Part shown: positions 1 to 64,000 of the stretch, piece after piece
How the letters are laid out: every line of letters starts with the position of its first letter
How positions within the stretch are numbered: the stretch's first letter is position 1
Assembly (NCBI RefSeq): GCF_013315695.1
Contig: NZ_CP054353.1
From: Escherichia coli
Lineage (GTDB): Bacteria > Pseudomonadota > Gammaproteobacteria > Enterobacterales > Enterobacteriaceae
Reading direction: 5' to 3' (one strand)
DNA length: 64,000 nt
Translations under genes and position numbers: made by a program
Notes under the pieces: generated by a model
The model's input: the letters and a program-made list of their open reading frames with translations, nothing else
What the model was told of the DNA's origin: nothing
Database searches by the model: none

Positions 1-219
1 GCGAAAGCGGGATGGGTAAACGTCTGAACTGTAAGTGATCGTCAGGGCTAATCTGAAAAGTACAAGCAAATCAATCGACTAAAGGGCCTCATTATCTCAT
101 TGGCCTTGTGGCCTGATCTTTATCTGAAAAATAACCAAATACAGACAGATACGCATTACACCACGCGACTGGCCCCTCAGGATCAACAGCATGTTAAATA
201 AAAAGAGCGTGTTGTCCTG

Positions 220-1293
220 ATGAAACAAAAAGAGCTATGGATTAACCAGATCAAAGGGTTATGTATTTGTCTGGTGGTGATTTATCACTCGGTCATTACC
301 TTTTATCCGCATCTCACCACTTTTCAGCATCCGTTATCGGAAGTCCTGAGCAAATGCTGGATCTATTTCAATCTTTACCTTGCCCCCTTTCGTATGCCGG
401 TTTTTTTCTTTATTTCCGGCTATTTGATTCGCCGCTATATCGACAGCGTACCGTGGGGAAATTGTCTCGATAAACGCATCTGGAACATCTTCTGGGTGCT
501 GGCGCTTTGGGGCATGGTGCAGTGGCTGGCGTTAAGTGCGCTGAACCAGTGGCTGGCACCTGAGCGCGATTTAAGCAATGCCTCCAATGCCGCGTATGCC
601 GATTCCACCGGTGAGTTCCTGCACGGGATGATCACCGCCAGCACCAGCTTGTGGTATCTGTATGCGTTAATTGTCTATTTCGTGGTATGTAAAATTTTTA
701 GCCGTCTGGCGCTGCCACTATTCGCCTTGTTTGTACTGCTGAGTGTGGCAGTTAATTTCGTTCCCACGCCGTGGTGGGGAATGAACAGTGTGATCCGCAA
801 TTTGCCTTATTACAGCCTTGGCGCATGGTTTGGCGCAACAATAATGACCTGTGTTAAAGAGGTGCCGTTGCGCCGCCATCTGCTGATGGCTTCTTTGCTT
901 ACCGTTCTGGCGGTCGGTGCCTGGTTGTTTACTATCTCGCTGCTGTTGTCGCTGGTATCGATTGTGGTGATCATGAAGCTGTTTTATCAATACGAGCAAC
1001 GATTCGGTATGCGCTCCACCAGCCTGCTGAATGTGATTGGTTCCAACACCATTGCTATCTACACCACCCATCGCATTCTGGTTGAAATATTCAGCTTAAC
1101 TCTGCTTGCGCAAATGAACGCAGCACGCTGGTCGCCGCAAGTCGAACTGACACTCCTGCTGGTTTACCCCTTTGTTAGTTTGTTCATCTGTACTGTTGCG
1201 GGCTTGCTGGTAAGAAAACTTTCACAGCGCGCATTCAGCGATCTGTTGTTCTCCCCGCCTTCTCTGCCCGCGGCCGTCAGTTACTCCCGCTAA
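220..1293 (+). CDS. ycfT: Inner-membrane acyltransferase-3 family protein YcfT
   Basis: 357-aa ORF with ATG at 220, multi-pass hydrophobic profile, N-terminus MKQKELWINQIKGLC matches YcfT as recalled; position upstream of mfd. Confidence 0.88.
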   Translation: MKQKELWINQIKGLCICLVVIYHSVITFYPHLTTFQHPLSEVLSKCWIYFNLYLAPFRMPVFFFISGYLIRRYIDSVPWGNCLDKRIWNIFWVLALWGMVQWLALSALNQWLAPERDLSNASNAAYADSTGEFLHGMITASTSLWYLYALIVYFVVCKIFSRLALPLFALFVLLSVAVNFVPTPWWGMNSVIRNLPYYSLGAWFGATIMTCVKEVPLRRHLLMASLLTVLAVGAWLFTISLLLSLVSIVVIMKLFYQYEQRFGMRSTSLLNVIGSNTIAIYTTHRILVEIFSLTLLAQMNAARWSPQVELTLLLVYPFVSLFICTVAGLLVRKLSQRAFSDLLFSPPSLPAAVSYSR

Positions 1294-1420
1294 GCCATCG
1301 CCCCAGCCGGGGCGATTCAATTTGCTAAACCATGTCGATTACGGATAATGAACAGCATTGCTTATCAGAGATATGCCCCCATATGTTGAGGCATATCCTA
1401 ACGAGAATCTGACAACCGTT

Positions 1421-4400
1421 ATGCCTGAACAATATCGTTATACGCTGCCCGTCAAAGCGGGTGAGCAGCGTCTGCTGGGCGAGTTAACCGGCGCTGCCTG
1501 CGCGACGCTGGTGGCGGAAATTGCCGAACGTCACGCCGGTCCGGTGGTACTCATTGCACCAGATATGCAAAATGCTCTGCGTTTGCATGATGAAATCAGC
1601 CAGTTCACCGATCAGATGGTGATGAATCTGGCGGACTGGGAAACCCTCCCTTACGACAGTTTTTCGCCTCATCAGGACATTATCTCCTCGCGCCTTTCCA
1701 CCCTTTACCAGCTACCGACGATGCAGCGTGGCGTACTGATTGTTCCGGTGAATACGCTTATGCAGCGCGTTTGCCCACACAGTTTTCTCCACGGTCATGC
1801 GCTGGTGATGAAAAAAGGTCAGCGCCTGTCACGAGATGCATTACGAACCCAACTGGACAGCGCCGGTTATCGCCATGTTGACCAGGTGATGGAGCACGGC
1901 GAATACGCCACGCGCGGCGCGTTGCTGGATCTCTTCCCGATGGGGAGTGAGCTGCCTTATCGTCTTGATTTTTTTGATGATGAAATCGACAGCCTGCGGG
2001 TGTTTGACGTCGACAGCCAGCGCACGCTGGAGGAAGTAGAAGCGATCAATCTGCTGCCCGCGCACGAATTTCCGACCGATAAAGCGGCAATTGAACTGTT
2101 CCGCAGCCAGTGGCGCGATACCTTCGAAGTGAAGCGCGATCCGGAACATATTTACCAGCAAGTGAGTAAAGGCACATTACCTGCCGGGATCGAGTACTGG
2201 CAGCCGCTATTCTTCAGCGAACCGCTGCCGCCACTGTTCAGTTATTTCCCTGCCAATACGCTGTTGGTGAATACTGGCGATCTGGAAAACAGTGCCGAAC
2301 GTTTCCAGGCTGACACGCTGGCGCGTTTTGAAAATCGCGGCGTCGATCCGATGCGCCCACTGTTGCCACCACAATCGCTCTGGCTGCGGGTAGACGAGCT
2401 CTTTTCAGAGCTGAAAAACTGGCCGCGTGTGCAGCTAAAAACTGAACATTTACCGACAAAAGCCGCGAATGCCAATTTAGGTTTCCAGAAACTGCCAGAC
2501 CTGGCCGTTCAGGCACAACAAAAAGCACCGCTGGATGCGCTGCGTAAGTTCCTCGAGTCTTTCGACGGTCCGGTGGTGTTCTCGGTAGAAAGTGAAGGTC
2601 GCCGTGAAGCGCTGGGTGAACTGCTCGCGCGAATTAAAATTGCTCCGCAACGCATTATGCGTCTTGATGAAGCCAGCGACCGTGGGCGTTATTTGATGAT
2701 TGGCGCTGCCGAACATGGTTTTGTCGATACGGTACGTAATCTGGCGCTGATTTGCGAAAGCGATCTGCTCGGTGAACGCGTTGCCCGTCGTCGTCAGGAT
2801 TCTCGCCGCGCCATCAACCCCGATACACTGATCCGTAACCTTGCGGAGCTGCATATTGGTCAGCCGGTGGTCCATCTGGAGCACGGTGTCGGTCGTTATG
2901 CAGGAATGACCACGCTCGAAGCTGGCGGCATTACTGGCGAGTACCTGATGCTCACCTATGCCAACGACGCCAAACTGTATGTTCCGGTGTCATCACTGCA
3001 TCTGATTAGCCGTTACGCAGGTGGCGCGGAAGAAAACGCCCCGCTGCATAAACTTGGCGGCGATGCGTGGTCACGCGCGCGGCAGAAAGCGGCGGAAAAA
3101 GTGCGTGATGTGGCAGCAGAATTGCTGGATATCTACGCGCAACGCGCCGCCAAAGAGGGCTTCGCGTTTAAACACGATCGTGAGCAGTATCAGTTGTTCT
3201 GCGACAGCTTCCCGTTTGAAACCACGCCGGATCAAGCACAGGCCATTAATGCGGTGCTTAGCGACATGTGTCAGCCGCTGGCAATGGATCGTCTGGTGTG
3301 CGGCGATGTTGGCTTTGGTAAAACAGAAGTGGCGATGCGCGCCGCTTTCCTGGCGGTAGATAACCACAAACAGGTGGCGGTGCTGGTGCCTACCACCCTT
3401 CTCGCGCAGCAGCATTACGACAACTTCCGCGACCGTTTCGCCAACTGGCCGGTACGTATCGAAATGATCTCCCGTTTCCGCAGCGCCAAAGAGCAGACGC
3501 AAATCCTTGCGGAAGTGGCGGAAGGGAAAATCGATATTCTGATCGGTACGCACAAACTGCTGCAAAGTGACGTCAAGTTTAAAGATTTAGGCCTGCTGAT
3601 TGTCGATGAAGAACACCGCTTCGGGGTGCGTCATAAAGAGCGCATTAAAGCGATGCGCGCGAACGTGGATATTCTGACGCTTACTGCAACGCCGATCCCA
3701 CGTACGCTGAATATGGCAATGAGCGGAATGCGTGACCTGTCGATTATCGCCACGCCGCCCGCCCGTCGTCTGGCAGTTAAAACCTTTGTCCGTGAGTATG
3801 ACAGCCTGGTGGTCCGGGAGGCGATCCTGCGTGAAATTTTGCGCGGAGGACAGGTTTATTATCTCTACAATGATGTGGAAAACATTCAGAAAGCCGCCGA
3901 ACGGCTGGCAGAACTGGTGCCAGAAGCGCGGATCGCCATCGGTCACGGACAGATGCGTGAGCGCGAACTGGAACGGGTGATGAATGATTTCCATCATCAA
4001 CGTTTCAACGTGCTGGTTTGTACCACCATTATCGAAACCGGGATCGACATCCCGACAGCCAACACCATTATCATTGAACGCGCGGATCACTTCGGTCTGG
4101 CGCAGCTGCACCAGTTACGCGGTCGCGTCGGACGTTCGCATCATCAGGCATATGCATGGTTGCTGACACCGCATCCAAAAGCGATGACTACCGATGCACA
4201 AAAACGTCTTGAAGCGATTGCCTCGCTGGAAGATCTCGGGGCAGGTTTTGCGCTGGCAACGCACGATCTGGAGATTCGCGGCGCGGGTGAACTGCTTGGC
4301 GAAGAACAAAGCGGCTCAATGGAAACCATCGGTTTCTCGCTGTATATGGAGTTGCTGGAAAACGCCGTCGATGCACTGAAAGCCGGACGCGAGCCGTCGC

Positions 4401-4867
4401 TGGAAGATCTCACCAGCCAGCAAACAGAAGTCGAGCTGCGGATGCCGTCGCTATTGCCAGATGATTTCATCCCTGACGTGAACACGCGTCTGTCGTTCTA
4501 CAAACGTATTGCCAGCGCCAAAACGGAAAACGAACTGGAAGAGATCAAAGTCGAGCTTATCGATCGCTTCGGCCTGCTGCCGGATCCGGCGCGTACCCTG
4601 CTGGATATTGCCCGTCTGCGCCAGCAAGCGCAGAAACTGGGGATCAGGAAGCTGGAAGGTAATGAGAAAGGCGGCGTGATCGAATTTGCCGAGAAGAATC
4701 ACGTTAATCCGGCCTGGTTGATTGGTTTGCTGCAAAAACAGCCGCAGCATTACCGCCTTGATGGTCCGACGCGCCTGAAGTTTATTCAGGATTTGAGTGA
4801 GCGGAAAACGCGTATCGAATGGGTACGCCAGTTTATGCGTGAACTGGAAGAGAACGCGATCGCTTGA
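1421..4867 (+). CDS. mfd: Transcription-repair coupling factor Mfd
   Basis: ORF-track extension trimmed to ATG at 1421 (MPEQYRYTLPV...), giving 1148 aa; helicase motifs GFGKTEV and DEEHRFG seen in translation. Confidence 0.97.
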   Translation: MPEQYRYTLPVKAGEQRLLGELTGAACATLVAEIAERHAGPVVLIAPDMQNALRLHDEISQFTDQMVMNLADWETLPYDSFSPHQDIISSRLSTLYQLPTMQRGVLIVPVNTLMQRVCPHSFLHGHALVMKKGQRLSRDALRTQLDSAGYRHVDQVMEHGEYATRGALLDLFPMGSELPYRLDFFDDEIDSLRVFDVDSQRTLEEVEAINLLPAHEFPTDKAAIELFRSQWRDTFEVKRDPEHIYQQVSKGTLPAGIEYWQPLFFSEPLPPLFSYFPANTLLVNTGDLENSAERFQADTLARFENRGVDPMRPLLPPQSLWLRVDELFSELKNWPRVQLKTEHLPTKAANANLGFQKLPDLAVQAQQKAPLDALRKFLESFDGPVVFSVESEGRREALGELLARIKIAPQRIMRLDEASDRGRYLMIGAAEHGFVDTVRNLALICESDLLGERVARRRQDSRRAINPDTLIRNLAELHIGQPVVHLEHGVGRYAGMTTLEAGGITGEYLMLTYANDAKLYVPVSSLHLISRYAGGAEENAPLHKLGGDAWSRARQKAAEKVRDVAAELLDIYAQRAAKEGFAFKHDREQYQLFCDSFPFETTPDQAQAINAVLSDMCQPLAMDRLVCGDVGFGKTEVAMRAAFLAVDNHKQVAVLVPTTLLAQQHYDNFRDRFANWPVRIEMISRFRSAKEQTQILAEVAEGKIDILIGTHKLLQSDVKFKDLGLLIVDEEHRFGVRHKERIKAMRANVDILTLTATPIPRTLNMAMSGMRDLSIIATPPARRLAVKTFVREYDSLVVREAILREILRGGQVYYLYNDVENIQKAAERLAELVPEARIAIGHGQMRERELERVMNDFHHQRFNVLVCTTIIETGIDIPTANTIIIERADHFGLAQLHQLRGRVGRSHHQAYAWLLTPHPKAMTTDAQKRLEAIASLEDLGAGFALATHDLEIRGAGELLGEEQSGSMETIGFSLYMELLENAVDALKAGREPSLEDLTSQQTEVELRMPSLLPDDFIPDVNTRLSFYKRIASAKTENELEEIKVELIDRFGLLPDPARTLLDIARLRQQAQKLGIRKLEGNEKGGVIEFAEKNHVNPAWLIGLLQKQPQHYRLDGPTRLKFIQDLSERKTRIEWVRQFMRELEENAIA

Positions 4868-4877
4868 TGGTTAGATT

Positions 4878-4896
4878 AGGGGCGTTTCTGCGCCCC
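4878..4896 (+). terminator. GC-rich hairpin (ggggcg...cgcccc) just after mfd stop; no clear T-tract
   Basis: Inverted repeat read directly from sequence; weak as an intrinsic terminator. Confidence 0.3.
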
Positions 4897-5011
4897 CATC
4901 TGCAACATTTACAAATTCTTTGCACTTCCCTGCACTATCCGACACTGTCACCATCCATAATTCAGGCTTATCTGTTTATTACAATAACCTTATATTTATT
5001 ATGGATTTTTG

Positions 5012-5974
5012 GTGATGATCAAAACGCATTTTTCTCGCTGGCTAACGTTTTTTACGTTCGCCGCTGCCGTGGCGCTGGCGCTACCGGCAAAAGCCAACAC
5101 CTGGCCGCTGCCGCCAGCGGGCAGTCGTCTGGTTGGTGAAAACAAATTTCATGTTGTGGAAAATGACGGTGGTTCTCTGGAAGCCATCGCCAAAAAATAT
5201 AACGTCGGCTTTCTCGCGCTGTTACAGGCTAACCCCGGCGTTGATCCTTACGTACCGCGCGCGGGTAGCGTGTTAACGATCCCGTTGCAAACCCTACTTC
5301 CAGACGCGCCGCGTGAAGGCATTGTGATCAACATTGCGGAGCTGCGTCTCTATTACTACCCGCCGGGTAAAAATTCGGTAACCGTGTATCCCATCGGCAT
5401 TGGTCAGTTAGGTGGTGACACGCTGACGCCAACGATGGTGACTACCGTTTCAGACAAACGTGCAAACCCAACCTGGACGCCAACGGCAAACATCCGCGCC
5501 CGTTATAAAGCACAGGGAATTGAGTTGCCTGCGGTAGTGCCGGCTGGACCGGATAACCCAATGGGCCATCATGCGATTCGTCTGGCGGCCTATGGCGGCG
5601 TTTATTTGCTTCATGGTACGAACGCCGATTTCGGCATTGGCATGCGGGTAAGTTCTGGCTGTATTCGTCTGCGGGATGACGATATCAAAACACTCTTTAG
5701 CCAGGTCACCCCAGGCACCAAAGTGAATATCATCAACACTCCGATAAAAGTCTCTGCCGAACCAAACGGTGCGCGTCTGGTTGAAGTACATCAGCCGCTG
5801 TCTGAGAAGATTGATGACGATCCGCAACTGCTGCCAATTACGCTGAATAGCGCAATGCAATCATTTAAAGATGCAGCACAAACTGACGCTGAAGTGATGC
5901 AACATGTGATGGATGTCCGTTCCGGGATGCCGGTGGATGTCCGCCGTCATCAAGTGAGCCCACAAACTCTGTAA
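5012..5974 (+). CDS. ldtC: L,D-transpeptidase LdtC (YcfS)
   Basis: ORF 5009..5974; GTG at 5012 gives MMIKT... and 320 aa; signal peptide and YkuD-type catalytic region (HGT...SSGCIRL). Confidence 0.9.
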   Translation: MMIKTHFSRWLTFFTFAAAVALALPAKANTWPLPPAGSRLVGENKFHVVENDGGSLEAIAKKYNVGFLALLQANPGVDPYVPRAGSVLTIPLQTLLPDAPREGIVINIAELRLYYYPPGKNSVTVYPIGIGQLGGDTLTPTMVTTVSDKRANPTWTPTANIRARYKAQGIELPAVVPAGPDNPMGHHAIRLAAYGGVYLLHGTNADFGIGMRVSSGCIRLRDDDIKTLFSQVTPGTKVNIINTPIKVSAEPNGARLVEVHQPLSEKIDDDPQLLPITLNSAMQSFKDAAQTDAEVMQHVMDVRSGMPVDVRRHQVSPQTL

Positions 5975-5983
5975 AGCACGGAT

Positions 5984-6023
5984 AAAAAAATCCCCGCGAC
6001 ACGGCATGTCGCGGGGAAAAAAA
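5984..6023 (-). terminator. Intrinsic terminator between convergent ldtC and bhsA
   Basis: 9-bp stem cccgcgac/gtcgcggg (5992..6016) flanked by A7 on the left (T7 on minus strand) and A7 on the right. Confidence 0.6.
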
Positions 6024-6056
6024 TCAGCAGTAGCAGGCATTAATGAGGGTTAATGC

Positions 6057-6314
6057 TTATTTATAAATTACTGCTGTTCCATGGAGGGTATTCGGACCGG
6101 TTACAGAAGTAATACGGAAAGATTTTGCGCCCATCTCATCCGCTTTTTGCGCCAGCTGCTCTTCCAACGATCCCAGATTTGTCCCCGCGTTAGCACTGAT
6201 AGTACCGACTTTTTGTTGGCCTTCTGGCGTTGACTGAACTTCGACAGCCGCAAAGCTGGCAAATGACATGGAGCTTAAAATCGCCGCAGCGATGAGGGTT
6301 TTTACGTTTTTCAT
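6057..6314 (-). CDS. bhsA: Multiple stress resistance protein BhsA (YcfR), DUF1471
   Basis: 85-aa ORF MKNVKTLIAAAILSSMSFASFA... with signal peptide; matches BhsA as recalled. Confidence 0.93.
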   Translation of the reverse strand: MKNVKTLIAAAILSSMSFASFAAVEVQSTPEGQQKVGTISANAGTNLGSLEEQLAQKADEMGAKSFRITSVTGPNTLHGTAVIYK

Positions 6315-6383
6315 AATAGTGGCCTTATGCAGATGAATGGCGTCGCAAGCAATTACTTAACGATCGATAACTAAATGATAGAT

Positions 6384-6399
6384 GTGATCTGGATCACAT
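6384..6399. promoter_or_regulatory. Perfect CRP-type palindrome TGTGA-N6-TCACA in the bhsA-comR divergent region
   Basis: tgtgatctggatcaca read directly; matches the CRP half-site consensus, but could equally be a TetR-family (ComR) operator. Confidence 0.4.
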
Positions 6400-6554
6400 A
6401 CAAGATATTTTTTATAACAATCATTAATTAATTTAAAAATCTTTAAATTTCAGTTAAATAGAAAGCAATTATTTTTATGGTTTGTGGACTGGTGAACGGA
6501 GGTGATTATTTTTATAATAACCTTTCATTCACAGTCACCAGGTACAACGGCATC

Positions 6555-7187
6555 ATGGCAACTGACTCAACACAATGTGTAAAAAAAAGCCGCGGCCGCC
6601 CAAAAGTGTTCGACAGGGATGCCGCGCTTGATAAGGCCATGAAATTGTTCTGGCAACACGGTTATGAAGCGACTTCTCTTGCGGACCTCGTTGAAGCGAC
6701 CGGAGCTAAAGCGCCCACGCTATACGCGGAATTTACCAACAAAGAGGGGTTATTCCGCGCCGTACTCGACCGCTATATCGATCGTTTTGCCGCTAAGCAT
6801 GAAGCACAGCTGTTTTGTGAAGAGAAAAGCGTGGAGTCTGCGCTGGCTGACTATTTTGCTGCCATCGCCAACTGCTTTACCAGCAAAGACACCCCGGCTG
6901 GCTGCTTTATGATCAACAACTGCACCACCCTCTCCCCGGATTCCGGAGATATCGGCAATACGCTGAAATCACGCCATGCGATGCAAGAGCGCACTTTGCA
7001 GCAGTTTTTATGTCAACGACAAGCGCGCGGGGAAATCCCGACCCACTGTGACGTGACGCATCTGGCAGAATTCCTTAATTGTATTATTCAGGGGATGTCG
7101 ATCAGCGCACGCGAAGGTGCATCGCTGGAAAAACTGATGCAGATTGCCCGAACGACTTTGCGTTTATGGCCCGAACTGGTGAAATAA
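6555..7187 (+). CDS. comR: TetR-family copper-responsive repressor ComR (YcfQ)
   Basis: ORF-track start 6477 trimmed to ATG 6555 (MATDSTQCVKKSRGRP...), 210 aa; N-terminal TetR helix-turn-helix. Confidence 0.9.
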   Translation: MATDSTQCVKKSRGRPKVFDRDAALDKAMKLFWQHGYEATSLADLVEATGAKAPTLYAEFTNKEGLFRAVLDRYIDRFAAKHEAQLFCEEKSVESALADYFAAIANCFTSKDTPAGCFMINNCTTLSPDSGDIGNTLKSRHAMQERTLQQFLCQRQARGEIPTHCDVTHLAEFLNCIIQGMSISAREGASLEKLMQIARTTLRLWPELVK

Positions 7188-7191
7188 GGCG

Positions 7192-7226
7192 CAAAAAATG
7201 CCCCTCAGCCTGAGCGAATGAGGGGC
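7192..7226 (-). terminator. Intrinsic terminator between convergent comR and ycfJ
   Basis: A6 tract then 8-bp stem gcccctca/tgaggggc (7200..7226). Confidence 0.55.
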
Positions 7227-7248
7227 CAAATTGCAGAGTACAGCCTTG

Positions 7249-7788
7249 TTATACTTTGTTATTCAAAATCAGTTGCCCGTTGCTATCTAGCGGGATCTGC
7301 GTACCCGGATCGCGGTCCATGCGGATTTTGCCCTGCTGATCGCCAATCTTATAGGTCACATCATAACCGAGCATTTTTTCTGACTTGTCATACACCGTTT
7401 TACAACGCTGTTGCGTAGTCGTGTAAGTATCGCTTTCCTGGAGAGAGCCCTGGATCTGGTTACCGGCATATCCACCACCCAGCGCCCCCACAACAGTGGC
7501 GACATCTTTACCGCGACCACCACCAAACTGATGCCCTATCACGCCACCAGCAACAGCGCCGAGCACCGACCCGGTAATGCGATTTTCATCCTGCACCGGT
7601 CGACGATGGGTCACTGTGACGTTGCGACACTCCTGACGCGGTGTTTTAACCGTTTCCTTGATTGGGATTGCAGAAACAACCTGAGCGTATTGCGGGCCAC
7701 GTTCAAACACGTTCAGACTGGCCACTGCCGCTACGCCCAGCGCAGCTGCGACACCAATCCCGATACCCGCCAACATTGATTTATTCAC
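7249..7788 (-). CDS. ycfJ: Glycine-zipper outer-membrane/periplasmic protein YcfJ
   Basis: ORF 7249..7926 trimmed to GTG at 7788 (MNKSMLAGIGIGVAAALG...), 179 aa. Confidence 0.88.
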   Translation of the reverse strand: MNKSMLAGIGIGVAAALGVAAVASLNVFERGPQYAQVVSAIPIKETVKTPRQECRNVTVTHRRPVQDENRITGSVLGAVAGGVIGHQFGGGRGKDVATVVGALGGGYAGNQIQGSLQESDTYTTTQQRCKTVYDKSEKMLGYDVTYKIGDQQGKIRMDRDPGTQIPLDSNGQLILNNKV

Positions 7789-7997
7789 GGGAACACCTCC
7801 TTCTTTGCTGTTATGCCAATCATGCAAGCGAAGGAGAAAAGCAGCTATCAGACAGAAGATGAAAAGCGCGGGAAGAGCAGAAAAAACTGAGGGATTCAGA
7901 AGAGTCTGAAAGGATGCCTGATACAACGCGGCTACCCATCGCGCTGTTCCTCAAGGGCGGATGAGGCGTTTATGCCCCATCCGCCAGTACAAGCCGA

Positions 7998-9302
7998 TTA
8001 ATGCAACTTCAAACGTGGGCGGATAACGCGGTTAATACTCCCCACCAGCATCATTAATCCGGTTTTAAAGTAACCATGCAGCGCAATCTGGTGCATTCGG
8101 TACAACGAGATGTATACAAAGCGCGCAATTCGTCCTTCAATCATCATTGAGCCGCGCGTCAGGTTACCCATCAGGCTACCGACGGTGGAAAAGTTCGACA
8201 GCGATACCAGCGAACCGTGATCTTTATACTGATAATTTTTCAGCGGCTTACCGTTCATCTGCGCCAGAATGTTGTTCATTGCGCAAGTTGCCATCTGGTG
8301 TGCAGCCTGAGCGCGCGGCGGAACAAAGCCCCCTTCCGGACGCGGGCATGACGCGCAATCGCCAATAGCGTAAATGTCTGGATCGCGGGTGGTTTGCAGC
8401 GTCGGTTCCACCACCAGCTGGTTGATACGGTTGGTTTCAAGACCACCAATATCTTTCAGGAAGTCTGGCGCTTTGATCCCGGCTGCCCACACCATCAGAT
8501 CAGCCTCAATATATTCGCCATCTTTAGTGTGCAGGCCGCCTTCATCAGCACTGGTGACCATGGTTTGCGTCAGCACGCGAACGCCAAGTTTCGTTAGCTC
8601 GTTGTGTGCCGCAGCAGAGATACGTGGCGGTAATGCAGGCAAAATACGTTCTCCCGCTTCTACCAGCGTTACGTTCAGGGCTTCGTTGGTCAGACCTTTA
8701 TAACCGTAACTGTGCAGTTGCTTGACCGCGTTGTGCAATTCAGCGGAGAGTTCTACACCCGTCGCGCCGCCGCCGACAATCGCAATGTTTACTTTGCCAT
8801 TCGCGCCCAGGTTGGCGGAGTATTTCAGGAACAGATTCAGCATCTCCTGGTGGAAGCGACGCGCCTGGTGCGGGTTATCGAGGAAAATGCAGTTCTCTTT
8901 GACACCTGGTGTATTGAAATCGTTAGAGGTGCTACCCAGCGCCATTACCAGAGTGTCATAGGCGATTTTACGTTCCGGAACCAGCAGTTCACCTTTCTCG
9001 TCGCGCAGTTCTGCAATAGTGATTGTTTTCGCTTCACGATCAATATCAATGACGGAACCCAGCTGGAACTGGAAACCATGATTACGCGCATGGGCCAGAT
9101 AGCTCAACGCATCGACGCCTTCATCAAGCGAGCCAGTCGCCACTTCGTGCAGCAGCGGTTTCCACAGGTGGCTGTGGTTACGATCGACCAGCGTGATTTT
9201 GGCTTTTTTCTTGCGTCCCAGCTTATGCCCCAGCTGTGTTGCCATTTCCAGCCCACCAGCACCGCCGCCGACAATCACAATTTTTTTCAATGGCGTAGTC
9301 AA
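7998..9302 (-). CDS. ndh: NADH:quinone oxidoreductase II (NDH-2)
   Basis: ORF 7998..9329; TTG at 9302 gives [17 protein letters not shown]..., 434 aa; two Rossmann GxGxxG motifs. Confidence 0.96.
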
Positions 9303-9577
9303 CGTGACCCCCTTAAATTTATTAACCAATTGTTAATTAATGGTTATTAACATAGCTCTTAATTAACAACAGGTTACAGTAATGAAAATGTTCTTCGCTA
9401 ATGAGAATAACATGAATGGTGCATTGGTCATACCAAAATTGATGTTAATCAAGTTTTGTTGCTGAAAAGATAGGCGACTTTACCGGGTGAGATCAAAAAA
9501 CAGAGTTTGTTGTTTATTATTTGAGCTGATTTGTGAGAATGATATAGAGTGAGGTGTGTATGGAGGGCGTTTGGTAG

Positions 9578-9695
<118 letters not shown>

Positions 9696-9701
9696 GGGCA
9701 T

Positions 9702-10244
9702 TTACCCGAGGGTTTTGAACGCTTTAATGCGCTGTAAATGCGGGGAGATATTCTTGAATTTGTGCGTCTGCTCTTCGTCCCAGACAATCTCGTAATAATG
9801 ATGCAACTCTTCAGATGTCCGCTGGCTGTTAAGCGCTTCATCATTACGCGACAAAATCACCAGGCAACGATCGCGATTCTTTTCGCGGAAGTTGGTCACA
9901 CACTTAGTGGCAATATCGGCATACTCTTCCGGGCGATCAATCTTGCCTTCCATGTTCTCATAAGGGAACAAATTAGGGTTGAAGATCACCTGCCGGATAT
10001 CACAGAGAAAACCAATCCGCTCAGCCCAATAACCGCCCAGACCAACACCACAAATGAGCGGGCGCTCGTCGACGTTCAGTTGCAACATTTTGTCCACTTC
10101 TTTGAGCAAATGCTGCATATCATGTTTCGGATGCCGCGTACTGTAGCTTATTAGCCGTACATCCGGGTCAATAAACTGCAATTGTAAGACTTTCTCGTGG
10201 TTACCCGGACTGTTAGAGTCAAAACCGTGCAAATAGATAATCAT
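9702..10244 (-). CDS. ycfP: UPF0227 esterase YcfP
   Basis: ORF trimmed to ATG 10244 ([18 protein letters not shown]...), 180 aa; alpha/beta-hydrolase signature. Confidence 0.9.
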
Positions 10245-10266
10245 CGCTTCCTCACATAAGCCAGGG

Positions 10267-12107
<1,841 letters not shown>

Positions 12108-12127
<20 letters not shown>

Positions 12128-12752
12128 CTTTACCTGACCAGATAATTTCGCCCGTCTGCACCAGCATCAGCTGCATTTGTAGGGTCGGAGCGTTAACGTT
12201 GCCAGAGGCGCTGGAGTACAGCACGTAATGAGCGCCAACATTGCGGGCAATGCCTATGGCTTTACTACGGGTGCCTAAACTGTCCTGCGGCGACAAACCT
12301 AATTGTTGCTTAGCCATCGACAGCTGCTGGGCGGAAACCAGGGTAAATTTACCGTTATTAGCCAGCGCATTTCGCAGCGTTTCGGTCGCTTCTGCGGCAT
12401 TCAGCGAACCGTTAGTACGGTTGTTAACGCTATCAACCAGAAGGACGCTACCCGCAGTCACGCCATCAGCCCCAAGCATCTTACTGACCATCGGCTGCAT
12501 TGCGCCATTCCAGTCATAATGGCGAATATGCGGCGCAGGCGGTGCAGTTTGATCTTCGTGCTCAATTGGGCCTGGCTGCTGCGGTATCGTCGGCACCGAT
12601 GGCACTGTGGGGACAGGCTGTTGTGGCTCGGCAGGTTGTTCCGGCGCTGGTTTCACTTCTTCTACCGGTGCAGGTTCACGTTGCCCCACACACCCGGCGA
12701 GAAACATCGCCAGCGCGGTAATCAAGGCGTAGCGACTCATTTTTGTCATCAA
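12108..12752 (-). CDS. lpoB: PBP1B activator lipoprotein LpoB (YcfM)
   Basis: ORF with lipobox LAGC and proline-rich linker; matches LpoB as recalled (213-214 aa). Confidence 0.9.
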
Positions 12753-12762
12753 GATTCACCCC

Positions 12763-13140
12763 TTACAAATATAGATAAAGTCTGACTTTGTGCGCCCCCA
12801 GAAAATTGGCGCTGCCGTACAGCGTTACCGCCGAATGTGCGGGAATGGTAACGCTGCGTGGCCTTTCCAGAGGATGCATCTCCAGCCCTCTGGCGTCATA
12901 CCAGTAAAAACGATAATGAACGGTAACGGGTTCTTGCCTTTCGTTATAAAGCGTTGAGGATGCTGAAGGTTGAATATCAGATGTCGAAAGGACGGGCTTT
13001 TCTGCACTGATGCCCGCAGCCAATAAAGATGACTCCATCACCAGCGATTGCTCATCATTCACCGGAATTTCCGGATGTGAACGACAGCCCACCAGCACTA
13101 ACAACGCCAGAGACACCAGCCCAAAGCATCCTTTTCTCAT
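12763..13140 (-). CDS. ycfL: Lipoprotein YcfL
   Basis: 125-aa ORF with lipobox LVGC. Confidence 0.85.
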   Translation of the reverse strand: MRKGCFGLVSLALLVLVGCRSHPEIPVNDEQSLVMESSLLAAGISAEKPVLSTSDIQPSASSTLYNERQEPVTVHYRFYWYDARGLEMHPLERPRSVTIPAHSAVTLYGSANFLGAHKVRLYLYL

Positions 13141-13142
13141 CG

Positions 13143-13502
13143 TTACAGACCTTTATGCGCCAGCATTGGTCCAAGCGGACGGCCACCCAACAAGTGCATA
13201 TGGATGTGGTAAACCTCTTGTCCGCCGTGGCGGTTGGTGTTCATGATCAGACGATAGCCATCTTCGGCAATACCTTCTTGCTCAGCAATTTTTGCCGCTA
13301 CGGTGATCATGCGTCCCAGCGCCTGCTCATGCTCAGCAGACACGTCGTTCACAGTCGGAATGAGGATATTCGGAATGATCAGAATATGCGTTGGCGCTTG
13401 CGGCGAAATATCGCGAAACGCCGTTACCAGATCATCCTGGTAGACGATATCGGAGGGGATCTCACGACGAATAATTTTGCTGAATATAGTTTCTTCTGCC
13501 AC
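13143..13502 (-). CDS. hinT: HIT-family purine nucleoside phosphoramidase HinT (YcfF)
   Basis: ORF-track TTG extension trimmed to GTG at 13502 ([16 protein letters not shown]...), 119 aa; histidine-triad HIHMH present. Confidence 0.93.
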
Positions 13503-13779
13503 GACATTTTCCTTTTTCAAATAGCCATGCGTTGCGCCATGCTACGCCGCGCCACACTGCGAGTATAGAGTATGGTCGAGTTAAACCTGCTCTTTCAACC
13601 TTAACTCACGATTTCTTAAGCAAAAAATCGTTTTGCTGCCGTATATATCGCCATTATTCCCATTTCTGCCTGCGAATGCGCTGAAAAGACATTCTCTGTT
13701 TGGTTTACACACTAAATATAACCGCTCATCACCCTGCTCCGGCATGAGCCTGACGCCAACATAAACCAAGAGATTTCAA

Positions 13780-15969
13780 ATGCTTTCGACACAATTTAAC
13801 AGGGATAATCAACATCAAGCCATCATCAAACCGTCACTCCTTGCCGGTTGCATAGCACTGGCACTATTACCTTCCGCCGCTTTTGCTGCACCAGCCACTG
13901 AAGAAACGGTGATTGTTGAGGGTTCAGCCACAGCCCCAGATAATGGCGAAAATGATTACAACGTAACGTCTACCTCTGCGGGTACAAAAATGCAGATGAC
14001 TCAACGTGATATTCCTCAGTCGGTCACTATTGTTAGCCAGCAGCGGATGGAAGATCAGCAGTTACAAACGCTGGGCGAAGTGATGGAAAACACGCTGGGG
14101 ATCAGCAAAAGTCAGGCGGATTCCGATCGTGCTCTTTATTATTCCCGCGGATTCCAGATCGATAACTATATGGTTGATGGTATCCCCACCTATTTTGAAT
14201 CGCGCTGGAATCTGGGCGACGCACTTTCTGATATGGCACTGTTTGAACGCGTAGAAGTAGTGCGTGGCGCGACAGGACTCATGACCGGGACGGGTAATCC
14301 ATCTGCGGCAATTAATATGATTCGAAAACACGCGACCAGTCGTGAATTTAAAGGCGATGTCTCGGCGGAATACGGTAGCTGGAACAAAGAACGGTATGTG
14401 GCGGATTTACAAAGCCCACTCACCGAAGATGGTAAAATCCGCGCGCGAATTGTCGGCGGCTACCAGAATAACGACTCATGGCTGGACCGCTACAACAGTG
14501 AAAAAACCTTCTTCTCCGGCATTGTCGATGCTGATTTAGGCGATCTTACGACGCTTTCAGCCGGTTACGAATATCAGCGCATTGATGTTAATAGCCCAAC
14601 CTGGGGCGGTTTACCGCGCTGGAATACTGATGGCAGCAGCAACAGTTACGATCGCGCACGCAGTACCGCACCTGACTGGGCGTATAACGATAAAGAGATC
14701 AACAAGGTCTTTATGACCCTCAAGCAGCGGTTTGCTGATACCTGGCAAGCGACACTGAATGCCACCCACTCCGAAGTCGAATTTGACAGTAAAATGATGT
14801 ATGTCGATGCCTATGTAAACAAAGCGGATGGTATGCTGGTTGGGCCATACAGTAATTATGGACCTGGTTTTGATTATGTCGGCGGCACCGGTTGGAACAG
14901 CGGCAAACGTAAAGTTGATGCGCTGGATTTGTTTGCTGACGGTAGTTATGAATTGTTTGGTCGTCAGCACAATCTAATGTTTGGTGGCAGTTACAGCAAA
15001 CAAAACAATCGTTACATCAGTTCATGGGCCAACATCTTCCCGGATGAAATTGGCAGTTTCTACAACTTTAATGGCAATTTCCCACAAACCGACTGGTCAC
15101 CACAGAGCCTGGCGCAGGACGATACCACACATATGAAATCGTTATATGCTGCCACTCGTGTCACCCTTGCCGATCCGCTGCATCTGATCCTCGGCGCTCG
15201 TTATACCAACTGGCGGGTTGATACGCTGACTTACAGCATGGAGAAAAACCACACCACGCCTTATGCTGGTCTGGTGTTTGACATCAATGACAACTGGTCG
15301 ACCTACGCCAGCTATACCTCTATTTTCCAGCCGCAAAATGATCGTGACAGTTCAGGCAAATATCTGGCTCCAATCACCGGTAACAACTACGAGTTGGGTC
15401 TGAAATCGGACTGGATGAATAGCCGTCTGACCACCACGTTAGCCATCTTCCGTATTGAGCAGGATAATGTCGCTCAGTCCACCGGTACACCTATCCCCGG
15501 CAGCAACGGCGAAACCGCCTATAAAGCGGTGGATGGGACAGTCAGTAAAGGTGTGGAATTTGAACTCAACGGCGCAATTACCGACAACTGGCAGCTGACG
15601 TTTGGCGCAACGCGCTATATTGCAGAAGATAACGAAGGAAACGCCGTTAATCCTAATCTGCCACGCACCACGGTTAAAATGTTCACCAGCTATCGGTTGC
15701 CTGTCATGCCAGAGTTGACGGTCGGCGGTGGTGTTAACTGGCAAAATCGCGTGTATACCGACACCGTGACACCGTATGGCACCTTCCGCGCCGAGCAAGG
15801 TAGCTACGCGCTGGTGGATCTCTTCACCCGCTACCAGGTGACGAAAAACTTCTCGTTACAGGGGAACGTCAATAACCTGTTCGACAAAACCTACGATACC
15901 AACGTGGAAGGTTCTATCGTCTACGGCGCACCTCGTAATTTCAGCATTACCGGCACGTATCAATTCTGA
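13780..15969 (+). CDS. fhuE: TonB-dependent ferric coprogen/rhodotorulic acid receptor FhuE
   Basis: 729-aa ORF with signal peptide, TonB box, C-terminal beta-barrel ending ...TGTYQF. Confidence 0.96.
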   Translation: MLSTQFNRDNQHQAIIKPSLLAGCIALALLPSAAFAAPATEETVIVEGSATAPDNGENDYNVTSTSAGTKMQMTQRDIPQSVTIVSQQRMEDQQLQTLGEVMENTLGISKSQADSDRALYYSRGFQIDNYMVDGIPTYFESRWNLGDALSDMALFERVEVVRGATGLMTGTGNPSAAINMIRKHATSREFKGDVSAEYGSWNKERYVADLQSPLTEDGKIRARIVGGYQNNDSWLDRYNSEKTFFSGIVDADLGDLTTLSAGYEYQRIDVNSPTWGGLPRWNTDGSSNSYDRARSTAPDWAYNDKEINKVFMTLKQRFADTWQATLNATHSEVEFDSKMMYVDAYVNKADGMLVGPYSNYGPGFDYVGGTGWNSGKRKVDALDLFADGSYELFGRQHNLMFGGSYSKQNNRYISSWANIFPDEIGSFYNFNGNFPQTDWSPQSLAQDDTTHMKSLYAATRVTLADPLHLILGARYTNWRVDTLTYSMEKNHTTPYAGLVFDINDNWSTYASYTSIFQPQNDRDSSGKYLAPITGNNYELGLKSDWMNSRLTTTLAIFRIEQDNVAQSTGTPIPGSNGETAYKAVDGTVSKGVEFELNGAITDNWQLTFGATRYIAEDNEGNAVNPNLPRTTVKMFTSYRLPVMPELTVGGGVNWQNRVYTDTVTPYGTFRAEQGSYALVDLFTRYQVTKNFSLQGNVNNLFDKTYDTNVEGSIVYGAPRNFSITGTYQF

Positions 15970-15980
15970 ATAACACCTGT

Positions 15981-16005
15981 AAAAAAGGCAGCCATCTGGC
16001 TGCCT
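15981..16005 (-). terminator. Intrinsic terminator between convergent fhuE and ptsG
   Basis: A-tract then perfect 8-bp stem aggcagcc/ggctgcct with 4-nt loop. Confidence 0.6.
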
Positions 16006-16028
16006 TAGTCTCCCCAACGTCTTACGGA

Positions 16029-17462
16029 TTAGTGGTTACGGATGTACTCATCCATCTCGGTTTTCAGGTTATCGGATTTAGTACCGAAAATCGCCTGAAC
16101 ACCAGAACCAGCAACCACTACGCCCGCTGCGCCCAGTTTCTTCAGGCCAGCCTGATCCACTTTAGACACATCAGCAACGCTGACGCGCAGACGGGTAATA
16201 CATGCGTCGAGGTTAGTAATGTTTTCTTTACCACCAAATGCAGCAACCAGAGCCGGTGCCATTTCGCTGGTACCTGTCGCTTTTGCATCTTCAGTCGCAT
16301 CTTCACGACCCGGCGTTTTCAGATCCAGTGCTTTAATCAGCACGCGGAAGATGGTGTAGTAAACAATCGCATAACCGATACCGACGATCGGGAACAGCCA
16401 CAGTTTGCTGCTGTTACCAGACAGAACGATGAAGTCGATCAGACCGTGCGAGAACGACGTACCGTCACGCATCCCCAAAAGAATACAGATTGGGAATGCC
16501 AGGCCTGCCAGAATCGCGTGGATGATGTACAGGATCGGCGCAACGAACATGAAGGAGAACTCGATCGGCTCGGTGATACCGGTCAGGAACGAGGTCAGCG
16601 CTGCGGAGATCATAATACCGCCCACTTTCGCGCGGTTTTCTGGTTTAGCAGAGTGCCAGATAGCAATTGCGGCAGCTGGCAGACCGTACATTTTGAACAG
16701 GAAGCCACCAGACAGTTTACCCGCAGTCGGGTCACCCGCCATATAACGCGGAATGTCGCCGTGGAAAACCTGACCTGCTGCGTTGGTGTATTCACCAATT
16801 TGCATCTGGAAAGGTACGTTCCAGATGTGGTGCAGACCAAACGGTACCAGGCAACGTTCGATGAAACCGTAAATGCCAAACGCAACTACCGGGTTCTGGT
16901 AAGCAGCCCACTGAGAGAAGGTCTGGATTGCAGAACCAATCGGCGGCCAAATGAAGGACAGCACAACGCCAGTAAAGATGGCAGCCAGGCCAGAAATGAT
17001 CGGCACAAAGCGTTTACCGGCAAAGAAGCCAAGATACTCAGGCAGCTTAATACGGTAGAAACGGTTAAACATATACGCTGCAATCGCACCGGAGATAATC
17101 CCTCCGAGTACGCCAGTATCCGCCAGGTGTTTAGAGGCGATTTCTTCAGCAGGTAAATGCAGTACCAGTGGCGCAACCACGGCCATGGTTTTAACCATGA
17201 TGCCATAGGCAACAACTGCGGCCAGCGCGGATACGCCATCGTTATTGGTAAAGCCGAGGGCGACACCGATCGCAAAAATCAGTGGCATGTTTGCAAAGAC
17301 GGAACCGCCTGCTTCTGCCATAACATGCGATACAACGGCGGGCAGCCAGCTGAAATTCGCGGAACCGACGCCCAGCAGAATACCTGCGATAGGCAGTACG
17401 GATACCGGCAGCATCAGCGATTTACCGACCTTTTGCAGGTTAGCAAATGCATTCTTAAACAT
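16029..17462 (-). CDS. ptsG: PTS glucose-specific EIICB component
   Basis: 477-aa [36 protein letters not shown]...; EIIB cysteine motif [10 protein letters not shown]. Confidence 0.98.
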
Positions 17463-17620
17463 AATTGAGAGTGCTCCTGAGTATGGGTGCTTTTTTTACG
17501 TTCTCACGCGTGGCAAGGGGGGAGAGCCTCGCCGTGTACAGGGCATCTAAGCGCCCTTTATTTATTACACAGAGTAAAATAATTCAGTGCCAATTTGTTT
17601 GACGGCTATCACGTTTCAAC
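17463..17620 (-). promoter_or_regulatory. ptsG promoter and 5' UTR region (expected site of Mlc/CRP control and SgrS pairing)
   Basis: Position immediately upstream of ptsG start; individual sites placed by established knowledge, not resolved here. Confidence 0.45.
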
Positions 17621-17756
17621 TTCAGATCATTGGAGAAGTTGCACATTTTGACAAAACATATGTCACAATATTTCAAACGTGGTTATTCACCGCCCAATTT
17701 TCGGCGGTGAACTTTACTCGTTTTAGCAATTAATTACGAGCTTTAAAAAAACTCAT

Positions 17757-18554
17757 TCAACGGATGGATTGAAGGCGGGAAGCGTCGATGTGAAACAGAC
17801 GGGCGAAGTTATCGGTGGTTACCTGCGCCAGTTCTTCAACGGCAACACCTTTCAACACAGCCATGTATTCTGCAACGTCACGAACCATCGCAGGTTGATT
17901 CTCTTTTCCTCGATGCGGTACCGGCGCAAGGTAAGGTGAGTCAGTTTCCACCAGTAACCGATCCAGGGGGACATAACGCGCAGCATCGCGCAGTTGCTCC
18001 GCATTACGGAAGGTCACAATGCCGGAAAAGGAGATGTAAAATCCGAGATCCAGTAATTTACCCGCCGTTTCTCTGTCCTCTGTAAAACAGTGTAGTACGC
18101 CACCGCAATCCGTCACTTTTTCTTCGCGCAGAATTGCCAGCGTATCGGCGCGGGCGTCACGGGTGTGGACGATAACCGGCTTGTTCAGTTCACGACCAAT
18201 CTGGATATGATGGATGAAGGACTCTTGCTGACGTACTTTAGTTTCCGGCGTGTAATAATAATCCAGCCCGGTTTCACCCAGCGCAACAACGCCCTCTTCT
18301 GCCGCCAGACGGCGTAAATCTTCTACATCGTAGGGATCATTCTGGTTGAGTGGATGCACGCCACAAGAAAATACGACGTTGTCACGTTCGCCTACCAGAT
18401 CCCGCATGTGTAAATAACCCGGTAATGTTGTGGCGACTGCCAGACAAAATTTCACATCGCGTGCGGCGGCTTTCGCCAGAACGTCATCCACGTCCTTATG
18501 CAAAGATTCATAATCCAGACCATCGAGATGGCAGTGTGAGTCGACTAAAAACAT
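17757..18554 (-). CDS. ycfH: TatD-family metal-dependent hydrolase YcfH
   Basis: ORF trimmed to ATG 18554 ([16 protein letters not shown]...), 265 aa. Confidence 0.9.
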
Positions 18555-18564
18555 GATGTCTCTC

Positions 18565-19569
18565 TTAAAGATGAGGAACCGGTAGCACAACGCCCGGTTG
18601 CAGGTAATGCTCAATACGCAGTAAAAGATCGGTGATGAGAAGCTCGCGGTTAATACCTGTGACAGACATTAACTGTTCACGAATGTGGCAAACATCCCCC
18701 AGTATAGCCTGCAGGCGCGAGGGAGAAAGATGGTTTGCCAGTTCGACGACCAGGCCCGGCACATCAACATTGGTCACCTGCGCAGCGCCATGATGGCGTT
18801 TTAGCGCATCCATCAGCAACGTTGCCAACCAGTGTAAACGCGCCGGAGCTTGTTCATGATTAAGGGCCGCCAGCAGCGAATACCAGTCGCCCGATTGCAC
18901 GCTATATGCCAACGCCTGACACAATGTTTCACGAGCCTGCCAGTTATCTCCCTGAAACAACGCCAGTGCCGCGCCAGGCGAACCGGCGCTTAAACGCAAT
19001 GCGGCAAGTAATGCATCCTGTGACATTGTCACTTCGCGTGAAAGCCAGGTCACGGCGTACTGTTCCGGCGGCGGCGCAAGGTAATGTAACCGACAACGAC
19101 TACGTAATGTTGCCAGTAAACGTTCAGGCTCGCGGGTAGCAAGGAAAAACCAGGTTTCTGCTGGTGGCTCTTCAAGCGTTTTCAGCAATGCGTTAGCCGC
19201 GGCGTCAGTCAGTAAGGCAGCATCGGTTACCCAGACAACTTTCGCACCACCTAAGCGTGCGTGCTCATTTAACTTTTCGGTGACTTCACGTACCGCATCA
19301 ATGCCCAGCGCATTTTTCCCTTTCTCGGGAGCCAGGGTGTAATAATCGGGATGCGTGCCAGCCTGCATCAACTGACATCCACGACAGTGACCGCAACTTT
19401 TGTGGCCCTGCGGTTGTTGGCAGAGTAAATAACGGCTCAGGGCGTAGATTAAAGCATCCTCGCCCATACCCGGTAACGCCTGAATGAGTAGCGCATGGTG
19501 ACCTCTTCCGGCCTGATAGCTGGCTACCAGTTTTTCGAAATCAGGTCGTAACCATGGATACCATCTCAT
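18565..19569 (-). CDS. holB: DNA polymerase III delta-prime subunit
   Basis: ORF trimmed to ATG 19569 ([28 protein letters not shown]...), 334 aa; overlaps tmk by 4 nt. Confidence 0.94.
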
Positions 19570-20207
19570 GCGTCCAACTCCTTCACCCAATTGGTCACGG
19601 TAGTGCGGATTGCATCCATCACGGACTCCAGCGGCTGGGTGGCATCAATGGTATGAATGCTTTTATCTTGTGCTGCCAGTTCCAGATAGCGGGCGCGGGT
19701 GCGATTAAAGAAATCGAAAGACTCTTGCTCAATACGATCCAGCTCGCCGCGAGCACGCGCACGTTTTAAGCCAACTTCCGGGGTAACATCGAGATAGAGC
19801 GTTAAGTCGGGGCGAAAATCCCCGAGAACAGCATCACGCAATGTTGCCAGCATATGTTGGTCAATACCACGTCCGCCGCCCTGATACGCCTGAGTGGAGA
19901 GATCGTGGCGATCGCCAATCACCCAGGTGCCGTTAGCCAGCGCTGGTTTGATGACCGTTTCTACCAGTTGAACGCGCGCGGCATAAAACATCAGAACTTC
20001 GGCTTTATCGGTAATGACTTCATCGCCTACCGATTTGATATCCAGCACCAGGCTTCTTAACTTTTCGGCAAGTTGCGTACCGCCAGGTTCCCGAGTGAAA
20101 ACCATGTCGCGGATACCCAGTTGCTCGAGCGTCTCAACCACCACATTACGCGCGGTAGTTTTGCCTGCGCCTTCCAGCCCCTCAATGACGATATACTTAC
20201 TGCGCAT
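19566..20207 (-). CDS. tmk: Thymidylate kinase
   Basis: 213-aa [21 protein letters not shown]... (P-loop). Confidence 0.96.
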
Positions 20208-21219
20208 TTTTTTCCTTAAGCACTTTCAGATAATCCTGCACAGACTTGTTATGACTGGCAAGATTGGTATTAAACGTGTGACCACCTTTACCATCGGCCA
20301 CAAAATAGAGATACGGCGTTTTTGCCGGATGCGCAGCAGCCTTCAGCGAATCCGCCCCCGGCGTCGCTATCGCACCTGGCGGCAAACCGGTAATGGTATA
20401 GGTGTTATACGCTGTCGGCGTTTCCAGGTCTGCACGAGAAAGTTTGCCATTATAACGCTCTCCCATCCCGTAAATCACGGTCGGGTCGGTCTGCAGGCGC
20501 ATACCAATGCGTAACCGGTTGATAAATACCGAGGCCACCTGATCGCGTTCACTGGCAACGGCGGTTTCTTTTTCGATAATTGATGCCATCGTCACCAGCT
20601 GGTTTTTATCTTTATAGGGCAGACCGTCCGCACGCCCTTCCCAGGCGCTATCGACCGCTTTCACCATTTTCTTGTGCGCTCGCTTGAGTAACGCGACATC
20701 GGTGGTATTGGCGGTATACATCCAGGTGTCTGGCCAGAACCAACCTTCAATCCACTCCGGGTTTTCCAGTTCAAGTGCCTGCGCTACGGTGGCGTACTTA
20801 TCGTCGCTCAGCGTATGCTTGATATACGGGGCCTCACGCAATTGCTTGAGGTAATCGCTCAGACGCATCCCTTCTACCAGTCGCAGAGGGAACTGTGCTT
20901 CTTTACCGCTTTCCAGCAATTTCAGCATCTCGCGCACGGTCATCTGCGGTGTAAAGCGGTAAGTCCCGGCTTTAAAGTGAGAAAGATCCGGTTCGATACG
21001 CAGCAGCCATTGAAAAACCCGTGGGCGATTGATGATCTTATCGGCATAAAGCTGTTCACCTAGCGCCAGACGTCCGGTCCCTGGCTTCAGGGTAAATATC
21101 GTCTCTTCTTTGATAAGCAATTTGCTGTCGGCAAGATGGCGAACCTTCCAGACGCCCACACCAGCGGCGATACCCAGTACCACCAGTAATAACAAGATAA
21201 TCAATAACACTTTTTTCAT
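20197..21219 (-). CDS. mltG: Endolytic murein transglycosylase MltG (YceG)
   Basis: 340-aa ORF with N-terminal transmembrane helix; YceG family. Confidence 0.93.
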
Positions 21220-21221
21220 GA

Positions 21222-22031
21222 CTAATTCGGGCGCTCACAAAGTGGGGCTAAATATTCATATAACGTTGCTGACGAAAAGGAGACATCGCCACAGGCACGT
21301 ACGGGCATCACTGGCATTAACGCATTACAAATAACCATCTCATCTGCCTGCAACGCCTCTTCCAGAGAGGCTTGCACTTCGACAAGCTGATAAGAGGATT
21401 GTGCCAGCAAACGGATACAGAATTGTCGCATAATGCCGTTAACACCTGCCTGATCCAGTCGCGGCGTATAAACTACGTTGCCCTTCCGCCAGAACAAATT
21501 AGCCGCACAGCATTCCGTAACCCACCCTTCGCTGTCAAGGACCAGCGCCTCATCAGCGTTTGTCTGCTCAAGATGAGAGCGGATCAATACTTGCTCAAGC
21601 CGATTAAGATGTTTAATACCTGCAAGATGAGGATTGCGCCCCAGCCGCACCGGGCTTAGCGCCAACGTCATCCCCTCGTTACGCAAACGGTCGTAATGTG
21701 CGGGATAAACCGTAACGGAGAGAATCCGCGTTGCCGGTCCGCTGTTCAATGTGCTGTATCCTCGCCCGCCACTACCGCGACTGATCACCACTTTCAGCAC
21801 ACCATTTTGCTGTTCTGCTGTCAGCGTTTTCATCTCTAGTTCAAGCTGAGGCCAGAAGTCACAGGAAATCATCAACCGCTGACAAGCATCCTGTAGTCGC
21901 TGGATATGCGCCGATAACAAACTGACTTTACCGTCGATAACTCTGGCGGTGGTAAAACAACCATCACCAAACTGCGTTGCCCGATCGCTTACTGCCAGCG
22001 ATTCCTGCTTATGACCGTTAATTAAGAACAT
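21222..22031 (-). CDS. pabC: Aminodeoxychorismate lyase PabC
   Basis: 269-aa [31 protein letters not shown]...; fold-type IV PLP enzyme. Confidence 0.93.
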
Positions 22032-22100
22032 ACTGGCTCCTTATCAGAGAATTGTTAGTGTGGCAGCATGTTCACTACGGAACAAGTCGGAATAAAAGCT

Positions 22101-22126
22101 AAGAAAAAAGGCCCGCAAGCGGACCT
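22101..22126 (-). terminator. Probable fabF terminator
   Basis: Imperfect 7-bp stem (one mismatch) followed on the minus strand by a U-rich tract. Confidence 0.4.
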
Positions 22127-22150
22127 TTTATAAGGGTGGGAAATGACAAC

Positions 22151-23422
<1,272 letters not shown>

Positions 23423-23431
23423 CTAGTGGGA

Positions 23432-23467
23432 CAAAAAGATAAAACTCAGGCGGTCGAACGACCGCCT
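23432..23467 (-). terminator. acpP terminator
   Basis: Inverted repeat caggcggtcg/cgaccgcctg followed on the minus strand by a U-rich tract. Confidence 0.5.
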
Positions 23468-23479
23468 GGAGATGTTCAC

Positions 23480-23716
23480 TTACGCCTGGTGGCCGTTGAT
23501 GTAATCAATGGCAGCCTGAACGGTGGTGATTTTCTCAGCTTCTTCGTCCGGAATCTCAGTATCAAACTCTTCTTCCAGAGCCATTACCAGCTCAACGGTG
23601 TCAAGAGAATCCGCGCCCAGGTCTTCAACGAAAGAAGCATTGTTGGTAACTTCTTCCTGCTTAACGCCCAGCTGTTCGCCGATAATTTTCTTAACGCGTT
23701 CTTCGATAGTGCTCAT
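23480..23716 (-). CDS. acpP: Acyl carrier protein
   Basis: 78-aa [47 protein letters not shown]... with phosphopantetheine site DSLD. Confidence 0.99.
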
Positions 23717-23926
23717 ACTCTTAAATTTCCTATCAAAACTCGCTTTCGCGATGGTTTTCGTAGTGTATAAAATGTTGAAAAATTTGCAACTAAATCCCGG
23801 CAGGTCTTACCACGATTTTACGTTATTTTGAGGCCTTACCCCCCAATAACGCAAATCATTTTGCACTAATTATTACTCATAACCACGCAGACTGCGCGCA
23901 ACATGAGCATTTTGTGCAAATCGCGG

Positions 23927-24661
23927 TCAGACCATGTACATCCCGCCGTTCACATGCAAAGTTTCACCCGTGATGTAAGCTGCTTCGTCGGATGCCAGGA
24001 ATGCAACCGCGTTGGCGATTTCCTGTGCGCCGCCGAGGCGACCCGCAGGAACCTGCGCCAGGATACCCGCACGCTGGTCATCGCTCAGCGCACGTGTCAT
24101 GTCCGTTTCAATAAAGCCCGGAGCAACAACGTTTACAGTAATACCGCGTGACGCAACTTCGCGCGCCAGTGATTTACTGAAGCCGATCAAGCCCGCTTTC
24201 GCCGCAGCGTAGTTGGCCTGACCGCCATTTCCCATGGTACCAACCACAGAACCGATAGTGATAATACGACCATGACGCTTTTTCATCATAGCGCGCATTA
24301 CCGCTTTTGACAGACGGAAAACAGATGAAAGGTTGGTTTCGATAATATCGTTCCACTCTTCATCTTTCATTCGCATTAACAGGTTATCACGAGTGATACC
24401 GGCATTATTGACCAGGATATCCACTTCACCAAATTCTGCGCGAATTTTTTCCAGAACAGATTCGATAGATGCCGGGTCGGTCACATTCAACATCAGACCT
24501 TTGCCGTTGGCACCTAAATAATCACTGATCGCCTGAGCGCCATTTTCACTGGTCGCAGTGCCAATAACTTTCGCGCCACGGGCTGCGAGCGTTTCAGCAA
24601 TTGCGCGGCCAATTCCGCGGCTTGCACCGGTTACCAGTGCGATTTTTCCTTCAAAATTCAT
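23927..24661 (-). CDS. fabG: 3-oxoacyl-ACP reductase FabG
   Basis: 244-aa SDR ORF MNFEGKIALVTGASRGIGRAIAETL... Confidence 0.97.
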   Translation of the reverse strand: MNFEGKIALVTGASRGIGRAIAETLAARGAKVIGTATSENGAQAISDYLGANGKGLMLNVTDPASIESVLEKIRAEFGEVDILVNNAGITRDNLLMRMKDEEWNDIIETNLSSVFRLSKAVMRAMMKKRHGRIITIGSVVGTMGNGGQANYAAAKAGLIGFSKSLAREVASRGITVNVVAPGFIETDMTRALSDDQRAGILAQVPAGRLGGAQEIANAVAFLASDEAAYITGETLHVNGGMYMV

Positions 24662-24673
24662 GATTTTCCTCTT

Positions 24674-25603
24674 TTAAAGCTCGAGCGCCGCTGCCATCGC
24701 TGAAGGTTCGTTCAGCGCCGAGGCGGTCAGGGTGTCGACAATGCGTTTCGTCAGGCCAGTAAGCACTTTGCCCGGGCCGACTTCATAGAGATGTTCTACG
24801 CCTTGCGCTGCCATGTATTCAACAGACTTCGTCCACTGAACCGGGTTATACAACTGACGTACCAGTGCGTCACGGATGGCATCACCATTGGTTTCGCATT
24901 TCACATCAACGTTATTCACAACAGGAACTGTTGGTGCGTTAAAGGTGATTTTCGCTAATTCTACTGCCAGTTTGTCGGCTGCTGGTTTCATCAGCGCACA
25001 GTGAGACGGTACGCTCACTGGTAACGGTAGAGCGCGTTTTGCGCCCGCAGCTTTACAGGCAGCGCCAGCACGCTCAACTGCTTCTTTATGACCGGCAATA
25101 ACCACCTGTCCCGGAGAGTTAAAGTTTACCGGAGAAACGACCTGACCTTCTGCAGCTTCTTCACACGCTTTCGCAATAGACGCATCATCCAGACCGATGA
25201 TTGCCGCCATAGCGCCCGTTCCTTCCGGTACGGCTTCTTGCATAAACTTACCGCGCATCTCAACCAGACGCATCGCATCAGCGAAATCAATCACGCCAGC
25301 GCATACCAGCGCGGAGTATTCCCCCAGGCTGTGACCGGCCATCATTGCCGGTGCTTTACCGCCCTGCTGCTGCCATACGCGATACAGCGCAACAGATGCA
25401 GTCAACAGCGCTGGCTGGGTTTGCCAGGTTTTATTCAGTTCTTCAGCTGGCCCCTGCTGGGTCAGCGCCCACAGGTCGTAGCCCAGCGCCGCAGAAGCTT
25501 CAGCAAACGTTTCTTCGACAATTGGATAGCTCGCCGCCATATCAGCCAGCATTCCAACGGTTTGAGAACCCTGTCCAGGGAACACAAATGCAAATTGCGT
25601 CAT
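24674..25603 (-). CDS. fabD: Malonyl-CoA:ACP transacylase FabD
   Basis: 309-aa ORF MTQFAFVFPGQGSQTVGML... with GHSLGE active-site motif. Confidence 0.97.
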   Translation of the reverse strand: MTQFAFVFPGQGSQTVGMLADMAASYPIVEETFAEASAALGYDLWALTQQGPAEELNKTWQTQPALLTASVALYRVWQQQGGKAPAMMAGHSLGEYSALVCAGVIDFADAMRLVEMRGKFMQEAVPEGTGAMAAIIGLDDASIAKACEEAAEGQVVSPVNFNSPGQVVIAGHKEAVERAGAACKAAGAKRALPLPVSVPSHCALMKPAADKLAVELAKITFNAPTVPVVNNVDVKCETNGDAIRDALVRQLYNPVQWTKSVEYMAAQGVEHLYEVGPGKVLTGLTKRIVDTLTASALNEPSAMAAALEL

Positions 25604-25618
25604 GTTTTAATCCTTATC

Positions 25619-26572
25619 CTAGAAACGAACCAGCGCGGAGCCCCAGGTGAATCCACCGCCAAAGGCTTCAAGCAGAACCAACTGCCCCGGCTTAATGCGC
25701 CCGTCGCGTACAGCTTCATCCAGAGCGCACGGGACAGAGGCCGCAGAGGTATTACCGTGGCGATCCAGCGTCACCACGACATTGTCCATCGACATACCGA
25801 GTTTTTTCGCCGTTGCACTGATAATACGCAGGTTAGCCTGATGCGGAACCAGCCAGTCCAGTTGAGAACGGTCAAGATTATTCGCCGCCAGCGTCTCATC
25901 AACGATGTGCGCCAGTTCTGTTACCGCAACCTTGAAGACTTCGTTGCCCGCCATCGTCAGATGAATTGAATTCTCTGGATTCACACGGTCAGCATTAGGC
26001 AGCGTCAGCAACTCACCATAGCTACCGTCGGCATGCAGATGGGTGGAGATGATTCCCGGCTCTTCAGAGGCAGCCAGCACCGCAGCGCCCGCGCCATCGC
26101 CAAAAATAATAATAGTCCCACGATCTGTTGGATCGCAGGTGCGCGCCAGTACATCGGAACCGACGACCAGAGCATACTTCACCGCCCCAGATTTCACGTA
26201 TTGATCGGCTACGCTTAATGCATAGGTGAAACCTGCGCAGGCTGCTGCAACGTCAAATGCCGGGCAACCTTTAATGCCCAGCATGCTTTGAATCTGACAA
26301 GCTGCGCTCGGGAAAGCGTGCGTCGCAGAAGTCGTTGCCACAACGATCAGGCCAATCTGGTCTTTCTCAATACCCGCCATCTCAATTGCGCGTGTCGCCG
26401 CTTCAAAGCCCATGGTTGAAACGGTTTCGTTTGGCGCGGCAATGTGGCGTTCGCGGATACCGGTACGAGTGACAATCCACTCGTCAGAGGTGTCCACCAT
26501 TTTTTCCAAATCGGCGTTTGTCCGCACTTGTTCGGGCAGATAGCTGCCAGTACCAATAATCTTCGTATACAT
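25619..26572 (-). CDS. fabH: 3-oxoacyl-ACP synthase III (KAS III)
   Basis: 317-aa [36 protein letters not shown]... Confidence 0.97.
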
Positions 26573-26639
26573 GTACGCTCAGTCACTTTTCGGTTATATA
26601 CCGTCACTTGCAAACTGCGAGTTCGCTGGCAGCGTCCTG

Positions 26640-27710
26640 CTACCGCAGAGTTCCGCTTTTGCCACCGTCCAGCAGCTCAAAACCAGCTGGGTATACAGAT
26701 TCCAGGCGAGCGGCAATTCGCTGAGGAACTTGTCGCTGCACCGCCTGCACTGCCTGTTCAATCGCGACCGCAAAAGCTCGCTGATTGGCTGCACCATGAC
26801 TTTTTATCACCGTGCCGCGCAATCCTAACAGACAGGCGCCGTTATACTGGTCGGGGTTGAGGTGACTGAATCGCCTCGTCAGGCTCTTTTGTAGCCAACG
26901 CTTTAATAACAGTAGCCACCACGACCGTTTTTTCCCTTCACCCTGAGATTTCAGCAGAGAAAGGAACATCCTGACAACACCTTCCATCGTCTTTAATGTG
27001 ACATTTCCTATAAAGCCGTCACAAACCAGCACATCTGTCTTGCCAGTTAACAACTCATTGGCTTCAAGATAGCCGATATAATTGATAGAAGGGATTGTTT
27101 TAAGCACCGCTGAGGCATCCCGAATACTGTCGAGACCCTTTACTTCTTCTTCACCAATATTGAGCAACGCCACGCGAGGATTAGGAATTTCCACCACCTC
27201 TTCAGCCAGAACTGAGCCCATAATGGCAAATTGCACCAACATTGTACTGTCACAATCGACGTTGGCCCCTAAATCGAGGACCACCGTTTTGCCCTTTTGC
27301 TGATGCGGTAATACCGTCACCAGCGCCGGACGCTCAATCCCCTCCAGGGGCTTGAGTAATAATTTTGCCAGCCCCATCAGCGCCCCGGTATTACCGGCAC
27401 TGACACAGGCTTGCGCTCGACCTTCTTTCACCAGCTCCAGGGCCACGCGCATTGAACTCCCACGACTGGCGCGGATAGCTTGCGAAGGCCGGGCATCACT
27501 GGCGATAACTGACTGCGCAGGAATAATCTGCAGACGCGAACGTTGTTCAAAGTCAGCTTTAGCAAGTAATGGCGTGATGGCGTCGGGATTGCCGACTAAA
27601 AGAAGAGTGAGTTGCGAATTAGAATTCAGTGCCTGCAATGCTGCAGGCACTGTCACGGAAGGGCCAAAATCCCCTCCCATGACATCTAACGCCAGGGTTA
27701 GACGTGTCAA
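26640..27710 (-). CDS. plsX: Phosphate acyltransferase PlsX
   Basis: 356-aa ORF (TTG start at 27710) [17 protein letters not shown]... Confidence 0.94.
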
Positions 27711-27790
27711 GGTATCGTCGCCGCCCGGTTTGGTCTTTCCCCAGTTGCCTGGGGAAAATCCTCACTAAGCTTCATCACGCAGACGCGTGA

Positions 27791-27976
<186 letters not shown>

Positions 27977-28015
27977 TCAATTACGGTTTATCCCCGATCC
28001 AACGGGGAGCACCAA

Positions 28016-28549
<534 letters not shown>

Positions 28550-28735
28550 TTAACTTTGTAACGTCATAGAGTCAAAGAAAAAGGCAGCCTGTGGTTGCCT
28601 TTTGCCAATAATTCGCACACATTGCGGGTTACTGCTTTATTTTCGTTCAGTGCTGATAACGAACATCAATCTGCAAAACGAAGCGCATAGTTTAAAATGG
28701 CTATCATCAATACGCTATATCTGATGGAAAAAAAT

Positions 28736-29320
28736 ATGCCTAAACTTATTTTAGCCTCCACTTCGCCCTGGCGTCGCGCTCTTCTGGAAAAACTGCAAAT
28801 CTCTTTTGAATGTGCAGCACCAGAGGTCGACGAAACCCCACGCAGCGACGAATCACCGCGACAGTTGGTGCTTCGACTGGCACAAGAAAAAGCGCAATCT
28901 CTGGCGTCACGTTATCCGGATCATTTAATTATTGGTTCAGACCAGGTATGTGTTCTTGATGGCGAAATCACCGGTAAACCGTTAACGGAAGAAAATGCCC
29001 GTCTGCAATTACGCAAAGCCAGCGGCAATATCGTCACCTTCTATACTGGACTGGCGTTGTTTAATTCGGCGAATGGGCATCTGCAAACAGAAGTGGAGCC
29101 TTTTGACGTCCATTTCCGTCACCTGAGCGAGGCGGAGATTGATAATTACGTGCGTAAGGAGCATCCCCTGCACTGCGCGGGTAGCTTTAAGAGTGAAGGA
29201 TTTGGCATTACGCTGTTTGAGCGTTTAGAGGGGCGAGATCCTAACACGCTGGTTGGTTTACCGCTAATCGCGCTGTGTCAGATGTTACGTCGGGAAGGGA
29301 AAAACCCGCTGATGGGATAG
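28736..29320 (+). CDS. yceF: Maf-like nucleotide pyrophosphatase YceF
   Basis: ORF trimmed to ATG 28736 ([22 protein letters not shown]...), 194 aa. Confidence 0.9.
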
Positions 29321-29326
29321 TTGTTT

Positions 29327-29400
29327 GCGCCGGATGCGGTTACGTCGCATCCGGCAATCGGTGCTGGCGGCCTGATGCGGCGTAAACGCCTTATCAGGCC
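29327..29400. repeat. REP elements (two palindromic units) between convergent yceF and rluC
   Basis: gccggatgcggttacgtcgcatccggc and ggcctgatgcggcgtaaacgccttatcaggcc. Confidence 0.6.
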
Positions 29401-29431
29401 AACCGCCCATTATCAGGTTTATATGCTTGTA

Positions 29432-30391
29432 TTAGCGCGCGTTACGCAGCTTTTGCAAACAACGCTTCAAACCTTCATCCATCGGCGCTTCGATACGCAT
29501 CACCTCTCCGGTCCCCGGATGGGTAAATTTCAACGCTGCGGCGTGCAGGAACAGACGATTTAATCCCGTGCCGGCTTCAGTGAGCTGTCTGTCAAATTCA
29601 CGGTCACCGTAGCGATCGTCAAAGGCAATCGGATGACCCGCATACTGTGTATGCACACGGATCTGATGAGTACGCCCTGTTACCGGGCTACAACGCACCA
29701 GGGTGGCAAATGCATAGCGTTCTTCCACTTTAAAGCGTGTTTCCGACGGTTTGCCTTCCTGACTGACACGCACGATACGTTCGCCGCTTTGCAGAATATT
29801 TTTCAATAACGGCGCTTGAACGCTCTTCACATGCGACTGCCACTGACCGCGCACCAGCGCCAGGTAATCTTTTTGCATCCCTTTTTCACGTAATTGCTCA
29901 TGCAGAGAACGCAACGCCGAGCGTTTTTTCGCTACCAGCAACACACCTGAAGTGTCCCGGTCGAGACGATGAACCAGTTCAAGGAACCGCGCTTCCGGGC
30001 GCAACGCCCGCAAACCTTCGATAACGCCGAAGCTTAAACCACTGCCGCCATGTACCGCCGTACCGGAAGGTTTATTCAGCACCAGGATATGGTCATCTTC
30101 ATATAAGATGACGTCCGCCAGCGCTGCCACCTTTTGCAGATGTGGCGAAACCGCCTCTTCTTCCCGTTCAGCAACGCGAACCGGTGGGATGCGTACCTCA
30201 TCACCCGCTTCGAGTTTATATTCAGGCTTAATACGTTTTTTGTTCACCCGCACTTCGCCTTTACGCAAAATACGGTAAATCATACTTTTTGGTACACCTT
30301 TCAATTGGGTACGCAAAAAGTTATCGATACGTTGCCCCGCTTCGTCAGCGGTGATAGCAACAATTTTTACGGATGGAGTCTCTGTTTTCAT
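29432..30391 (-). CDS. rluC: 23S rRNA pseudouridine synthase RluC
   Basis: 319-aa ORF MKTETPSVKIVAITADEAGQRIDNFLRTQL...; S4 domain plus RluA-type catalytic core. Confidence 0.95.
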   Translation of the reverse strand: MKTETPSVKIVAITADEAGQRIDNFLRTQLKGVPKSMIYRILRKGEVRVNKKRIKPEYKLEAGDEVRIPPVRVAEREEEAVSPHLQKVAALADVILYEDDHILVLNKPSGTAVHGGSGLSFGVIEGLRALRPEARFLELVHRLDRDTSGVLLVAKKRSALRSLHEQLREKGMQKDYLALVRGQWQSHVKSVQAPLLKNILQSGERIVRVSQEGKPSETRFKVEERYAFATLVRCSPVTGRTHQIRVHTQYAGHPIAFDDRYGDREFDRQLTEAGTGLNRLFLHAAALKFTHPGTGEVMRIEAPMDEGLKRCLQKLRNAR

Positions 30392-30963
30392 GGTGGGCGA
30401 TTCTAATTAGCCAACAGGATTCGCGCCACTCATTTTTCTATGCTTATATTTAGTTTTGCACCTTATTACTTCACTACGTGATCACTTTATTGATGGTTAT
30501 TAAACCAATCACCAGCAAGAAGTGAAAAAACTGTGAGTAAGCAGGTGATAAATGGTAAAAGTCATCTTGCTATAACAAGGCTTGCAGTGGAATAATGAGG
30601 CCGTTTCCGTGTCCATCCTTGTTAAAACAAGAAATTTTACGGAATAACCCATTTTGCCCGACCGATCATCCACGCAGCAATGGCGTAAGACGTATTGATC
30701 TTTCAGGCAGTTAGCGGGCTGCGGGTTGCAGTCCTTACCGGTAGATGGAAATATTTCTGGAGAGTAATACCCAGTCTGTTTCTTTGATAATTGCGCTGTT
30801 TTTCCGCATGAAAAACGGGCAACCGACACTCTGCGCCTCTTTGAGCTGACGATAACCGTGAGGTTGGCGACGCGACTAGACACGAGGCCATCGGTTCACA
30901 CCCGGAAAGGCGTTACTTTGCCCGCAGCTTAGTCGTCAATGTAAGAATAATGAGTAAGTTACG
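30392..30963 (+). promoter_or_regulatory. rne promoter region and long structured 5' leader (RNase E autoregulation)
   Basis: 572-bp non-coding spacer upstream of the rne ATG at 30964; function from established knowledge of rne autoregulation. Confidence 0.6.
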
Positions 30964-33900
30964 ATGAAAAGAATGTTAATCAACGCAACTCAGCAGGAAG
31001 AGTTGCGCGTTGCCCTTGTAGATGGGCAGCGTCTGTATGACCTGGATATCGAAAGTCCAGGGCACGAGCAGAAAAAGGCAAACATCTACAAAGGTAAAAT
31101 CACCCGCATTGAACCGAGTCTGGAAGCTGCTTTTGTTGATTATGGCGCTGAACGTCACGGTTTCCTCCCACTAAAAGAAATTGCCCGCGAATATTTCCCT
31201 GCTAACTACAGTGCTCATGGTCGTCCCAACATTAAAGATGTGTTGCGTGAAGGTCAGGAAGTCATTGTTCAGATCGATAAAGAAGAGCGCGGCAACAAAG
31301 GCGCGGCATTAACCACCTTTATCAGTCTGGCGGGTAGCTATCTGGTTCTGATGCCGAACAACCCGCGCGCGGGTGGCATTTCTCGTCGTATCGAAGGCGA
31401 CGACCGTACCGAATTAAAAGAAGCACTGGCAAGCCTTGAACTGCCGGAAGGCATGGGGCTTATCGTGCGCACCGCTGGCGTCGGCAAATCTGCTGAGGCG
31501 CTGCAATGGGATTTAAGCTTCCGTCTGAAACACTGGGAAGCCATCAAAAAAGCCGCTGAAAGCCGCCCGGCTCCGTTCCTGATTCATCAGGAGAGCAACG
31601 TAATCGTTCGCGCATTCCGCGATTACTTACGTCAGGACATCGGCGAAATCCTTATCGATAACCCGAAAGTGCTCGAACTGGCACGCCAGCATATCGCTGC
31701 ATTAGGTCGCCCGGATTTCAGCAGCAAAATCAAACTGTACACCGGCGAGATCCCGCTGTTCAGCCACTACCAGATCGAGTCACAGATTGAGTCCGCCTTC
31801 CAGCGTGAAGTTCGTCTGCCATCCGGTGGTTCCATTGTTATCGACAGCACCGAAGCGTTAACCGCCATCGACATCAACTCCGCACGCGCGACCCGCGGCG
31901 GCGATATCGAAGAAACCGCGTTTAACACCAACCTCGAAGCTGCCGATGAGATTGCTCGTCAGCTGCGCCTGCGTGACCTCGGCGGCCTGATTGTTATCGA
32001 CTTCATCGACATGACGCCAGTACGCCACCAGCGTGCGGTAGAAAATCGTCTGCGTGAAGCGGTGCGTCAGGACCGTGCGCGTATTCAAATCAGCCATATT
32101 TCTCGCTTTGGCCTGCTGGAAATGTCCCGTCAGCGTCTGAGCCCATCACTGGGTGAATCCAGCCATCACGTCTGCCCGCGCTGCTCCGGTACCGGTACCG
32201 TGCGTGACAACGAATCGTTGTCGCTCTCTATTCTGCGTCTGATCGAAGAAGAAGCGCTGAAAGAGAACACTCAGGAAGTTCACGCCATTGTTCCTGTGCC
32301 AATCGCGTCTTACCTGCTGAATGAAAAACGTTCTGCAGTGAATGCGATTGAAACTCGTCAGGACGGCGTGCGCTGTGTGATTGTGCCAAACGATCAGATG
32401 GAAACCCCGCACTACCATGTGCTGCGCGTGCGTAAAGGGGAAGAAACTCCAACCTTAAGCTACATGCTGCCGAAGCTGCATGAAGAAGCGATGGCGCTGC
32501 CGTCTGAAGAAGAGTTCGCTGAACGTAAGCGTCCGGAACAACCTGCGCTGGCAACCTTTGCCATGCCGGATGTGCCGCCAGCTCCAACCCCAGCTGAACC
32601 TGCCGCGCCTGTTGTAGCCCCAGCACCTAAAGCTGCAACGGCAACACCAGCATCTCCTGCACAACCAGGGTTGTTGAGCCGCTTCTTCGGCGCACTGAAA
32701 GCGCTGTTCAGCGGTGGTGAAGAAACCAAACCGGCCGAGCAACCAGCACCGAAAGCAGAAGCGAAACCGGAACGTCAACAGGATCGTCGCAAGCCTCGTC
32801 AGAACAACCGCCGTGACCGTAATGAGCGCCGCGACTCCCGTAGTGAACGTACAGAAGGCAGCGATAATCGCGAAGAAAACCGTCGTAATCGTCGCCAGGC
32901 ACAGCAGCAGACTGTCGAGACGCGTGAGAGCCGTCAGCAGGCTGAGGTAACGGAAAAAGCGCGTACCAGCGACGAGCAGCAAGCGCCGCGTCGTGAACGT
33001 AGCCGCCGCCGTAACGATGATAAACGTCAGGCGCAACAAGAAGCGAAGGCGCTGAATGTTGAAGAGCAATCTGTTCAGGAAACCGAACAGGAAGAACGTG
33101 TACGTCCGGTTCAGCCGCGTCGTAAACAGCGTCAGCTCAATCAGAAAGTGCGTTACGAGCAAAGCGTAGCCGAAGAAGCGGTAGTCGCACCGGTGGTTGA
33201 AGAAACTGTCGCTGGCGAACCAATTGTTCAGGAAGCGCCAGCTCCACGCACAGAACTGGTGAAAGTCCCGCTGCCAGTCGTAGCGCAAGCTGCACCAGAA
33301 CAGCAAGAAGAGAACAATGCCGATAACCGTGACAACGGTGGCATGCCGCGTCGTTCTCGCCGCTCGCCTCGTCACCTGCGCGTGAGTGGTCAGCGTCGTC
33401 GTCGCTATCGTGACGAGCGTTATCCAACCCAATCGCCAATGCCGTTGACCGTAGCGTGCGCGTCTCCGGAACTGGCCTCTGGCAAAGTCTGGATCCGCTA
33501 TCCGATTGTACGTCCACAAGATGTACAGGTTGAAGAGCAGCGCGAACAGGAAGAAGTACAAGTGCAGCCGATGGTGACTGAGGTCCCTGTCGCCGCCGCT
33601 GTCGAACCGGTTGTTAGCGCACCGGTTGTTGAAGAAGTGGCTGAAGTCGTAGAAGCCCCCGTTCACGTTGCCGAACCGCAACCGGAAGTGGTTGAAACGA
33701 CGCATCCTGAAGTAATTGCCGCCGCGGTAACTGAACAGCCGCAGGTGATTACCGAGTCTGATGTTGCCGTAGCCCAGGAAGTTGCAGAACACGCAGAACC
33801 GGTAGTTGAACCGCAGGAAGAGACGGCAGATATTGAAGAAGTTGCCGAAACTGCTGAGGTTGTGGTTGCTGAACCTGAAGTTGTTGCTCAACCTGCCGCG

Positions 33901-34149
33901 CCAGTCGTCGCTGAAGTCGCAGCAGAAGTTGAAACGGTAGCCGCGGTTGAACCAGAGATCACCGTTGAGCATAACCACGCTACCGCGCCAATGACGCGCG
34001 CTCCGGCACCGGAATATGTTCCGGAGGCACCGCGTCACAGTGACTGGCAGCGCCCTACTTTTGCCTTCGAAGGCAAAGGTGCCGCAGGTGGTCATACGGC
34101 AACGCATCATGCCTCTGCCGCTCCTGCGCGTCCGCAACCTGTTGAGTAA
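30964..34149 (+). CDS. rne: Ribonuclease E
   Basis: 1061-aa [33 protein letters not shown]...; catalytic N-terminal half and Arg-rich/acidic low-complexity C-terminal scaffold. Confidence 0.98.
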
Positions 34150-34168
34150 TAATTAGCTCAAGTAATCA

Positions 34169-34196
34169 AGCCCTGGTAACTGCCAGGGCTTTTTTA
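34169..34196 (+). terminator. rne intrinsic terminator
   Basis: Stem gccctgg/ccagggc followed by tttttattt, 20 bp after the rne stop. Confidence 0.75.
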
Positions 34197-34222
34197 TTTC
34201 AGGGGTAGCATCTTTGCTGTAA

Positions 34223-34251
34223 TGACATTAGCGTTACATGTGCTGTATAAT
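34223..34251 (+). promoter_or_regulatory. Putative sigma-70 promoter of the toxin-antitoxin operon with overlapping inverted repeats
   Basis: TGACAT (34223..34228), 17-bp spacer, TATAAT (34246..34251); palindromes TAATGaCATTA, ACATGT and ATAATTAT in and around it. Confidence 0.45.
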
Positions 34252-34282
34252 TATCATCCACGCAAAGCCGAAGGATATATTT

Positions 34283-35067
<785 letters not shown>

Positions 35068-35083
35068 TTCGTTATGTCTCATG

Positions 35084-35118
35084 CAAAAAAATGCCCGCCC
35101 CGGCGATCCCAGAGCAGG
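35084..35118 (-). terminator. Probable flgL terminator
   Basis: On the minus strand an imperfect GC-rich hairpin (ugccugc...gcgggca) followed by U7; the plus strand has no U-tract. Confidence 0.35.
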
Positions 35119-35161
35119 CAGACAAAACATACCCAGTTTCATGATATGTTTTAAAGCGAAA

Positions 35162-36115
35162 TTATTTGTTGAGCTGGAAGAGCGACAATCCCTGCATATC
35201 GGTAAATGCTTTATACGACGCCTGCAATGCCGTTTGCTGCATGATGTAAGATGAAATAGTTGCATTCCAGTCCACATCAACCAGATCGCTCATCTGCTGC
35301 GTTTGCCCTAAAGCGCGATCGCTACCTAATGAATCCAGCGACTCCAGTTCGTTCAGCTGCGTGCCTAATTCCGCGCGAACAGTCAGCACATTGTTCAGCG
35401 AGTTTTTCAGTCCGCGGTTGGTTTTATCCAGTGCCGCAGCGGCGGTTTCTTTATCCGCTTCGCTATCCGCGACCGGCGTTTTCAGGGCTGCGATGGCGCT
35501 ATCCAGCATGGCAAAAAGATTGGTTTCAGAAGCGCTACCGTCTGGTTCCGCTACCGCGTTGCTGGTAATACTGTCGAAAATTTTGTCACCCGTGTGCCCT
35601 ATCACCATCGAACGCGAAGCATCGACCTGTTGTTTAATACTTTCTGCTCCGCCTTCGTATTTGCCATCCGCCTCGCTAAACGGTGCGGATTCTGTTTTAT
35701 AACCGGCAAAAATGTAGCGCCCGTTACCGTCAGTGGTGTTCGCCAGATTCAGCAACTGGTCACGAAGCCCCTGAATATCCGTAGCCAGCGAGGCCCGGTC
35801 ATCGTCACTCAAGGTGCCATTGCTGGCGTAGACAATTTTTTCCTGAGCATTCTGGATAGCGGTGGTGACCTGGCTAAGTACACTCTCTTCCAGTGACACT
35901 TTTTGAGTGGCGAAAGTACGCGCCAGCGTGTACTGGCTGTTTTGCGCCTGTGCCTGGGAGAGAACAACAGCTTGTGATGCAGCAATGGGATCATCTGAAG
36001 AGTTAACGACTCGCTTACCCGTCGACATCTGTTCACCGTACTTCATCCATTCTGCCTGAGAATTGGTGATGCCGCGCATGTTTTGCTGGTACATCATCTG
36101 GGTACTGAAACGCAT
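35162..36115 (-). CDS. flgL: Flagellar hook-filament junction protein FlgL
   Basis: 317-aa ORF MRFSTQMMYQQNMRGITNSQAEW... Confidence 0.95.
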   Translation of the reverse strand: MRFSTQMMYQQNMRGITNSQAEWMKYGEQMSTGKRVVNSSDDPIAASQAVVLSQAQAQNSQYTLARTFATQKVSLEESVLSQVTTAIQNAQEKIVYASNGTLSDDDRASLATDIQGLRDQLLNLANTTDGNGRYIFAGYKTESAPFSEADGKYEGGAESIKQQVDASRSMVIGHTGDKIFDSITSNAVAEPDGSASETNLFAMLDSAIAALKTPVADSEADKETAAAALDKTNRGLKNSLNNVLTVRAELGTQLNELESLDSLGSDRALGQTQQMSDLVDVDWNATISSYIMQQTALQASYKAFTDMQGLSLFQLNK

Positions 36116-36126
36116 TTTATCTCCCC

Positions 36127-37770
36127 TTAGCGAATGTTAATCAGCGCATCAAAAATCGCGTTTGCCGTCTGCAGAACCTGCGCATTCGCGAGGTAATACT
36201 GCTGAAAACGTTGCAGATTTCCGTACTCCTCATCGAGATTGACACCGGAAATCGACTGCTGCTGATTGGAAAGCTGCGTCACCACATTACCTTGCGTGGC
36301 GCTACTGGTTTTCAACGTCGCGGTTTTATTACCGATATCACTCACTAACGAGGCATAAGCGTCGTTAAAGGATTTCGCACCGCCCACCGTTTTACTGTTG
36401 CTTTGCAGATCCAGCAGGGCCTGACCGTTGCGGTTGTCGCTATCACCCGCATCTTCTGCGCTCGCCATGGCGATTTTCGCTTCGTCAGTGATTAATACAT
36501 CCATGTTGACGATGGCGTCACTTACCGGTTTCAACGTGAAGCTGTCGTTAACGGCAGGCGTTCCTGTAAACGTCAACTCCAGACCATCAAATGCCACTTT
36601 ACCGTTGGCATCCGGCGTCACCGTAAAAGTGGTATTGCTGGCAAGGCGGGTGACCTGCCACTGATTATTATCGAACGAGATTTTGTAATCTGTCGCCAGT
36701 ACCGCGGAGGCATCAGTTACCGTTGCACCGATCGAAACGTCACCTTTGTTTTTCGTGTTTTGCAGAACCGCGGGCTTACCGATAGCAAAGAAATCTTCAC
36801 CGGCATCGCCGTTAGCATCAAATCCGGCTTTGTGTTGGGTGTTGAAAGCCTCGGCAAATGCCAGCGCCAGTTGTCCGAGCGTATTACGCGTCTGGTCCAG
36901 ATCCTGAGAACGGAATGTCAGAATGCCGCCCAGCGACCCGGTATTCAGTAATTTCTCCGGGATCTCAATATTGCCAGCCGTCCCATCAATATAAGCGACA
37001 GTCGTACGAGAAGGGTCGGCGCTGGAAGGAACTGCCGCCAGCTGCCGCGCCGTACTTCCCTGAACCAGTGAGTAGCCATTGGCCATCGTGATGTTATAAG
37101 TGCCACCATCCTGAACGCTAACTTCTACGCCAACAATCTGGTTTAATTCACTCACCAGTTGATCGCGTTGATCCAGCAGATTGTTAGGTGACGCCCCTGC
37201 CCCCACGCCTGTCAGACGCGAGATTTGATCGTTCAGGCTGGCGATTTGTTTAGCGTAATTGTTGATCTGATCAACGCTGGCACCTATCGCGATATTGACC
37301 TGTTTGTCCTGGTCGCGCAGATATTGATCGGTGGTTTTAAACTGATTCACCAACCCTTCTGATTTTCCAATCAGCGCCTGGCGCGCTGCCGGGTCTTCCG
37401 CGTTACTCACCAGCGTTTGCAGGCTGGTGAAGAAATCCTGCATCTGTGTTGCCAGCGAAGAGGTACTGGTGGAGAGCATATTGTCGATTTTCGACATCTG
37501 CTCATAGCGGGCAGTCAGGCCGCTACTTTGCGTCTGCGCAGCACGTAACTGGTTGGTAATAAACGCATCATACTCACGCTGCACACCAGAAACGTAGACG
37601 CCATTGCCAACCCAGCCGCCAGCGCCCAACGTGCTATTGGCCTGCGCCATAATAGTGGTTTGGCGGGTATATCCGGCAACGTTATAGCTAGAGATATTAT
37701 TACTTGCCGTATTTAACGCCGCCTGGGCCGCGTTCAGTCCGCTCATGGCGTTATTGATCAAGCTGGACAT
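36127..37770 (-). CDS. flgK: Flagellar hook-associated protein 1 FlgK
   Basis: 547-aa ORF MSSLINNAMSGLNAAQAALNTASNNISSYNVAGYTRQ... Confidence 0.95.
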   Translation of the reverse strand: MSSLINNAMSGLNAAQAALNTASNNISSYNVAGYTRQTTIMAQANSTLGAGGWVGNGVYVSGVQREYDAFITNQLRAAQTQSSGLTARYEQMSKIDNMLSTSTSSLATQMQDFFTSLQTLVSNAEDPAARQALIGKSEGLVNQFKTTDQYLRDQDKQVNIAIGASVDQINNYAKQIASLNDQISRLTGVGAGASPNNLLDQRDQLVSELNQIVGVEVSVQDGGTYNITMANGYSLVQGSTARQLAAVPSSADPSRTTVAYIDGTAGNIEIPEKLLNTGSLGGILTFRSQDLDQTRNTLGQLALAFAEAFNTQHKAGFDANGDAGEDFFAIGKPAVLQNTKNKGDVSIGATVTDASAVLATDYKISFDNNQWQVTRLASNTTFTVTPDANGKVAFDGLELTFTGTPAVNDSFTLKPVSDAIVNMDVLITDEAKIAMASAEDAGDSDNRNGQALLDLQSNSKTVGGAKSFNDAYASLVSDIGNKTATLKTSSATQGNVVTQLSNQQQSISGVNLDEEYGNLQRFQQYYLANAQVLQTANAIFDALINIR

Positions 37771-37803
37771 GGAGGTTCCTTATAAGCCTTCAATTACAGA
37801 GTA

Positions 37804-37835
37804 TTATCGGCAGCGACCCGCCGGACTTGAGTTAT
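37804..37835 (-). promoter_or_regulatory. Sigma-28 (class 3) promoter for flgKL
   Basis: Perfect -10 GCCGATAA on the minus strand (plus-strand ttatcggc at 37804..37811); -35 element is weak (TCAA). Confidence 0.5.
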
Positions 37836-38777
37836 TCAGAACAGATTATCAATGTTCATGCTGTAGGTTTTGCTCACCTTGTCGCTTATCGATTTCATCT
37901 GCTGAATCATGCTGGTGAGTTTGCGGGCATAGTGAGGATCGGTGGCATAGCCCGCGTCCTGTAGGGCCTGCGCCCCCTGCTCCGCACTCGCGGCGGTCGT
38001 CACGGCGGCGTAGCGCGGGTTACGCGTTAACAGCCCAACGTAATCCGACAATGCTTCCAGATACGAGCTGTAGACCCGAAACTTCGCTTTTACTTTCTTC
38101 GCTTCGCCATTTTCATATTCAGTCGTGGTGATTTCAGTAACTGGCCCTTTCCAGTTGCCAGAGGCTTTGACGCCAAACAGGTTATAGCTCGGCTCGCCGT
38201 TTTCACGGCGGATTTGCCGTTGTCCCCAGCCAGATTCCAGCGCCGCCTGAGCGAGGATCAAATGATGTGGCACACCGCTTTGCTGGCTTGCCAGTTGGGC
38301 GGGCAACGAGAGTTGCGCGAGGAATGCTTTACTGTCACCCGGCAGCGAATCATCGTAGTTACGTGGTACGGCCTTTTGCACCAGCTGCGAAAGCGTCTGA
38401 TTTTGATAACGCACCACGGTTTCGAGCGGGAATTTCATCGGTGCTGCTGGCGTGGACTCCTCTGGCAATGGTTGTTCTGGCGTCATCTGTTTAACCATCA
38501 TCTCTGCCAGCCCCAGACCTTTGCCCGCCGTCATCTGTTGGGCAATCTGCTGGTCATACATACTGGTATACAGGTGAGTGTGCTCGCTGCTGAACAGGCC
38601 ATCTTTTGGTAAAGCGTCGCGCATGCTTTTCAACATCATCTGCACGAACATCCCTTCCACCTGGTGGGCCACCGGACGGATATTTGCCGCCGGATCTTCG
38701 CCCGCTTTCGCCTTAAGTTCGTTGAGCGATTGTGCATCCCAGGCCGCACTTGCCAGTAGTTTGCTGTCGCTGATCAT
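37836..38777 (-). CDS. flgJ: Flagellar rod-assembly protein / peptidoglycan hydrolase FlgJ
   Basis: ORF trimmed to ATG 38777 ([22 protein letters not shown]...), 313 aa. Confidence 0.93.
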   Translation of the reverse strand: MISDSKLLASAAWDAQSLNELKAKAGEDPAANIRPVAHQVEGMFVQMMLKSMRDALPKDGLFSSEHTHLYTSMYDQQIAQQMTAGKGLGLAEMMVKQMTPEQPLPEESTPAAPMKFPLETVVRYQNQTLSQLVQKAVPRNYDDSLPGDSKAFLAQLSLPAQLASQQSGVPHHLILAQAALESGWGQRQIRRENGEPSYNLFGVKASGNWKGPVTEITTTEYENGEAKKVKAKFRVYSSYLEALSDYVGLLTRNPRYAAVTTAASAEQGAQALQDAGYATDPHYARKLTSMIQQMKSISDKVSKTYSMNIDNLF

Positions 38778-39874
38778 CAGATGATTTCCAGTTTTGCCCG
38801 CAGACATCCCGCACTTTGCATTGATTGCAGTATGGACATCAGATCCATCGGCGTAGCGCCCAGCGCATTGAGCGCACGCACCACGTTATTGAGGCTGGCG
38901 CTGGAACGTACGCTTTGCAGCGAACCGCCGCTCTGGCGTAAATCGATCTGCGTTTGTGGCGTTACCACGGTCTGCCCGCCACCAAACGGTGTATCTGGCT
39001 GGCTGACATTGGCCTGACGATTAACTGTTACTGAGAGATTCCCCTGCGCTACCGCGCAGCTGTCGAGGGTCACTTCGCGATTCATCACCACCGAACCAGT
39101 GCGCGAGTTAATCACTACTTTAGCGTCCTGCGGGGTGACATTAACCTGCATATTCTGGATATCGGCAAGGAAACGGACCTGGGAACTGTTGCCACTCGGT
39201 ACGCGCACCTGAATAGTCCGCGCATCTAACGCGGTGGCGCTGCCATATCCACGCACACGGTTGATGGTGTCAGCGATTTGCTGCGCCATACTGAAATCTT
39301 CGTCGTTAAGTTGCAAATTAAGGGTATTCCCGACGCCAAACTGGCTGGGCAATTCACGTTCAATAACCGCTCCATTGGTGATCCGTCCACCGTTCAGTTG
39401 GTTCACCTGAACACTGCTACCGCCAGCGGAGGCCCCTGCGCCGCCAACCAGAATATTGCCCTGCGCCAGCGCATACACCTGACTGTCAACGCCCTTAAGC
39501 GGTGTCATCAATAACGTACCGCCACGCAGACTTTTGGCATTTCCCATGGAAGAAACCACCACGTCAATGGTTTGCCCCTGACGTCCAAACGGTGGAAGTG
39601 ACGCTGTCACCATAACCGCAGCGACGTTTTTTAGCTGCATATTAGTGCCCGTCGGAACGGTAATTCCCAGCTGTGAGAGCATGTTATTAAGCGTTTGTGT
39701 GGTAAACGGCGTCTGAGTTGTCTGGTCACCTGTACCATCAAGCCCCACCACCAGACCATAGCCAATCAGTGAGTTTTGCCTTACCCCCTGAACACTGGTG
39801 AGATCGCGAATACGCTCAGCCTGAACCGCCGTCGTAACCAGTAGAAGAATTAATGCAGAGAGAAATTTAATCAC
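38777..39874 (-). CDS. flgI: Flagellar P-ring protein FlgI
   Basis: Second GTG at 39874 gives [19 protein letters not shown]... (365 aa, signal peptide); stop overlaps flgJ start by 1 nt. Confidence 0.95.
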
Positions 39875-39885
39875 CACAGCCTCAC

Positions 39886-40584
39886 TTACATTGGCGACAG
39901 ATTAAGGAAGAAACGTTGCAACCAGCCCATATTTTGCGCTTCGTTAATGTAGCCATTGCCTACGTATTCAATGCGCGCATCCGCCACCTGAGTAGACGGT
40001 ACGGTATTGCTGCCGCTGATGGTGCGTGGATTAACCACGCCAGAGAAGCGAATAAATTCGGTACCCTGATTAATGGCGATCTGTTTTTCACCCACCACAT
40101 GCAGATTGCCGTTGACCAGTACCTGGTCAACCGTCACCGTCAACGTGCCGCTAAAGGTATTACTGGCATTGGCCCCGCCTTTTCCGTTGAACGTGTTACC
40201 ACCGGAGGCTTCGACATCGGCACGAGCGTTACCAAACAGCCCCTGCAAATAGCGCGGCACAGTATCAAAGCCAAAATTAGATTTACCGTCACGGCTGGCA
40301 TTCGCAGAGGAGCTTTTGCTGGCGCTGACGTTCTCCTGCAACACGATGGTCAGCGTATCGCCAATATTGCGTGGTCGACGATCTTCAAACAGCGGTTGAT
40401 AGCCATAGTTAATCGGCTGAGCAGACTGGAAAATAGAACCGTTGGCGACGGGCGTCGGACCGGGAACCGGTTGTGCACTGGTCGCCCCCTGTACCAGCGG
40501 CGTGGAGGGTATCCAGGCGCAGCCGGTTAGTGAAAGCACCAACAAGCTGGAAATGGCATAAGTATGCGCAGCGTTTTTTTGCAT
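39886..40584 (-). CDS. flgH: Flagellar L-ring lipoprotein FlgH
   Basis: ORF trimmed to ATG 40584 ([22 protein letters not shown]...), 232 aa. Confidence 0.95.
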
Positions 40585-40636
40585 GGCTATCATCTTCAAA
40601 AATCAGTAAACCGGTGAATCTGCCACCGGTTATGCC

Positions 40637-41437
<801 letters not shown>

Positions 41438-41555
41438 TTAGTGACAAGCAGAGCAGAAGCACGCGACGGTGCGAATTTCCCCTCACCCTAACCTCTCCCA
41501 AAATGGGCGAGAGAATAGTCCGCGCGCTTTTATTGCAATGTCATCAATCGTTTAA

Positions 41556-42311
41556 TTAACTCATCGACAGCAGTTGGTTGGCACGGCCTGCGTTATCATC
41601 GACGCTGCTGATCACCTTCATCTGCATTTCAAAACGCCGCGCGCTGGCAATCATGTCGCTCATTGCCGCAACGGCATTGACGTTACTGCCTTCCAGAACT
41701 CCCGACATCACACGCAAGGTTGGATCTGCCTGCAGTACCGGCCCACGCGTGGCCTGGCTTTCCGCGCTTAAACGAAAAATGCCGTCGTCACCGCGCTGCA
41801 CTTCGCTGCCCGTGGCTTTCACCAGTTTCAGACGCCCCACTGGCGCAACCGTATTTGCCGGATCGCCCGGATTCAGCGCCGAGATTGTGCCATCGGCAGC
41901 AATAGTGATTTCCGCCCCTTCCGGCACAGCAATTGGCCCCGCCTCGCCTATCACCGGATGTCCCTGAATTGTCAGTTGCCCGGTGGGATCAACCTGAATG
42001 CTGCCATTACGCGTATACCCTTCGCTGCTGTCAGCGGTCTGCACGGCCAGCCAGCCATCCTGCTGCAACGCAACGTCCAGCGGGCGCGAGGTGTAATCCA
42101 TCTTGCCGGGCGTCATGTCTGCACCCGGTGTTGACGCCGTTACCAGCGTGCGCGTGGGCAGTGAAAGCCCTTCCACCGGCACTGCGCGCAAGGCGTTTAA
42201 CTGCGCGCGAAAACCGGGCGTAGAGGCATTGGCCAGATTACTGGCGGTTACCGCCTGTTGATTCAGCGTCTGGCTGGCTGCTCCCATCGCGGTATAAATT
42301 GCGTGATCCAT
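41556..42311 (-). CDS. flgF: Flagellar proximal rod protein FlgF
   Basis: 251-aa ORF MDHAIYTAMGAASQTLNQQAVTASNLANAST... Confidence 0.95.
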   Translation of the reverse strand: MDHAIYTAMGAASQTLNQQAVTASNLANASTPGFRAQLNALRAVPVEGLSLPTRTLVTASTPGADMTPGKMDYTSRPLDVALQQDGWLAVQTADSSEGYTRNGSIQVDPTGQLTIQGHPVIGEAGPIAVPEGAEITIAADGTISALNPGDPANTVAPVGRLKLVKATGSEVQRGDDGIFRLSAESQATRGPVLQADPTLRVMSGVLEGSNVNAVAAMSDMIASARRFEMQMKVISSVDDNAGRANQLLSMS

Positions 42312-42330
42312 TGAGCTATCCCGTCAGCGA

Positions 42331-43536
42331 TTAGCGTAAGTTAACCAGCGTGTTGAGGATCTGGTCCTGGGTTTTGATGGTCTGGGCGTTAGACTGATAG
42401 TTACGCTGGGCAACGATCATATTGACCAGTTCTTTACTGAGATCGACGTTGGACGCTTCCAGCGCACCGTTGGTCAGCGTACCAAAGTTGCCCGTCCCGG
42501 CAGTCCCCAACAGCGCCACGCCAGAAGATTGCGTCGCAGACCAGACGTTGTCGCCTTCGGATGCCAGACCTTCGTTGTTGGCAAAGTTCGCCAGTACAAT
42601 CTGCCCCAGCAGTTGGGTTTGTTCGTTGGAATAGTTGCCGACAACCGTACCGTCATCATTGATTTGATAACTCACCAGATCACCCGGTTTGTAGCCATTC
42701 TGGGTGGTTGCCACGATGTTGTTAGCGCCGGTATTTTGCTGCATAGAATTGAGGAAGCTCAGGCTAAACGTGGCGGGATCTGCGCCGTTAATTGCGCCGG
42801 TGGTAATATCCTTTGTTGGATCTGAGGTCAGAACGCCATTGGCATTAAACACCAGCGTCGTTGCAGGGTTAGCTGTGCCTGTTGGATCACTGCTATCCAG
42901 GGTGTAAACATCCCAGTTGTTATCCCCGGTCTTCACAAAATAAACGCTCATATCATGAGCATTACCCTGACTATCGAAAACAGTCACCGAACCTTTTTTG
43001 TTATAGCTATCCGCATTGCTGGCATCGAATGCTTTAACAGAGGGAAGCGGATCACTGGAATTCAGGTTGATCTGCATCGACGCCGTGGTGGTAGTTTTCG
43101 CTGCCATCAGGGTATTCGGGATCGAAATATTGGTCGGATTCGCCCCTTGCTGAATAGTTGGCGGCGTACCGGTTGCCGGGTAACCCGTCAGCTGTAAACC
43201 TTGCATATTCACCAGGTTACGGTTTTCATCCAGCTTAAATTGTCCGTTACGGCTGTAGAACACCGAACCGTTGCTGTCTACCAGACGGAAAAAACCGTTC
43301 TGGCTGATAGCAACGTCCAGACCTCGCCCGGTGTTGGTGGTCGTGCCATCGGTAAAGTCCTGGGTGATACCGGCAACTTTTACCCCCAGTCCCACTTTCG
43401 AACCGGCAAACATATCGGCAAAAGAGGCCGTGCCTGATTTAAAGCCGTAGGTGGCGGAGTTGGCGATATTGTTGCCAATAACATCGAGGTTGGTGGCGGC
43501 AGCGTTTAATCCGCTAACCGCTTGAGAAAAGGCCAT
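42331..43536 (-). CDS. flgE: Flagellar hook protein FlgE
   Basis: 401-aa ORF MAFSQAVSGLNAAATNLDVIGNNIANSATYGFK... with conserved termini. Confidence 0.95.
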   Translation of the reverse strand: MAFSQAVSGLNAAATNLDVIGNNIANSATYGFKSGTASFADMFAGSKVGLGVKVAGITQDFTDGTTTNTGRGLDVAISQNGFFRLVDSNGSVFYSRNGQFKLDENRNLVNMQGLQLTGYPATGTPPTIQQGANPTNISIPNTLMAAKTTTTASMQINLNSSDPLPSVKAFDASNADSYNKKGSVTVFDSQGNAHDMSVYFVKTGDNNWDVYTLDSSDPTGTANPATTLVFNANGVLTSDPTKDITTGAINGADPATFSLSFLNSMQQNTGANNIVATTQNGYKPGDLVSYQINDDGTVVGNYSNEQTQLLGQIVLANFANNEGLASEGDNVWSATQSSGVALLGTAGTGNFGTLTNGALEASNVDLSKELVNMIVAQRNYQSNAQTIKTQDQILNTLVNLR

Positions 43537-43560
43537 GACTGACTCCTGAAATGTGAAGGC

Positions 43561-44256
43561 TTAAATTATCTGCCGTACTTCGTCGAGGGTGGTGGTGCCG
43601 TAAGTGCCGAGATCCAGCGTATTACCGTTGTTGCCGCGGATCACACCCTGCACCAGAGCAAACTGCAGCGGCTGGGCAACCAGTTGTGTACCACCGTTAC
43701 TGGCGCTAATCGCTACGTTGTAAGAACCGTTCGGCGCAGTGCTGCCGTCAGTCAACGTACCGTCCCAGGTGAAACTGTGGACTCCGGCAGTCAGTTCACC
43801 GATATCAATGGTACGGACAACTGCACCGTTTTTATCGGTGATGGTGGCCGTCACTTTGTCTGCCGCCTGTTGCAGCTCAACACCAAACGGCGTGGTCGTG
43901 GTCACAGCCCCTTCATCACTGCCGGTTCCCGCAAGAACAGTGGTGCCGGGGATCATCACGCCGTGACCGATCAGGTTACTGGCCTGTAACGACTGGCTGT
44001 TATCAATCTGTCCGGAAATAGATCCGAGCGTGGTATTGAGTTTTTCAATCCCGCTTACCGTGCTGATTTGAGCCAATTGCGACGTCAGCTCGTTGTTTTC
44101 CATTGGATTGGTCGGGTCCTGGTTTTTCAGCTGCGCCACCAACAAAGTCAGAAAACTGCTTTGTAAATCTGCGGCGTTGCTGCCCGTGAGCGAACTACTA
44201 CTGGTGGTGCTGACGCCGGTATTTGTCGGATCGGTGGTGGTTACCGCAATGGACAT
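43561..44256 (-). CDS. flgD: Flagellar hook-capping protein FlgD
   Basis: 231-aa ORF MSIAVTTTDPTNTGVSTTSSSSL... Confidence 0.95.
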   Translation of the reverse strand: MSIAVTTTDPTNTGVSTTSSSSLTGSNAADLQSSFLTLLVAQLKNQDPTNPMENNELTSQLAQISTVSGIEKLNTTLGSISGQIDNSQSLQASNLIGHGVMIPGTTVLAGTGSDEGAVTTTTPFGVELQQAADKVTATITDKNGAVVRTIDIGELTAGVHSFTWDGTLTDGSTAPNGSYNVAISASNGGTQLVAQPLQFALVQGVIRGNNGNTLDLGTYGTTTLDEVRQII

Positions 44257-44267
44257 AGCTTTCTCCT

Positions 44268-44672
44268 TTATTGGCCGAGCGTAAGGGTTTTCAGCATCAT
44301 GCTTTTCACCGTGTTGAGCACTTCAACATTGGCCTGATAGCTGCGTGACGCCGACATGGTGTTAACCATCTCCCCGACGACATCAACGTTTGGCATTTTC
44401 ACGTAGCCCTTTGCATCCGCCAGCGGATTACCCGGTTCATAAACCAGTTTGTCCGGGGCCTGACTTTCTATAACATCGGCAACCTTTACGCCGCCTGTCG
44501 CAGCACCTGGCGCAGCGTTAACCTGGAATACCACCTGTTTTGCCCGATATGGCTGTCCATCGGGACCGGTCACGCTATCAGCATTCGCCAGATTACTGGC
44601 CGCCACGTTCAGGCGCTGGGATTGGGCAGTTAACGCCGACCCGGCGATATCAAAAATATTCAGCAGTGCCAT
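44268..44672 (-). CDS. flgC: Flagellar proximal rod protein FlgC
   Basis: 134-aa [36 protein letters not shown]... Confidence 0.97.
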
Positions 44673-44675
44673 CCG

Positions 44676-45092
44676 TTAATTTCCGCTCTGTAAAACGTTC
44701 ATCATGCCTTTGATCTGCCCGCTCAACGCGCTAAGGCTCATCTGGTATTGCAGGCTGTTATCGGCAAACTGGGTGCGTTCACGATCCATATCGACAGTAT
44801 TACCGTCAAGCGAAGGCTGGTCCGGAATACGGTATTGCAGTTCTGCGGTAGGAGGCGTCAGCGCCTGCGCCGGAATGTGTTGCGTTGAGGTCATCGTCAG
44901 TGCAACCACGCTTGTTGCATCCCGTCCACGTTGCATGACTTTTTTAAGTTCACTGGCAAAATCGATATCGCGAGCCTGATAACCAGGGGTATCGGCATTG
45001 GCGATGTTTGCTGCCAGCACTTCCTGACGCTGGGCGCGCAGATTGAGCGCCTCTTGTTGAAAACGTAAGGCGGCGTCGAGCTTATCGAGCAT
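44676..45092 (-). CDS. flgB: Flagellar proximal rod protein FlgB
   Basis: 138-aa [48 protein letters not shown]... Confidence 0.97.
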
Positions 45093-45246
45093 ATCTCCTC
45101 CGCAGGTATCAAAATTCTGCCATCAGCTTAAATGCCTTTACGCGCACGTTATCGGCGGAATAAACGCAAAATGGGTCGCTATTTATGCCGTTGATGGTCA
45201 TTGCGGACAGGTACAATTCACGTTGTAGAAATGGCTGGGGGCGAAA
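45093..45246. promoter_or_regulatory. Divergent flgB / flgA class-2 (FlhDC-dependent) promoter region
   Basis: 154-bp divergent spacer between flgB and flgA starts; assignment from established flagellar regulon architecture. Confidence 0.6.
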
Positions 45247-45906
45247 ATGCTGACAATAAAACGTAGCGTGGCGATCATCGCGATACTGTTCAGTCCGTTA
45301 AGTACGGCGAGCAATCTCACATCGCAATTGCACACCTTTTTTAGCGCCCAGCTCGCGGGGGTAAGTGATGAGGTTCGTGTTTCTATTCGTACAGCGCCCA
45401 GTCTACTGCCGCCGTGCGAGCAGCCATTGCTTTCGATGAGCAATAATTCCCGCCTGTGGGGCAATGTGAATGTGTTGGCACGCTGCGGTAACGACAAACG
45501 ATATTTACAGGTTAATGTGCAGGCCACAGGAAATTATGTGGTTGCCGCAATGCCCATTGTGCGGGGAGAAAAGCTGGAAGCTGGCAATGTCAAACTGAAA
45601 CGCGGACGGCTGGACACCCTGCCACCGCGTACGGTGCTGGATATCAATCAACTTGTTGATGCCGTTAGCCTGCGCGATCTATCACCCGATCAACCTATCC
45701 AGTTAACCCAGTTTCGCCAGGCATGGCGGGTAAAAGCGGGACAACGCGTCAACGTGATCGCCAGCGGTGATGGGTTTAGCGCCAACGCAGAAGGTCAGGC
45801 GCTGAACAATGCTGCCGTCGCACAGAATGCGCGGGTGCGCATGGTATCGGGACAGGTGGTCAGCGGCGTTGTTGATGCAGATGGGAATATTCTTATAAAC
45901 CTGTAA
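45247..45906 (+). CDS. flgA: Flagellar P-ring assembly chaperone FlgA
   Basis: 219-aa ORF with signal peptide MLTIKRSVAIIAILFSPLSTAS... Confidence 0.93.
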   Translation: MLTIKRSVAIIAILFSPLSTASNLTSQLHTFFSAQLAGVSDEVRVSIRTAPSLLPPCEQPLLSMSNNSRLWGNVNVLARCGNDKRYLQVNVQATGNYVVAAMPIVRGEKLEAGNVKLKRGRLDTLPPRTVLDINQLVDAVSLRDLSPDQPIQLTQFRQAWRVKAGQRVNVIASGDGFSANAEGQALNNAAVAQNARVRMVSGQVVSGVVDADGNILINL

Positions 45907-45911
45907 GCTGT

Positions 45912-45938
45912 TAAAGATTACCCATCCCTTGCCGATAA
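45912..45938 (+). promoter_or_regulatory. Sigma-28 (class 3) promoter for flgMN
   Basis: TAAA-N15-GCCGATAA consensus match (taaagattacccatcccttgccgataa) 44 bp upstream of flgM. Confidence 0.7.
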
Positions 45939-45981
45939 ATAAGCAACACATGATAAAAGCGCCCTCAATGAGGAATAAACC

Positions 45982-46275
45982 ATGAGTATTGATCGCACTT
46001 CGCCTCTGAAGCCAGTAAGCACCGTTCAACCGCGCGAAACCACTGACGCGCCGGTAACAAACACCCGGGCGGCAAAAACAACAGCCTCCACCAGCACCAG
46101 TGTGACGTTAAGCGACGCGCAAGCAAAACTGATGCAACCCGGCAGCAGTGATATCAATCTTGAACGTGTCGAAGCGTTAAAACTGGCGATTCGTAACGGA
46201 GAACTAAAAATGGACACCGGCAAAATTGCCGATGCGCTGATCAACGAAGCGCAGCAAGACTTGCAGAGTAACTGA
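45982..46275 (+). CDS. flgM: Anti-sigma-28 factor FlgM
   Basis: 97-aa [37 protein letters not shown]... Confidence 0.96.
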
Positions 46276-46279
46276 TCGT

Positions 46280-46696
46280 ATGACGCGTCTTGCAGAGATC
46301 CTCGACCAGATGTCCGCTGTGCTTAACGATCTCAAAACGGTAATGGATCAAGAACAGCAACATCTCTCTATGGGGCAGATCAACGGCAGCCAGTTGCAAT
46401 GGATTACAGAACAAAAAAGCTCACTGCTGGCGACGCTGGATTACCTCGAACAGTTACGCAGGAAAGAACCCAATTCAGCAAATAGCGTTGATATTAGTCA
46501 ACGCTGGCAGGAAATTACTGTGAAAACGCAGCAACTACGCCAAATGAATCAACATAACGGCTGGTTACTGGAAGGACAGATTGAGCGCAATCAACCGGCG
46601 CTGGAAATGTTGAAACCGCATCAGGAACCGACGCTATATGGAGCGAACGGTCAGACCTCAACAACCCATCGCGGCAGTAAAAAGATTTCGATCTGA
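46280..46696 (+). CDS. flgN: Flagellar export chaperone FlgN
   Basis: 138-aa ORF MTRLAEILDQMSAVLNDLKTVMDQEQQHLS... Confidence 0.95.
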   Translation: MTRLAEILDQMSAVLNDLKTVMDQEQQHLSMGQINGSQLQWITEQKSSLLATLDYLEQLRRKEPNSANSVDISQRWQEITVKTQQLRQMNQHNGWLLEGQIERNQPALEMLKPHQEPTLYGANGQTSTTHRGSKKISI

Positions 46697-46735
46697 AGAT
46701 TATCTCCGGCCTGCACTGCAGGCCGGAATGCATTG

Positions 46736-48358
<1,623 letters not shown>

Positions 48359-48380
48359 CTACCGCCAGATGTTACAGGGT

Positions 48381-49304
48381 TTATTCACTCATCGCATCGC
48401 GCCAGATCTTGTCAACGATACGTTGCGCCAGCACTGCCTGTTCGCCGGCGGTTTGCGGAACTGTCTGATTTTGCACGCATTCAATGAAGTGCCGCGCACA
48501 GCCGACAAATCCACGTTGCTCAAGCGTACTCTGCCAACCAGGAATCGGTTTATGCACTACGCCCTGCCCGCGCTCCTCACGCCATTCGCGCATATCCGTA
48601 ATGTCGATGAGCGCACCGTCAGTCACGGCCTGCACGGTTTCACGCTGACTTCCGGCACGGCGATGCATACAGGTGGTGATCTGCAAAGGACCGGCCGAAA
48701 AATGGTGCTCGGCAAACAGCATTTCGCCAGCGTCATTAGTCAGTAGCGTACCGCCATCCAGAGAGGCTTTACCGCCCGACAACCACAGCACGGTATCCAC
48801 CACATGCAGATAATCATCCAGCAACGTGAAATAAAGATCGTGTGGCCCGACGCTATTGCTACGATGTTTATCCATTCTTAGCGAGGCTGCGGTGGCGAGT
48901 TGCTTTTTTAACTCACCGTAGAGTGGTGCGAAACGACGGTTAAAACCGACCATCAACGTCAGTTTTTTCCGCGCCGCCAGTTCCACCAGCCGTTCAGCAT
49001 CGCGCAGATTTTCTGCCAGCGGTTTATCGACACAGACATGTACCCCCGCATTGAGTAACGTACTGACCACGTCAAAGTGGCTGGCGGTGCTGGAATGCAC
49101 AAAAACCGCATCGCAACTGGCGGAAAGGCTGGATAACGAATCGGCATAAGGAATGCGCCAGCTTTCACAAATTGGCAGGGCTTTCGCGCGCGTAGGCGAC
49201 CAGGCTCCTTGTAACATCCAGTCAGACGCTGCCGCCAGCACCGGTAACCATGCTTTTTGCGCGATGCCGCCTAACCCCACTACGCCGATACGTAATTTTT
49301 TCAC
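48381..49304 (-). CDS. yceM: Gfo/Idh/MocA-family oxidoreductase YceM (MviM)
   Basis: ORF trimmed to GTG 49304 (MKKLRIGVVGLGGIAQKAWLPVL...), 307 aa. Confidence 0.9.
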   Translation of the reverse strand: MKKLRIGVVGLGGIAQKAWLPVLAAASDWMLQGAWSPTRAKALPICESWRIPYADSLSSLSASCDAVFVHSSTASHFDVVSTLLNAGVHVCVDKPLAENLRDAERLVELAARKKLTLMVGFNRRFAPLYGELKKQLATAASLRMDKHRSNSVGPHDLYFTLLDDYLHVVDTVLWLSGGKASLDGGTLLTNDAGEMLFAEHHFSAGPLQITTCMHRRAGSQRETVQAVTDGALIDITDMREWREERGQGVVHKPIPGWQSTLEQRGFVGCARHFIECVQNQTVPQTAGEQAVLAQRIVDKIWRDAMSE

Positions 49305-49305
49305 T

Positions 49306-50548
<1,243 letters not shown>

Positions 50549-50783
50549 TCTATACCTACTCCTTCCCGTAACGTCTTTAATACGCTGTAAGTATTACTAT
50601 ACCTGCGCAACCAGACCCTGTGAAAAGTCCAGAATGCCATTTTCTGCATTATTCACATATTTGATAAAAACTCTCTATCAAAGCGACGTTTTGATAAAAA
50701 AATATTGTCCCCGAAGTGACGGGAAAAGTCTTAGCGGCAATGCAGAATAGAAAGTGCTCATCTTTTATTTCCCGGGAGGGGAA

Positions 50784-51992
50784 ATGTCCCGCGTGTCGCA
50801 GGCGAGGAACCTGGGTAAATATTTCCTGCTCATCGATAATATGCTGGTCGTGCTGGGGTTCTTTGTTGTCTTCCCGCTGATCTCTATCCGCTTCGTTGAT
50901 CAAATGGGCTGGGCCGCCGTCATGGTCGGTATTGCCCTCGGCCTACGCCAGTTTATTCAGCAAGGTCTGGGTATTTTCGGCGGAGCAATTGCCGACCGCT
51001 TTGGTGCCAAACCGATGATTGTTACCGGTATGCTGATGCGTGCCGCCGGATTCGCCACAATGGGTATCGCCCACGAACCGTGGCTACTGTGGTTTTCATG
51101 CCTGCTTTCGGGACTCGGCGGCACGTTGTTTGATCCTCCGCGTTCGGCGCTGGTGGTGAAACTAATCCGTCCACAACAACGTGGTCGTTTTTTCTCGCTG
51201 TTGATGATGCAGGACAGTGCCGGTGCGGTCATTGGCGCATTGTTGGGGAGCTGGCTGTTGCAATACGACTTTCGCCTGGTCTGCGCCACAGGGGCAGTTT
51301 TGTTTGTGCTGTGTGCAGCGTTCAATGCGTGGTTGTTACCGGCATGGAAACTCTCCACCGTACGCACGCCCGTTCGCGAAGGCATGACCCGCGTGATGCG
51401 CGACAAGCGTTTTGTCACCTATGTCCTGACGCTGGCGGGTTACTACATGCTGGCTGTACAAGTGATGCTGATGCTGCCAATTATGGTCAACGACGTGGCT
51501 GGCGCGCCCTCTGCCGTTAAATGGATGTATGCCATTGAAGCGTGTCTGTCGTTAACGTTGCTCTATCCTATCGCCCGCTGGAGTGAAAAGCATTTTCGTC
51601 TGGAACACCGGTTAATGGCTGGGCTGTTGATAATGTCATTAAGCATGATGCCAGTGGGCATGGTCAGCGGCCTGCAACAACTTTTCACCCTGATTTGTCT
51701 GTTTTATATCGGGTCGATCATTGCCGAGCCTGCGCGTGAAACCTTAAGTGCTTCGCTGGCAGACGCAAGAGCTCGCGGCAGCTATATGGAGTTTAGCCGT
51801 CTGGGTCTGGCGATTGGCGGCGCTATTGGTTATATCGGTGGCGGCTGGCTGTTTGACCTGGGCAAATCGGCGCACCAGCCAGAGCTTCCGTGGATGATGC
51901 TGGGCATTATTGGCATCTTCACTTTCCTTGCGCTGGGTTGGCAGTTTAGCCAGAAACGCGCCGCGCGTCGTTTGCTTGAACGCGACGCCTGA
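50784..51992 (+). CDS. mdtH: MFS multidrug efflux transporter MdtH
   Basis: ORF trimmed to ATG 50784 ([27 protein letters not shown]...), 402 aa. Confidence 0.93.
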
Positions 51993-52055
51993 TTTGATAC
52001 TCCCCCCTGACTCCTCCATACTGAAAGTGAACTGACAGCCAAATGGAGGAGTCAC

Positions 52056-52703
52056 GTGAAGCTATACATTTACGATCACTGCCCTTACTGCCTCAAAGCC
52101 CGCATGATTTTCGGCCTGAAAAATATCCCCGTCGAATTACATGTTCTGCTCAACGACGACGCAGAAACACCCACCCGGATGGTCGGTCAAAAACAGGTTC
52201 CCATTCTGCAAAAAGATGACAGCCGCTATATGCCAGAAAGCATGGACATCGTTCACTATGTCGATAAACTCGACGGCAAACCGTTACTGACCAGCAAACG
52301 TTCCCCTGCCATTGAAGAGTGGCTGCGCAAGGTCAATGGCTACGCCAACAAACTGCTGTTGCCGCGTTTTGCCAAATCGGCATTTGATGAGTTTTCTACT
52401 CCTGCCGCGCGCAAATATTTCGTCGACAAGAAAGAGGCCAGCGCGGGTAATTTTGCCGACCTGCTGGCCCACTCTGACGGTCTGATTAAGAATATCAGCG
52501 ATGATTTACGTGCGCTGGACAAACTGATCGTCAAACCGAACGCCGTGAATGGCGAACTTTCGGAAGATGATATTCAGCTATTTCCGCTCCTGCGTAATCT
52601 GACGCTGGTAGCCGGAATCAACTGGCCAAGCCGCGTTGCTGATTACCGCGATAATATGGCGAAACAGACACAAATCAATTTGTTATCATCAATGGCGATT
52701 TAA
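52056..52703 (+). CDS. grxB: Glutaredoxin 2
   Basis: 215-aa ORF MKLYIYDHCPYCLKARMIFGLKNIPVELHVLLNDD... (CPYC active site). Confidence 0.96.
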   Translation: MKLYIYDHCPYCLKARMIFGLKNIPVELHVLLNDDAETPTRMVGQKQVPILQKDDSRYMPESMDIVHYVDKLDGKPLLTSKRSPAIEEWLRKVNGYANKLLLPRFAKSAFDEFSTPAARKYFVDKKEASAGNFADLLAHSDGLIKNISDDLRALDKLIVKPNAVNGELSEDDIQLFPLLRNLTLVAGINWPSRVADYRDNMAKQTQINLLSSMAI

Positions 52704-52836
52704 TCCTGACCCGCCGCGGCAGCCTGTATTCGCGGGTTGCCGCCGTTTTCAGTTTTTTCTGCTGGCGAGTTTATCGCTGGTGACACATGCTGCGTTGTGT
52801 CAGGATATTGACGCAGATTTCATGTCGAGGACTACC

Positions 52837-53397
52837 ATGAACAAGTTTTTATTTGCCGCTGCATTGATCGTCAGTGGCCTGCTCGTTGGCTGTAACCAAC
52901 TCACCCAATACACCATCACCGAACAAGAAATTAACCAGTCGCTTGCGAAACATAATAATTTCTCAAAAGATATCGGTTTACCCGGCGTGGCTGACGCCCA
53001 TATTGTTCTGACAAACCTGACCAGCCAAATTGGTCGCGAAGAGCCGAATAAGGTTACCCTAACCGGAGACGCCAATCTGGACATGAACTCCCTGTTCGGT
53101 AGCCAGAAAGCGACCATGAAACTGAAGCTGAAAGCGCTGCCCGTGTTTGATAAAGAAAAAGGCGCGATCTTCCTGAAAGAGATGGAAGTGGTCGATGCGA
53201 CGGTACAACCGGAAAAAATGCAAACGGTGATGCAAACGTTGCTCCCCTATTTGAACCAGGCATTACGCAATTACTTTAACCAGCAACCTGCTTACGTCCT
53301 GCGCGAAGATGGCAGCCAGGGCGAAGCAATGGCGAAGAAACTGGCGAAAGGCATTGAAGTGAAGCCAGGCGAAATTGTCATTCCGTTTACTGATTAA
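52837..53397 (+). CDS. yceB: Lipoprotein YceB
   Basis: ORF-track 52636 start trimmed to ATG 52837 (MNKFLFAAALIVSGLLVGC..., lipobox), 186 aa. Confidence 0.9.
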   Translation: MNKFLFAAALIVSGLLVGCNQLTQYTITEQEINQSLAKHNNFSKDIGLPGVADAHIVLTNLTSQIGREEPNKVTLTGDANLDMNSLFGSQKATMKLKLKALPVFDKEKGAIFLKEMEVVDATVQPEKMQTVMQTLLPYLNQALRNYFNQQPAYVLREDGSQGEAMAKKLAKGIEVKPGEIVIPFTD

Positions 53398-53403
53398 TCA
53401 CGA

Positions 53404-53429
53404 GGGCGCATTCGCGCCCTTTATTTTTC
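53404..53429 (+). terminator. yceB intrinsic terminator
   Basis: Stem gggcgc/gcgccc with loop attc, followed by tttattttt. Confidence 0.7.
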
Positions 53430-53435
53430 GTGCAA

Positions 53436-53502
53436 AGGAAAACGTTTCCGCTTATCCTTTGTGTCCGGCAAAAACATCCCTTCAGCCGGAGCATAGAGAT
53501 TA
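53436..53502 (+). promoter_or_regulatory. pyrC regulatory region: PurR-box-like palindrome and leader hairpin over the SD
   Basis: ggaaaacgtttcc (core AAACGTTT) at 53438..53450; inverted repeat tccggc...gccgga (53464..53489) overlapping GGAG before the ATG at 53503. Confidence 0.5.
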
Positions 53503-54549
53503 ATGACTGCACCATCCCAGGTATTAAAGATCCGCCGCCCAGACGACTGGCACCTTCACCTCCGCGATGGCGACATGTTAAAAACTGTCGTGCCGTATAC
53601 CAGCGAAATTTATGGACGGGCTATCGTAATGCCCAATCTGGCTCCGCCCGTGACCACTGTTGAGGCTGCCGTGGCGTATCGCCAGCGTATTCTTGACGCC
53701 GTACCTGCCGGGCACGATTTCACCCCATTGATGACCTGTTATTTAACAGATTCGCTGGATCCGAATGAGCTGGAGCGCGGATTTAACGAAGGCGTGTTCA
53801 CCGCTGCAAAACTTTACCCGGCAAACGCAACCACTAACTCCAGTCACGGCGTGACGTCAGTTGACGCAATCATGCCGGTATTAGAGCGCATGGAAAAAAT
53901 CGGTATGCCGCTACTGGTGCATGGTGAAGTGACACATGCAGATATCGACATTTTTGATCGTGAAGCGCGCTTTATAGAAAGCGTGATGGAACCGCTACGC
54001 CAGCGTCTGACTGCGCTGAAAGTCGTTTTTGAGCACATCACCACCAAAGATGCTGCCGACTATGTCCGTGACGGAAATGAACGGCTGGCTGCCACCATCA
54101 CTCCGCAGCATCTGATGTTTAACCGCAACCATATGCTGGTTGGTGGCGTGCGTCCGCACCTGTATTGTCTCCCCATCCTCAAACGCAATATTCACCAACA
54201 GGCATTGCGTGAACTGGTCGCCAGCGGTTTTAATCGAGTATTCCTCGGTACGGATTCTGCGCCGCATGCACGTCATCGCAAAGAGAGTAGCTGCGGCTGC
54301 GCGGGCTGCTTCAATGCCCCAACCGCGCTGGGCAGTTATGCTACCGTCTTTGAAGAGATGAATGCTTTGCAGCACTTTGAAGCATTCTGTTCTGTAAACG
54401 GCCCGCAGTTCTATGGCTTGCCGGTCAACGACACATTCATCGAACTGGTACGTGAAGAGCAACAGGTTGCTGAAAGCATCGCACTGACTGATGACACCCT
54501 GGTGCCATTCCTCGCTGGGGAAACGGTACGCTGGTCCGTTAAACAATAA
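53503..54549 (+). CDS. pyrC: Dihydroorotase
   Basis: 348-aa [49 protein letters not shown]... Confidence 0.97.
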
Positions 54550-54585
54550 AAATCGTAGCTTCCTGTTGTCATTAGGTTATTTTAC

Positions 54586-54601
54586 CTGTATAAATAACCA
54601 G
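54586..54601 (+). promoter_or_regulatory. LexA (SOS) box upstream of dinI
   Basis: CTGTATAAATAACCAG matches CTG-N10-CAG, 22 bp upstream of the dinI ATG. Confidence 0.8.
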
Positions 54602-54622
54602 TATATTCAACAGGGGGCTATT

Positions 54623-54877
54623 ATGCGAATTGAAGTCACCATAGCGAAAACTTCTCCATTGCCAGCTGGGGCTATTGACGCCCTGGCAGGCGAACTTTCC
54701 CGCCGTATTCAGTATGCGTTTCCTGATAATGAAGGCCACGTATCGGTACGTTATGCCGCAGCGAATAATTTATCGGTTATTGGCGCGACAAAAGAAGATA
54801 AACAGCGCATTAGCAAATTCTCCAGGAAACGTGGGAAAGCGCCGATGACTGGTTTGTCAGCGAATAATATGCAGTGA
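54623..54877 (+). CDS. dinI: DNA-damage-inducible protein DinI, apparently with frameshifted C-terminus
   Basis: ATG 54623 gives MRIEVTIAKTSPLPAGAIDALAGELSRRIQYAFPDNEGHVSVRYAAANNLSVIGATKEDKQRIS then KFSRKRGKAPMTGLSANNMQ; the +1 frame reads ...QETWESADDWFVSE stop, matching the DinI C-terminus as I recall it. Confidence 0.8.
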   Translation: MRIEVTIAKTSPLPAGAIDALAGELSRRIQYAFPDNEGHVSVRYAAANNLSVIGATKEDKQRISKFSRKRGKAPMTGLSANNMQ

Positions 54878-54888
54878 TTTTTGTTTTT

Positions 54889-54911
54889 GCCGGGTCGCCC
54901 CGGCTTTTTTA
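54889..54911 (+). terminator. dinI intrinsic terminator
   Basis: Stem gccggg/cccggc with loop tcgc, followed by tttttt. Confidence 0.7.
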
Positions 54912-55156
54912 TTTTACTTGCGAATTGTGAGTACAAAATTTCTACACTTCCTCAAAATAATTGCACAATATGCTAAAAAAATATGAATGACATGCTGTTT
55001 TATTGTTCATATAAATCTTAAAAGCAGAAATTTATCTGTTCCCCCCTTTAAAAATTCGGTGAATACCCTTACTTATTGGTATACTGAAGTTGCTTCAGAT
55101 AAAAACGCATTGAACCTCGAATAACGTTGTCTAGTAACACGAATTAGGGGGCCATG

Positions 55157-55411
55157 ATGGAAAAAAATAATGAAGTCATTCAGACTCATCCGCTCGTAGG
55201 GTGGGACATCAGCACCGTTGATAGCTATGATGCGCTGATGTTGCGTTTGCACTACCAGACCCCAAATAAGTCCGAGCAGGAAGGGACTGAAGTTGGTCAG
55301 ACGCTCTGGTTAACCACTGATGTTGCCAGACAATTTATTTCGATATTAGAAGCAGGAATCGCCAAAATTGAATCCGGTGATTTCCCGGTAAACGAGTATC
55401 AGCGTCATTAA
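55157..55411 (+). CDS. bssS: Biofilm regulator BssS (YceP)
   Basis: 84-aa ORF MEKNNEVIQTHPLVGWDISTVDSYDALMLRLHYQTPNKSEQEG... Confidence 0.93.
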   Translation: MEKNNEVIQTHPLVGWDISTVDSYDALMLRLHYQTPNKSEQEGTEVGQTLWLTTDVARQFISILEAGIAKIESGDFPVNEYQRH

Positions 55412-55525
55412 CATGACATGACCATCCACCCAAAAGGCACCTCACCGGTGCCTTTACCATTTCTGGGTTGTATATCTGCATTCAGTTAATTACTCTGCTT
55501 AAACCATGAGAGCAGAGAGAAAAAA

Positions 55526-56644
55526 ATGAAATACGATCTCATCATTATTGGCAGCGGTTCCGTAGGCGCTGCCGCCGGGTATTATGCAACCCGCGCCGGT
55601 TTAAACGTGCTAATGACCGACGCCCATATGCCACCGCATCAACACGGCAGCCACCACGGCGATACGCGATTAATTCGCCATGCTTATGGTGAAGGTGAAA
55701 AGTATGTCCCGCTGGTCCTCCGCGCGCAAATGCTGTGGGATGAACTTTCCCGCCACAACGAAGATGATCCCATTTTTGTACGCTCTGGTGTCATTAACCT
55801 CGGTCCGGCTGACTCCGCATTTCTCGCCAACGTCGCCCACAGCGCCGAACAGTGGCAACTCAACGTTGAAAAGCTCGACGCGCAAGGGATTATGGCCCGC
55901 TGGCCAGAAATACGCGTCCCGGACAACTACATCGGTTTATTTGAAACTGATTCTGGTTTTTTGCGCAGCGAACTGGCGATTAAAACCTGGATCCAACTGG
56001 CGAAGGAAGCGGGCTGTGCGCAGCTGTTCAACTGCCCGGTCACCGCAATTCGTCATGACGATGATGGCGTAACTATTGAAACGGCTGACGGTGAGTATCA
56101 GGCGAAAAAAGCGATTGTCTGCGCGGGTACATGGGTAAAAGACCTACTCCCGGAGCTGCCTGTCCAGCCCGTACGCAAAGTATTTGCCTGGTATCAGGCC
56201 GATGGTCGCTATAGCGTGAAGAATAAATTCCCGGCATTTACCGGTGAGCTGCCCAATGGCGATCAATATTATGGTTTTCCGGCAGAAAACGACGCGTTGA
56301 AGATTGGCAAACATAACGGAGGCCAGGTTATCCATTCAGCGGATGAACGTGTTCCGTTTGCGGAAGTGGTCAGCGATGGTTCGGAAGCCTTCCCGTTCTT
56401 GCGCAATGTATTGCCGGGTATCGGTTGCTGCCTGTACGGCGCTGCCTGCACCTATGATAATTCGCCTGACGAAGATTTTATTATCGATACTCTACCCGCC
56501 CACGATAATACACTGCTCATTACCGGCCTGAGTGGGCACGGTTTTAAATTTGCGTCAGTTTTAGGGGAAATAGCTGCCGATTTTGCGCAAGACAAAAAAA
56601 GCGATTTTGATTTGACGCCATTCAGGCTTTCCCGCTTCCAATAA
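55526..56644 (+). CDS. solA: N-methyl-L-tryptophan oxidase SolA
   Basis: 372-aa [37 protein letters not shown]... (FAD-binding GxGxxG). Confidence 0.95.
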
Positions 56645-56653
56645 TCATCATTA

Positions 56654-56678
56654 CGGCCTCCAGAATGAGGCCGTTTTT
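56654..56678 (+). terminator. solA intrinsic terminator
   Basis: Stem cggcctc/gaggccg with loop cagaat, followed by ttttt. Confidence 0.7.
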
Positions 56679-56805
56679 ACAGGAGTATTTAATGCGTCGG
56701 TTGGTGAACTATCTCATTAATAATATTCGCGAGCATCTGATGCTTTATCTTTTTCTCTGGGGACTATTAGCAATTATGGACCTAATCTACGTGTTTTATT
56801 TTTAG
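56665..56805 (+). CDS. yceO: Small hydrophobic protein YceO
   Basis: In-frame ATG at 56665 gives 46 aa ([46 protein letters not shown]); an internal ATG at 56692 has a better SD (AGGAG, 6-nt spacing) and gives 37 aa. Confidence 0.6.
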
Positions 56806-57066
56806 TTTTTCCGCACTGACATAAACTGACAAATATTTAATCTCCCTTTCATTTAGCGTGAAAAATTGAATGAGATTCTTCCTGCCTCTACAGCACTCAC
56901 TAGACCTTCCAGATGCTTAACCCACTAAACTTATGAAGATTCTTTCATTATTAATTCAAAATTATTGAAATAAAAATAAATATCATTCAATTTGTTATTT
57001 TTGTGTTGCAATTCATTCTCCGACACGCCATTTTCTTTCTCTCGCAAATTCGTTTTGGATGCACTT

Positions 57067-57633
57067 ATGTCATTCACAAATACCCCTGAACGCTATGGTG
57101 TTATATCTGCGGCCTTCCATTGGCTAAGCGCAATTATTGTCTACGGCATGTTTGCTTTAGGTCTGTGGATGGTCACGCTCAGTTATTACGATGGCTGGTA
57201 TCACAAAGCACCCGAACTGCATAAAAGCATCGGTATTTTGTTAATGATGGGGCTGGTTATTCGCGTTCTGTGGCGCGTCATATCTCCACCGCCGGGTCCG
57301 CTGCAAAGTTATTCGTCAATGACTCGTCTTGGCGCAAAGGCTGGACATCTCGCATTGTACCTATTGCTGTTCGCCATCGGCATCAGCGGCTATCTGATCT
57401 CAACTGCCGATGGTAAACCGATCAGCGTTTTTGGCTGGTTTGACGTCCCCGCGACCCTCGCCGACGCTGGCGCACAGGCTGACTTTGCCGGTGCCCTGCA
57501 TTTTTGGCTCGCGTGGAGCGTCGTAGTACTGTCCGTTATGCACGGATTTATGGCCCTGAAGCATCATTTCATCGATAAAGACGACACTCTGAAGCGCATG
57601 CTGGGAAAGTCGTCATCTGACTATGGAGTATAA
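57067..57633 (+). CDS. yceJ: Cytochrome b561-family inner-membrane protein YceJ
   Basis: ORF trimmed to ATG 57067 (MSFTNTPERYGVISAAFHWLSAIIVYGMF...), 188 aa. Confidence 0.9.
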   Translation: MSFTNTPERYGVISAAFHWLSAIIVYGMFALGLWMVTLSYYDGWYHKAPELHKSIGILLMMGLVIRVLWRVISPPPGPLQSYSSMTRLGAKAGHLALYLLLFAIGISGYLISTADGKPISVFGWFDVPATLADAGAQADFAGALHFWLAWSVVVLSVMHGFMALKHHFIDKDDTLKRMLGKSSSDYGV

Positions 57634-57636
57634 AAA

Positions 57637-58212
57637 ATGAAAAAAAGCCTGCTTGGTTTAACCTTCGCTTCCCTGATGTTCTCTGCCGGTTCAGCGGTTG
57701 CCGCCGATTACAAAATTGACAAAGAAGGTCAGCACGCTTTTGTTAACTTCCGCATCCAGCATCTTGGCTATAGCTGGTTATATGGCACCTTTAAAGATTT
57801 CGACGGTACTTTTACCTTTGATGAAAAAAATCCGGCTGCCGATAAAGTGAATGTGACAATTAACACCACCAGCGTCGATACTAATCACGCCGAACGCGAT
57901 AAACATCTTCGCAGTGCAGATTTCCTCAATACTGCAAAATATCCACAGGCAACATTCACCTCCACCAGCGTGAAGAAAGACGGTGACGAATTGGATATTA
58001 CCGGCGATCTGACGCTGAATGGCGTAACCAAACCCGTCACGCTGGAAGCGAAATTAATTGGTCAAGGCGACGACCCGTGGGGTGGTAAACGTGCAGGCTT
58101 CGAGGCCGAAGGCAAAATTAAGCTCAAGGACTTCAATATCAAAACAGATTTAGGTCCAGCTTCTCAGGAAGTGGATCTGATTATTTCAGTGGAAGGCGTA
58201 CAGCAGAAGTAA
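57637..58212 (+). CDS. yceI: Periplasmic YceI-family protein
   Basis: 191-aa ORF with signal peptide [28 protein letters not shown]... Confidence 0.93.
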
Positions 58213-58222
58213 GAGTGAAATG

Positions 58223-58247
58223 TTGCCGGATGGCACGCATCCGGCAA
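58223..58247 (+). terminator. Hairpin between convergent yceI and trhO
   Basis: Perfect 10-bp inverted repeat ttgccggatg/catccggcaa with 5-nt loop, followed by a T-rich stretch. Confidence 0.55.
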
Positions 58248-58253
58248 TGATAT

Positions 58254-59306
58254 TTATTCTGTTGGATCAGGAATGCCCAGTGTTGTATTCAGACGTCCAC
58301 GAGACTTATTAAAGATCTTATTGCCATTTTCACGTCCTGCCCGACGGCGTCGCTGTTCTTCAGGCGGTAACGCGCTTTCTTCGCAGCAAATCTCACTACA
58401 ACAACCTTTGTATTTTTCCGCACATACTGGACACTGAATAAAAAGCAGGTGGCAGCCATCATTTTTACAGTTGGTATGGCTGTCGCACGGCGCACCGCAC
58501 TGGTGGCAATACGCGATAATCTCATCAGATATACGTTCGCCCATCCGCTCGTCAAAAACAAAATTTTTGCCAATAAAACGTACCGGTAAACCCTGCTCGC
58601 GCGCCTTGCGGGCGTATTCAATAATTCCGCCCTCGATATGCCAGACTTTATTGAATCCGTTATGTTTCATCCAGGCACTGGCCTTTTCACAACGAATGCC
58701 GCCGGTGCAGTACATAACGATTTTTTTATCTTTATGTGCCTGCATCATCTCGACTGCTTTTGGCAGCTGCTCACGGAAGGTATCTGCCGGAATTTCCAGC
58801 GCGTTTTCAAAGTGCCCCACTTCATACTCATAGTGGTTACGCATGTCGATAAACAATGCATCGGGATCGTCAAGCATGGCGTTCACTTCCGCCGCTTGCA
58901 GATACTCACCCACATTGCTGGCATCAAAGTGAGGATCGTCAATACCGTCGGCAACGATACGATCGCGGACCTTCATGCGCAGTACCCAGAAGGATTTCCC
59001 GTCATCATCCAACGCGATATTCAGGCGTAAGCCCTCTAAAGCCGGGTCGAAGGCATAAAGCTGCGCGCGAAATGTTTCAACATTGCTCGCAGGTACGCTG
59101 ATTTGCGCGTTAATGCCCTCATGCGCCAGATACACTCGCCCAAAAACATTCAGCGCGGTAAACAGCTGATATAAAGCGTCACGGGTCGCCTTAGGATCGG
59201 CGATGTGGAAATACTTATAAAACGAAATGGTGGTTCGCGGTTCGCTCTCAGCCAACATTTTGGCTTTTAACGCGTCGTTGGAAATGCGGTTGTGTAACAC
59301 TGGCAT
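58254..59306 (-). CDS. trhO: tRNA uridine(34) hydroxylase TrhO (YceA)
   Basis: ORF trimmed to ATG 59306 ([32 protein letters not shown]...), 350 aa; rhodanese domain and Cys-rich C-terminus. Confidence 0.93.
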
Positions 59307-59530
59307 GGTGTACGGTTCCTGCGAGATGGGAAAGTAAAAATCCGCGGCATGATATAGCAATTATCGATAATTAACATCCACACATTTTACGCTACATTTG
59401 CGCATTAAAAATTATTTGTTATTTACAAGCGCGGCAATTTCGCCCAGTCTTCAGTCACAAATTTTGGTTGCGGACGAAAAAATGCGACAATACATACAAT
59501 TGCCCGTATAGGTTGAAAAACAGGATTGAT

Positions 59531-60451
59531 ATGACGAATCTACCCAAGTTCTCCACCGCACTGCTTCATCCGCGTTATTGGTTAACCTGGTTGGGTATTG
59601 GCGTACTTTGGTTAGTCGTGCAATTGCCCTACCCGGTTATCTACCGCCTCGGTTGTGGATTAGGAAAACTTGCGTTACGTTTTATGAAACGACGCGCAAA
59701 AATTGTGCATCGCAACCTGGAACTGTGCTTCCCGGAAATGAGCGAACAAGAACGCCGTAAAATGGTGGTGAAGAATTTCGAATCCGTTGGCATGGGACTG
59801 ATGGAAACTGGCATGGCGTGGTTCTGGCCGGACCGCAGAATCGCCCGCTGGACGGAAGTGATCGGCATGGAACACATTCGTGACGTGCAGGCGCAAAAAC
59901 GCGGCATCCTGTTAGTTGGCATCCATTTTCTGACACTGGAGCTTGGTGCGCGGCAGTTTGGTATGCAGGAACCGGGGATTGGCGTTTACCGCCCGAACGA
60001 TAATCCACTGATTGACTGGCTACAAACCTGGGGCCGTTTACGCTCAAATAAATCGATGCTCGACCGCAAAGATTTAAAAGGCATGATTAAAGCCCTGAAA
60101 AAAGGCGAAGTGGTCTGGTACGCACCGGATCATGATTACGGCCCGCGCTCAAGCGTTTTCGTCCCGTTGTTTGCCGTTGAGCAGGCTGCGACCACGACCG
60201 GAACCTGGATGCTGGCACGGATGTCCGGCGCATGTCTGGTGCCCTTCGTTCCACGCCGTAAGCCAGATGGCAAAGGGTATCAGTTGATTATACTGCCGCC
60301 AGAGTGTTCTCCGCCGCTGGATGATGCCGAAACTACCGCCGCGTGGATGAACAAAGTGGTCGAAAAATGCATCATGATGGCACCAGAGCAGTATATGTGG
60401 TTACACCGTCGCTTTAAAACACGCCCGGAAGGCGTTCCTTCACGCTATTAA
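59531..60451 (+). CDS. lpxL: Lipid A lauroyltransferase LpxL (HtrB)
   Basis: ORF trimmed to ATG 59531 ([28 protein letters not shown]...), 306 aa. Confidence 0.95.
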
Positions 60452-60622
60452 ATCTTCCATGCTGGATGCTTCAGAATGGCATCCGGCATTACCACAGAAA
60501 ATCCCCCTGATTTAGCGATAAAAGCTCTCTGGATTGCGCCCCCTGGAAGTCGGGCGCATAATTAGTGTGCTTATCTTTTCTTCTTATGTTCACCGCGCCT
60601 GGCGCACCAACAGCGGATTGCT

Positions 60623-61849
60623 ATGTCACCCTGTGAAAATGACACCCCTATAAACTGGAAACGAAACCTGATCGTCGCCTGGCTAGGCTGTTTTCTTACC
60701 GGTGCCGCCTTCAGTCTGGTAATGCCCTTCTTACCCCTCTACGTTGAGCAGCTTGGCGTTACCGGTCACTCCGCCCTGAATATGTGGTCCGGTATTGTCT
60801 TCAGCATTACATTTTTATTTTCGGCCATCGCCTCACCGTTTTGGGGTGGACTCGCCGACCGTAAAGGCCGAAAACTCATGCTATTACGCTCTGCTCTCGG
60901 CATGGGCATCGTGATGGTGTTGATGGGACTGGCACAAAATATCTGGCAGTTTTTGATCCTGCGGGCGCTTCTTGGTTTACTTGGCGGATTTGTCCCCAAC
61001 GCTAATGCTCTTATCGCCACACAAGTACCGCGTAATAAAAGCGGCTGGGCGCTGGGTACGCTCTCCACAGGCGGCGTTAGCGGCGCGTTGCTCGGCCCAA
61101 TGGCTGGCGGTTTGCTCGCTGATAGCTACGGCTTACGTCCGGTATTCTTTATTACCGCCAGTGTGCTCATACTCTGCTTTTTCGTCACCCTGTTTTGCAT
61201 CAGAGAAAAATTCCAGCCGGTCAGCAAAAAAGAGATGCTGCATATGCGGGAAGTGGTGACATCACTTAAAAACCCGAAACTGGTACTCAGCCTGTTTGTC
61301 ACTACGTTAATCATCCAGGTGGCGACGGGCTCAATTGCACCCATTCTGACGCTGTATGTCCGCGAACTGGCGGGTAACGTCAGTAACGTCGCTTTTATCA
61401 GTGGCATGATCGCCTCGGTGCCGGGCGTGGCGGCTCTGCTGAGTGCACCACGACTCGGCAAACTTGGCGATCGAATCGGACCCGATAAGATCCTGATTAC
61501 GGCGCTGATCTTTTCTGTACTGCTATTGATCCCAATGTCTTACGTTCAGACGCCATTACAACTTGGGATTTTACGTTTTTTGCTCGGTGCCGCCGATGGT
61601 GCACTACTCCCCGCCGTACAGACACTATTAGTTTATAACTCGAGCAACCAGATCGCCGGGCGTATCTTCAGCTATAACCAATCGTTTCGTGATATTGGCA
61701 ACGTTACCGGACCATTGATGGGAGCAGCGATTTCAGCGAACTACGGTTTCAGAGCGGTATTTCTCGTCACCGCTGGCGTAGTGTTATTCAACGCAGTCTA
61801 TTCATGGAACAGTCTACGTCGTCGTCGAATACCCCAGGTATCGAACTGA
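60623..61849 (+). CDS. mdtG: MFS multidrug efflux transporter MdtG (YceE)
   Basis: 408-aa [48 protein letters not shown]... Confidence 0.93.
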
Positions 61850-61931
61850 TTTTTCGCCTTTCATACTTGCAAAAGCGGAGAATCAGCTATCCTTTTCCCT
61901 GAAACCTCATCAACTCAAAGGGAGAATCGTG

Positions 61932-62306
61932 ATGACCATGTACGCAACGCTTGAAGAAGCCATTGACGCTGCACGCGAAGAATTTCTTGCAGACAACCCC
62001 GGCATCGACGCCGAAGATGCGAATGTGCAACAGTTCAATGCCCAAAAATACGTTTTGCAGGACGGCGACATCATGTGGCAAGTTGAGTTTTTTGCCGACG
62101 AAGGGGAAGAAGGTGAATGTTTACCTATGCTTAGCGGTGAAGCCGCGCAAAGTGTTTTTGATGGCGACTATGATGAGATAGAGATCCGCCAGGAGTGGCA
62201 GGAAGAGAATACATTACATGAATGGGACGAGGGGGAATTTCAGCTTGAGCCACCGCTGGATACCGAGGAAGGACGCACAGCAGCTGATGAGTGGGATGAA
62301 CGTTAA
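61932..62306 (+). CDS. msyB: Acidic protein MsyB
   Basis: ATG at 61932 gives MTMYATLEEAIDAAREEFLADNPGIDAEDANVQQF..., 124 aa, highly acidic. Confidence 0.93.
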   Translation: MTMYATLEEAIDAAREEFLADNPGIDAEDANVQQFNAQKYVLQDGDIMWQVEFFADEGEEGECLPMLSGEAAQSVFDGDYDEIEIRQEWQEENTLHEWDEGEFQLEPPLDTEEGRTAADEWDER

Positions 62307-62534
62307 TCACTCATACGGGCCATGATGAATGTCGATCGGCAGCAGTAAAGTATCGAAAACCAGGGAGAATGGCAGATCAAGGATCGTGACGTAACGCCAG
62401 GCGGAGTCGCGCACGTCCCATTGCACACCGGGATAATATTGGTTGCCATGCCCCTGCCCCGGTATAGTGCGACTAATGATGCTGCCACAGCCACTCAGCA
62501 AGGTCACCATTATGCTCACCACAATTAAACGCAT
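62307..62534 (-). CDS. yceK: Lipoprotein YceK
   Basis: 75-aa ORF MRLIVVSIMVTLLSGCGSIISRTIPGQGHG... (lipobox LSGC). Confidence 0.85.
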   Translation of the reverse strand: MRLIVVSIMVTLLSGCGSIISRTIPGQGHGNQYYPGVQWDVRDSAWRYVTILDLPFSLVFDTLLLPIDIHHGPYE

Positions 62535-62550
62535 TTGATACCTCTTCCGT

Positions 62551-62584
62551 AAAAAAATACCGGCATAACGCCGGTATTTTTATT
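62551..62584. terminator. Hairpin with flanking A and T tracts upstream of yceK (likely end of the opgGH transcript)
   Basis: A7, stem ataccggc/gccggtat with loop ataac, then ttttatt. Confidence 0.5.
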
Positions 62585-62598
62585 GGCTCGTTGTTTTT

Positions 62599-62696
62599 GC
62601 CAGATGTGGCGTGAACGCCTTATCCGACCCACAAAATCTTGCAAAATCAATACATTGCAGGAGCGATGTAGGCCTGATAAGCGTAGCGCATCAGGC
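62599..62696. repeat. REP elements downstream of opgH
   Basis: gccagatgtggcgtgaacgccttatccgac and ggcctgataagcgtagcgcatcaggc. Confidence 0.5.
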
Positions 62697-62706
62697 AACT
62701 ACGTTT

Positions 62707-64000
62707 TTATTGCGAAGCCGCATCCGGTTTACGCAATGCCAGTGGATTGAGCTTTATCCCTTCGTAATAACTCACCCATGAAGAATATCTCTCAGGGGAA
62801 TTCCAGACGCGGAAATGCAGACGGGCCATCGTCACCGGATCGCTTAGCAGCACCAGGCGACGATCGCGATTCAGCTTCTCTGGCGTCTCGTTCAGCGCCT
62901 GTTCAACGTGGCGGTCACGGGCGATTTCCAGCACCTTACTGGCGCGGTGACGCGCGGTCGCCATTGCGGTTGCCAGAGCGTTGAATGACGGGTTAAACAC
63001 TGCGTGCATAAAACCATCATCAAGGGAGCGTTGACGGTTCATCTCAAGGAACCGATCGGTATCAACCAGCACCTGCGGCGGTGAATACTCTTCCGGGATC
63101 AGGAACAGTTTCCAGCGTTTGGTGCGCAGACCAACGGTGGCACGGCTGGAAATCACCGAAACAAACGGTGACAGGATCAACGAGAAGACAATCGGAGCCA
63201 GCCAGAACAGGAAACGCAGATCCAGCCACGCCATCCCAACAGCCCACACTAACCCTAACAGCAGCTGTGAGCCGTGGCGTTTGAACGCTTCACCCCAGGA
63301 AGTGGAGTCATCATCACGCTGCGGTGAATTCCACACCACTTCCCAGCCAAGGAACGCGCTGACGACGAAAACCGTATGGAACAGCATGCGTACCGGAGCC
63401 AGCAGCACGGAAAACAGCACTTCCAGCAGCAACGATAATGTAACGCGCCAGAAGCCGCCATATTCTTTCGTTCCTTTGCACCAAATAAGCAAAATGCTCA
63501 ATAGCTTTGGCAGGAACAACAGCACCATAGTCGAAGCAAAAAGTGCAATCGCCAGCTCAGGACGCCACTGCGGCCACACCGGGAACAACTGCCGTGGTTG
63601 CAGGAAGTATTGCGGTTCGGTCAACGCATGCACTACCTGCAATGCAGTAGAGAGCGCGAGGAACATAAACCACAGCGGAGCGGAGAGATAAGACATCACG
63701 CCCGTCAGGAACACCGCACGGTGAACCGGATGCATACCCTTCACCAGGAACAGACGGAAGTTCATCAGGTTACCGTGGCACCAGCGGCGGTCACGTTTTA
63801 GCTCATCAAGCAAGTTAGGCGGCAATTCTTCATAAGAACCCGGGAGATCGTAAGCAATCCACACCCCCCAACCTGCACGGCGCATCAACGCCGCTTCCAC
63901 GAAATCATGTGACAGGATTGAACCGGCAAAGGAACCTTCGCCCGGCAGCGGAGCCAGTGCGCAATGCTCGATAAACGGTTTCACGCGGATAATCGCGTTA
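62707..64000 (-). CDS. opgH: Glucans biosynthesis glucosyltransferase OpgH (MdoH), C-terminal part; start lies beyond the window
   Basis: Minus-strand reading frame open to the window edge; translation ...[34 protein letters not shown]... ending ...[10 protein letters not shown] matches OpgH C-terminus. Confidence 0.93.

What the first reader, a model, noticed from the sequence alone, without database searches (positions are those of the whole stretch)
6384..6399. Perfect TGTGA-N6-TCACA palindrome in the bhsA-comR divergent region
tgtgatctggatcaca is an exact match to both CRP half-sites with the canonical 6-bp spacer, sitting in an AT-rich 240-bp divergent promoter region. It could be a CRP site, or the operator of the TetR-family repressor ComR, which is known to control bhsA.
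Basis: partly seen in the sequence, partly recalled or inferred. Interest (0 to 1): 0.3.

Follow-up and report, generated by a model that had tools for sequence, protein, structure and literature searches.

The report
Known CRP repressor site in bhsA promoter
The palindrome is a real, near-perfect binding site for the sugar-sensing regulator CRP, placed inside the core promoter of the E. coli stress gene bhsA so that CRP switches the gene down; this is already in the literature and databases, so the finding is correct but ordinary.

Summary
TGTGATCTGGATCACA is present once in the window, at 6383-6398 (one base left of the stated coordinates). It extends to an 8+8 inverted repeat at 6382-6399. 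The locus is E. coli ldtC-bhsA/comR-ycfJ.

The palindrome is a CRP site:
- It scores 21.3 of 21.9 bits on a matrix built from 106 other in vivo CRP sites, ranking first.
- The same 16-mer is the published motif under a CRP ChIP-seq peak at ycfQ/bhsA in ETEC.
- All 72 distinct bhsA-comR spacers from over 15 genera keep the half-sites at the same offset, while the centre varies.

A published 5' RNA-seq TSS (MG1655 1,169,019 = window 6368, minus strand) puts the site at -15 to -30 (centre -22.5), filling the spacer between -35 TTGTAT and -10 TATCAT. Bound CRP should therefore block RNA polymerase. A published cAMP dose series agrees: bhsA falls steadily to log2 -1.9, and EcoCyc/RegulonDB-derived data list CRP as a bhsA repressor.

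The ComR-operator alternative is unlikely. A different palindrome, TAACGATCG(A/T)TA, flanks the CRP site on both sides at fixed spacing (O1 at +4.5, nearly invariant; O2 at -52.5) and is the better ComR candidate. This assignment is inferred, not shown.

Verdict: real and functional, but already known.

The parts
6383..6398 (.). CRP-cAMP binding site TGTGATCTGGATCACA (extended inverted repeat 6382-6399). It spans -15 to -30 of the bhsA promoter, centre -22.5, and contains two GATC (Dam) sites.
   Evidence: sequence. (21.32 of 21.93 bits, rank 1 of 107). (CRP ChIP-seq peak 1274886 in ETEC H10407 with this 16-mer, assigned ycfQ/bhsA). (conserved in all 72 orthologous spacers).
6398..6403 (-). 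bhsA promoter -35 hexamer TTGTAT. In other genera it is TTGACG, one base further out.
   Evidence: Read from the published -40..+4 promoter string and TSS. TTGACG in 59 of 72 spacers and TTGTAT in 5; spacer of 18 bp in 63 and 17 bp in 8. The hexamer assignment is my inference from the TSS.
6375..6380 (-). bhsA promoter -10 hexamer TATCAT.
   Evidence: Position relative to the mapped TSS. TATCAT, TATGAT or TATTAT in 57 of 72 spacers; most of the rest are offset artefacts of a 1-nt indel.
6368..6368 (-). bhsA transcription start (A, preceded by T at -1; UpA-primed initiation in stationary phase). The 54-nt 5' UTR runs 6368 to 6315.
   Evidence: Druzhinin et al. 2015 5' RNA-seq supplement gives 1169019 (+), 54 nt from bhsA. 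Mapped with K-12 v3 = 1,175,387 minus window position. The TA dinucleotide is conserved in 63 of 72.
6358..6369 (.). O1: TAACGATCGATA, core of a 28-bp imperfect palindrome (6350-6377), centred at +4.5 of bhsA. Candidate ComR (TetR-family) operator.
   Evidence: I1. (TTAACGATCGATA nearly invariant). (one mismatch or fewer to TAACGATCGTTA in 69 of 72). (26-27 bp from the CRP centre in all). The assignment to ComR is inferred.
6415..6426 (.). O2: TAACAATCATTA, a degenerate E. coli copy of the same palindrome (consensus TAACGATCGTTA in other genera), centred at -52.5 of bhsA.
   Evidence: three mismatches or fewer in 72 of 72, perfect in 9. (29-31 bp from the CRP centre).
6057..6314 (-). bhsA (ycfR/comC) coding sequence, a DUF1471 outer-membrane stress protein.
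   Evidence: NCBIfam equivalog NF047859, 137 bits against a cutoff of 90.
6555..7187 (+). comR (ycfQ) coding sequence, a TetR-family copper-responsive repressor, 210 aa.
   Evidence: 3 aa differences from K-12 ComR. Closest solved relative is CifR.
6490..6518 (+). Probable comR proximal promoter: TGGTGA, 17 bp, then a perfect TATAAT (6513-6518). It lies about 120 bp from the CRP site.
   Evidence: The ATTATTTTTATAAT block is at least 95% conserved and is retained in comR-only loci. No TSS data were found, so the promoter is inferred.

Best explanation
The palindrome is a near-consensus binding site for the cAMP receptor protein (CRP). It lies in the spacer between the -35 (TTGTAT) and -10 (TATCAT) hexamers of the sigma-70 promoter of bhsA, centred at -22.5. 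When cAMP is high (poor carbon supply), a CRP dimer occupies and bends this DNA, RNA polymerase cannot form a productive complex on the core promoter, and bhsA transcription falls. When cAMP is low (for example with glucose), the site is free and bhsA output is then set by ComR, other stress inputs and H-NS. ComR most likely binds not here but at the flanking TAACGATCGnTA palindromes, chiefly O1, which overlaps the transcription start. What is shown: the sequence, its score, its conservation, the TSS position, CRP occupancy in vivo in a sister strain, and the cAMP-dependent fall in bhsA mRNA. What is inferred: that repression works by steric occlusion at this site, and that O1/O2 are the ComR operators.
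For: (1) One exact match in 64 kb against 0.01 expected. (2) A leave-one-out CRP matrix from 106 other ChIP-seq motifs gives 21.32 of 21.93 bits, rank 1 of 107; the next best hit in the window is 12.13 bits. (3) Haycocks et al. 2015 (PMC4287617) list a high-confidence CRP ChIP-seq peak at ETEC H10407 position 1274886, with the motif TGTGATCTGGATCACA, assigned to ycfQ/bhsA. (4) Druzhinin et al. 2015 (PMC4488433) map the bhsA TSS at MG1655 1169019(+) with the promoter string atatcttgtatgtgatccagatcacatctatcatttagttAtcg. This equals window 6368, so the site spans -15 to -30. (5) In the cAMP dose-response array of PMC6121374, bhsA log2 fold change is 0, -0.24, -0.42, -0.96, -1.09, -1.66, -1.74, -1.94. 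bhsA is filed as an incoherent type-2 loop with comR, a class in which the authors say 'CRP acts as a repressor', built from EcoCyc/RegulonDB. (6) In 72 distinct spacers from Escherichia, Citrobacter, Salmonella, Enterobacter, Kosakonia and other genera, and in separately fetched Klebsiella, Superficieibacter and Dryocola loci, the left half is TGTGATC in 67 of 72 and the right half keeps TCAC in 71 of 72, with 23 different central 4-mers. This is the pattern expected for a dimer that reads two half-sites. All score at least 13.7 bits, above the median of real sites (13.0). (7) The -35, -10, 17/18-bp spacer and T(-1)A(+1) start are conserved around it. (8) The 101-bp core is at least 99% identical in 5343 of 5423 E. 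coli genomes.
Against: No binding or mutational experiment on this exact site could be read, so occlusion at -22.5 is inferred from geometry. The ChIP-seq was done in ETEC H10407 and not in this strain, although the motif is identical. The cAMP response could in part be indirect, for example through comR, which the same database-derived loop lists as CRP-repressed. One paper's statement that an EMSA showed CRP binding upstream of ycfR (citing Zhang 2007) could not be verified because the source is not held. A predicted second bhsA promoter further upstream (TTCACC-17-AATAAT) would place the site at about +63 to +78, where CRP would act differently, but no TSS supports that promoter.
Confidence: 0.88

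Rival explanations
1. The palindrome is the operator of the TetR-family repressor ComR. ComR binds it in the absence of copper and blocks the bhsA promoter, and copper releases it.
For: ComR is reported to bind the comC(bhsA) promoter region in vitro and to be released by copper; a review places the site about '60 bp upstream' of the gene. A perfect 8+8 palindrome in the -35/-10 spacer of the divergent target gene is a typical place for a TetR operator (own knowledge of the family). The palindrome disappears together with bhsA in the four comR-only lineages.
Against: The sequence is the top-scoring CRP motif and is occupied by CRP in vivo. A different palindrome, TAACGATCGnTA, is more strongly conserved (O1 nearly invariant), occurs twice per spacer in all 72 loci at 13 times the shuffled expectation, and overlaps the TSS. 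A weaker copy of that motif stays over comR's own -10 in comR-only loci, whereas the TGTGA palindrome does not. O1 spans 44-55 bp upstream of the ATG (36-63 for the 28-bp form), closer to '60 bp upstream' than the TGTGA palindrome at 69-84 bp. In E. coli only O1 is intact, which fits the report that ComR regulates comC but not itself. ComR ChIP-exo found no peak here at all, so it is uninformative.
Confidence: 0.08
2. The site is shared. CRP sits between two ComR dimers bound at O1 and O2, and the sharp CRP-induced bend helps them form one repression complex, so that carbon status and copper or envelope stress are integrated at a single promoter.
For: The O1-to-CRP and CRP-to-O2 centre distances are fixed at 26-27 and 29-31 bp in all 72 spacers. 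All three elements are conserved together in every bhsA-comR locus examined, including Klebsiella, Superficieibacter and Dryocola. Database-derived wiring already has CRP and ComR both repressing bhsA.
Against: Fixed spacing is also expected simply because all three elements are tied to the same promoter hexamers and TSS. O2 is degenerate in Escherichia (2 mismatches), where the system has been studied. No evidence of a CRP-ComR contact exists. That O1 and O2 bind ComR is itself only inferred.
Confidence: 0.1
3. The site mainly serves comR: CRP bound here activates or represses the divergent comR promoter.
For: The ChIP-seq peak is assigned to both genes. The EcoCyc/RegulonDB-derived loop type implies that CRP represses comR. 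It is the only strong CRP-like site in the spacer. A predicted constitutive comR promoter, TTTATA-17-TAAAAA (6411-6439), lies next to it.
Against: The conserved perfect TATAAT for comR is at 6513-6518, which puts the CRP centre near -134, too far for the usual direct mechanisms. With the predicted upstream promoter the centre would be about -55.5, which is not a standard activating position. comR-only lineages keep the proximal promoter without any CRP-like site. No comR TSS data were found; the 'TSS' in Latif 2018 is an artefact.
Confidence: 0.2
4. The palindrome is a chance occurrence or acts as an RNA hairpin or terminator, not as a protein-binding site.
For: The region is AT-rich and contains several other short inverted repeats.
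Against: Expected 0.01 times per window. Conserved across genera with a variable centre. It lies upstream of the bhsA TSS, so it is not in that mRNA. The hairpin is only -5.6 to -6.2 kcal/mol with z of -1.0 to -1.4 and has no T-run. No Rfam match at the site.
Confidence: 0.01

Closest known systems
Canonical CRP (CAP) DNA site, consensus AAATGTGATCTAGATCACATTT
   Same: The 22-mer AGATGTGATCTGGATCACATAC matches 18 of 22 positions, with both TGTGA/TCACA cores, the 6-bp spacer and the flanking TC/GA all perfect. It ranks above all 106 other in vivo sites used for the matrix.
   Different: Nothing in the site itself. The outer flanks are less A/T-symmetric on the -35 side because that flank doubles as the -35 hexamer.
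Promoters repressed by CRP through a site overlapping the core promoter (for example cyaA P2 and galP2; named from my own knowledge, not tested here)
   Same: The CRP site overlaps the region RNA polymerase must occupy, and expression falls as cAMP rises.
   Different: Here the 16-mer fills almost exactly the 17/18-bp spacer between the two hexamers (centre -22.5), and the promoter is also under a local TetR-family repressor.
Class I and class II CRP-activated promoters (site centred near -61.5 or further upstream, or near -41.5)
   Same: Same protein and same DNA motif.
   Different: Centre at -22.5, not -41.5 or -61.5, and the response to cAMP is negative. My own first guess of a class II arrangement, using a TAAGTA -10, was refuted by the mapped TSS.
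TetR-family divergent repressor/target pairs with palindromic operators (TetR-tetO, QacR-IR1, AcrR; own knowledge)
   Same: comR and bhsA are divergent across a 240-bp spacer. Palindromes O1 and O2 lie at the start site and upstream of the target promoter.
   Different: The palindrome in the finding is not the best operator candidate. The operator has not been mapped in any source I could read.
CytR-CRP nucleoprotein repression complexes (deoP2, cdd, tsx; own knowledge; a CytR comparative paper was seen)
   Same: A specific repressor and CRP occupy adjacent sites at fixed spacing on one promoter.
   Different: There CytR sits between two CRP dimers and turns an activator into part of a repressor complex. 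Here a single CRP site lies between two candidate repressor sites, and no protein contact is known.

Membership tests
CRP-cAMP binding site | Two-fold symmetric TGTGA-N6-TCACA core with a high score on a matrix of real sites | tested here: met
   21.32 of 21.93 bits, rank 1 of 107; none of 2000 spacer shuffles reach it.
CRP-cAMP binding site | Occupied by CRP in cells | tested here: met
   By literature look-up, not by an experiment of mine: a CRP ChIP-seq peak in ETEC H10407 with this exact 16-mer at ycfQ/bhsA. Not measured in this strain.
CRP-cAMP binding site | Expression of the adjacent gene responds to cAMP | tested here: met
   By literature look-up: bhsA log2 fold change falls steadily to -1.94 across the cAMP doses. 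A contribution through comR is not excluded.
CRP-cAMP binding site | Half-sites conserved in orthologous promoters while the central bases drift | tested here: met
   TGTGATC in 67 of 72, TCAC in 71 of 72, and 23 distinct central 4-mers.
CRP-cAMP binding site | Direct binding of purified CRP to this DNA, and loss of regulation when the site is mutated | not testable with these tools
   A second-hand statement of an EMSA could not be verified, because the source is not held.
Class I / class II CRP-activated promoter | Site centred near -41.5, or near -61.5 and further upstream on the same helix face, with positive regulation | tested here: not met
   Centre at -22.5 relative to the mapped TSS; cAMP lowers expression.
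ComR (TetR-family) operator | Palindrome in the promoter of the regulated divergent gene | tested here: inconclusive
   True of this palindrome, but equally true of O1 and O2, which are better conserved.
ComR (TetR-family) operator | Bound by ComR and released by copper at this sequence | not testable with these tools
   Only binding at promoter-fragment level is reported second-hand. Mermod 2012 is not held. ComR ChIP-exo gave 3 weak sites elsewhere and none here.
ComR (TetR-family) operator | The motif follows comR through evolution | tested here: not met
   In four lineages that keep comR but lost bhsA, the TGTGA palindrome is absent, while a TAATGATCGTTC-type motif remains at comR's -10. 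The converse case, bhsA without comR, could not be found.

The most novel reading that the evidence does not exclude
CRP and ComR form one conserved three-site repression module on the bhsA promoter. A CRP dimer at -22.5 is flanked at fixed distances (26-27 bp and 29-31 bp) by two TAACGATCGnTA palindromes bound by ComR, and the CRP-induced bend brings the two ComR dimers together. Carbon status and copper or envelope stress would then be read cooperatively rather than independently. The decay of O2 (and of a weaker copy at comR's -10) in Escherichia would explain why E. coli ComR does not autoregulate.
Probability: 0.1. Interest if true: 0.5.

Novelty: already known. Interest (0 to 1): 0.12.

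Why it matters
bhsA (ycfR/comC) is a widely used marker of envelope, copper, chlorine and biofilm stress in E. coli and Salmonella, so it is useful to know that its promoter is shut down by cAMP-CRP when interpreting such experiments, particularly with and without glucose. That link is already curated, so the finding adds no new biology. The by-products have modest value. First, the geometry is now explicit: the site fills the promoter spacer. Second, there is a concrete, testable candidate for the still unmapped ComR operator (TAACGATCGnTA, two copies flanking the CRP site).

Tried and rejected
1. My first model was a class II CRP-activated promoter (-10 TAAGTA, TSS about 6347-6349, CRP at about -41.5 to -43.5). 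It was rejected once the mapped TSS (window 6368) was found.

2. The 'TSS' 1167422 for ycfQ in Latif 2018 S1 is only the 3' end of the gene in U00096.2 coordinates, so I discarded it.

3. The held supplements of the Cappable-seq paper had no entry for this region.

4. ComR (YcfQ) ChIP-exo gave only cspA, metR and uxuA, with nothing at bhsA, so it says nothing about the operator.

5. The primary papers Mermod 2012, Zhang 2007 and Deng 2011 are not held.

6. I searched for bhsA orthologues without comR to separate the CRP and ComR readings. Klebsiella, Superficieibacter and Dryocola all have comR next door, and no E. fergusonii sequence could be retrieved from the cluster listing.

7. The closest solved structure, CifR, gave no transferable operator information.

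8. RNA readings were rejected: no Rfam match at the site and only a weak hairpin.

9. The simple promoter scan misses the real bhsA promoter, because TTGTAT and TATCAT fall below its 9-of-12 rule. It reports only TTCACC-17-AATAAT, which has no TSS support.

Full report
**Observation.** The 16-mer TGTGATCTGGATCACA occurs once in the 64-kb window, at 6383-6398. The finding's coordinates are one base too high. The symmetry extends one base further on each side, giving ATGTGATC-TG-GATCACAT at 6382-6399. Dinucleotide-preserving shuffles give 0.01 matches per window. The window is E. coli chromosome, gene order mfd-ldtC-bhsA/comR-ycfJ-ndh. bhsA is at 6057-6314 on the minus strand. comR is at 6555-7187 on the plus strand. 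The 240-bp spacer falls to about 21% GC. BhsA passes its NCBIfam equivalog model. ComR differs from K-12 ComR at 3 residues.

**Is it a CRP site?** I built a weight matrix from the 106 other motif instances under CRP ChIP-seq peaks listed by Haycocks et al. 2015 (PMC4287617), leaving this site out. The site scores 21.32 of a possible 21.93 bits, higher than every training site (best 20.06, median 13.01). The next best hit in the window is 12.13 bits. None of 2000 shuffles of the spacer reaches it. The same paper lists a high-confidence CRP peak at ETEC H10407 position 1274886 whose motif is exactly this 16-mer, assigned to ycfQ/bhsA. A full-text search found no other paper quoting the string. 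CRP occupancy in vivo is therefore published for an identical sequence in a sister strain.

**Where it sits.** The supplement of Druzhinin et al. 2015 (PMC4488433) gives the bhsA start from 5' RNA-seq: MG1655 coordinate 1169019 (+), 54 nt upstream of the gene, with the -40..+4 string atatcttgtatgtgatccagatcacatctatcatttagttAtcg. From the MG1655 annotation, K-12 position = 1,175,387 minus window position, so the start is window 6368 on the minus strand.
- The -10 is TATCAT (6380-6375).
- The -35 is TTGTAT (6403-6398).
- The palindrome spans -15 to -30, centre -22.5, so it fills the spacer between the hexamers.

This is not an activating position. A protein bound there should exclude RNA polymerase. 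I had first guessed a class II arrangement, and the mapped start refuted it.

**Direction of regulation.** PMC6121374 built CRP feed-forward loops from EcoCyc and RegulonDB and files bhsA, with comR as the second regulator, under incoherent type 2, a class in which the authors state that CRP acts as a repressor. Their cAMP dose-response array gives bhsA log2 fold changes of 0, -0.24, -0.42, -0.96, -1.09, -1.66, -1.74 and -1.94. The sign fits the geometry. CRP repression of bhsA is thus already curated knowledge.

**Conservation.** A scan of one genome per species with ComR returned 80 loci from Escherichia, Citrobacter, Salmonella, Enterobacter, Lelliottia, Leclercia, Kosakonia, Trabulsiella, Phytobacter, Yokenella, Siccibacter, Cedecea, Buttiauxella and others. 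Nearly all have bhsA divergent at 238-250 bp. The 72 distinct spacers show the following.
- A CRP-like site lies at the same offset in every one.
- The left half is TGTGATC in 67, and the right half keeps TCAC in 71.
- The four central bases take 23 different forms.
- All score at least 13.7 bits, with a median of 19.5.
- The -35 is TTGACG in 59, with an 18-bp spacer in 63.
- The -10 is TATCAT, TATGAT or TATTAT in 57, and the T(-1)A(+1) start is present in 63.

Klebsiella, Superficieibacter and Dryocola loci, fetched separately, look the same. Within E. coli, the 101-bp core is at least 99% identical in 5343 of 5423 complete genomes.

**The ComR alternative.** The same alignment shows a second motif, more conserved than the CRP site.
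- TTAACGATCGATA (O1; 12-mer core at window 6358-6369, centre +4.5) is nearly invariant.
- TATAACGATCGTTAA (O2; window 6415-6426, centre -52.5) is present everywhere but degenerate in Escherichia, where it reads TAACAATCATTA.
- Matches to TAACGATCGTTA occur at O1 with one mismatch or fewer in 69 of 72, and at O2 with three or fewer in 72 of 72.
- That is 2.35 hits per spacer against 0.18 in shuffles.
- The distances to the CRP centre are fixed at 26-27 and 29-31 bp.

Four lineages have lost bhsA so that ldtC runs into comR (L058, L064, L072, L073). In these the TGTGA palindrome, O1 and O2 are all gone, but comR keeps its conserved TATAAT block with a TAATGATCGTTC or TAATGATTGTTC motif over it. 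A review of Mermod et al. 2012 says that ComR binds about 60 bp upstream of comC and does not regulate itself. O1 spans 44-55 bp upstream of the ATG (36-63 bp for the 28-bp form), whereas the CRP palindrome spans 69-84 bp. O1 is also the only intact copy in E. coli, which would fit the lack of autoregulation.

I therefore assign ComR to O1 (and O2) and CRP to the palindrome. The ComR part is inference. The primary paper is not held, ComR ChIP-exo found nothing at this locus, and I could not find a bhsA-only genome for the converse test.

**Other readings.** The hairpin the palindrome could form is weak (about -6 kcal/mol, z about -1) and lies upstream of the transcript. No Rfam family matches there. 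The site is unlikely to act directly on comR's conserved promoter (TATAAT at 6513-6518), about 120 bp away. How the databases' 'CRP represses comR' would work remains unexplained, and I found no comR TSS data; the value in Latif 2018 is an artefact.

**Verdict.** The CRP interpretation is correct, and the mode is repression by occupying the core promoter. All of this is already in the literature and in EcoCyc/RegulonDB-derived data. What may be new is the explicit three-part layout (O1, CRP site, O2) and the candidate ComR operator. Both are modest and need wet-lab confirmation.

Noticed in passing
window 6350-6377 and 6412-6429: A palindrome of the form TAACGATCG(A/T)TA occurs on both sides of the CRP site in all 72 orthologous spacers, at fixed spacing. 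O1 overlaps the bhsA start and is nearly invariant. O2 is degenerate in Escherichia. It is a candidate for the unmapped ComR operator.
   Followed up: yes
window 6505-6518: The block ATTATTTTTATAAT, with a perfect TATAAT at 6513-6518 on the comR strand, is at least 95% conserved across genera and is kept in lineages that lost bhsA. It is probably the comR promoter. In some genera a TAATGATCGTTC motif directly follows it, hinting at ComR autoregulation outside E. coli.
   Followed up: partly
L058, L064, L072, L073 (about 1280-1500 in each): Four lineages (two Enterobacter sp., Pseudescherichia vulneris, Escherichia sp. ESNIH1) keep comR but have lost bhsA and its promoter, so ldtC is followed directly by comR.
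   Followed up: partly
window 6386-6389, 6392-6395 and 6362-6365: The CRP site contains two GATC Dam-methylation sites and O1 a third, so three conserved GATCs lie within about 35 bp of a core promoter. Protein binding could protect them from methylation, or methylation could affect binding.
   Followed up: no
window 17598-17613: TTTGACGGCTATCACG is identical to the motif that Haycocks et al. list under the ptsG CRP peak. It is the third-best CRP score in the window (12.06 bits) and lies upstream of ptsG by coordinate mapping.
   Followed up: partly
window 5984-6029: A strong GC-rich hairpin flanked by an A-run and a T-run (aaaaaaatccccgcgacacggcatgtcgcggggaaaaaaa) lies between the convergent ldtC and bhsA genes. 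It looks like a bidirectional intrinsic terminator and draws only sub-threshold Rfam sRNA hits.
   Followed up: partly
window 6368 (bhsA start): Published 5' RNA-seq shows that most stationary-phase bhsA transcripts start one base upstream through UpA-primed initiation. The T(-1)A(+1) dinucleotide this needs is conserved in 63 of 72 orthologous promoters.
   Followed up: partly
Table 1 of PMC4287617 (not in the window): Four genes of the DUF1471 family (yahO, ybiJ, bhsA, yjfY) all appear next to CRP ChIP-seq peaks in ETEC. A Klebsiella DUF1471 gene (KP1_4563) is also reported as CRP-repressed, which suggests family-wide control by CRP.
   Followed up: no
L061/L077, L062/L079, L065/L080: Kosakonia sacchari, K. 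arachidis and one soil MAG each carry two bhsA-comR pairs. Each pair has its own O1, CRP-like site and O2.
   Followed up: no
H10 (NZ_CP076709.1): One E. coli O158:H23 genome matches only 14% of the 5900-7300 query. An IS200C transposase is annotated between ldtC and ycfJ, so bhsA-comR appears to be missing there.
   Followed up: no
window 6477-6554: The mechanical ORF for comR starts at ATG 6477 (236 aa), but the annotated protein starts at ATG 6555 (210 aa). The extra 26 codons overlap the conserved promoter block and are probably not translated.
   Followed up: partly
L082 versus L083 (Klebsiella pneumoniae): The comR gene next to bhsA is called as 183 aa in one K. pneumoniae genome and 211 aa in another. 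This may be a start-codon call difference or a truncation.
   Followed up: no

Follow-up and report, generated by a model that had tools for sequence, protein, structure and literature searches.

We note that the stretch of DNA analysed here (64,000 nucleotides of Escherichia coli contig NZ_CP054353.1, hereafter the window) is a chromosomal segment that runs from ycfT through mdoH. A 24-kb piece of it is matched in 5425 of 5426 complete E. coli genomes, the match to strain MSB1_4I being 100% identical. Since the MSB1_4I record NZ_LR898874.1 differs from the window at just 5 positions over 64 kb, its NCBI annotation is directly transferable, and with the exception of the dinI pseudogene all of the coding sequences transferred in this way translate cleanly. 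Four stop/start junctions in this segment had been described in an earlier note as overlapping: tmk/holB, flgI/flgJ, lpoB/thiK and an antitoxin/toxin pair. All four overlaps are present in the sequence at the coordinates given for them, and the coordinates, NCBI coding sequences and Pfam matches agree. The eight coding sequences that meet at these junctions are free of internal stops and correspond to the CDS features of NZ_LR898874.1, and each of the eight proteins has strong Pfam matches to named families. The list was correct in its four entries but incomplete, as an 11-nt overlap between mltG (yceG) and tmk had been omitted.

With this fifth case included, the window has 5 overlaps among its 50 co-directional neighbour pairs, and gaps of 1-24 nt separate 18 more. 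Approximately 15% of the ORF pairs in E. coli operons have been reported to overlap (PMC5318159), so the set is typical for E. coli and represents no enrichment. The class, too, is already well described. The overlaps cannot be put down to chance in ORF calling, since the genes that they join are conserved and the overlaps recur in other species; that these are real genes with correctly placed ends is supported by the Pfam matches of all eight proteins, by the NCBI annotation and by the starts and stops seen across species. Three of the junctions belong to the short-overlap class of 4-nt NTGA and 1-nt TRATG arrangements, namely the ATGA at 19566-19569, the ATGA at 34573-34576 and the TGATG at 38775-38779, whereas lpoB/thiK (20 nt) and mltG/tmk (11 nt) are longer overlaps outside it, and these two also fall outside the enriched overlap classes of 4, 1 and 8 nt (PMC12548453).

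The tmk gene, encoding dTMP kinase (19566..20207, minus strand; NCBI CDS in a near-identical genome; Pfam Thymidylate_kin, E=1.7e-60), is followed by holB, encoding DNA polymerase III's delta' subunit (18565..19569, minus strand; Pfam DNA_pol3_delta2, HolB_lid and DNApol3-delta_C). The two share four nucleotides (19566..19569, minus strand) in an ATGA junction: the minus strand from 19570 to 19566 reads C-ATG-A, with the holB ATG at 19569-19567 followed by AGA as the second codon, and the tmk TGA stop at 19568-19566. The holB Shine-Dalgarno (SD) motif, AAGGAG (19578..19583, minus strand), is contained in tmk, 8 nt ahead of the holB ATG, and its predicted anti-SD duplex of -9.5 kcal/mol ranks fifth among the 65 genes of the window. 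At the other end of tmk, its start overlaps the mltG (yceG) stop by 11 nt (20197..20207, minus strand; from the NCBI coding sequences and their translation), with an upstream AAGGA SD whose predicted anti-SD duplex is -6.1 kcal/mol.

The gene for the flagellar P-ring protein, flgI (38777..39874, minus strand; NCBI CDS; Pfam FlgI, E=3e-139), and that for the rod cap/muramidase, flgJ (37836..38777, minus strand; NCBI CDS; Pfam Rod-binding and Glucosaminidase), meet in a TGATG (38775..38779, minus strand) in which the flgI stop TGA occupies 38779-38777 and the flgJ ATG 38777-38775, a 1-nt overlap at 38777. The flgJ SD is weak (-3.3 kcal/mol, rank 51 of 65 genes) and little local structure is predicted around it; by these model energies, a weak SD in an unstructured context fits a dependence of flgJ on ribosomes coming from flgI.

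On the plus strand, a TacA-like (DUF1778) antitoxin gene (34283..34576; NCBI CDS; Pfam TacA1 PF08681, E=1.2e-26) precedes a gene for a GNAT acetyltransferase toxin of the TacT family (34573..35067; GNAT Pfam matches and relatives among PDB sequences). Their ATGA overlap spans 4 nt (34573..34576, plus strand), with the toxin ATG at 34573-34575 and the antitoxin TGA at 34574-34576. The toxin start is preceded, 8 nt upstream, by GGGAG (34560-34564; predicted duplex -6.5 kcal/mol) and then by a run of eight A residues (34566-34573). A predicted sigma-70 promoter for the operon (34222..34251, plus strand; ATGACA, 18 nt, TATAAT; 11 of 12 matches) was the best promoter-like site in the scanned region as judged by consensus match only, and a longer antitoxin ORF starting from 34238 begins inside it. 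When the toxin was compared with PDB sequences by phmmer, the closest chain was 7ak7_A (7.7e-76), then 5fvj_A (3.8e-44) and KacT 5zgn_C (4e-20), with other TacT/KacT/AtaT-type chains following. The labels antitoxin and toxin, given earlier to this pair, are thus borne out by the position of a DUF1778/TacA1 gene directly upstream of a GNAT gene and by the homology of the latter to TacT/KacT/AtaT chains; no relatives of the toxin were found in viral contigs.

In its layout the cassette resembles the TacAT, KacAT and AtaRT type II systems: the antitoxin gene comes first, the toxin gene is tightly joined to it, and there is a (predicted) promoter of its own. Toxin activity and target are putative here, as is neutralisation by the antitoxin of a toxin that, in a TacAT-type system, acetylates aminoacyl-tRNA. 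The cassette is chromosomal, with rne and flgL on either side, and only 685 of 5426 complete E. coli genomes carry it. The 4-nt overlap is not a fixture of the family. Five homologous pairs on plasmids, taken with their annotated junctions, have overlaps of 13, 13 and 10 nt and, in two cases, 3-nt gaps, and across these homologues the junction is always tight while its length is not constant. Two further ideas about this junction were set aside. A structure at the toxin start was rejected, since shuffled sequence folds just as well (z = -0.09), and a variable A-run was likewise rejected, as the antitoxin and toxin gene lengths and the 4-nt overlap are identical in the one other E. coli strain that was checked.

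The longest overlap is that between lpoB, encoding an activator of PBP1b (12108..12749, minus strand; NCBI CDS; Pfam LpoB, E=3.5e-37), and thiK, encoding thiamine kinase (11303..12127, minus strand; NCBI CDS; Pfam APH). The thiK GTG start (12127-12125) lies 20 nt inside the 3' end of lpoB, whose TAA stop is at 12110-12108 (overlap 12108..12127, minus strand), and the thiK SD, AGGU, is weak to moderate, with a predicted duplex of -5.0 kcal/mol. Both genes have been assigned to a longer operon, published as extending from hinT through ycfP (PMC11731830).

A scan with Tmk, taking one genome per species, yielded 80 Enterobacteriaceae loci with 10-kb flanks, in which the junctions were located by tblastn and extension to start and stop codons. 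The tmk/holB junction is ATGA in 77 of 78 species, the lone exception being an Atlantibacter with TAATG, and mltG/tmk has its 11-nt overlap in 76 of 77. The 20-nt lpoB/thiK overlap, together with the GTG start, was found in 48 of 50 species, and across those 48 the lpoB stop codon itself varies (TAA in 44, TGA in 3, TAG in 1) with the 20-nt distance constant. In Salmonella enterica, Citrobacter farmeri and Citrobacter cronae, the three other species checked, from two other genera, flgI/flgJ likewise reads TGATG. The pabC/mltG junction, by comparison, drifts: 36 species have a spacing of +2, 24 one of -4 and 7 one of +1. As judged from these sequence comparisons, the conservation confirms the start codons, that of thiK in particular. 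It would be weak evidence for coupling, because a changed overlap means two changed protein termini; conserved overlaps may simply reflect constraint on the termini of both proteins.

The same comparisons bear on whether any of the overlaps might be an annotation artefact, in which a start codon has been misassigned, the thiK GTG being the likeliest case, so that genes appear to overlap that do not truly do so. GTG starts and 20-nt overlaps are unusual, and ORF-finding alone cannot fix starts; the raw ORF list holds longer alternatives for holB, flgJ and the antitoxin. Against this, the thiK GTG stays at a constant position in 48 of 50 species, and its T doubles as the third position of a glycine codon of LpoB that is GGT in all of those 48, while the next visible in-frame thiK start, a TTG, comes at codon 14. 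The ATGs of holB and flgJ do not vary between species and open conserved N-termini, the NCBI and K-12 RefSeq annotations agree, and Napolitano et al. accepted that tmk and holB truly overlap. The idea that the overlaps stem from mis-annotated starts was rejected on this conservation, and we regard such an artefact as highly improbable.

What the overlaps do is a separate matter. The 4-nt and 1-nt overlaps are by far the commonest spacings in all prokaryotes and the most coupling-competent; spacings from -4 to about +3 nt allow efficient coupling, which decays fast with longer overlap and in synthetic constructs is gone at 25 nt (Brown and Wade 2025, PMC12548453). When native E. coli pairs with 4-nt overlaps were examined in reporter assays, four of five were strictly coupled and bioBF was not, and the SD motifs of the tested coupled pairs contributed to reinitiation and did not replace it (Huber et al. 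2019, PMC6728339). The junctions described here are built like those experimentally tested pairs (PMC6728339), with ATGA at tmk/holB and antitoxin/toxin, TGATG at flgI/flgJ and, likewise, an SD-like motif inside the upstream gene. Such a motif was found at proper spacing within the upstream ORF for holB, the toxin, tmk and thiK, while that of flgJ is weak. No terminator-like sites were found by consensus-match scan at the tmk/holB, flgI/flgJ or antitoxin/toxin junctions, the scan picking out instead a terminator-like hairpin just past the lpoB stop. The earlier statement that the overlaps are consistent with coupled translation is reasonable for the 4-nt and 1-nt junctions, whose spacings are the commonest and coupling-competent ones in the literature, and doubtful for lpoB/thiK, where the overlap is long and a Rho region lies inside thiK.

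We consider it probable that these are short overlapping junctions at which the 4-nt and 1-nt overlaps couple translation, with weak coupling and an expression step-down at lpoB/thiK. In such an arrangement the downstream start lies on or just before the upstream stop, and the ribosome-binding motif is embedded in the upstream coding sequence. At tmk/holB, antitoxin/toxin and flgI/flgJ, a ribosome ending the upstream gene would most likely reinitiate at the adjacent start, or open that start for a new ribosome, and synthesis of the downstream protein would be set at a constant and usually lower fraction of that of the upstream protein. At lpoB/thiK a ribosome would have to move backward in order to reinitiate, probably with low efficiency; this junction looks more like an expression step-down, with a conserved hairpin just past the lpoB stop and Rho-dependent termination further into thiK. 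We infer the dependence of downstream on upstream translation: the literature searched yielded no direct coupling measurement for any of the four pairs, and the table of Burkhardt 2017 includes tmk and ycfH, with holB, flgI/J, lpoB and thiK absent. A further point against coupling is that, to our knowledge, three of the four pairs are not obvious partners in a 1:1 complex.

An overlap by itself does not establish coupling, because bioBF is uncoupled despite its ATGA and because genome-wide translation-efficiency ratios are as variable for overlapping as for non-overlapping pairs (PMC5318159). Alternatively, then, the overlaps might be by-products of genome compaction and of the easy origin of NTGA, with the downstream genes starting independently at their own SD sites and the overlap having no regulatory role. 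The abundance of 4-nt overlaps has indeed been ascribed in a review to ease of evolution (PMC12548453), the independent initiation of bioBF (PMC6728339) and the variability of the efficiency ratios point the same way, as does the flipping of pabC/mltG between +2, -4 and +1 among closely related species. The strict coupling of four of the five native 4-nt pairs, with SDs that aid reinitiation (PMC6728339), argues against it, as does the flgI/flgJ junction, where the SD is weak and yet TGATG is kept across genera.

At tmk/holB the best computational indication of coupling is the SD, which is both strong and conserved: the fifth codon before the tmk stop encodes six different amino acids and yet has G as its third base in 76 of 77 species, and the fourth codon before the stop is GAG 73 times and GAA 4 times, so the GGAG upstream of holB is held by synonymous codon choice in tmk. 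A strong conserved SD of this kind could equally serve independent initiation. With respect to structure, the holB start region has a predicted opening cost of 15.0 kcal/mol (rank 8 of 65 genes) and in the window strain folds better than shuffled sequence (z = -2.15) with both the SD and the AUG paired. A conserved hairpin masking the holB ribosome-binding site was nevertheless rejected, as 48 species gave no covariation, an essentially empty consensus fold and 59% pairing in the SD-covering helix. The conserved local masking of the downstream start that belongs to the RNA unfolding model was, then, found at neither the holB nor the toxin start.

Genome engineering has already probed this junction. 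If the second holB codon is changed from AGA to CGU, Cys replaces the tmk stop and Tmk is lengthened by 14 residues; the change could not be introduced, and the authors deemed the Tmk extension deleterious (Napolitano et al. 2016, bioRxiv 10.1101/069385). The same 14-codon extension can be read directly in the window sequence. Recoded E. coli with a stop codon inserted before the holB ATG was viable (Napolitano et al. 2016, bioRxiv 10.1101/069385), which means that the exact 4-nt geometry is dispensable; the overlap is real, its exact geometry is not needed. That an altered junction is viable speaks for the by-product explanation, but the viable recoded junction retains near-zero spacing, which is also coupling-competent. 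In Pseudomonas putida the tmk/holB overlap is likewise present and has been named a predicted translational-coupling architecture, and an engineered TGATG junction was used there successfully (Wirth et al. 2023, PMC10653934). The pair in the window has the identical genes and overlap as this published gamma-proteobacterial arrangement (Napolitano 2016; Wirth 2023), with no material difference. Taking all of this together, we consider it unlikely that the overlaps are by-products; coupling is a reasonable reading, in view of sequence and spacing, for the three short junctions, and is doubtful for lpoB/thiK.

At lpoB/thiK the published transcript data have to be weighed as well. Rho requires untranslated RNA. 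In K-12, a Rho termination region has been reported at 1163767, inside thiK (1163260-1164084), across which coverage drops from 182 to 51 when bicyclomycin is absent and from 96 to 85 in its presence (Rho score 3.16, p = 1e-7), the region being mapped coarsely, in 800-nt windows (Adams et al. 2021). Given Rho's need for untranslated RNA, a termination region inside thiK suggests that thiK is frequently not translated. The evidence thus leans against tight coupling here, and of the junctions this is the one where coupling is least likely, because the overlap is long and the Rho termination region lies inside the downstream gene.

The same junction carries a conserved RNA hairpin with a T-rich tail (12067..12098, minus strand). 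The stem-loop (12098-12077), consisting of seven Watson-Crick pairs, a closing G-U and a 6-nt loop, begins 9 nt past the lpoB stop, lies inside thiK codons 10-17 and is followed by TTTTTCC; it was the top terminator-like match in the promoter/terminator scan, with a free energy of about -14 to -16 kcal/mol. Among 51 aligned sequences 92.4% of the stem cells are paired, compared with 17-54% when the partners are slid by 1-3 columns. The stem pair at alignment columns 66 and 81 is UA in 23 sequences, CG in 20 and UG in 7, with one other, unpaired, and both columns are synonymous third positions, one in an Arg and the other in a Ser codon. The observed covariation was reached by none of 500 shuffles, a control that ignores relatedness. 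When mapped on a neighbour-joining tree for the tmk-holB region, the column 66/81 pair has undergone at least 10 changes of state, with the non-pairing C-A intermediate never seen, and the tree count is the more reliable support for covariation because the shuffle control ignores relatedness. A search of Rfam with the hairpin region gave no match.

There are several possible roles for such a hairpin. The window and 20 of 50 species combine a perfect stem with a terminator-grade T-tract, taken as at least five T in the following 8 nt. The hairpin might be a weak intrinsic attenuator, or it might have a role in thiK translation. The reading that we favour, as an unconfirmed lead, is that of a protective stem-loop which may halt exonucleases after Rho-dependent termination downstream. 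Transcripts terminated by Rho have been shown to end just after stable stem-loops that lack U-tracts, with rut sites downstream (Dar and Sorek 2018, PMC6061677). In keeping with that pattern, the stem-loop here is stable and lies upstream of the Rho region, with position 1163767 about 450 nt downstream of the hairpin, and a mildly C-rich stretch follows approximately 100-250 nt downstream. It differs from the protective 3' stem-loops of Rho-dependent transcripts (PMC6061677), and from intra-operon intrinsic attenuators, in lying within the coding sequence of the next gene, which is a consequence of the 20-nt overlap, and in having no mapped 3' end found at it (Adams 2021) and a T-tract that is only sometimes terminator-grade. 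The tables of Adams 2021, which list neighbouring loci, contain no dominant Term-seq 3' end near K-12 1163289-1163339, the operon being weakly expressed and the sensitivity low; further published 3'-end data also gave no RNA 3' end at this hairpin.

This raises the possibility that the lpoB/thiK junction is mainly a transcript boundary, or expression step-down, and not a coupling device, with the hairpin either protecting the 3' end of a hinT-ycfL-lpoB mRNA after Rho termination in a poorly translated thiK, or acting as a weak intrinsic attenuator. The covariation of the hairpin, the bicyclomycin-sensitive Rho termination region inside thiK, and the match of a stem-loop with a mildly C-rich stretch downstream to the published pattern (Dar and Sorek 2018, PMC6061677) all favour it; within it, as a terminator-grade T-tract occurs in just 20 of 50 species, a protective stem-loop is a better fit than a terminator. 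On the other hand, no dominant Term-seq 3' end falls near K-12 1163289-1163318 (Adams 2021, in which the region is covered, the operon being weakly expressed), the 800-nt windows make the Rho region coarse, and a hairpin in coding sequence could have other roles. We therefore hold this boundary tentatively, as a serious candidate that falls somewhat short of probable.

We speculate further, and with more doubt, that the hairpin is a functional boundary element exploiting the 20-nt overlap. If ribosomes seldom moved back to reinitiate at the thiK GTG, most thiK RNA would go untranslated; termination by Rho inside thiK, followed by exonuclease trimming of the transcript as far as the hairpin, would then give a stable hinT-ycfL-lpoB message and a fixed low output of ThiK and NagZ, so that overlap, hairpin and Rho would together set the expression ratio of the operon. 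If this were confirmed, a covarying hairpin upstream of a Rho region would represent an example of a long overlap, RNA structure and Rho polarity setting intra-operon ratios, which specialists would find moderately interesting. Among the elements described here, the hairpin alone might repay experiment.

Descriptions of short stop/start overlaps, and of how they relate to translational coupling, go back to the 1980s, such overlaps have been counted genome-wide, and the main finding, the four overlaps, is correct, ordinary and already known. The tmk/holB overlap in particular has been explicitly discussed in two genome-engineering studies (Napolitano et al. 2016, bioRxiv 10.1101/069385; Wirth et al. 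2023, PMC10653934). What is added here is the fifth overlap, mltG/tmk, and, as a new side observation, the conserved hairpin after the lpoB stop. For recoding and gene deletion the practical point is that edits at such junctions alter two genes at once, as was the case with the holB AGA codon. As a minor observation on the tmk sequence itself, the window strain has Leu (TTG) three codons before the tmk stop, a position occupied by Gln in the other species compared.

We note that the junction between mltG (yceG) and tmk, where the two genes overlap by 11 nt (20197-20207, minus strand) and an AAGGA motif lies upstream of the tmk ATG, is kept in 76 of the 77 Enterobacteriaceae species. This overlap is absent from the list of stop/start junctions given in the earlier note. 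The spacing at the pabC/mltG junction (21219-21222) varies across species, being +2 in 36, -4 (ATGA) in 24 and +1 in seven, and it shifts even between close relatives; such switching represents an example of the ease with which a 4-nt overlap can be both gained and lost.

At the ATGA junction of tmk and holB the first base of holB codon 2 (19564-19566) is fixed as A because of the tmk TGA stop. Escherichia and a small number of other species use the rare AGA at this position; most of the remaining species have AAA there. At the third tmk codon before the stop (19573-19575), near the C-terminus of Tmk, the window strain carries TTG (Leu), as compared to CAG or CAA (Gln) in 76 of 77 other species.

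Downstream of lpoB, 9 nt beyond its stop and inside thiK, where it occupies codons 10-17, lies a conserved GC-rich hairpin with a T-rich tail (12067-12098, minus strand). Across 51 Enterobacteriaceae sequences the hairpin displays compensatory synonymous changes, and one stem pair is UA in 23, CG in 20, UG in seven and another combination in one. An Rfam search with the hairpin returned no match, and no 3' end is recorded for it in the Term-seq tables of Adams 2021; a published Rho termination region is located in thiK, approximately 450 nt further downstream.

The tacAT-like toxin-antitoxin pair forms an accessory cassette of approximately 880 bp (about 34200-35082), which, relative to K-12, stands in place of approximately 65 bp in the spacer between rne and flgL. 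Among 5426 complete E. coli genomes, 685 match the full query, which spans the cassette, at a coverage of at least 80%; one of the copies resides on a 730-kb record labelled as a plasmid. Directly 5' of the toxin ATG is a run of eight A (34566-34573, plus strand) that, when read in the antitoxin frame, constitutes a canonical slippery heptamer (A AAA AAA); a -1 slip here would lead into the toxin frame and yield a fusion protein. The heptamer is probably coincidental, since the pair has identical gene lengths and overlap in the one other strain compared, and homologues do not carry the run.

Elsewhere in the window, dinI (54623-54867, plus strand) has no clean translation, and the annotation of the near-identical reference genome (NZ_LR898874.1) describes it as a frameshifted pseudogene.

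Follow-up and report, generated by a model that had tools for sequence, protein, structure and literature searches.

The rne promoter and rne5 leader RNA in the rluC–rne spacer of Escherichia coli, and the doubtful protein-coding status of the antisense frame yceQ

Our study examined a 64,000-nucleotide stretch of an Escherichia coli genome (contig NZ_CP054353.1 of assembly GCF_013315695.1), referred to here as the window, in which rluC (29432..30391, minus strand) and rne (30964..34149, plus strand) are called as coding sequences. The divergent spacer between them, bounded by the ends of the two flanking coding sequences, occupies 30392..30963 and measures 572 bp, and the coordinates given for it in the initial annotation proved exact (rluC boundary at 30391, rne start at 30964). 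The spacer is 100 % identical to that of E. coli FDAARGOS_497 and 99.3 % identical to that of K-12, and it was found in 5,425 of the 5,426 complete E. coli genomes. Four positions of the spacer differ between K-12 and the window, and as all four lie upstream of the rne promoter P1, both P1 and the leader are identical to the sequence that has been studied experimentally. Across 110 species of Enterobacterales the spacer was mostly 552–612 bp long, with longer versions seen only where repeats had been inserted, and a length of approximately 550–610 bp is maintained in Escherichia, Yersinia, Serratia, Pantoea, Dickeya and Photorhabdus.

Several other features were seen in the window outside the spacer. 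Directly downstream of rne, a gene for a TacA-like antitoxin (PF08681, 92 bits; 34238..34576, plus strand) is overlapped at its end by a GNAT acetyltransferase gene (34558..35067, plus strand), and the pair at 34238..35067 is a candidate TacAT-type toxin–antitoxin module. The SraB sRNA (RF00077, 208.9 bits) was located at 28574..28742 on the minus strand, in the yceD–yceF spacer, where it overlaps the start of the listed yceF ORF. The PyrC leader (RF02372; 53453..53502, plus strand) and the ES036/CssrF sRNA (RF02751; 62633..62675, plus strand) both scored above their Rfam gathering thresholds.

The end of the spacer adjacent to rluC forms a conserved block (30392..30451), with identity of 0.73–0.93 within the Enterobacteriaceae and 0.50–0.74 in other families. 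This block probably holds the promoter and 5′ region of rluC and/or the upstream rne promoters p2/p3. A Kushner-lab primer for amplifying 'rne with its promoters' maps to 29824..29839, within rluC, and bounds the rne promoter region only loosely; our literature search on rluC/rne promoters returned nothing beyond Renilla luciferase. Among complete E. coli genomes, two natural spacers bearing an insertion sequence were identified. Strain 164 carries an IS1 with a 9-bp duplication of 30442–30450, and the clinical O121 strain 201805972 carries an ISEc11 at 30526–30528, in the last codons of a long ORF that runs antisense to rne. Both sites are upstream of P1, which is consistent with P1 and the leader being the indispensable part of the spacer. 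Two further observations concern the rluC side, namely that the IS1 of strain 164 interrupts its well-conserved block, and that an RpoS genomic-SELEX peak falls near that block, at approximately 30483 by coordinate conversion.

A promoter scan of 30300..31050 revealed a sole sigma-70-like site, P1, on the plus strand at 30567..30596, comprising a −35 element TTGCTA, an 18-bp spacer and an extended −10 element TGgAATAAT. Transcription from P1 probably starts at G30603, judging from the sequence; the 5′ UTR would then be 361 nt long, as published for rne P1, and the Rfam match to the leader has its position 1 at the same nucleotide. Approximately 16 bp upstream of the −35 element, on the minus strand at 30532..30551 and inside the antisense ORF, lies a DnaA double box, TTATCACCtGCTTACTCACA. 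The match to TTATCACCtGCTTACTCACA is unique, with 0 expected by chance, and one base of the box differs from K-12 (30543, A in the window and G in K-12). The box corresponds to the DnaA site '(yceQ) rne' reported by ChIP-seq (PMC11317965); DnaA binding is the published K-12 result, and the box in this strain is matched to it by sequence. It is a putative second non-coding function overlapping the antisense ORF.

The leader itself occupies 30603..30963 on the plus strand (361 nt), is 100 % identical to that of K-12 and represents the cis-acting element of RNase E autoregulation. Rfam model rne5 (RF00040) matched 30603..30939 on the plus strand over all of its positions (1–333 of 333), with a score of 260.1 bits (E 6e-82) against a gathering threshold of 180 bits. 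The match lies on the same strand as rne, downstream of P1, and stops 24 nt before the rne ATG at 30964. The initial annotation had expected the spacer to house the rne promoter and a structured 5′ UTR, and this was borne out by P1, the full 361-nt leader and the RF00040 match. Three structured domains were delineated, followed by a single-stranded 3′ end. The hp1 stem-loop (30605..30644, plus strand) stands at the 5′ end of the leader and was placed by the Rfam consensus structure and the minimum free energy fold. The hp2 stem-loop (30655..30709, plus strand) comprises helices 1–3 of our covariation analysis, shows compensatory changes at four pairs and is the most conserved portion of the leader. 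The multi-branched hp3 domain (30716..30929, plus strand) is closed by an 11-bp long-range helix that pairs 30716–30726 with 30919–30929; helices 4–9 of this domain were 93.6–100 % paired, with compensatory changes in helices 4, 5, 7, 8 and 9. Three pairs of the closing helix are predominantly G·U, which marks it as a structure of the plus strand. The single-stranded 3′ end (30930..30963, plus strand) contains the rne ribosome-binding region, GAGTAAGTTACG followed by ATG; its conservation is 0.98–1.00 in the Enterobacteriaceae and its columns were invariant in an alignment of 51 species.

Compared with the published RF00040 element (Jain & Belasco 1995; Diwa et al. 2000; Schuck et al. 2009), the leader in the window has the same full-length match directly upstream of rne, the same strand, the same hp1/hp2/hp3 architecture with conserved, compensated hp2 and hp3 domains, and a sequence identical to the K-12 leader that was studied. 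We found no difference between the two, and the leader is simply the reference element as it occurs in a further E. coli strain. According to papers citing Diwa 2000 and Schuck 2009, hp2 is the sensor to which RNase E binds, and secondary sources on K-12 describe this binding as promoting cleavage and decay of the rne mRNA. By virtue of its identity with K-12, the leader in this strain would be expected to mediate the same feedback. The rne 5′ UTR of Caulobacter crescentus (a 'class II' leader) is likewise long and structured and likewise mediates RNase E autoregulation, but it differs in the spacing of its single-stranded regions and in its cleavage sites, and it is missed by Rfam RF00040.

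Selection on the leader was examined by comparison across genomes. Species-representative genomes were scanned with a 20-nt hp2 motif, yielding 120 loci. At 118 of these, rne and/or rluC stands on the side expected; the remaining two matches (Henriciella and Alteromonadaceae) have neither gene nearby and were discarded as chance hits. As the loci were ascertained through this motif, the invariance of 30673–30692 is partly by construction, but the block at 30712–30731 is equally conserved and is independent of the ascertainment. In the alignment of leaders from 51 Enterobacterales species, RNAalifold predicted 50 pairs, corresponding to hp2 and the hp3 domain. In total, 97.3 % of the cells in these pairs were paired, compared to 27–40 % when the 3′ partners were slid by one to three columns, and compensatory changes on both sides were seen at 20 of the 50 pairs, compared to 6–9 when slid. 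In 500 shuffles, the observed figure was never attained on any of five measures. The folding energy of single sequences showed the sense leader to be no better than its shuffles (z = −0.66). Single-sequence folding is therefore uninformative here, and structural support comes from covariation and the Rfam model.

The strand on which this selection acts bears upon one rival explanation of the locus, in which a non-coding antisense RNA from the minus strand regulates rne, through pairing with the leader or through transcriptional interference (an 'excludon'), and the ORF is incidental. ExcludonFinder lists rne–yceQ as an overlapping divergent pair on the basis of RNA-seq coverage, and the antisense strand of the leader folds somewhat better than its own shuffles (z = −1.91). 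However, the excludon call hinges on an overlap between the annotated yceQ and the long rne UTR, and the promoter scan found no promoter-like site on the minus strand of 30300..31050. The pairs also point to the other strand: across the 51 species, G·U cells numbered 216 and A·C cells 15, and pairing was 97.3 % on the sense strand but 89.4 % when these pairs were read on the antisense strand. The excess of G·U over A·C therefore indicates selection on the structure of the rne-sense RNA. Moreover, the polarity effects reported from CRISPRi and transposon experiments are fully explained by transcription of rne, and we consider a regulatory antisense RNA very unlikely.

The leader has also received insertions in several relatives. 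Inserts of 89–251 bp were found within the rne 5′ UTR of several genera, clustered at the equivalent of approximately 30742–30748 in the first arm of hp3, with a second cluster near hp1/ss1 (equivalent to approximately 30607–30650). The carriers were Citrobacter youngae, C. braakii, Pseudocitrobacter, Klebsiella oxytoca, Enterobacter sp. 10-1 and Kluyvera. Six of the inserts scored 18–26 against a 44-nt sequence that we take, from the ERIC1R/ERIC2 primers, to be the ERIC core, whereas shuffles scored at most 13–16. The ERIC repeat family is reportedly processed by RNase E, and ERIC-like inserts within the rne leader might change how RNase E is autoregulated in the species that carry them.

The initial annotation had drawn attention to a minus-strand ORF within the spacer, possibly the doubtful K-12 ORF yceQ. 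This ORF (30509..30883, minus strand) is present in the ORF list, encodes 124 aa from a GTG start and is judged here to be non-coding. Its identity with yceQ was corroborated, as the ORF shares its locus, frame and stop with b1085 and is 98 % identical to DUF2655/YceQ database entries. The K-12 genome record NC_000913.3 annotates yceQ/b1085, a 'DUF2655 domain-containing protein YceQ', at 1144502..1144822, which converts to 30829..30509 of the window; this 106-aa form (30509..30829, minus strand) begins at an internal GTG, whereas the window ORF begins 18 codons earlier, at the first GTG. The two differ at one amino acid (L for P), a consequence of the base that differs in the DnaA box. In PGAP-annotated RefSeq genomes the spacer is devoid of features. 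The proposal that the ORF lies inside the regulatory leader holds for most of its length, with 281 of its 375 nt being leader, but not for 30509..30602; this remaining quarter or so lies upstream of the P1 start and contains P1, the DnaA boxes and a further 23 nt past them.

An antisense frame of this length is uncommon by chance. When the spacer was shuffled 5000 times with dinucleotides preserved, 37 shuffles (0.7 %) gave a minus-strand ORF of 124 aa or longer, and 69 (1.4 %) gave one on either strand. Such an ORF is unusual for one spacer, but we would expect it a few times across the non-coding DNA of a genome, and its length alone is therefore no evidence of a gene. The GTG annotated in K-12 (30829) is preceded at a spacing of 6 nt by AGAGG, a plausible Shine–Dalgarno sequence, whereas such a sequence is absent from the first GTG (30883). 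The AGAGG is the complement of CCUCU in hp3, and its presence probably explains the original annotation of yceQ.

These two properties, the rarity of the length and the AGAGG, are among those that favour a second rival explanation, in which yceQ is a real but young protein gene restricted to Escherichia and expressed from a minus-strand transcript, perhaps only under special conditions. It is also favoured by the continued listing of yceQ as a CDS in NC_000913.3 and by the frame being open in all five Escherichia sequences sampled. When the E. coli frame was projected onto 41 other aligned spacers, only four retained it, all of them from Escherichia (K-12, E. albertii and two divergent lineages with 97 % identity), whereas all 37 sequences from other genera contained in-frame stops and/or indels of 1–2 nt. 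Conservation of the frame among orthologous loci, as would mark a YceQ protein family, was not observed. Within Escherichia, the nucleotide identity of 97–99 % imposed by the RNA and promoter leaves too few mutations to break the frame. In both Citrobacter and Salmonella, codon 101 is a stop (AAG to TAA; 30583..30581), within the P1 spacer, and this common stop is the reason why databases contain 'DUF2655' entries of 82 aa. The longest antisense ORF varied from 23 to 146 aa among 110 species despite the conserved spacer length.

The substitution pattern in the ORF also differs from that of a protein-coding gene. By codon position, its substitutions numbered 127/88/103 in Citrobacter and Salmonella and 485/338/421 in other Enterobacteriaceae, with no excess at the third position even within Escherichia; comparison genes from the same genomes, represented by the first 375 nt of each, gave counts of, for example, 2/1/35 for rne and 2/1/48 for rluC. 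Using the Nei–Gojobori method, the antisense ORF had a dN/dS of 0.47–1.16 with a dS of 0.01–0.12, compared to a dN/dS of 0.00–0.02 with a dS of 0.13–1.2 for rne and rluC. Purifying selection on a YceQ protein was not detected. The 'synonymous' sites of the ORF are as constrained as its 'non-synonymous' sites and its dS is strongly depressed, and this equal constraint is what selection on the nucleotides, rather than on a protein, would leave. The comparison suggested by the initial annotation, between dN/dS of the ORF and conservation of leader structure, has a clear outcome: a dN/dS of approximately 1 without third-position bias for the ORF, and strong covariation on the rne-sense strand.

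The composition of the ORF and its database matches were also examined. Its codon-adaptation score was 0.585, compared to 0.708±0.047 for long genes in the window, its GC content at codon position 1 was 0.40 versus 0.59, and 8 of its 124 residues (6.5 %) are cysteine; this poor codon usage and the eight cysteines argue against a real gene, as does the lack of a promoter-like site for yceQ on the minus strand. The product had no match in Pfam-A or in NCBIfam release 20, even at E values up to 1, and an overlapping 62-aa ORF (30703..30891) had no Pfam match. Among 5.8 billion proteins there were 32 matches, of 68–156 aa and covering 26–98 % of the query, and all those with a named source were from the Enterobacteriaceae. 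The matches share a 28-residue core, which is the antisense translation of 30659..30742, i.e. hp2 and the base of hp3. Three frameshifted 'E. coli/Shigella' proteins were considered as natural disruptions of the ORF and rejected, as their multiple frame switches could be assembly errors.

Published experiments on yceQ bear directly on its status. The initial annotation had named ribosome footprints as a check, and published data supply it: in ribosome profiling, which covers a few growth conditions, yceQ received zero reads under each of three conditions (Price et al., 10.1101/038851). The same study reported that the ORF is disrupted in some strains and that transposon insertions in yceQ occur only in the orientation able to drive rne (Price et al., 10.1101/038851), such that insertions are viable if rne stays transcribed. 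The 'essentiality' of yceQ in the Keio and PEC collections has been attributed to loss of the rne promoter (Goodall et al., TraDIS). Likewise, the strand-specific fitness effect of CRISPRi guides against yceQ has been attributed to blocked transcription of rne through the leader, and yceQ was also concluded to be non-essential (Rousset et al.). The Salmonella orthologue is an annotated pseudogene, yet it is 'selected' in transposon screens, a status compatible with the explanation through rne. In comparable cases such as psrO ahead of pnp and rnc preceding era, an apparent essentiality or fitness effect is likewise explained by polarity on the adjacent essential gene or by loss of its promoter; psrO and rnc differ from yceQ in being real genes or sRNAs, whereas yceQ is apparently without a product.

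Taken together with a dN/dS near 1, the frame broken outside Escherichia and the sense-strand covariation, the zero ribosome reads sustain the doubt that the initial annotation had cast on the ORF as a protein gene. We put the probability that yceQ is not a functional protein gene at approximately 95 %, and most likely the ORF is neither translated nor functional as a protein. A natural ISEc11 at 30526–30528 alters the yceQ C-terminus in the clinical O121 strain, which speaks further against a young Escherichia gene, and we give that explanation only a minimal chance of being correct. Equally slight is the chance of a variant of it, in which yceQ was born de novo in Escherichia, is translated at a low level or in limited conditions, and owes its frozen sequence to constraint on the RNA of the opposite strand, not to a function of its own.

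The spacer is the control region of the essential gene rne. Transcription would initiate from the sigma-70 promoter P1 at approximately 30603, with the DnaA double box placed just upstream, and the 361-nt leader would fold into hp1, hp2 and the branched hp3 domain. In keeping with the literature, RNase E would bind hp2 and speed the decay of its own mRNA, so that RNase E synthesis would track cellular RNase E activity. The yceQ ORF is most likely a by-product, an open frame that runs antisense by chance through sequence held near-invariant by selection acting on both the RNA and the promoter DNA.

In summary, the rne promoter and autoregulatory leader with a dubious antisense yceQ are already known, and in this respect our study adds nothing new. 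The point is mainly one of annotation, as yceQ/b1085 is still a CDS in NC_000913.3 and was scored 'essential' in Keio and PEC, whereas the evidence indicates that the essential features are the rne promoter and leader. Confirmation of this keeps yceQ from being propagated as an essential gene, a drug target or a functionally uncharacterised protein. The locus also provides a clean example of how a regulatory RNA under strong nucleotide constraint can keep a long frame open on its complementary strand, and such constraint can generate apparent 'protein homologues' in databases.

Follow-up and report, generated by a model that had tools for sequence, protein, structure and literature searches.

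The toxin-antitoxin (TA) modules KacAT, AtaRT and AtaRT2 form heterohexamers that act as repressors of their own promoters, and de-repression by excess toxin was shown for KacAT and AtaRT. For ataRT and tacAT1, it was found that the heterohexamer binds the promoter with high affinity and that excess toxin reduces this affinity. The KacA operator, which was crystallised with KacA4KacT2 (5ZGN), has the sequence TGTACGGTTA-T-TAACCGTACA; R12 of KacA hydrogen-bonds the G of TGTA, R12 and R8 are essential for binding, and the D10A variant binds much more weakly (PMC6698736). Toxins of the TacT2 clade acetylate Gly-tRNAGly almost exclusively (PMC9177977), and it was proposed that AtaR2, which is glycine-free, can still be translated during toxin action (PMC7470980).

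The DNA under study is a 64-kb stretch from Escherichia coli (the window), in which an overlapping gene pair lies downstream of rne (30964-34149, plus strand) and is followed by the convergent flgL, starting at 35162. The first gene (34283-34576, plus strand) encodes a 97-aa antitoxin of the DUF1778/TacA family with an N-terminal ribbon-helix-helix (RHH) domain and is the putative repressor. Its product matched Pfam TacA1 (PF08681, E = 1.5e-26) and, weakly, RHH_1, and its start codon at 34283 is the one annotated in RefSeq. The second gene (34573-35067, plus strand) encodes a 164-aa GNAT acetyltransferase toxin, annotated in RefSeq as a GNAT family N-acetyltransferase, which may act as a co-repressor or de-repressor. 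The antitoxin stop codon and the toxin start codon overlap as ATGA (34573-34576). The closest solved homologue was PDB entry 7AK7, which we take to be Salmonella enterica TacAT2 and which contains four antitoxin and two toxin chains; the antitoxin matched 7AK7_C with an E value of 1.4e-45, and the toxin matched 7AK7_A with an E value of 7.7e-76. Neither protein was assigned a family by NCBIfam at E ≤ 0.001. Judged by the overlap of the genes and the homology of both products to characterised pairs, this is a TacAT2-like module of the GNAT/DUF1778 type II group. The identities AtaRT2 of O157:H7, which is a different locus (ECs4261-4262), and AtaRT were considered for the cassette and rejected.

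Several features of the coding region were noted. An in-frame ATG at 34238, which is located within the operator-promoter and upstream of the predicted transcription start, lengthens the mechanical open reading frame to 112 aa; it can be dismissed as the start codon because both the homologues and the RefSeq annotation begin at 34283. Eight consecutive A residues (34566-34573) run straight into the ATGA overlap. The arrangement points to translational coupling, and slippage could occur at the homopolymer. The antitoxin contains a single glycine among its 97 residues, and by analogy, the low-glycine logic proposed for AtaR2 may apply to it.

The module was found to be carried by a cassette of about 870 bp (promoter, antitoxin and toxin; 34202-35082 of the window) that is a presence/absence polymorphism. 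It was present in 685 of 5,426 complete E. coli genomes (approximately 13%), every time between rne and flgL; the remaining 4,741 genomes had about 57 bp of unrelated intergenic DNA in its place. The junctions were derived from a custom pairwise alignment of filled and empty sites. On the left, the junction zone spans 34202-34217: a short TCTTTG (34211-34216) was again shared with the cassette-free genomes, and divergence started at 34217. Considering that identity with cassette-free E. coli stopped at 34201 and resumed at 35083 on the right, it could be concluded that the promoter is part of the cassette. Neither flanking repeats nor a recombinase gene was seen for the cassette. The intrinsic terminator of rne (34168-34197, plus strand), with a 10-bp stem and a 4-nt loop (stem 34168-34191) and the T-run tail TTTTTATTTCA, was also found in the cassette-free genomes; it insulates the cassette promoter from rne transcription. 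A decayed form of the locus was observed in E. coli HS-02 (NZ_CP172818.1, 1201-1967). There, promoter and operator are preserved as far as the position corresponding to 34261, beyond which A-rich filler follows; no antitoxin gene is left, and the annotation lists just a pseudogene fragment of the GNAT C terminus.

The initial annotation had proposed a promoter immediately upstream of the antitoxin gene, and the promoter scan bore this out. The strings that it named, TGACAT (34223-34228), TATAAT (34246-34251) and AAGGA (34271-34275), are all present at these positions. TATAAT was rightly assigned as the -10 hexamer (plus strand, 6/6 consensus positions). The proposed -35 hexamer TGACAT with its 17-nt spacer had to be replaced: it is one base out of register and agrees with TTGACA at one of six positions. 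The -35 hexamer is ATGACA (34222-34227, plus strand, 5/6), which is followed after 18 nt by the -10 hexamer. The combination matches the consensus at 11 of 12 positions, and no other match of at least 11/12 occurred on either strand of the window (34222-34251 alone). A match of this quality was reached in just 0.2% of dinucleotide shuffles of the 133-nt rne-antitoxin intergenic region. With near-consensus hexamers and a spacer within the 16-18-nt range, this is, by sequence criteria, a strong sigma-70 promoter directly upstream of the antitoxin gene, beyond what chance would give.

From standard sigma-70 geometry, the transcription start region is predicted at 34257-34260 (plus strand), 6-9 nt past the -10 hexamer, and the CCA motif located there was kept in the Enterobacterales relatives. 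AAGGA, on the plus strand 7 nt upstream of the ATG, is the Shine-Dalgarno sequence, and relatives have GGAGG or GAGGA in this position. The operator and the -10 hexamer are flanked by a direct repeat, TGCTGTA (34215-34221 and 34241-34247), at a distance of 26 bp. In the representative of the most common E. coli version, TGTTGTA stands in place of the first copy, which other species lack; the repeat is therefore probably due to chance.

The site of main interest is a 19-bp imperfect dyad, GTAATGAC-ATT-AGCGTTAC, at 34219-34237 (no strand assigned), centred on T34228, which is the putative operator. It can also be written in a 21-bp form, TGTAA...TTACA (34218-34238). The E. coli copy, GTAATGACATTAGCGTTAC, covers the -35 hexamer, which lies within its left arm, and the first 10 bases of the spacer, and it is unique in the 64-kb window at up to three mismatches. 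The 19-mer was invariant among four aligned E. coli versions. One of them, EC21, was fetched as the representative of 625 of 686 E. coli genomes with 95-99% identity over the stretch; its differences from the window (34217, 34241 and 34261) spare both the 19-mer and the -10 hexamer. The right arm of the E. coli copy is degenerate: only five of eight arm positions are complementary, and 88% of shuffles scored as high. Therefore, the dyad would not have been recognised without a comparative set.

Such a set was obtained by a scan of one genome per species, which gave 66 loci encoding relatives of the antitoxin with 47-82% identity; the upstream regions of 64 of them were examined. The source taxa were Enterobacterales, Xanthomonadales, Marinobacter, Methylocaldum, Betaproteobacteria, Alphaproteobacteria, Desulfobulbaceae and Acidobacteria, and genera with dyad loci included Xanthomonas, Dyella, Marinobacter, Methylocaldum, Comamonas, Rhodoferax, Sphingomonas, Mesorhizobium and Acidocella. 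When the upstream regions were aligned by anchoring at the start codon, the dyad was found upstream of the antitoxin gene in 62 of 64 relatives, with the consensus GTAATGAC-ATT-GTCATTAC. A strict-pattern scan detected one dyad per matched locus of about 3.3 kb, and only upstream of the antitoxin gene. The dyad is a perfect palindrome (19/19) at one locus (L061) and nearly so at three others (L045, L051 and L057). The promoter is shared as well: ATGACA or a one-base variant was kept in nearly all related loci, and a -10-like hexamer at a spacer of 17 or 18 nt was present in 60 of 62, with an extended -10 TGn in 16 of those. The position within the promoter of the TA operon itself, overlapping the -35 hexamer, is thus common to 60 of 62 relatives, and the family consensus is a pseudo-palindrome whose length falls in the range (about 19-27 bp) with room for two RHH dimers.

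In 23 unique sequences from outside Enterobacterales, the dyad contained 1.29 bits per position, whereas the 12-nt 5' flank contained 0.06 bits and the 3' flank, including the -10 hexamer, 0.35 bits. Therefore, shared recent ancestry of the flanks cannot account for the conservation. Among themselves, the Enterobacterales sequences are close relatives (0.60 bits in the 5' flank) and share a deviation in the right arm, which has AGCG or TGCG where the consensus has GTCA; this could reflect ancestry rather than function.

To locate the symmetry, every possible centre was scanned in 52 unique sequences. The best centre was position 10, the central T corresponding to 34228 of the window, with 6.17 of nine pairs complementary; any other centre gave at most 4.38. 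The outermost three pairs were complementary in 85-90% of these sequences. This result bears on the form of the operator put forward in the initial annotation, in which TAATGaCATTA (34220-34230) over the -35 hexamer, ACATGT (34236-34241) in the spacer and ATAATTAT (34247-34254) over the -10 hexamer would each bind an antitoxin dimer. The three palindromes do exist at these coordinates. TAATGaCATTA is a perfect 5+1+5 palindrome inside the conserved block, its inner AATGaCATT occurs in the family consensus, and its centre (position 7, 34225) was the second best in the scan, with 4.38 of nine pairs. However, the symmetry around position 7 decays past four pairs, and TAATGaCATTA, although it lies inside the dyad, is centred on 34225 rather than 34228. 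In relatives of the Salmonella, Klebsiella and Enterobacter type, it is broken (GACATCTGCG; GACATCTG), whereas complementarity of the outer GTAA...TTAC pairs persists at 85-90%. ACATGT is not conserved in other species, which have ACGGCT, ACGCGT and others, and EC21 has ACATGC. ATAATTAT consists of the -10 hexamer plus adjacent bases, and in relatives it is replaced by TATGATTAA or TATACTTAA, which are not palindromic. Taken singly, none of the palindromes exceeds chance in this A+T-rich DNA: three 6-mers were present against 1.9 expected (reached by 30% of shuffles), an 8-mer palindrome was reached by 40% of shuffles, and a 5+1+5 palindrome was reached by 8.5%; all three classes jointly were reached by 1.2%. 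An operator made of three short palindromes is accordingly improbable, and the conserved site is the single 19-bp dyad.

Next to be weighed is that the conserved block is a promoter and nothing else, the operon being constitutive or controlled elsewhere. The promoter is indeed near consensus, and the most conserved bases of the block (TGAC, positions 6-8) coincide with the -35 hexamer. However, a -35 hexamer leaves the conserved GTA upstream of it unexplained, and it does not account for the mirror-image xxCATTAC in the spacer, which contains 1.2-1.9 bits at positions 14-19 across a scattered phylogeny. RNA polymerase does not read the promoter spacer in a base-specific manner. The right arm lies in the spacer and yet mirrors the left arm, and it therefore points to a DNA-binding protein with two-fold symmetry. 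The perfect and near-perfect palindromes at L045, L051, L057 and L061 also argue against a block without an operator, as does the fact that every characterised DUF1778 antitoxin (KacA, AtaR and TacA) binds its own promoter. Hence, there is little probability that no operator is present here. That the dyad instead serves recombination or mobility of the cassette, as an att- or attC-like end, would agree with the strain variability of the cassette (685 of 5,426 genomes) and with the start of the dyad at 34219, 2 nt from the left junction zone, but it is very improbable since no second copy with up to three mismatches occurs at the right end or elsewhere in the window, each related locus has a single copy at a fixed distance to the -10 hexamer and start codon in any genomic context, the cassette lacks a recombinase gene, and in other Enterobacterales a conserved block lies upstream of the dyad, which means that in those genomes the dyad does not mark the end of an element.

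In many Enterobacterales (loci L003, L004, L006, L009, L013, L014, L017-L019, L021 and L022), this additional block precedes the antitoxin start by about 60-200 nt; E. coli lacks it. It reads TTGTCAAGACCC...GGTTGACCC, followed by GGTTCGATTCC. The latter resembles the T-arm of a tRNA; ARAGORN found no tRNA at this block in 12 related loci. The block may be left over from an island end, or it may be a further regulatory element. In a scan of viral contigs for GTAATGACATNNNCNTTAC, 111 matches were obtained, none of which adjoined a TacA-like gene according to tblastn. In so large a collection, a 15-base pattern probably gives such hits by chance, and the scan therefore yields no evidence for a phage-borne module.

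The putative repressor is encoded by the operon itself. In a phmmer alignment, R12 of KacA, the base-contacting arginine, aligned with R17 of the antitoxin, which lies in the strand LNLRIKP of the N-terminal RHH domain, and LNLRIKP was invariant in the relatives. Considering the promoter match, the fixed place of the conserved dyad, the antitoxin's homologues and the aligned contact arginine, the best explanation is that 34219-34251 is the promoter-operator of a TacAT2-like cassette between rne and flgL, with an antitoxin-bound dyad over the -35 hexamer; a probability of roughly 0.8 is assigned to this reading. The earlier suggestion of a self-regulatory operator overlapping a sigma-70 promoter is in this way given strong support by the comparative data and by homology to KacA, AtaR and TacA, with binding and repression predicted from sequence. 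Very probably, the dyad is the usual site through which a TA module represses itself.

From this promoter-operator arrangement, we infer binding, repression, the stoichiometry on DNA and a dependence on the toxin:antitoxin ratio, as follows. The near-consensus sigma-70 promoter would drive a bicistronic antitoxin-toxin operon. Two antitoxin RHH dimers would bind the two 8-bp arms, whose centres are about 11 bp apart; each arm is in turn pseudo-palindromic, as GTAA|TGAC (centre 4.5 in the symmetry scan). The dimers would most likely be joined in a toxin-antitoxin2-antitoxin2-toxin heterohexamer (A4T2). Occupancy of the dyad would keep RNA polymerase off the -35 hexamer, and the operon would be repressed. 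If KacAT and AtaRT are a guide, occupancy would depend on the toxin:antitoxin ratio, with weaker binding and de-repression when toxin is in excess.

In Pectobacterium carotovorum DSM 30168, two paralogous modules (L008 and L009) were found on the same contig, about 4 kb apart. Their operators differ (GTAATGAGATAAGCTTTAC vs GTAATGACATTAGCGTTAC), and so does the residue before the DNA-binding strand (RVTLNL vs RETLNL); a similar pair of variants was seen in L041. Co-variation of operator and antitoxin may insulate the two paralogues. It is possible, though rather unlikely, that the dyad is a clade-wide 'address' of TacA2-type antitoxins, with a range extending from Acidobacteria to E. coli, and that the degenerate right arm of Enterobacterales has been retained as part of an asymmetric operator. 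If so, the combination of a strong and a weak half-site could tie repression strictly to the toxin-bridged heterohexamer, and the asymmetry could tune cross-talk or insulation between co-resident paralogues, such as those of P. carotovorum.

The promoter-operator reading supplies a precise predicted 19-bp operator, with named critical bases, for an uncharacterised GNAT/DUF1778 cassette of E. coli. The prediction extends to Salmonella TacAT2, which is implicated in persister formation. The consensus GTAATGAC-ATT-GTCATTAC may be used for promoter annotation in this antitoxin clade and for the design of de-repression or cross-talk experiments. The general understanding of TA autoregulation is unchanged.

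Among the solved homologues, TacAT2 of Salmonella stands closest. The similarity is of orthologous grade for both antitoxin (1.4e-45) and toxin (7.7e-76), and the locus from S. enterica subsp. diarizonae (L017), whose antitoxin is 94% identical to 7AK7_C, carries the equivalent dyad CGTAATGACATCTGCGTTACG at an equal distance from its TATACT. A literature search found no published operator for TacAT2 and no published work on the present locus. The two differ in genomic site, the E. coli cassette lying between rne and flgL, and in the dyad centre, which is ATT-A in E. coli and ATC-T in Salmonella; TAATGaCATTA is therefore broken in the latter.

Compared with kacAT of Klebsiella pneumoniae, both sites are pseudo-palindromes of 19/21 bp with GTA...TAC ends and an A/T centre, and 12 of 19 core positions of the E. 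coli site TGTAATGACA-T-TAGCGTTACA are identical. Two DUF1778 RHH dimers in a T-A2-A2-T heterohexamer are bound in the case of KacA, and the same would hold here by analogy. The antitoxins, however, are distant (E = 1.7e-7), and KacA has R8 and D10 where S/T13 and N15 are found here; the inner arm sequence differs accordingly. Conservation of R17 together with the differing S/T13 and N15 fits the shared dyad ends and the differing inner arms. Furthermore, the KacA palindrome spans the transcription start, whereas the dyad described here overlaps the -35 hexamer and spacer (PMC6698736).

With ataRT of E. coli O157:H7 and tacAT1 of Salmonella, the locus would share the binding of the antitoxin or TA complex to its own promoter. 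For TacAT1, two binding sites were reported, and acetylation of TacA at K44 changes how TacAT1 binds; here, one conserved site was seen, and a second, weaker site downstream of the -10 hexamer in Enterobacterales is conceivable. Because the KacA site spans the transcription start and TacAT1 has two sites, it may be concluded that the placement and number of operators vary within the superfamily.

Follow-up and report, generated by a model that had tools for sequence, protein, structure and literature searches.

The DNA examined here lies between rne and flgL on the E. coli chromosome, in a window (the whole stretch that was analysed, 64,000 nucleotides) that is 100% identical to E. coli SMS-3-5. 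The rne gene is read on the plus strand and ends at 34149. It is followed on the same strand by a two-gene toxin-antitoxin (TA) module, which converges on flgL and flgK, both read on the minus strand. The stop codons of the toxin gene (TAG, 35065-35067, plus strand) and of flgL (35164-35162, minus strand) enclose a gap of 94 bp at 35068-35161. The initial annotation of this stretch, made from the letters alone, had placed the gap exactly, together with the A-tract on its plus strand (A7, 35085-35091) and the GC-rich sequence that follows the A7. The features of the locus are as follows, in order of position.

34168-34200, plus strand: rne intrinsic terminator, with a 10-bp perfect stem (34168-34191) followed by T6ATTT; the left edge of the cassette adjoins it.
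34201-35082, plus strand: accessory TacAT-type cassette of 882 bp, delimited by alignment to the K-12-type locus, where it replaces a spacer of ~64 bp.
34219-34251, plus strand: promoter-like site (ATGACA, 18 nt, TATAAT; 11/12) with the palindrome GTAATG-N7-CGTTAC over the -35 hexamer.
34283-34576, plus strand: DUF1778/TacA-family antitoxin, 97 aa (RefSeq WP_001110446.1).
34573-35067, plus strand: GNAT acetyltransferase toxin, TacT type, 164 aa (RefSeq WP_000613626.1).
35068-35084, no strand assigned: junction between the toxin stop and the FlgO 3′ end, 17 nt, of which 35068-35082 are cassette bases.
35085-35162, minus strand: FlgO sRNA, the processed flgL 3′UTR, 75-78 nt (K-12 alignment, published primer and EPEC annotation).
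35085-35091, minus strand: U7 tract at the end of FlgO (A7 on the plus strand), from the sequence and the terminator scan; the 3′ end of FlgO as annotated in EPEC maps to 35085.
35092-35120, minus strand: terminator hairpin of flgL/FlgO, 12 bp including three G·U pairs, with a 5-nt loop (consensus scan and folding).
35123-35153, minus strand: 5′ stem-loop of FlgO, A/U-rich, with an 11-bp stem (MFE and centroid folds).
35162-36115, minus strand: flgL, the parent mRNA of FlgO (ORF and RefSeq annotation).
35268-35345, plus strand: candidate Rho loading region, the C-richest and G-poorest untranslated toxin-strand stretch, with a C/G ratio of 2.0 (98th percentile) and 15 YC dinucleotides (96th).
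36127-37770, minus strand: flgK (annotation).
37804-37830, minus strand: sigma-28-type promoter motif upstream of flgK, TCAAGTCC-N11-GCCGATAA, with a perfect -10 and a -35 with 3 mismatches.

The flgL terminator and FlgO have already been described, and the TA module, itself annotated, is one of a well-studied family. The arrangement in which they meet is an ordinary one, and a regulatory consequence of it is only speculative.

An accessory TacAT-type cassette between rne and flgL

By homology, the module is a TacAT-type GNAT/DUF1778 type II toxin-antitoxin. The toxin is 73.5% identical to chain A of PDB entry 7AK7 (E = 7.7e-76) and the antitoxin matches chain C of the same entry (E = 1.4e-45), a complex that we take to be TacAT2 of Salmonella. 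More distant matches include TacT (5FVJ), TacT3 (6G96), and KacT and AtaT-type entries. As in the Salmonella TacAT modules, the antitoxin gene precedes the toxin gene, with a 4-nt overlap (ATGA) of the antitoxin stop and the toxin start, and a palindrome lies over the promoter. The module in the window differs from them in sitting on the E. coli chromosome at a fixed place between rne and flgL, and its toxin activity and autoregulation are predictions from sequence. As a TacAT-type toxin it would act by acetylating aminoacyl-tRNA and be neutralised by the antitoxin. The imperfect palindrome over the -35 hexamer is likely the operator bound by the antitoxin, and the TA promoter is presumably autorepressed. 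The palindrome is kept as CGTAATG-N7-CGTTACG in Klebsiella and Salmonella cassettes of only ~70% nucleotide identity (comparison loci L003 and L004, 1500-1533). Nucleotide homology to these cassettes, at 70-72% over 34219-35049, takes in the promoter (TATAAT or TATACT), the palindrome and both genes, and there is none beyond the toxin.

Homology to cassette-less genomes is lost at 34200/34201 and picks up again at 35083 (GCAAAAAAATGCCC...), so that the cassette stops 2 nt short of the FlgO 3′ end. A search of the cassette ends for direct repeats or target-site duplications found none. The complete cassette is present in 685 of 5,426 complete E. coli genomes (12.6%), always at one chromosomal place, and the junction between toxin and FlgO is intact in the same 685. 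Including a partial copy in strain HS-02 there are 686 matches, 681 of them at 99% identity or more. Among the carriers is EPEC E2348/69, whose TA proteins are identical to those of the window; K-12, BL21, O157:H7 and Nissle 1917 are without it. In a divergent E. coli lineage (~95% identity) the cassette is absent and a homologous short spacer is present, so that the most parsimonious history is one in which the cassette was inserted in exchange for the spacer. It would thus have been acquired in the place of the short rne-flgL spacer in the ~13% of E. coli that now carry it.

Outside E. coli, a scan of one genome per bacterial species recovered relatives of the toxin at ~70% identity or less, scattered over the Proteobacteria in unrelated contexts. 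The same scan found the toxin-flgL junction in no other species, and no other Escherichia or Salmonella species representative matched; as the scan needs exact 8-residue peptide words, its list is patchy and missed the Salmonella and Klebsiella homologues. The scattered relatives point to wide horizontal spread of such toxins, and the patchy species distribution fits a horizontal acquisition of the cassette. Toxins 60-71% identical to that of the window occur in alpha-, beta- and gammaproteobacteria, for example in Mesorhizobium, Acidiphilium, Thiobacillus and Chimaeribacter (comparison loci L008-L056).

The reverse history, in which the cassette would be ancestral and the K-12 spacer a decayed toxin 3′ end, was rejected as unsupported in view of the divergent lineage with its short spacer and no cassette. 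Local alignment of the K-12 spacer to the toxin end scored 17, no better than chance (shuffle mean 16.6). In an end-anchored global alignment 8 of 2,000 shuffles were as good as the real pair, a comparison that was picked post hoc. This likeness, though suggestive, is probably due to chance, since the divergent lineage has the spacer too; it could instead be microhomology used in the replacement event. The K-12 spacer (comparison locus L001, 704-766) and the last 70 nt of the toxin gene (34998-35067) both end in AAATAG right before GCAAAAAAA.

A RefSeq toxin pseudogene is found in E. coli HS-02 (comparison locus L007, ~1260-1790), where the toxin stop is joined to GCAAAAAAA without the 15 nt TTCGTTATGTCTCAT. 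This 'remnant' cassette was considered as a decay intermediate and rejected; its homopolymer-rich, low-complexity sequence was taken as a long-read assembly artefact.

The flgL 3′UTR and the sRNA FlgO

The 94-bp interval is more than the site of a terminator: it is the flgL 3′UTR, which encodes the known sRNA FlgO. What had been read as empty intergenic DNA is therefore a described regulatory RNA gene. Aligned to a K-12-type genome, the FlgO region (35083-35162) shows a single substitution, at 35102, which amounts to one of the 78 bases of FlgO. The published flgO cloning primer SM041, 5′P-ATTTCGCTTTAAAACATATCATG, matches the minus strand exactly from 35162, where the flgL stop codon ends. The annotation of EPEC E2348/69 (Pearl Mizrahi et al., Sci Adv 2021, PMC8550237) has flgL at 1223545-1224498 and, immediately after it, flgO at 1224501-1224575; these flgO coordinates map to 35159..35085 of the window. 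FlgO adjoins the flgL stop codon on its 3′ side and lies on the same strand as flgL.

In E. coli K-12, FlgO is a sigma-28-dependent, Hfq-bound RNA seen as a doublet of ~75 nt, which is processed from the flgL mRNA and has no primary transcript of its own (Melamed et al., eLife 2023, PMC10578931). The same study placed it among the RNAs most enriched on Hfq, found very few RIL-seq targets for it and no motility phenotype on its overexpression, and also reported its detection in EPEC (PMC10578931). The FlgO of the window shares with that of K-12 its locus, strand, two-hairpin architecture and U7 tail. The surroundings differ: beyond the FlgO U-tract K-12 has a non-coding spacer of ~64 bp and then the rne terminator, whereas in the window a convergent toxin gene ends 17 nt away. 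In EPEC E2348/69, where flgO is already annotated, the junction of toxin and FlgO is identical in layout to that of the window.

A scan of 33800-35600 with Rfam 15 (E <= 1) gave two chance-level matches, both on the rne terminator, and none in the 94 bp. We take this to mean that FlgO has no Rfam family, so that the null result is not counter-evidence. RefSeq has no feature annotated over the FlgO region in the records examined. Since Rfam gave no match and RefSeq is unannotated there, a reader of the sequence alone saw just a gap.

From 5′ to 3′, FlgO consists of a single-stranded 5′ end, the A/U-rich stem-loop (35153..35123), the terminator hairpin and the U7 tract. On its own, the stem-loop folds at -7.1 kcal/mol on the minus strand and at -4.5 kcal/mol on the plus strand. 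The consensus terminator scan reported the hairpin on the minus strand from 35120 to 35092, with 12 pairs (8 G-C and 3 G·U), a loop of 5 nt and TTTTTTT (U7) after it. This hairpin tops the eight terminator-like matches in the 3 kb scanned, for which shuffles gave 3.8 ± 1.7. By itself it folds at -22.1 kcal/mol, and the entire 94 nt of the minus strand fold at -31.4 kcal/mol (z = -3.7), with none of 200 dinucleotide shuffles folding as well. The initial annotation had proposed an imperfect minus-strand hairpin followed by U7 as the flgL terminator, and the folding bears this out; the word 'imperfect' is true only of the three G·U wobbles, as the stem is free of mismatches and bulges. FlgO thus ends in a Rho-independent terminator with a poly-U tail (12-bp hairpin and U7), which would both end flgKL transcription and form the Hfq-binding 3′ end of the sRNA.

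The terminator is one-way, ending transcription in the direction of flgL and offering no terminator in the direction of the toxin. Where the minus strand has its three G·U pairs, the plus strand has C·A mismatches, and the plus-strand hairpin folds at -8.7 kcal/mol with GACAAAACAT directly 3′ of it and no U-tract. The bases 3′ of the hairpin are U7 on the minus strand as against GACAAAAC on the plus strand. Folded as a whole, the plus strand of the region reaches -18.3 kcal/mol (z = -1.4), which is no better than shuffles. Only one flank of the hairpin, at 35085-35091, carries an A/U tract, which is not the pattern of a bidirectional terminator. With the K-12 base at 35102, the minus-strand hairpin gains a fourth G·U pair and the plus-strand hairpin a fourth A·C mismatch. 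The asymmetry that the wobble pairs create between the strands points to the minus-strand RNA as the functional one.

The FlgO terminator is present in 5,425 of the 5,426 complete E. coli genomes. In E. coli YZ22PE165, of the divergent lineage (comparison locus L057, 2520-2550), one U·G pair of its stem is replaced by C-G and another by a G·G mismatch, so the stem is not strictly maintained.

The motif upstream of flgK is one of two sigma-28-type matches in the window, where 0.52 were expected. The second and better match, at 45912-45938 on the plus strand (TAAAGATT-N11-GCCGATAA, 1 mismatch), presumably belongs to another late flagellar operon of the flg cluster. A weak sigma-70-like site (TTGTCG, 16 nt, AATAAT; 9/12) lies at 35161-35188 on the minus strand, in the end of flgL, and points into FlgO; the scan gave three such sites where 2.9 were expected, no more than chance would.

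The fate of transcripts leaving the toxin gene

The best explanation for the locus, which we consider fairly probable on its sequence features, combines the FlgO 3′UTR and its one-way terminator with a cassette that has no terminator of its own and with a Rho stop in antisense flgL. RNA polymerase leaving the toxin gene would cross the FlgO region, and the TA mRNA would thereby gain a 3′ extension fully complementary to FlgO. Rho would then stop the toxin-strand RNA within about the first 100-500 nt of antisense flgL, on untranslated C-rich RNA, with head-on collisions with flgKL polymerases assisting when flgKL is active.

The lack of a clean plus-strand terminator after the toxin gene, noted in the initial annotation, was confirmed. 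In the toxin direction a hairpin of -8.7 kcal/mol may form, with three C·A mismatches and followed by GACAAAACAU; the U-tract of an intrinsic terminator is absent, as the hairpin gives way to GACAAAACAUACCCA. A scan of the plus strand for a hairpin plus T-run was empty up to 200 nt from the toxin stop. Two plus-strand terminator-like sites further on within flgL, at 35432-35446 (-7.4 kcal/mol) and at 35915-35934, were set aside as weak and of chance frequency.

The same lack is seen among relatives. Among 43 related toxin loci of other bacteria with enough downstream sequence, 33 have no hairpin plus T-run within 200 nt downstream, and most of the other ten are weak. The homologous Klebsiella and Salmonella cassettes have no terminator-like site after the toxin. 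The cassette carries a promoter and operator but no terminator, which is usual for its relatives, and TacAT-type modules evidently depend on their surroundings for termination, as far as these loci indicate.

Toxin-strand transcripts probably cross the FlgO region, then, although the region itself could stop or trim them. According to a preprint (Wang et al., bioRxiv 10.1101/2022.10.23.513370), which cites Ju et al. 2019, convergent E. coli gene pairs often share termination zones that have a non-canonical appearance in one direction or both and depend on head-on collisions. In this reading the FlgO terminator region would be effectively bidirectional: weak plus-strand hairpins, collision, or a 3′ exonuclease trimming back to the hairpins would leave the TA mRNA with an end in 35092-35160 and no need for Rho. 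The window resembles the bidirectional terminators of these studies (Ju et al. 2019; Wang et al., bioRxiv 10.1101/2022.10.23.513370) in having a single hairpin region between a convergent pair, and its plus strand does still form two hairpins, of -8.7 and -4.5 kcal/mol. It differs from them in its asymmetry, with a U-tract on one side only and wobbles that make the hairpin strand-specific. Three mismatches interrupt the plus-strand hairpin, which has no U-tract after it, the regional fold of that strand (z = -1.4) is shuffle-like, and collision needs simultaneous transcription of flgKL, which is restricted by growth phase. We therefore regard a stop within the FlgO region as unlikely.

A Rho stop beyond FlgO, the reading preferred here, agrees with the composition of the RNA. 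No start codon with a Shine-Dalgarno-like sequence was found on the plus strand after the toxin stop, so the toxin-strand RNA is predicted to be untranslated. At 35068-35145 (plus strand) the C/G ratio is 1.53 with 14 YC dinucleotides, around the 90th percentile of all 78-nt windows, and a ratio of 1.86 at 35588-35665 (plus strand) falls at the 97th percentile. The candidate loading region at 35268-35345 lies between these two stretches. RNA that is untranslated, C-rich and G-poor is the usual substrate of Rho. The toxin-strand RNA has these properties, with the C/G ratio being a weak predictor of Rho sites. Because the RNA would be both untranslated and C-rich, a Rho stop within a few hundred nucleotides may be expected. 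Peters and co-workers reportedly found in 2012 that antisense transcription that goes untranslated is suppressed in E. coli by Rho together with NusG.

The initial annotation had gone further, proposing that read-through from the TA promoter would run antisense into both flgL and flgK and so link expression of the module to late flagellar gene output. Part of this stands: as the toxin has no terminator, antisense transcription into the 3′ end of flgL is to be expected. The first antisense target would be FlgO, met before the flgL coding sequence, an identity that had been missed, as had the restriction of the arrangement to a minority of E. coli. Read-through as far as flgK is unlikely, with flgK more than 1 kb away and the RNA untranslated and C-rich. 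The link to late flagellar output is speculative. The features of the sequence are against it, the EPEC read counts of the module are low, and with the cassette in only 12.6% of genomes any link to motility would be lineage-specific.

These counts come from EPEC E2348/69, where mean normalised values (two value sets in a DESeq2-format table) were 57/35 for the toxin, 27/12 for the antitoxin and 2037/536 for rne. The flagellar genes were off under the conditions of that RNA-seq (flgL ~7, flgO <1), so the counts do not describe the state in which both are expressed. As the TA promoter is presumably autorepressed and the read counts are low, an effect on flgL or flgK is probably negligible in normal growth. 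The near-consensus promoter (11/12) could nevertheless be strong when derepressed, and read-through could then matter under stress.

In its strong form, the proposed link would have TA-promoter transcripts run far into flgL and flgK and lower late flagellar output through collision, a long antisense RNA or both, so that motility would be coupled to activation of the module. The plus strand has no intrinsic terminator to prevent this, and the near-consensus promoter could fire strongly once the antitoxin is degraded. There is also a synthetic precedent in which a one-directional terminator combined with an antisense promoter represses the upstream gene, and a stronger antisense promoter gives proportionally more repression (Brophy and Voigt 2016, PMC4731013). 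The layout is that of the window: a gene, a one-way terminator and a convergent promoter whose polymerases can pass the terminator backwards. In the window, however, the convergent promoter is 840 bp off and serves a translated operon of its own; it is presumably autorepressed, with Rho-prone untranslated RNA following. Because repression scales with promoter strength in the synthetic system, a low-level and presumably autorepressed TA promoter is unlikely to affect flgL or flgK much. Against such far read-through stand also the nature of the toxin-strand RNA as a Rho substrate, untranslated and C-rich; the distance of over 1 kb from the toxin stop to the beginning of flgK; and the low read counts of the module in EPEC. 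The flgKL genes are highly transcribed from flagellar promoters when they are on, and it would then be mostly the weaker polymerases of the TA strand that collisions abort. The literature searched yielded no account of RNA antisense to flgL or of the locus tags of the module, and 87% of E. coli are without the cassette, with no known motility difference attributed to it. A coupling of this kind is, in our view, distinctly improbable.

FlgO and the toxin mRNA as a possible antisense pair

If the toxin mRNA extends through FlgO, as our preferred reading with a Rho stop in antisense flgL would have it, the two RNAs could also act on one another. FlgO and the 3′ extension of the toxin mRNA would then form a functional cis-antisense pair, with abundant FlgO in motile cells triggering cleavage of the duplex and then 3′-to-5′ decay of the TA mRNA over its toxin-distal part, or with FlgO being titrated by the TA mRNA as a sponge. 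FlgO peaks at the transition to stationary phase. In the case of read-through, perfect complementarity would extend over as many as 78 nt, and the toxin gene is the promoter-distal one, with its stop only 17 nt from the overlap. FlgO itself is highly Hfq-enriched and has almost no conventional targets, and the overexpression that gave no phenotype was carried out in K-12, which has no cassette (PMC10578931). On the other side, FlgO is present in 5,425 of 5,426 genomes with or without the cassette, so that its primary function cannot be pairing with the TA mRNA, and the junction looks like an accident of insertion beside a terminator. The EPEC RIL-seq entries listed contain no chimeras with the TA genes, under conditions in which flagella are off. 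Among the entries listed for E2348C_1173, E2348C_1174, E2348C_1175 and flgO in the EPEC RIL-seq and RNA-seq supplements, there are only expression rows and annotation lines. We regard a functional pairing as very unlikely.

Were the overlap functional, the toxin mRNA would be the first clear partner of FlgO and an incoming cassette would have been wired into a host sRNA, and nothing that we examined indicates so. Such pairing would link the flagellar programme to a persistence-type toxin in ~13% of E. coli.

Any read-through from the highly expressed rne gene would enter the TA promoter region in strains with the cassette, and in cassette-less strains it would run straight into FlgO in the antisense direction.

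Follow-up and report, generated by a model that had tools for sequence, protein, structure and literature searches.

The dinI gene in the 64,000-nucleotide stretch of Escherichia coli DNA analysed here (hereafter the window) ends in a sequence that does not belong to DinI, which raises two questions: was a base lost in the cells or in the sequencing record, and what could the resulting protein still do to RecA? At stoichiometric levels DinI stabilises RecA filaments, and at high levels it inhibits the cleavage of UmuD (PMC6590174); it also favours RecA storage structures, with 27% of cells containing such structures in a ΔdinI strain compared to 43% in the wild type (PMC6363387). The evidence presented here makes it highly probable that the window carries a genuine dinI deletion of single origin, most likely a loss-of-function allele with respect to the binding and stabilisation of RecA filaments.

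The dinI reading frame and its surroundings

On the E. coli chromosome dinI is located between pyrC and bssS, in the order pyrC-dinI-bssS-solA, and the annotation of a sister strain and of relatives gives the gene of the window these same neighbours. The original prediction described a dinI frame that reads normally as far as ...TKEDKQRIS, continues as KFSRKRGKAPMTGLSANNMQ to a stop at 54877 and thereby loses the last 17 residues of DinI, whose true C-terminus would lie in the +1 frame with a stop at 54867. The list of open reading frames, the sequence itself and the translation of 54817-54867 agree with this description: Ser64 is encoded by AGC (54812-54814), residues 1-64 are those of the wild type, and residues 65-84 are out of frame. 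Its start coordinate had to be moved, since the PGAP feature and the arithmetic of the reading frame place the start codon at 54623 rather than 54624, where the frame would be wrong. The coordinates of the gene and its associated elements are collected in Table 1.

Table 1. Features of the dinI locus, in window coordinates
Feature	Position	Strand	Description and basis
LexA (SOS) box CTGTATAAATAACCAG	54586..54601	+	Exact CTG-N10-CAG match, upstream of dinI
Frameshifted dinI open reading frame	54623..54877	+	84 codons plus TGA; list of open reading frames and sequence
Site of the 1-bp deletion	54814..54815	+	Alignments with MS 21-1 and AF3; 41-bp junction search
Out-of-frame tail KFSRKRGKAPMTGLSANNMQ with new stop	54815..54877	+	TGA stop at 54875-54877
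Wild-type C-terminal remnant ILQETWESADDWFVSE with its stop	54817..54867	+	Translation; +1 frame, untranslated
Intrinsic terminator of dinI	54889..54914	+	GC-rich hairpin (54889-54904) followed by a T run

A single G is absent between C54814 and A54815, which converts codon 65 from GAA to AAA and shifts the frame, so that residues 65-81 change from EILQETWESADDWFVSE to KFSRKRGKAPMTGLSANNMQ. The comparison with reference dinI alleles that had been recommended as a check gave this lone missing G in both cases: the intact allele of MS 21-1 differs from the window at one of 372 aligned columns, the G that is missing after ...CATTAGC, and the AF3 isolate (OZ547117), the nearest relative with an intact dinI, shows the gap at the identical place. 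The loss had been predicted near 54814, in agc(g)aaattc, and the alignments support it while fixing the exact gap at 54814/54815. The context of the missing base is C|AAA, without a homopolymer at the site. One gap in 372 columns and a +1 frame that still encodes the wild-type tail are what is expected of a frameshift pseudogene, and the ILQETWESADDWFVSE remnant is identical to the tail of the protein in PDB entries 1GHH and 7YWA.

The elements on either side of the gene are unaltered. The CTGTATAAATAACCAG box occurs once in the window, where no occurrence is expected by chance, and its columns show no difference between the window and the intact MS 21-1 allele, in accordance with the earlier statement that the LexA box is intact; as far as sequence can tell, the gene appears to remain under SOS regulation through this upstream box. 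The terminator is also the same as in MS 21-1, and the new stop codon falls 11 nt upstream of it. The base directly 3' of the LexA box (54602) is T in the window, in strain MSB1_4I (see below) and in MS 21-1, and C in AF3.

An Rfam search in and near dinI returned the PyrC leader (RF02372, 68.7 bits; 53453-53502, plus strand), which lies just upstream of pyrC as expected in E. coli, and no element within dinI. This result bears on the possibility of translational recoding, in which ribosomes would move back by one base close to the deletion, producing a near-wild-type DinI. The one point in favour of such recoding is that the +1 frame through the wild-type tail has stayed open; against it, AGC AAA TTC does not offer an X XXY YYZ slippery heptamer, dinI contains no Rfam element, and the intact allele of thousands of genomes needs no recoding. 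We therefore regard it as extremely improbable, and programmed frameshifting was rejected on the absence of a slippery site.

Elsewhere in the window, between flgL and rne (about 34283-35067, plus strand; annotation of the sister strain), a DUF1778 protein and a GNAT-family acetyltransferase are encoded with a 4-base overlap, a pair that looks like a type II toxin-antitoxin system of the GNAT/RHH kind.

A deletion inherited in one lineage

The 371-bp dinI region of the window was compared with 5,426 complete E. coli genomes, of which 5,417 contain the region at a coverage of at least 80%. It is 100% identical in one of them, strain MSB1_4I (NZ_LR898874.1), which was obtained from a rectal swab in Australia, and the other top matches align across 372 bases. 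A 41-bp query spanning the deletion junction, which does not seed on intact alleles, likewise matched one of the 5,426 genomes. The window and MSB1_4I differ by five substitutions (window positions 64, 16602, 46596, 49251 and 63745) and no indels in 64 kb, with no difference at all over 53060-56430; these five substitutions led us to reject the idea that both are the same record, and the strain of the window is a sister strain of MSB1_4I with the same dinI allele. The frameshift itself is already known, given that RefSeq flags the allele in MSB1_4I: the gene (JMX41_RS10130) is annotated by PGAP as a pseudogene, 'frameshifted'. A literature search on natural dinI frameshifts found nothing relevant. 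As to dinI itself, the nearest alleles are those of IAI39 and CE10. MSB1_4I, AF3, MS 21-1, OZ546925 and OZ546911 are grouped as a lineage of five genomes.

Additional carriers were found through the protein. In the assembly collection, 32 blocks list exactly this 84-aa product, and the 24 contigs that were read set the minimum number of carrier contigs at 24; they represent some ten further samples and belong to a single lineage. They come from ENA metagenome assemblies (including ERZ27238783, ERZ27238810, ERZ27238820, ERZ28637508 and ERZ28594645), from Logan read assemblies (including SRR5031201, SRR25445764 and ERR4229482) and from NCBI genomes, although the accessions of several metagenome samples run consecutively, and these samples may share one study or host. 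Identity to the window is 99.9-100% among the carriers and drops to 99.0% for the next E. coli lineage; this difference indicates that the deletion probably arose once and that the carriers form one clade, judged on flanks of 6-20 kb rather than on a whole-genome tree. The carriers also differ among themselves: at position 49251 the window shares a T with three ERZ272387xx/88xx contigs where MSB1_4I, SRR5031201 and AF3 have a C, and private SNPs are present in other carriers. Such nested SNPs are the pattern produced by inheritance in a diversifying clade. Over 6.5 kb, the carrier contig scaffold_11018 of ERZ28594645 has six substitutions relative to the window, including four T>G changes, which could mean either that this carrier is a more distant one or that the metagenome scaffold, being of low coverage, contains errors.

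The original prediction had left two options, a strain-specific variant or an assembly error in which base-calling or polishing removed a G that the cells do have. Two observations lend the second option some support. In MSB1_4I the sequence at window position 63745 is CTAGG, compared to the Dcm site CCAGG in the window and AF3 (this CTAGG could be a methylation-related long-read error or a real SNP), and artefactual frameshifted DinI proteins do occur in databases. However, the deletion recurs in short-read metagenome assemblies (k111 contigs), in Logan assemblies and in NCBI genomes from separate projects, it lies outside any homopolymer, it is limited to one haplotype background, and it is accompanied by no further indel across 25-64 kb. 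The window differs from AF3 by six substitutions and one gap, the dinI G, in 25 kb; in the 24 contigs read, pyrC, bssS and solA are full-length with zero gaps relative to the window; and dinI is the only pseudogene among the approximately 66 coding sequences annotated over the 64 kb in the sister genome. The deletion is thus reproduced across independent assemblies and technologies without surrounding indel noise. An assembly or sequencing error is very improbable on this evidence and was rejected, and the agreement between independent assemblies establishes that the deletion is real and inherited. The variant option therefore stands, except that the allele is specific to a lineage rather than to a strain.

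The artefacts known for this gene look different. Clustered with the product at 90% identity are other 84-aa proteins named DinI that likewise end in the -1 frame (for example XPE44083.1, which is labelled Shigella flexneri, and MFP1451888.1); in these the tail reads ...KKINSALAKFSRKRGKAPMTGLSANNMQ and KKINSALAKFSRKRGK... and the underlying deletion is a second one, in an A4 run at the equivalent of window position 54790. At the loci of these entries single bases are missing at a density of 8-26 per 3.2 kb, almost always from homopolymers, and pyrC and solA are broken as well; the entries are most likely long-read artefacts deposited as proteins. The idea that dinI has been inactivated recurrently in nature, as a sign of selection, was accordingly rejected, the other frameshifted forms being artefacts of homopolymer deletion. 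The same entries bear on the observation that had been named as a refutation of the frameshift, namely database DinI proteins ending in ...KFSRKRGKAPMTGLSANNMQ. Such proteins formally exist, some representing the allele of the window and others the A4-run deletion, yet they do not refute the frameshift, since every one of them derives from the same gene read in the -1 frame; the consensus tail of the DinI family is EILQETWESADDWF.

Probable consequences for the interaction with RecA

The cryo-EM structure of the RecA-DinI complex (PDB 7YWA) showed that F203 of the RecA L2 loop enters a DinI pocket formed by L13, L21, W71, W77 and F78, that E24, E69 and D76 of DinI lie opposite K232, R243 and K245 of RecA, and that substitution of any of these eight DinI residues weakens filament stabilisation (PMC9926225). 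The earlier suggestion that the acidic C-terminus of DinI contacts RecA is backed by this work. The frameshift replaces five of the eight contact residues (by position, E69K, W71G, D76T, W77G and F78L), that is, three of the five residues of the F203 pocket and two of the three acidic residues, while L13, L21 and E24 are retained in the 84-aa product. A complete C-terminal helix carrying the EILQETWESADDWF segment is consequently missing, with K, G, T, G and L at positions 69, 71, 76, 77 and 78. The net charge of the tail changes from -6 in the wild type to +5, and the pI of the protein from 4.7 to 10.2.

The lost segment is also the best conserved one. In an alignment of 42 diverse full-length DinI homologues, obtained from a search of 1.84 billion representatives, residues 65-78 have a mean identity to the E. 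coli residue of 0.68 compared to 0.39 for residues 1-64, and W77 is conserved in 98% of the homologues. The product nevertheless still belongs to the DinI family by curated cut-off: it scores 132.3 bits against NCBIfam NF007893 (cut-off 111), with residues 1-65 only aligned of 81 profile positions, whereas wild-type DinI scores 178.2 bits over 1-81; with Pfam PF06183 the product reaches 62.1 bits over model positions 1-50 of 63 and the wild type 101.8 bits over 1-63 of 63. AlphaFold2 models built from the same alignment give the wild type a pLDDT of 93 and a helix at 57-77, whereas in the mutant the helix ends at residue 69 and residues 73-84 fall below a pLDDT of 50, although AlphaFold2 is a weak guide to the effects of mutations.

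We propose that one deletion of a G in dinI was inherited by a small E. coli lineage that would comprise the strain of the window, MSB1_4I and several strains represented in gut metagenomes and read sets. The gene would probably still be transcribed upon DNA damage, because the LexA operator, the start codon and the terminator are unchanged. Translation would depart from the DinI frame at codon 65, and the product would retain the beta-alpha-beta-beta portion at the N-terminus and the initial turns of the C-terminal helix, would be without the conserved EILQETWESADDWF and would gain a basic tail predicted to be disordered. The RecA-binding groove and the acidic patch would then not be formed, making the allele effectively a dinI null. 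The contact residues and their conservation make it likely that RecA binding is lost in this allele, and a residual interaction may persist through residues 1-64, in which L13, L21 and E24 are intact. A search of MSB1_4I with blastn (11-base words) found dinI in one place only and no second copy, diverged DinI-like genes of prophages being beyond the reach of a comparison at the DNA level. The expected phenotype would be mild, consisting of small changes in SOS timing and in the processing of UmuD.

The window and MSB1_4I have diverged by about 8 × 10^-5 per site, which suggests that the allele has persisted for decades, as a rough figure based on typical E. coli substitution rates and open to recombination. 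This persistence fits a mild phenotype; in a clade that has diversified, it fits neutrality and also a retained or new function. The latter would require that the 64-residue core with its basic tail keeps partial RecA binding or gains an activity, such as nucleic-acid binding or dominant interference with RecA, and that the allele is kept since SOS timing is altered. The intact LexA box, start codon and terminator, the three retained contact residues, the endurance of the allele while its carriers gained SNPs, and the lack of a second disrupting dinI mutation in any carrier are all consistent with such a function. On the other hand, the tail is no more than the conserved sequence read in the -1 frame, with disorder predicted for it, and it takes only one substitution among the lost residues to weaken activity (PMC9926225). 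No other part of the family is as well conserved as the lost segment, and no spread past one rare lineage (1 of 5,426 complete genomes) is apparent; moreover, the allele arose too recently for the absence of further decay to be very informative. A functional variant is for these reasons unlikely, and we consider it a shade more doubtful still that an SOS-inducible truncated DinI with a basic tail is a selected variant that changes SOS timing in this human-associated lineage. If that were true, a RecA modulator would have been lost or altered in nature, a rare event, and the change would have persisted in the wild; UmuD might then be processed faster with an increase in damage-induced mutagenesis, for example, or prophage induction might be altered.

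Significance and comparison with known DinI proteins

The preferred reading, a probable loss of RecA-filament binding, makes the locus an ordinary, real and lineage-restricted frameshift pseudogene of dinI. It matters little past its correct annotation, other than as a clean case, provided by nature, of what is probably a dinI null allele in human-associated E. coli. Given that dinI is near-universal among the 5,426 complete E. coli genomes, the carrier lineage could serve as a natural knockout for studying, outside K-12, the share of DinI in SOS timing, in UmuD processing and in RecA storage structures. Additionally, the locus provides a worked example of how a real frameshift is told apart from long-read homopolymer artefacts, which have entered protein databases as DinI.

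Three known forms can be set beside the allele of the window. E. coli DinI (81 aa; NMR structure 1GHH, cryo-EM structure 7YWA, families NF007893 and PF06183) is encoded at the same locus behind the same LexA box and is identical over residues 1-64; the window product differs from it in the replacement of residues 65-81, in the loss of W71, W77, F78, E69 and D76, and in its length of 84 rather than 81 aa. The 84-aa entries with the A4-run deletion (XPE44083.1) share the -1 frame tail and the 90% cluster with the window product, but derive from a different deletion. JMX41_RS10130 of MSB1_4I, finally, carries the identical deletion and is the same allele, in a genome that differs from the window by five substitutions in 64 kb.

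Follow-up and report, generated by a model that had tools for sequence, protein, structure and literature searches.

The small membrane protein gene yceO of Escherichia coli is very probably translated from an ATG downstream of the solA hairpin and not from its legacy start

Introduction

Start codons that are annotated too far upstream are a common class of annotation error. In vitro ribosome profiling with retapamulin on a synthetic E. coli transcriptome (INRI-seq) exposed such over-extended starts, with 279 genes for which only an alternative translation initiation site (TIS) was detected; uidR is discussed there (PMC9825163). The E. coli gene yceO resembles this class in that its annotated start has no footprint and a reproducible one lies at a downstream in-frame ATG preceded by a Shine-Dalgarno (SD) sequence. 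It differs in that the start that we regard as false sits inside the terminator hairpin of the upstream gene, and in that the footprint is known in vitro only.

YceO belongs to a family of small hydrophobic proteins of the Enterobacteriaceae (Pfam PF10968, DUF2770), which comprise 36–39 aa, have a polar N-terminus and a single hydrophobic helix, and are encoded directly downstream of solA. A 37-aa reading of YceO shares all of these features, the position of the gene being the same in the other 51 loci compared here, and we see no difference from the family. The 46-aa reading, in contrast, places nine residues outside the family model. A literature search for DUF2770 found no papers, and yceO and solA were found mentioned together only as part of a listed deletion.

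The region between solA and yceO also resembles intercistronic terminators with partial read-through, as a GC-rich 8-bp stem lies 8 nt after the stop codon, with a T-run and then at once the next ribosome binding site (RBS) behind it, and the stem covaries. Here, however, the T-run measures just 5 nt, and it is lacking in Kluyvera and several other genera.

Results and Discussion

The solA-yceO locus and its annotation

The window is the whole 64,000-nt stretch of the E. coli chromosome that was analyzed. The gene order in the region is bssS - solA - yceO - yceJ - yceI - trhO, and the features discussed here are listed in Table 1. Over positions 56500–56950 the identity is 100% with strain FDAARGOS_144 and 95.8% with K-12, and the part from around the solA stop to codon 3 of the short yceO (56635–56700) is identical in K-12. 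Two in-frame ATG codons can open the yceO reading frame. The upstream one (ATG1) begins with two bases of the hairpin loop, A and T, and its G opens the 3′ arm. The peptide from the downstream one (ATG2) is polar over its N-terminal ∼15 aa and hydrophobic over the next ∼22 aa.

Table 1. Features of the solA-yceO region in window coordinates.
Feature	Position	Strand	Basis or remark
solA CDS, N-methyl-L-tryptophan oxidase	55526..56644	+	ORF list; RefSeq annotation of the 100% identical FDAARGOS_144
solA stop codon TAA	56642-56644	+	8-nt spacer, then the stem
GC-rich hairpin and T5 run, putative solA intrinsic terminator or intercistronic stem-loop	56653..56678	+	sequence, folds, covariation
Hairpin 5′ arm ACGGCCTC	56653-56660	+	sequence
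Hairpin loop CAGAAT	56661-56666	+	sequence
Hairpin 3′ arm GAGGCCGT	56667-56674	+	sequence
T5 run after the hairpin	56674-56678	+	sequence
ATG1, legacy start of 46-aa yceO (K-12 b1058)	56665..56667	+	judged a fortuitous codon
Shine-Dalgarno sequence AGGAG	56681..56685	+	6-nt spacer TATTTA before ATG2
ATG2, start of short yceO	56692-56694	+	sequence; in frame, +27 nt from ATG1
yceO CDS, 37 aa	56692..56805	+	RefSeq WP_001253739.1 for the identical sequence
yceO stop codon TAG	56803-56805	+	sequence; 46 aa from ATG1, 37 aa from ATG2

A preliminary description of this DNA had placed the 46-aa start inside a solA terminator hairpin with a T-tract, had seen no SD in front of it, and had pointed to AGGAG 6 nt before an in-frame ATG as marking the better start. 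All of these elements are present. The stem that it gave as 56654..56673 is the 7-bp G/C core, which one further A-U pair extends.

Reference resources disagree on the start of yceO. Only the curated legacy record of K-12 MG1655 (NC_000913.3) retains a 46-aa CDS, at 1119307..1119447. In RefSeq/PGAP the gene in the identical sequence codes for 37 aa from the base that corresponds to 56692, under the name “YceO family protein”, and K-12 W3110 and O157 are annotated likewise. Protein databases carry both lengths, with 37-aa entries for E. coli, E. albertii and E. marmotae, and with many older NCBI entries of 46 aa. The 46-aa legacy model is presumably also the one shown by UniProt and EcoCyc. The 36 positions of PF10968 align to residues 10–45 of the 46-aa reading (E = 1.3e-21; 76.7 bits against a cutoff of 25), and the family thus begins at Met10. 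No family was returned when the 46-aa protein was scanned against NCBIfam, and we could not trace the name “YceO family protein” to a model.

Taken together, the evidence presented below leads us to conclude with high confidence that yceO is translated from the ATG at 56692, led by AGGAG, as a 37-aa single-helix membrane peptide, that the nine extra codons are non-coding, and that the ATG at 56665 is there by chance. The preliminary preference for the shorter start is borne out by the Pfam boundary, the conservation of the start across genera, the covariation of the hairpin, the pN/pS ratios, the INRI-seq data obtained in vitro and the RefSeq annotation. The short start is in itself already known, being annotated in RefSeq, implied by Pfam and listed without comment in a published supplementary table, and yceO is a routine correction of an over-extended start. 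ATG1 probably became the annotated start in K-12 through the longest-ORF rule.

Translation signals and initiation-site data

The best duplex with the anti-SD sequence at the 3′ end of 16S rRNA is predicted at -6.9 kcal/mol before ATG2 versus -1.7 kcal/mol before ATG1, and the opening energy is 12.8 kcal/mol for ATG2 versus 16.5 kcal/mol for ATG1. The G of ATG1 (G56667) is paired with a probability of ∼0.99, and the upstream 8 nt are paired with probabilities of at least 0.98. ATG2 has the arrangement of a canonical SD-led start, in which the SD lies 5–9 nt upstream, whereas ATG1 has neither an SD nor an accessible start codon. Purine-rich SD-like motifs are found at a similar spacing to the yceO start in other genera. 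Chance alone would place an in-frame upstream ATG ahead of any stop in ∼25% of cases, and the existence of ATG1 therefore carries no evidential weight by itself.

These predictions can be compared with published initiation-site profiles, which the preliminary description had named as one way to decide between the two codons. In INRI-seq, the annotated yceO TIS (1119447) stayed below the threshold of 5 CPM in 5/5 replicates (Table S2 of PMC9825163). An alternative TIS, an ATG in frame at +27, was detected at 22.65 CPM in 5/5 replicates (Table S3 of PMC9825163). The yceO oligo used there is identical to positions 56635–56700 of the window and thus includes the whole hairpin. In vitro, with retapamulin and without solA translation, there is accordingly a signal at 56692 and none at 56665. 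A weaker second peak was listed at an ATT codon at K-12 1119348 (+98 nt, approximately position 56763 of the window), with 9.66 CPM in 3/5 replicates and its frame given as “undefined” (PMC9825163); it is probably noise. The Ribo-RET results obtained in vivo by Meydan 2019, as re-analyzed in the same study, give a value of 0 at both yceO ATGs (PMC9825163). The zero at ATG2 is most likely due to yceO being barely expressed.

Protein data are provided by a 2025 proteomics study (PMC12529367), of which the parts dealing with YceO are used here. Chromosomally encoded YceO-SPA was seen there by immunoblot at a level estimated to be at least 10,000-fold below that from pBAD with 0.002% arabinose (PMC12529367), and YceO is listed among the detections by top-down MS (PMC12529367). 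The study built both a synthetic 11-residue N-terminal peptide and an expression plasmid on the 46-aa model, and in these parts the N-terminal peptide of the 46-aa form is reported by MS only from the pBAD24 construct of the 46-aa ORF (PMC12529367). As this peptide came only from the cloned 46-aa ORF, it says nothing about the native start. If the native start is Met10, the designed N-terminal peptide could never be found in wild-type cells, and complementation from the plasmid would express a non-native proteoform.

We propose that ribosomes load on the AGGAG at 56681–56685 and initiate at 56692, as the in vitro footprint shows and conservation supports. The silence of ATG1 would follow from its lack of an SD and from its being locked in a stable stem-loop.

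Conservation of the start across genera

The conservation of the yceO start was examined at the DNA level in 56 loci anchored on SolA, with one genome per species; a search of predicted proteins was set aside since their N-termini depend on the gene caller. Downstream sequence could be examined in 54 loci, and in 52 of these solA is directly followed by the YceO core, which begins 40–131 nt past the solA stop; the core was absent from Enterobacter sp. BIGb0383 (L036) and Shimwellia pseudoproteus (L052). More than 12 genera are spanned, among them Escherichia, Citrobacter, Salmonella, Kluyvera, Kosakonia, Leclercia, Yokenella, Pseudescherichia, Pseudocitrobacter, Pluralibacter, Siccibacter and Intestinirhabdus.

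The codon equivalent to Met10 is ATG in 46/52 loci, GTG in 5/52 and ATA in 1/52, such that a start codon is conserved in 51/52. An ATG at -27 was found only in three Escherichia loci (L004, L006 from E. albertii, and L053) and in one from Kluyvera, where by the comparison it is there by chance. Three other Escherichia species have TTG at this position. Outside Escherichia (46 loci), the upstream frame of 31 loci contains no ATG until a stop is reached, 23 lack any upstream ATG, GTG or TTG in frame, and in 18 an in-frame stop lies no more than 9 codons upstream. Where upstream ATGs do occur, they are at non-homologous positions.

Within Escherichia, pN/pS is 0.06 for codons 10–46 versus 0.48 for codons 1–9, a comparison that draws on a small sample with non-independent pairs, and pS in codons 1–9 is depressed. 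The residues RPFL of the extension, which look conserved, are the 3′ arm of the hairpin and the T-run read in frame (AGG CCG TTT TTA, generally AGG CCN TTT TTA). Judged from these alignments, codons 1–9 show the pattern that is expected of a non-coding element under constraint at the RNA level, and the coding signature begins at Met10. The nine extra codons would then be the loop and 3′ arm of the hairpin, the T-run and the RBS of yceO read in frame.

These data bear directly on the legacy annotation, by which YceO would have 46 aa from the ATG at 56665 and no shorter form. The longest ORF, the entry in NC_000913.3 and the many older NCBI entries of 46 aa speak for it. It is contradicted by nearly all other evidence, including the missing peak in 5/5 INRI-seq replicates, the Pfam model that begins at Met10, and the half of the non-Escherichia loci (23/46) in which a possible upstream start is missing; we regard it as hardly credible. 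We recommend that the K-12 reference record be corrected and that experiments based on the 46-aa form be reinterpreted. The correction also removes the apparent oddity of a coding start buried in a terminator.

Some variation was seen at the conserved start itself. In L025 (positions 1319–1324) the start codon is ATA, with a TTG one codon upstream, and this TTG precedes the conserved ATG also in other loci of the Citrobacter freundii complex (L010, L014, L015, L054). Judged by sequence, the start may have shifted by one codon to TTG in this complex. In E. coli SCU-101 (L003, 693–803) a 3-nt deletion has removed one Asn of an NN pair, giving a YceO of 36 aa, and the SD reads AGGGG and not AGGAG.

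The intercistronic hairpin

The 61-nt segment 56640–56700 folds with a minimum free energy (MFE) of -16.3 kcal/mol (z = -2.5), with the 8-bp stem between solA and yceO as its main feature. This hairpin is the sole robust structure, and it alone is retained in the centroid when 186 nt are folded. Across 30 aligned species from more than 12 genera, the 8 pairs are formed in 93.3% of cells. Compensatory double changes were found in 5 of the 8 pairs, and three pairs show CG<->UA swaps, for example in 9 and 11 sequences. None of 500 shuffles reached the observed covariation, and sliding the register of the alignment lowered the pairing to 29–56%. The compensatory changes in the predicted stem argue that it is conserved as RNA and not as protein.

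The T-run was found in Escherichia, Citrobacter and Salmonella and is missing in Kluyvera-type loci and several other genera. Owing to this restricted distribution, the stem may act as a terminator in some lineages and merely as an intercistronic stem-loop in others. With its U-run of only 5 nt, the site in the window was not called by a simple consensus terminator scan, which marks the T-run as marginal. The supplementary Term-seq tables of Adams et al. 2021, as far as they were available to us, contain no RNA 3′ end at the hairpin site, and an E-value scan of 56300–57200 against Rfam returned no known RNA family. Sequestration of the SD by pairing of AGGAG with a downstream CUCU was considered as a further structure and rejected, as it occurs in one MFE fold and is absent from the centroid, and the fold, at z = -1.25, is no better than shuffles.

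The stability of the hairpin is also relevant for the idea that both starts are used, in which most initiation takes place at ATG2 and ribosomes terminating at the solA stop re-initiate at ATG1 when the hairpin is open, giving a minor 46-aa form in E. coli and E. albertii. ATG1 lies 20 nt downstream of the solA stop and is conserved within these two species, and forced expression from a plasmid shows that the 46-aa protein has enough stability for detection. The INRI-seq template starts 30 nt upstream of ATG1 and is used without solA translation (PMC9825163), so that re-initiation at ATG1 after termination on solA lies outside what such templates can show. On the other side, the G of ATG1 is held in the stable hairpin, an SD is missing, the extension carries no coding signature, most relatives have TTG at -27, lack this codon or have a closed frame, and Ribo-RET in vivo shows nothing at ATG1. 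We therefore give the use of both starts only a small chance.

Transcription of yceO

The shorter start had been expected in the preliminary description to make yceO independent of read-through from solA. This part is not supported. The SD of ATG2 begins 3 nt past the T-run, so that any mRNA with this SD has to start within the terminator or upstream of it, and no promoter-like site was found on the + strand in 56300–57200. The choice of start codon leaves the dependence at the level of transcription unchanged.

The distance from the end of the GC-rich hairpin to the yceO start is 13–30 nt in 49/50 loci and 50 nt in the remaining one (L051). This count comprises 50 of the 52 loci with yceO, as the search for hairpins gave no stem for L045 and returned another, distal one for L046. 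Since the RBS abuts the T-run, no promoter is evident and the spacing between hairpin and start is conserved, we infer that the yceO mRNA would mainly represent solA transcripts continuing past the hairpin. Read-through of this kind would fit the very low native level of YceO reported.

Alternatively, yceO could have a promoter of its own inside the 3′ end of solA, with the hairpin at or near the 5′ end of the mRNA as a stabilizer or partial terminator and with regulation of yceO that would not depend on solA; the 37-aa start would fit this as well. In two transcriptome studies yceO is among the differentially expressed genes and solA is not listed, and by our reading of the sequence a -10-like AATAAT overlaps the solA stop. 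Adams et al. 2021 describe, in the part of that study used here, a Rho-dependent, bicyclomycin-sensitive termination region in the 5′ part of solA at K-12 1120419 on the - strand, which is ∼167 nt into solA (approximately position 55693 of the window); early termination there would limit transcription from the solA promoter. However, a scan of 56300–57200 for sigma-70-like promoters found no site on the + strand, and there is no acceptable -35 at 16–18 nt from the AATAAT. We consider a separate promoter possible but unlikely, and read-through from solA is the explanation that we prefer. The only sigma-70-like match in 56300–57200 is on the - strand at 56961–56990, in AT-rich sequence upstream of yceJ, and the scan gave fewer matches than shuffles predict.

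A more specific role can be envisaged for the hairpin as a conserved gate abutting the yceO RBS, which would set the synthesis of YceO by read-through and tie its output to solA translation. With the solA stop only 8 nt before the stem, a terminating ribosome could modulate hairpin formation. We regard this role as rather doubtful. If true, the linkage of solA and yceO would reflect a partnership of the peptide with SolA or with the cytochrome b561 YceJ.

Gene neighborhood and losses of yceO

The order solA-yceO-yceJ-yceI is kept in Escherichia, Citrobacter, Salmonella and several other genera. In Kluyvera, Yokenella, Pseudocitrobacter and E. albertii, the arrangement solA-hairpin-yceO was found without yceJ and yceI in the flank; the comparison covered loci L041–L047, L049, L050, L055–L057 and L006, together with positions 56806–57066 of the window. 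As solA and yceO stay together where yceJ and yceI are missing beside them, the link of yceO with solA is tighter than that with the cytochrome b561 gene. For the AT-rich spacer of 260 nt between yceO and yceJ of the window, no terminator-like structure was predicted.

The two loci without a YceO-like ORF past solA (L036 and L052), of which L036 keeps yceJ-yceI, are lineage-specific losses of yceO as judged from the genomes compared. In Salmonella enterica subsp. arizonae (L029, 2660–2770) an in-frame stop replaces a conserved Trp (MRRLFLFLVNNIREHFMLYVIL*...), and this ortholog is probably a pseudogene; yceO is intact in subsp. diarizonae (L030). In E. coli S9 (L061, NZ_CP107122.1, 1748–2574) an IS1 insertion has deleted the solA 3′ end together with the hairpin and the N-terminal part of yceO, and what is left is annotated as a partial pseudogene. 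This disruption implies that yceO is dispensable in at least one human isolate. Finally, a SolA fragment 99% identical to that of E. coli was found on a 492-bp contig with a coverage of 0.75 in an assembly of Terrisporobacter petrolearius (L058), and this contig is almost certainly a contamination of that assembly.
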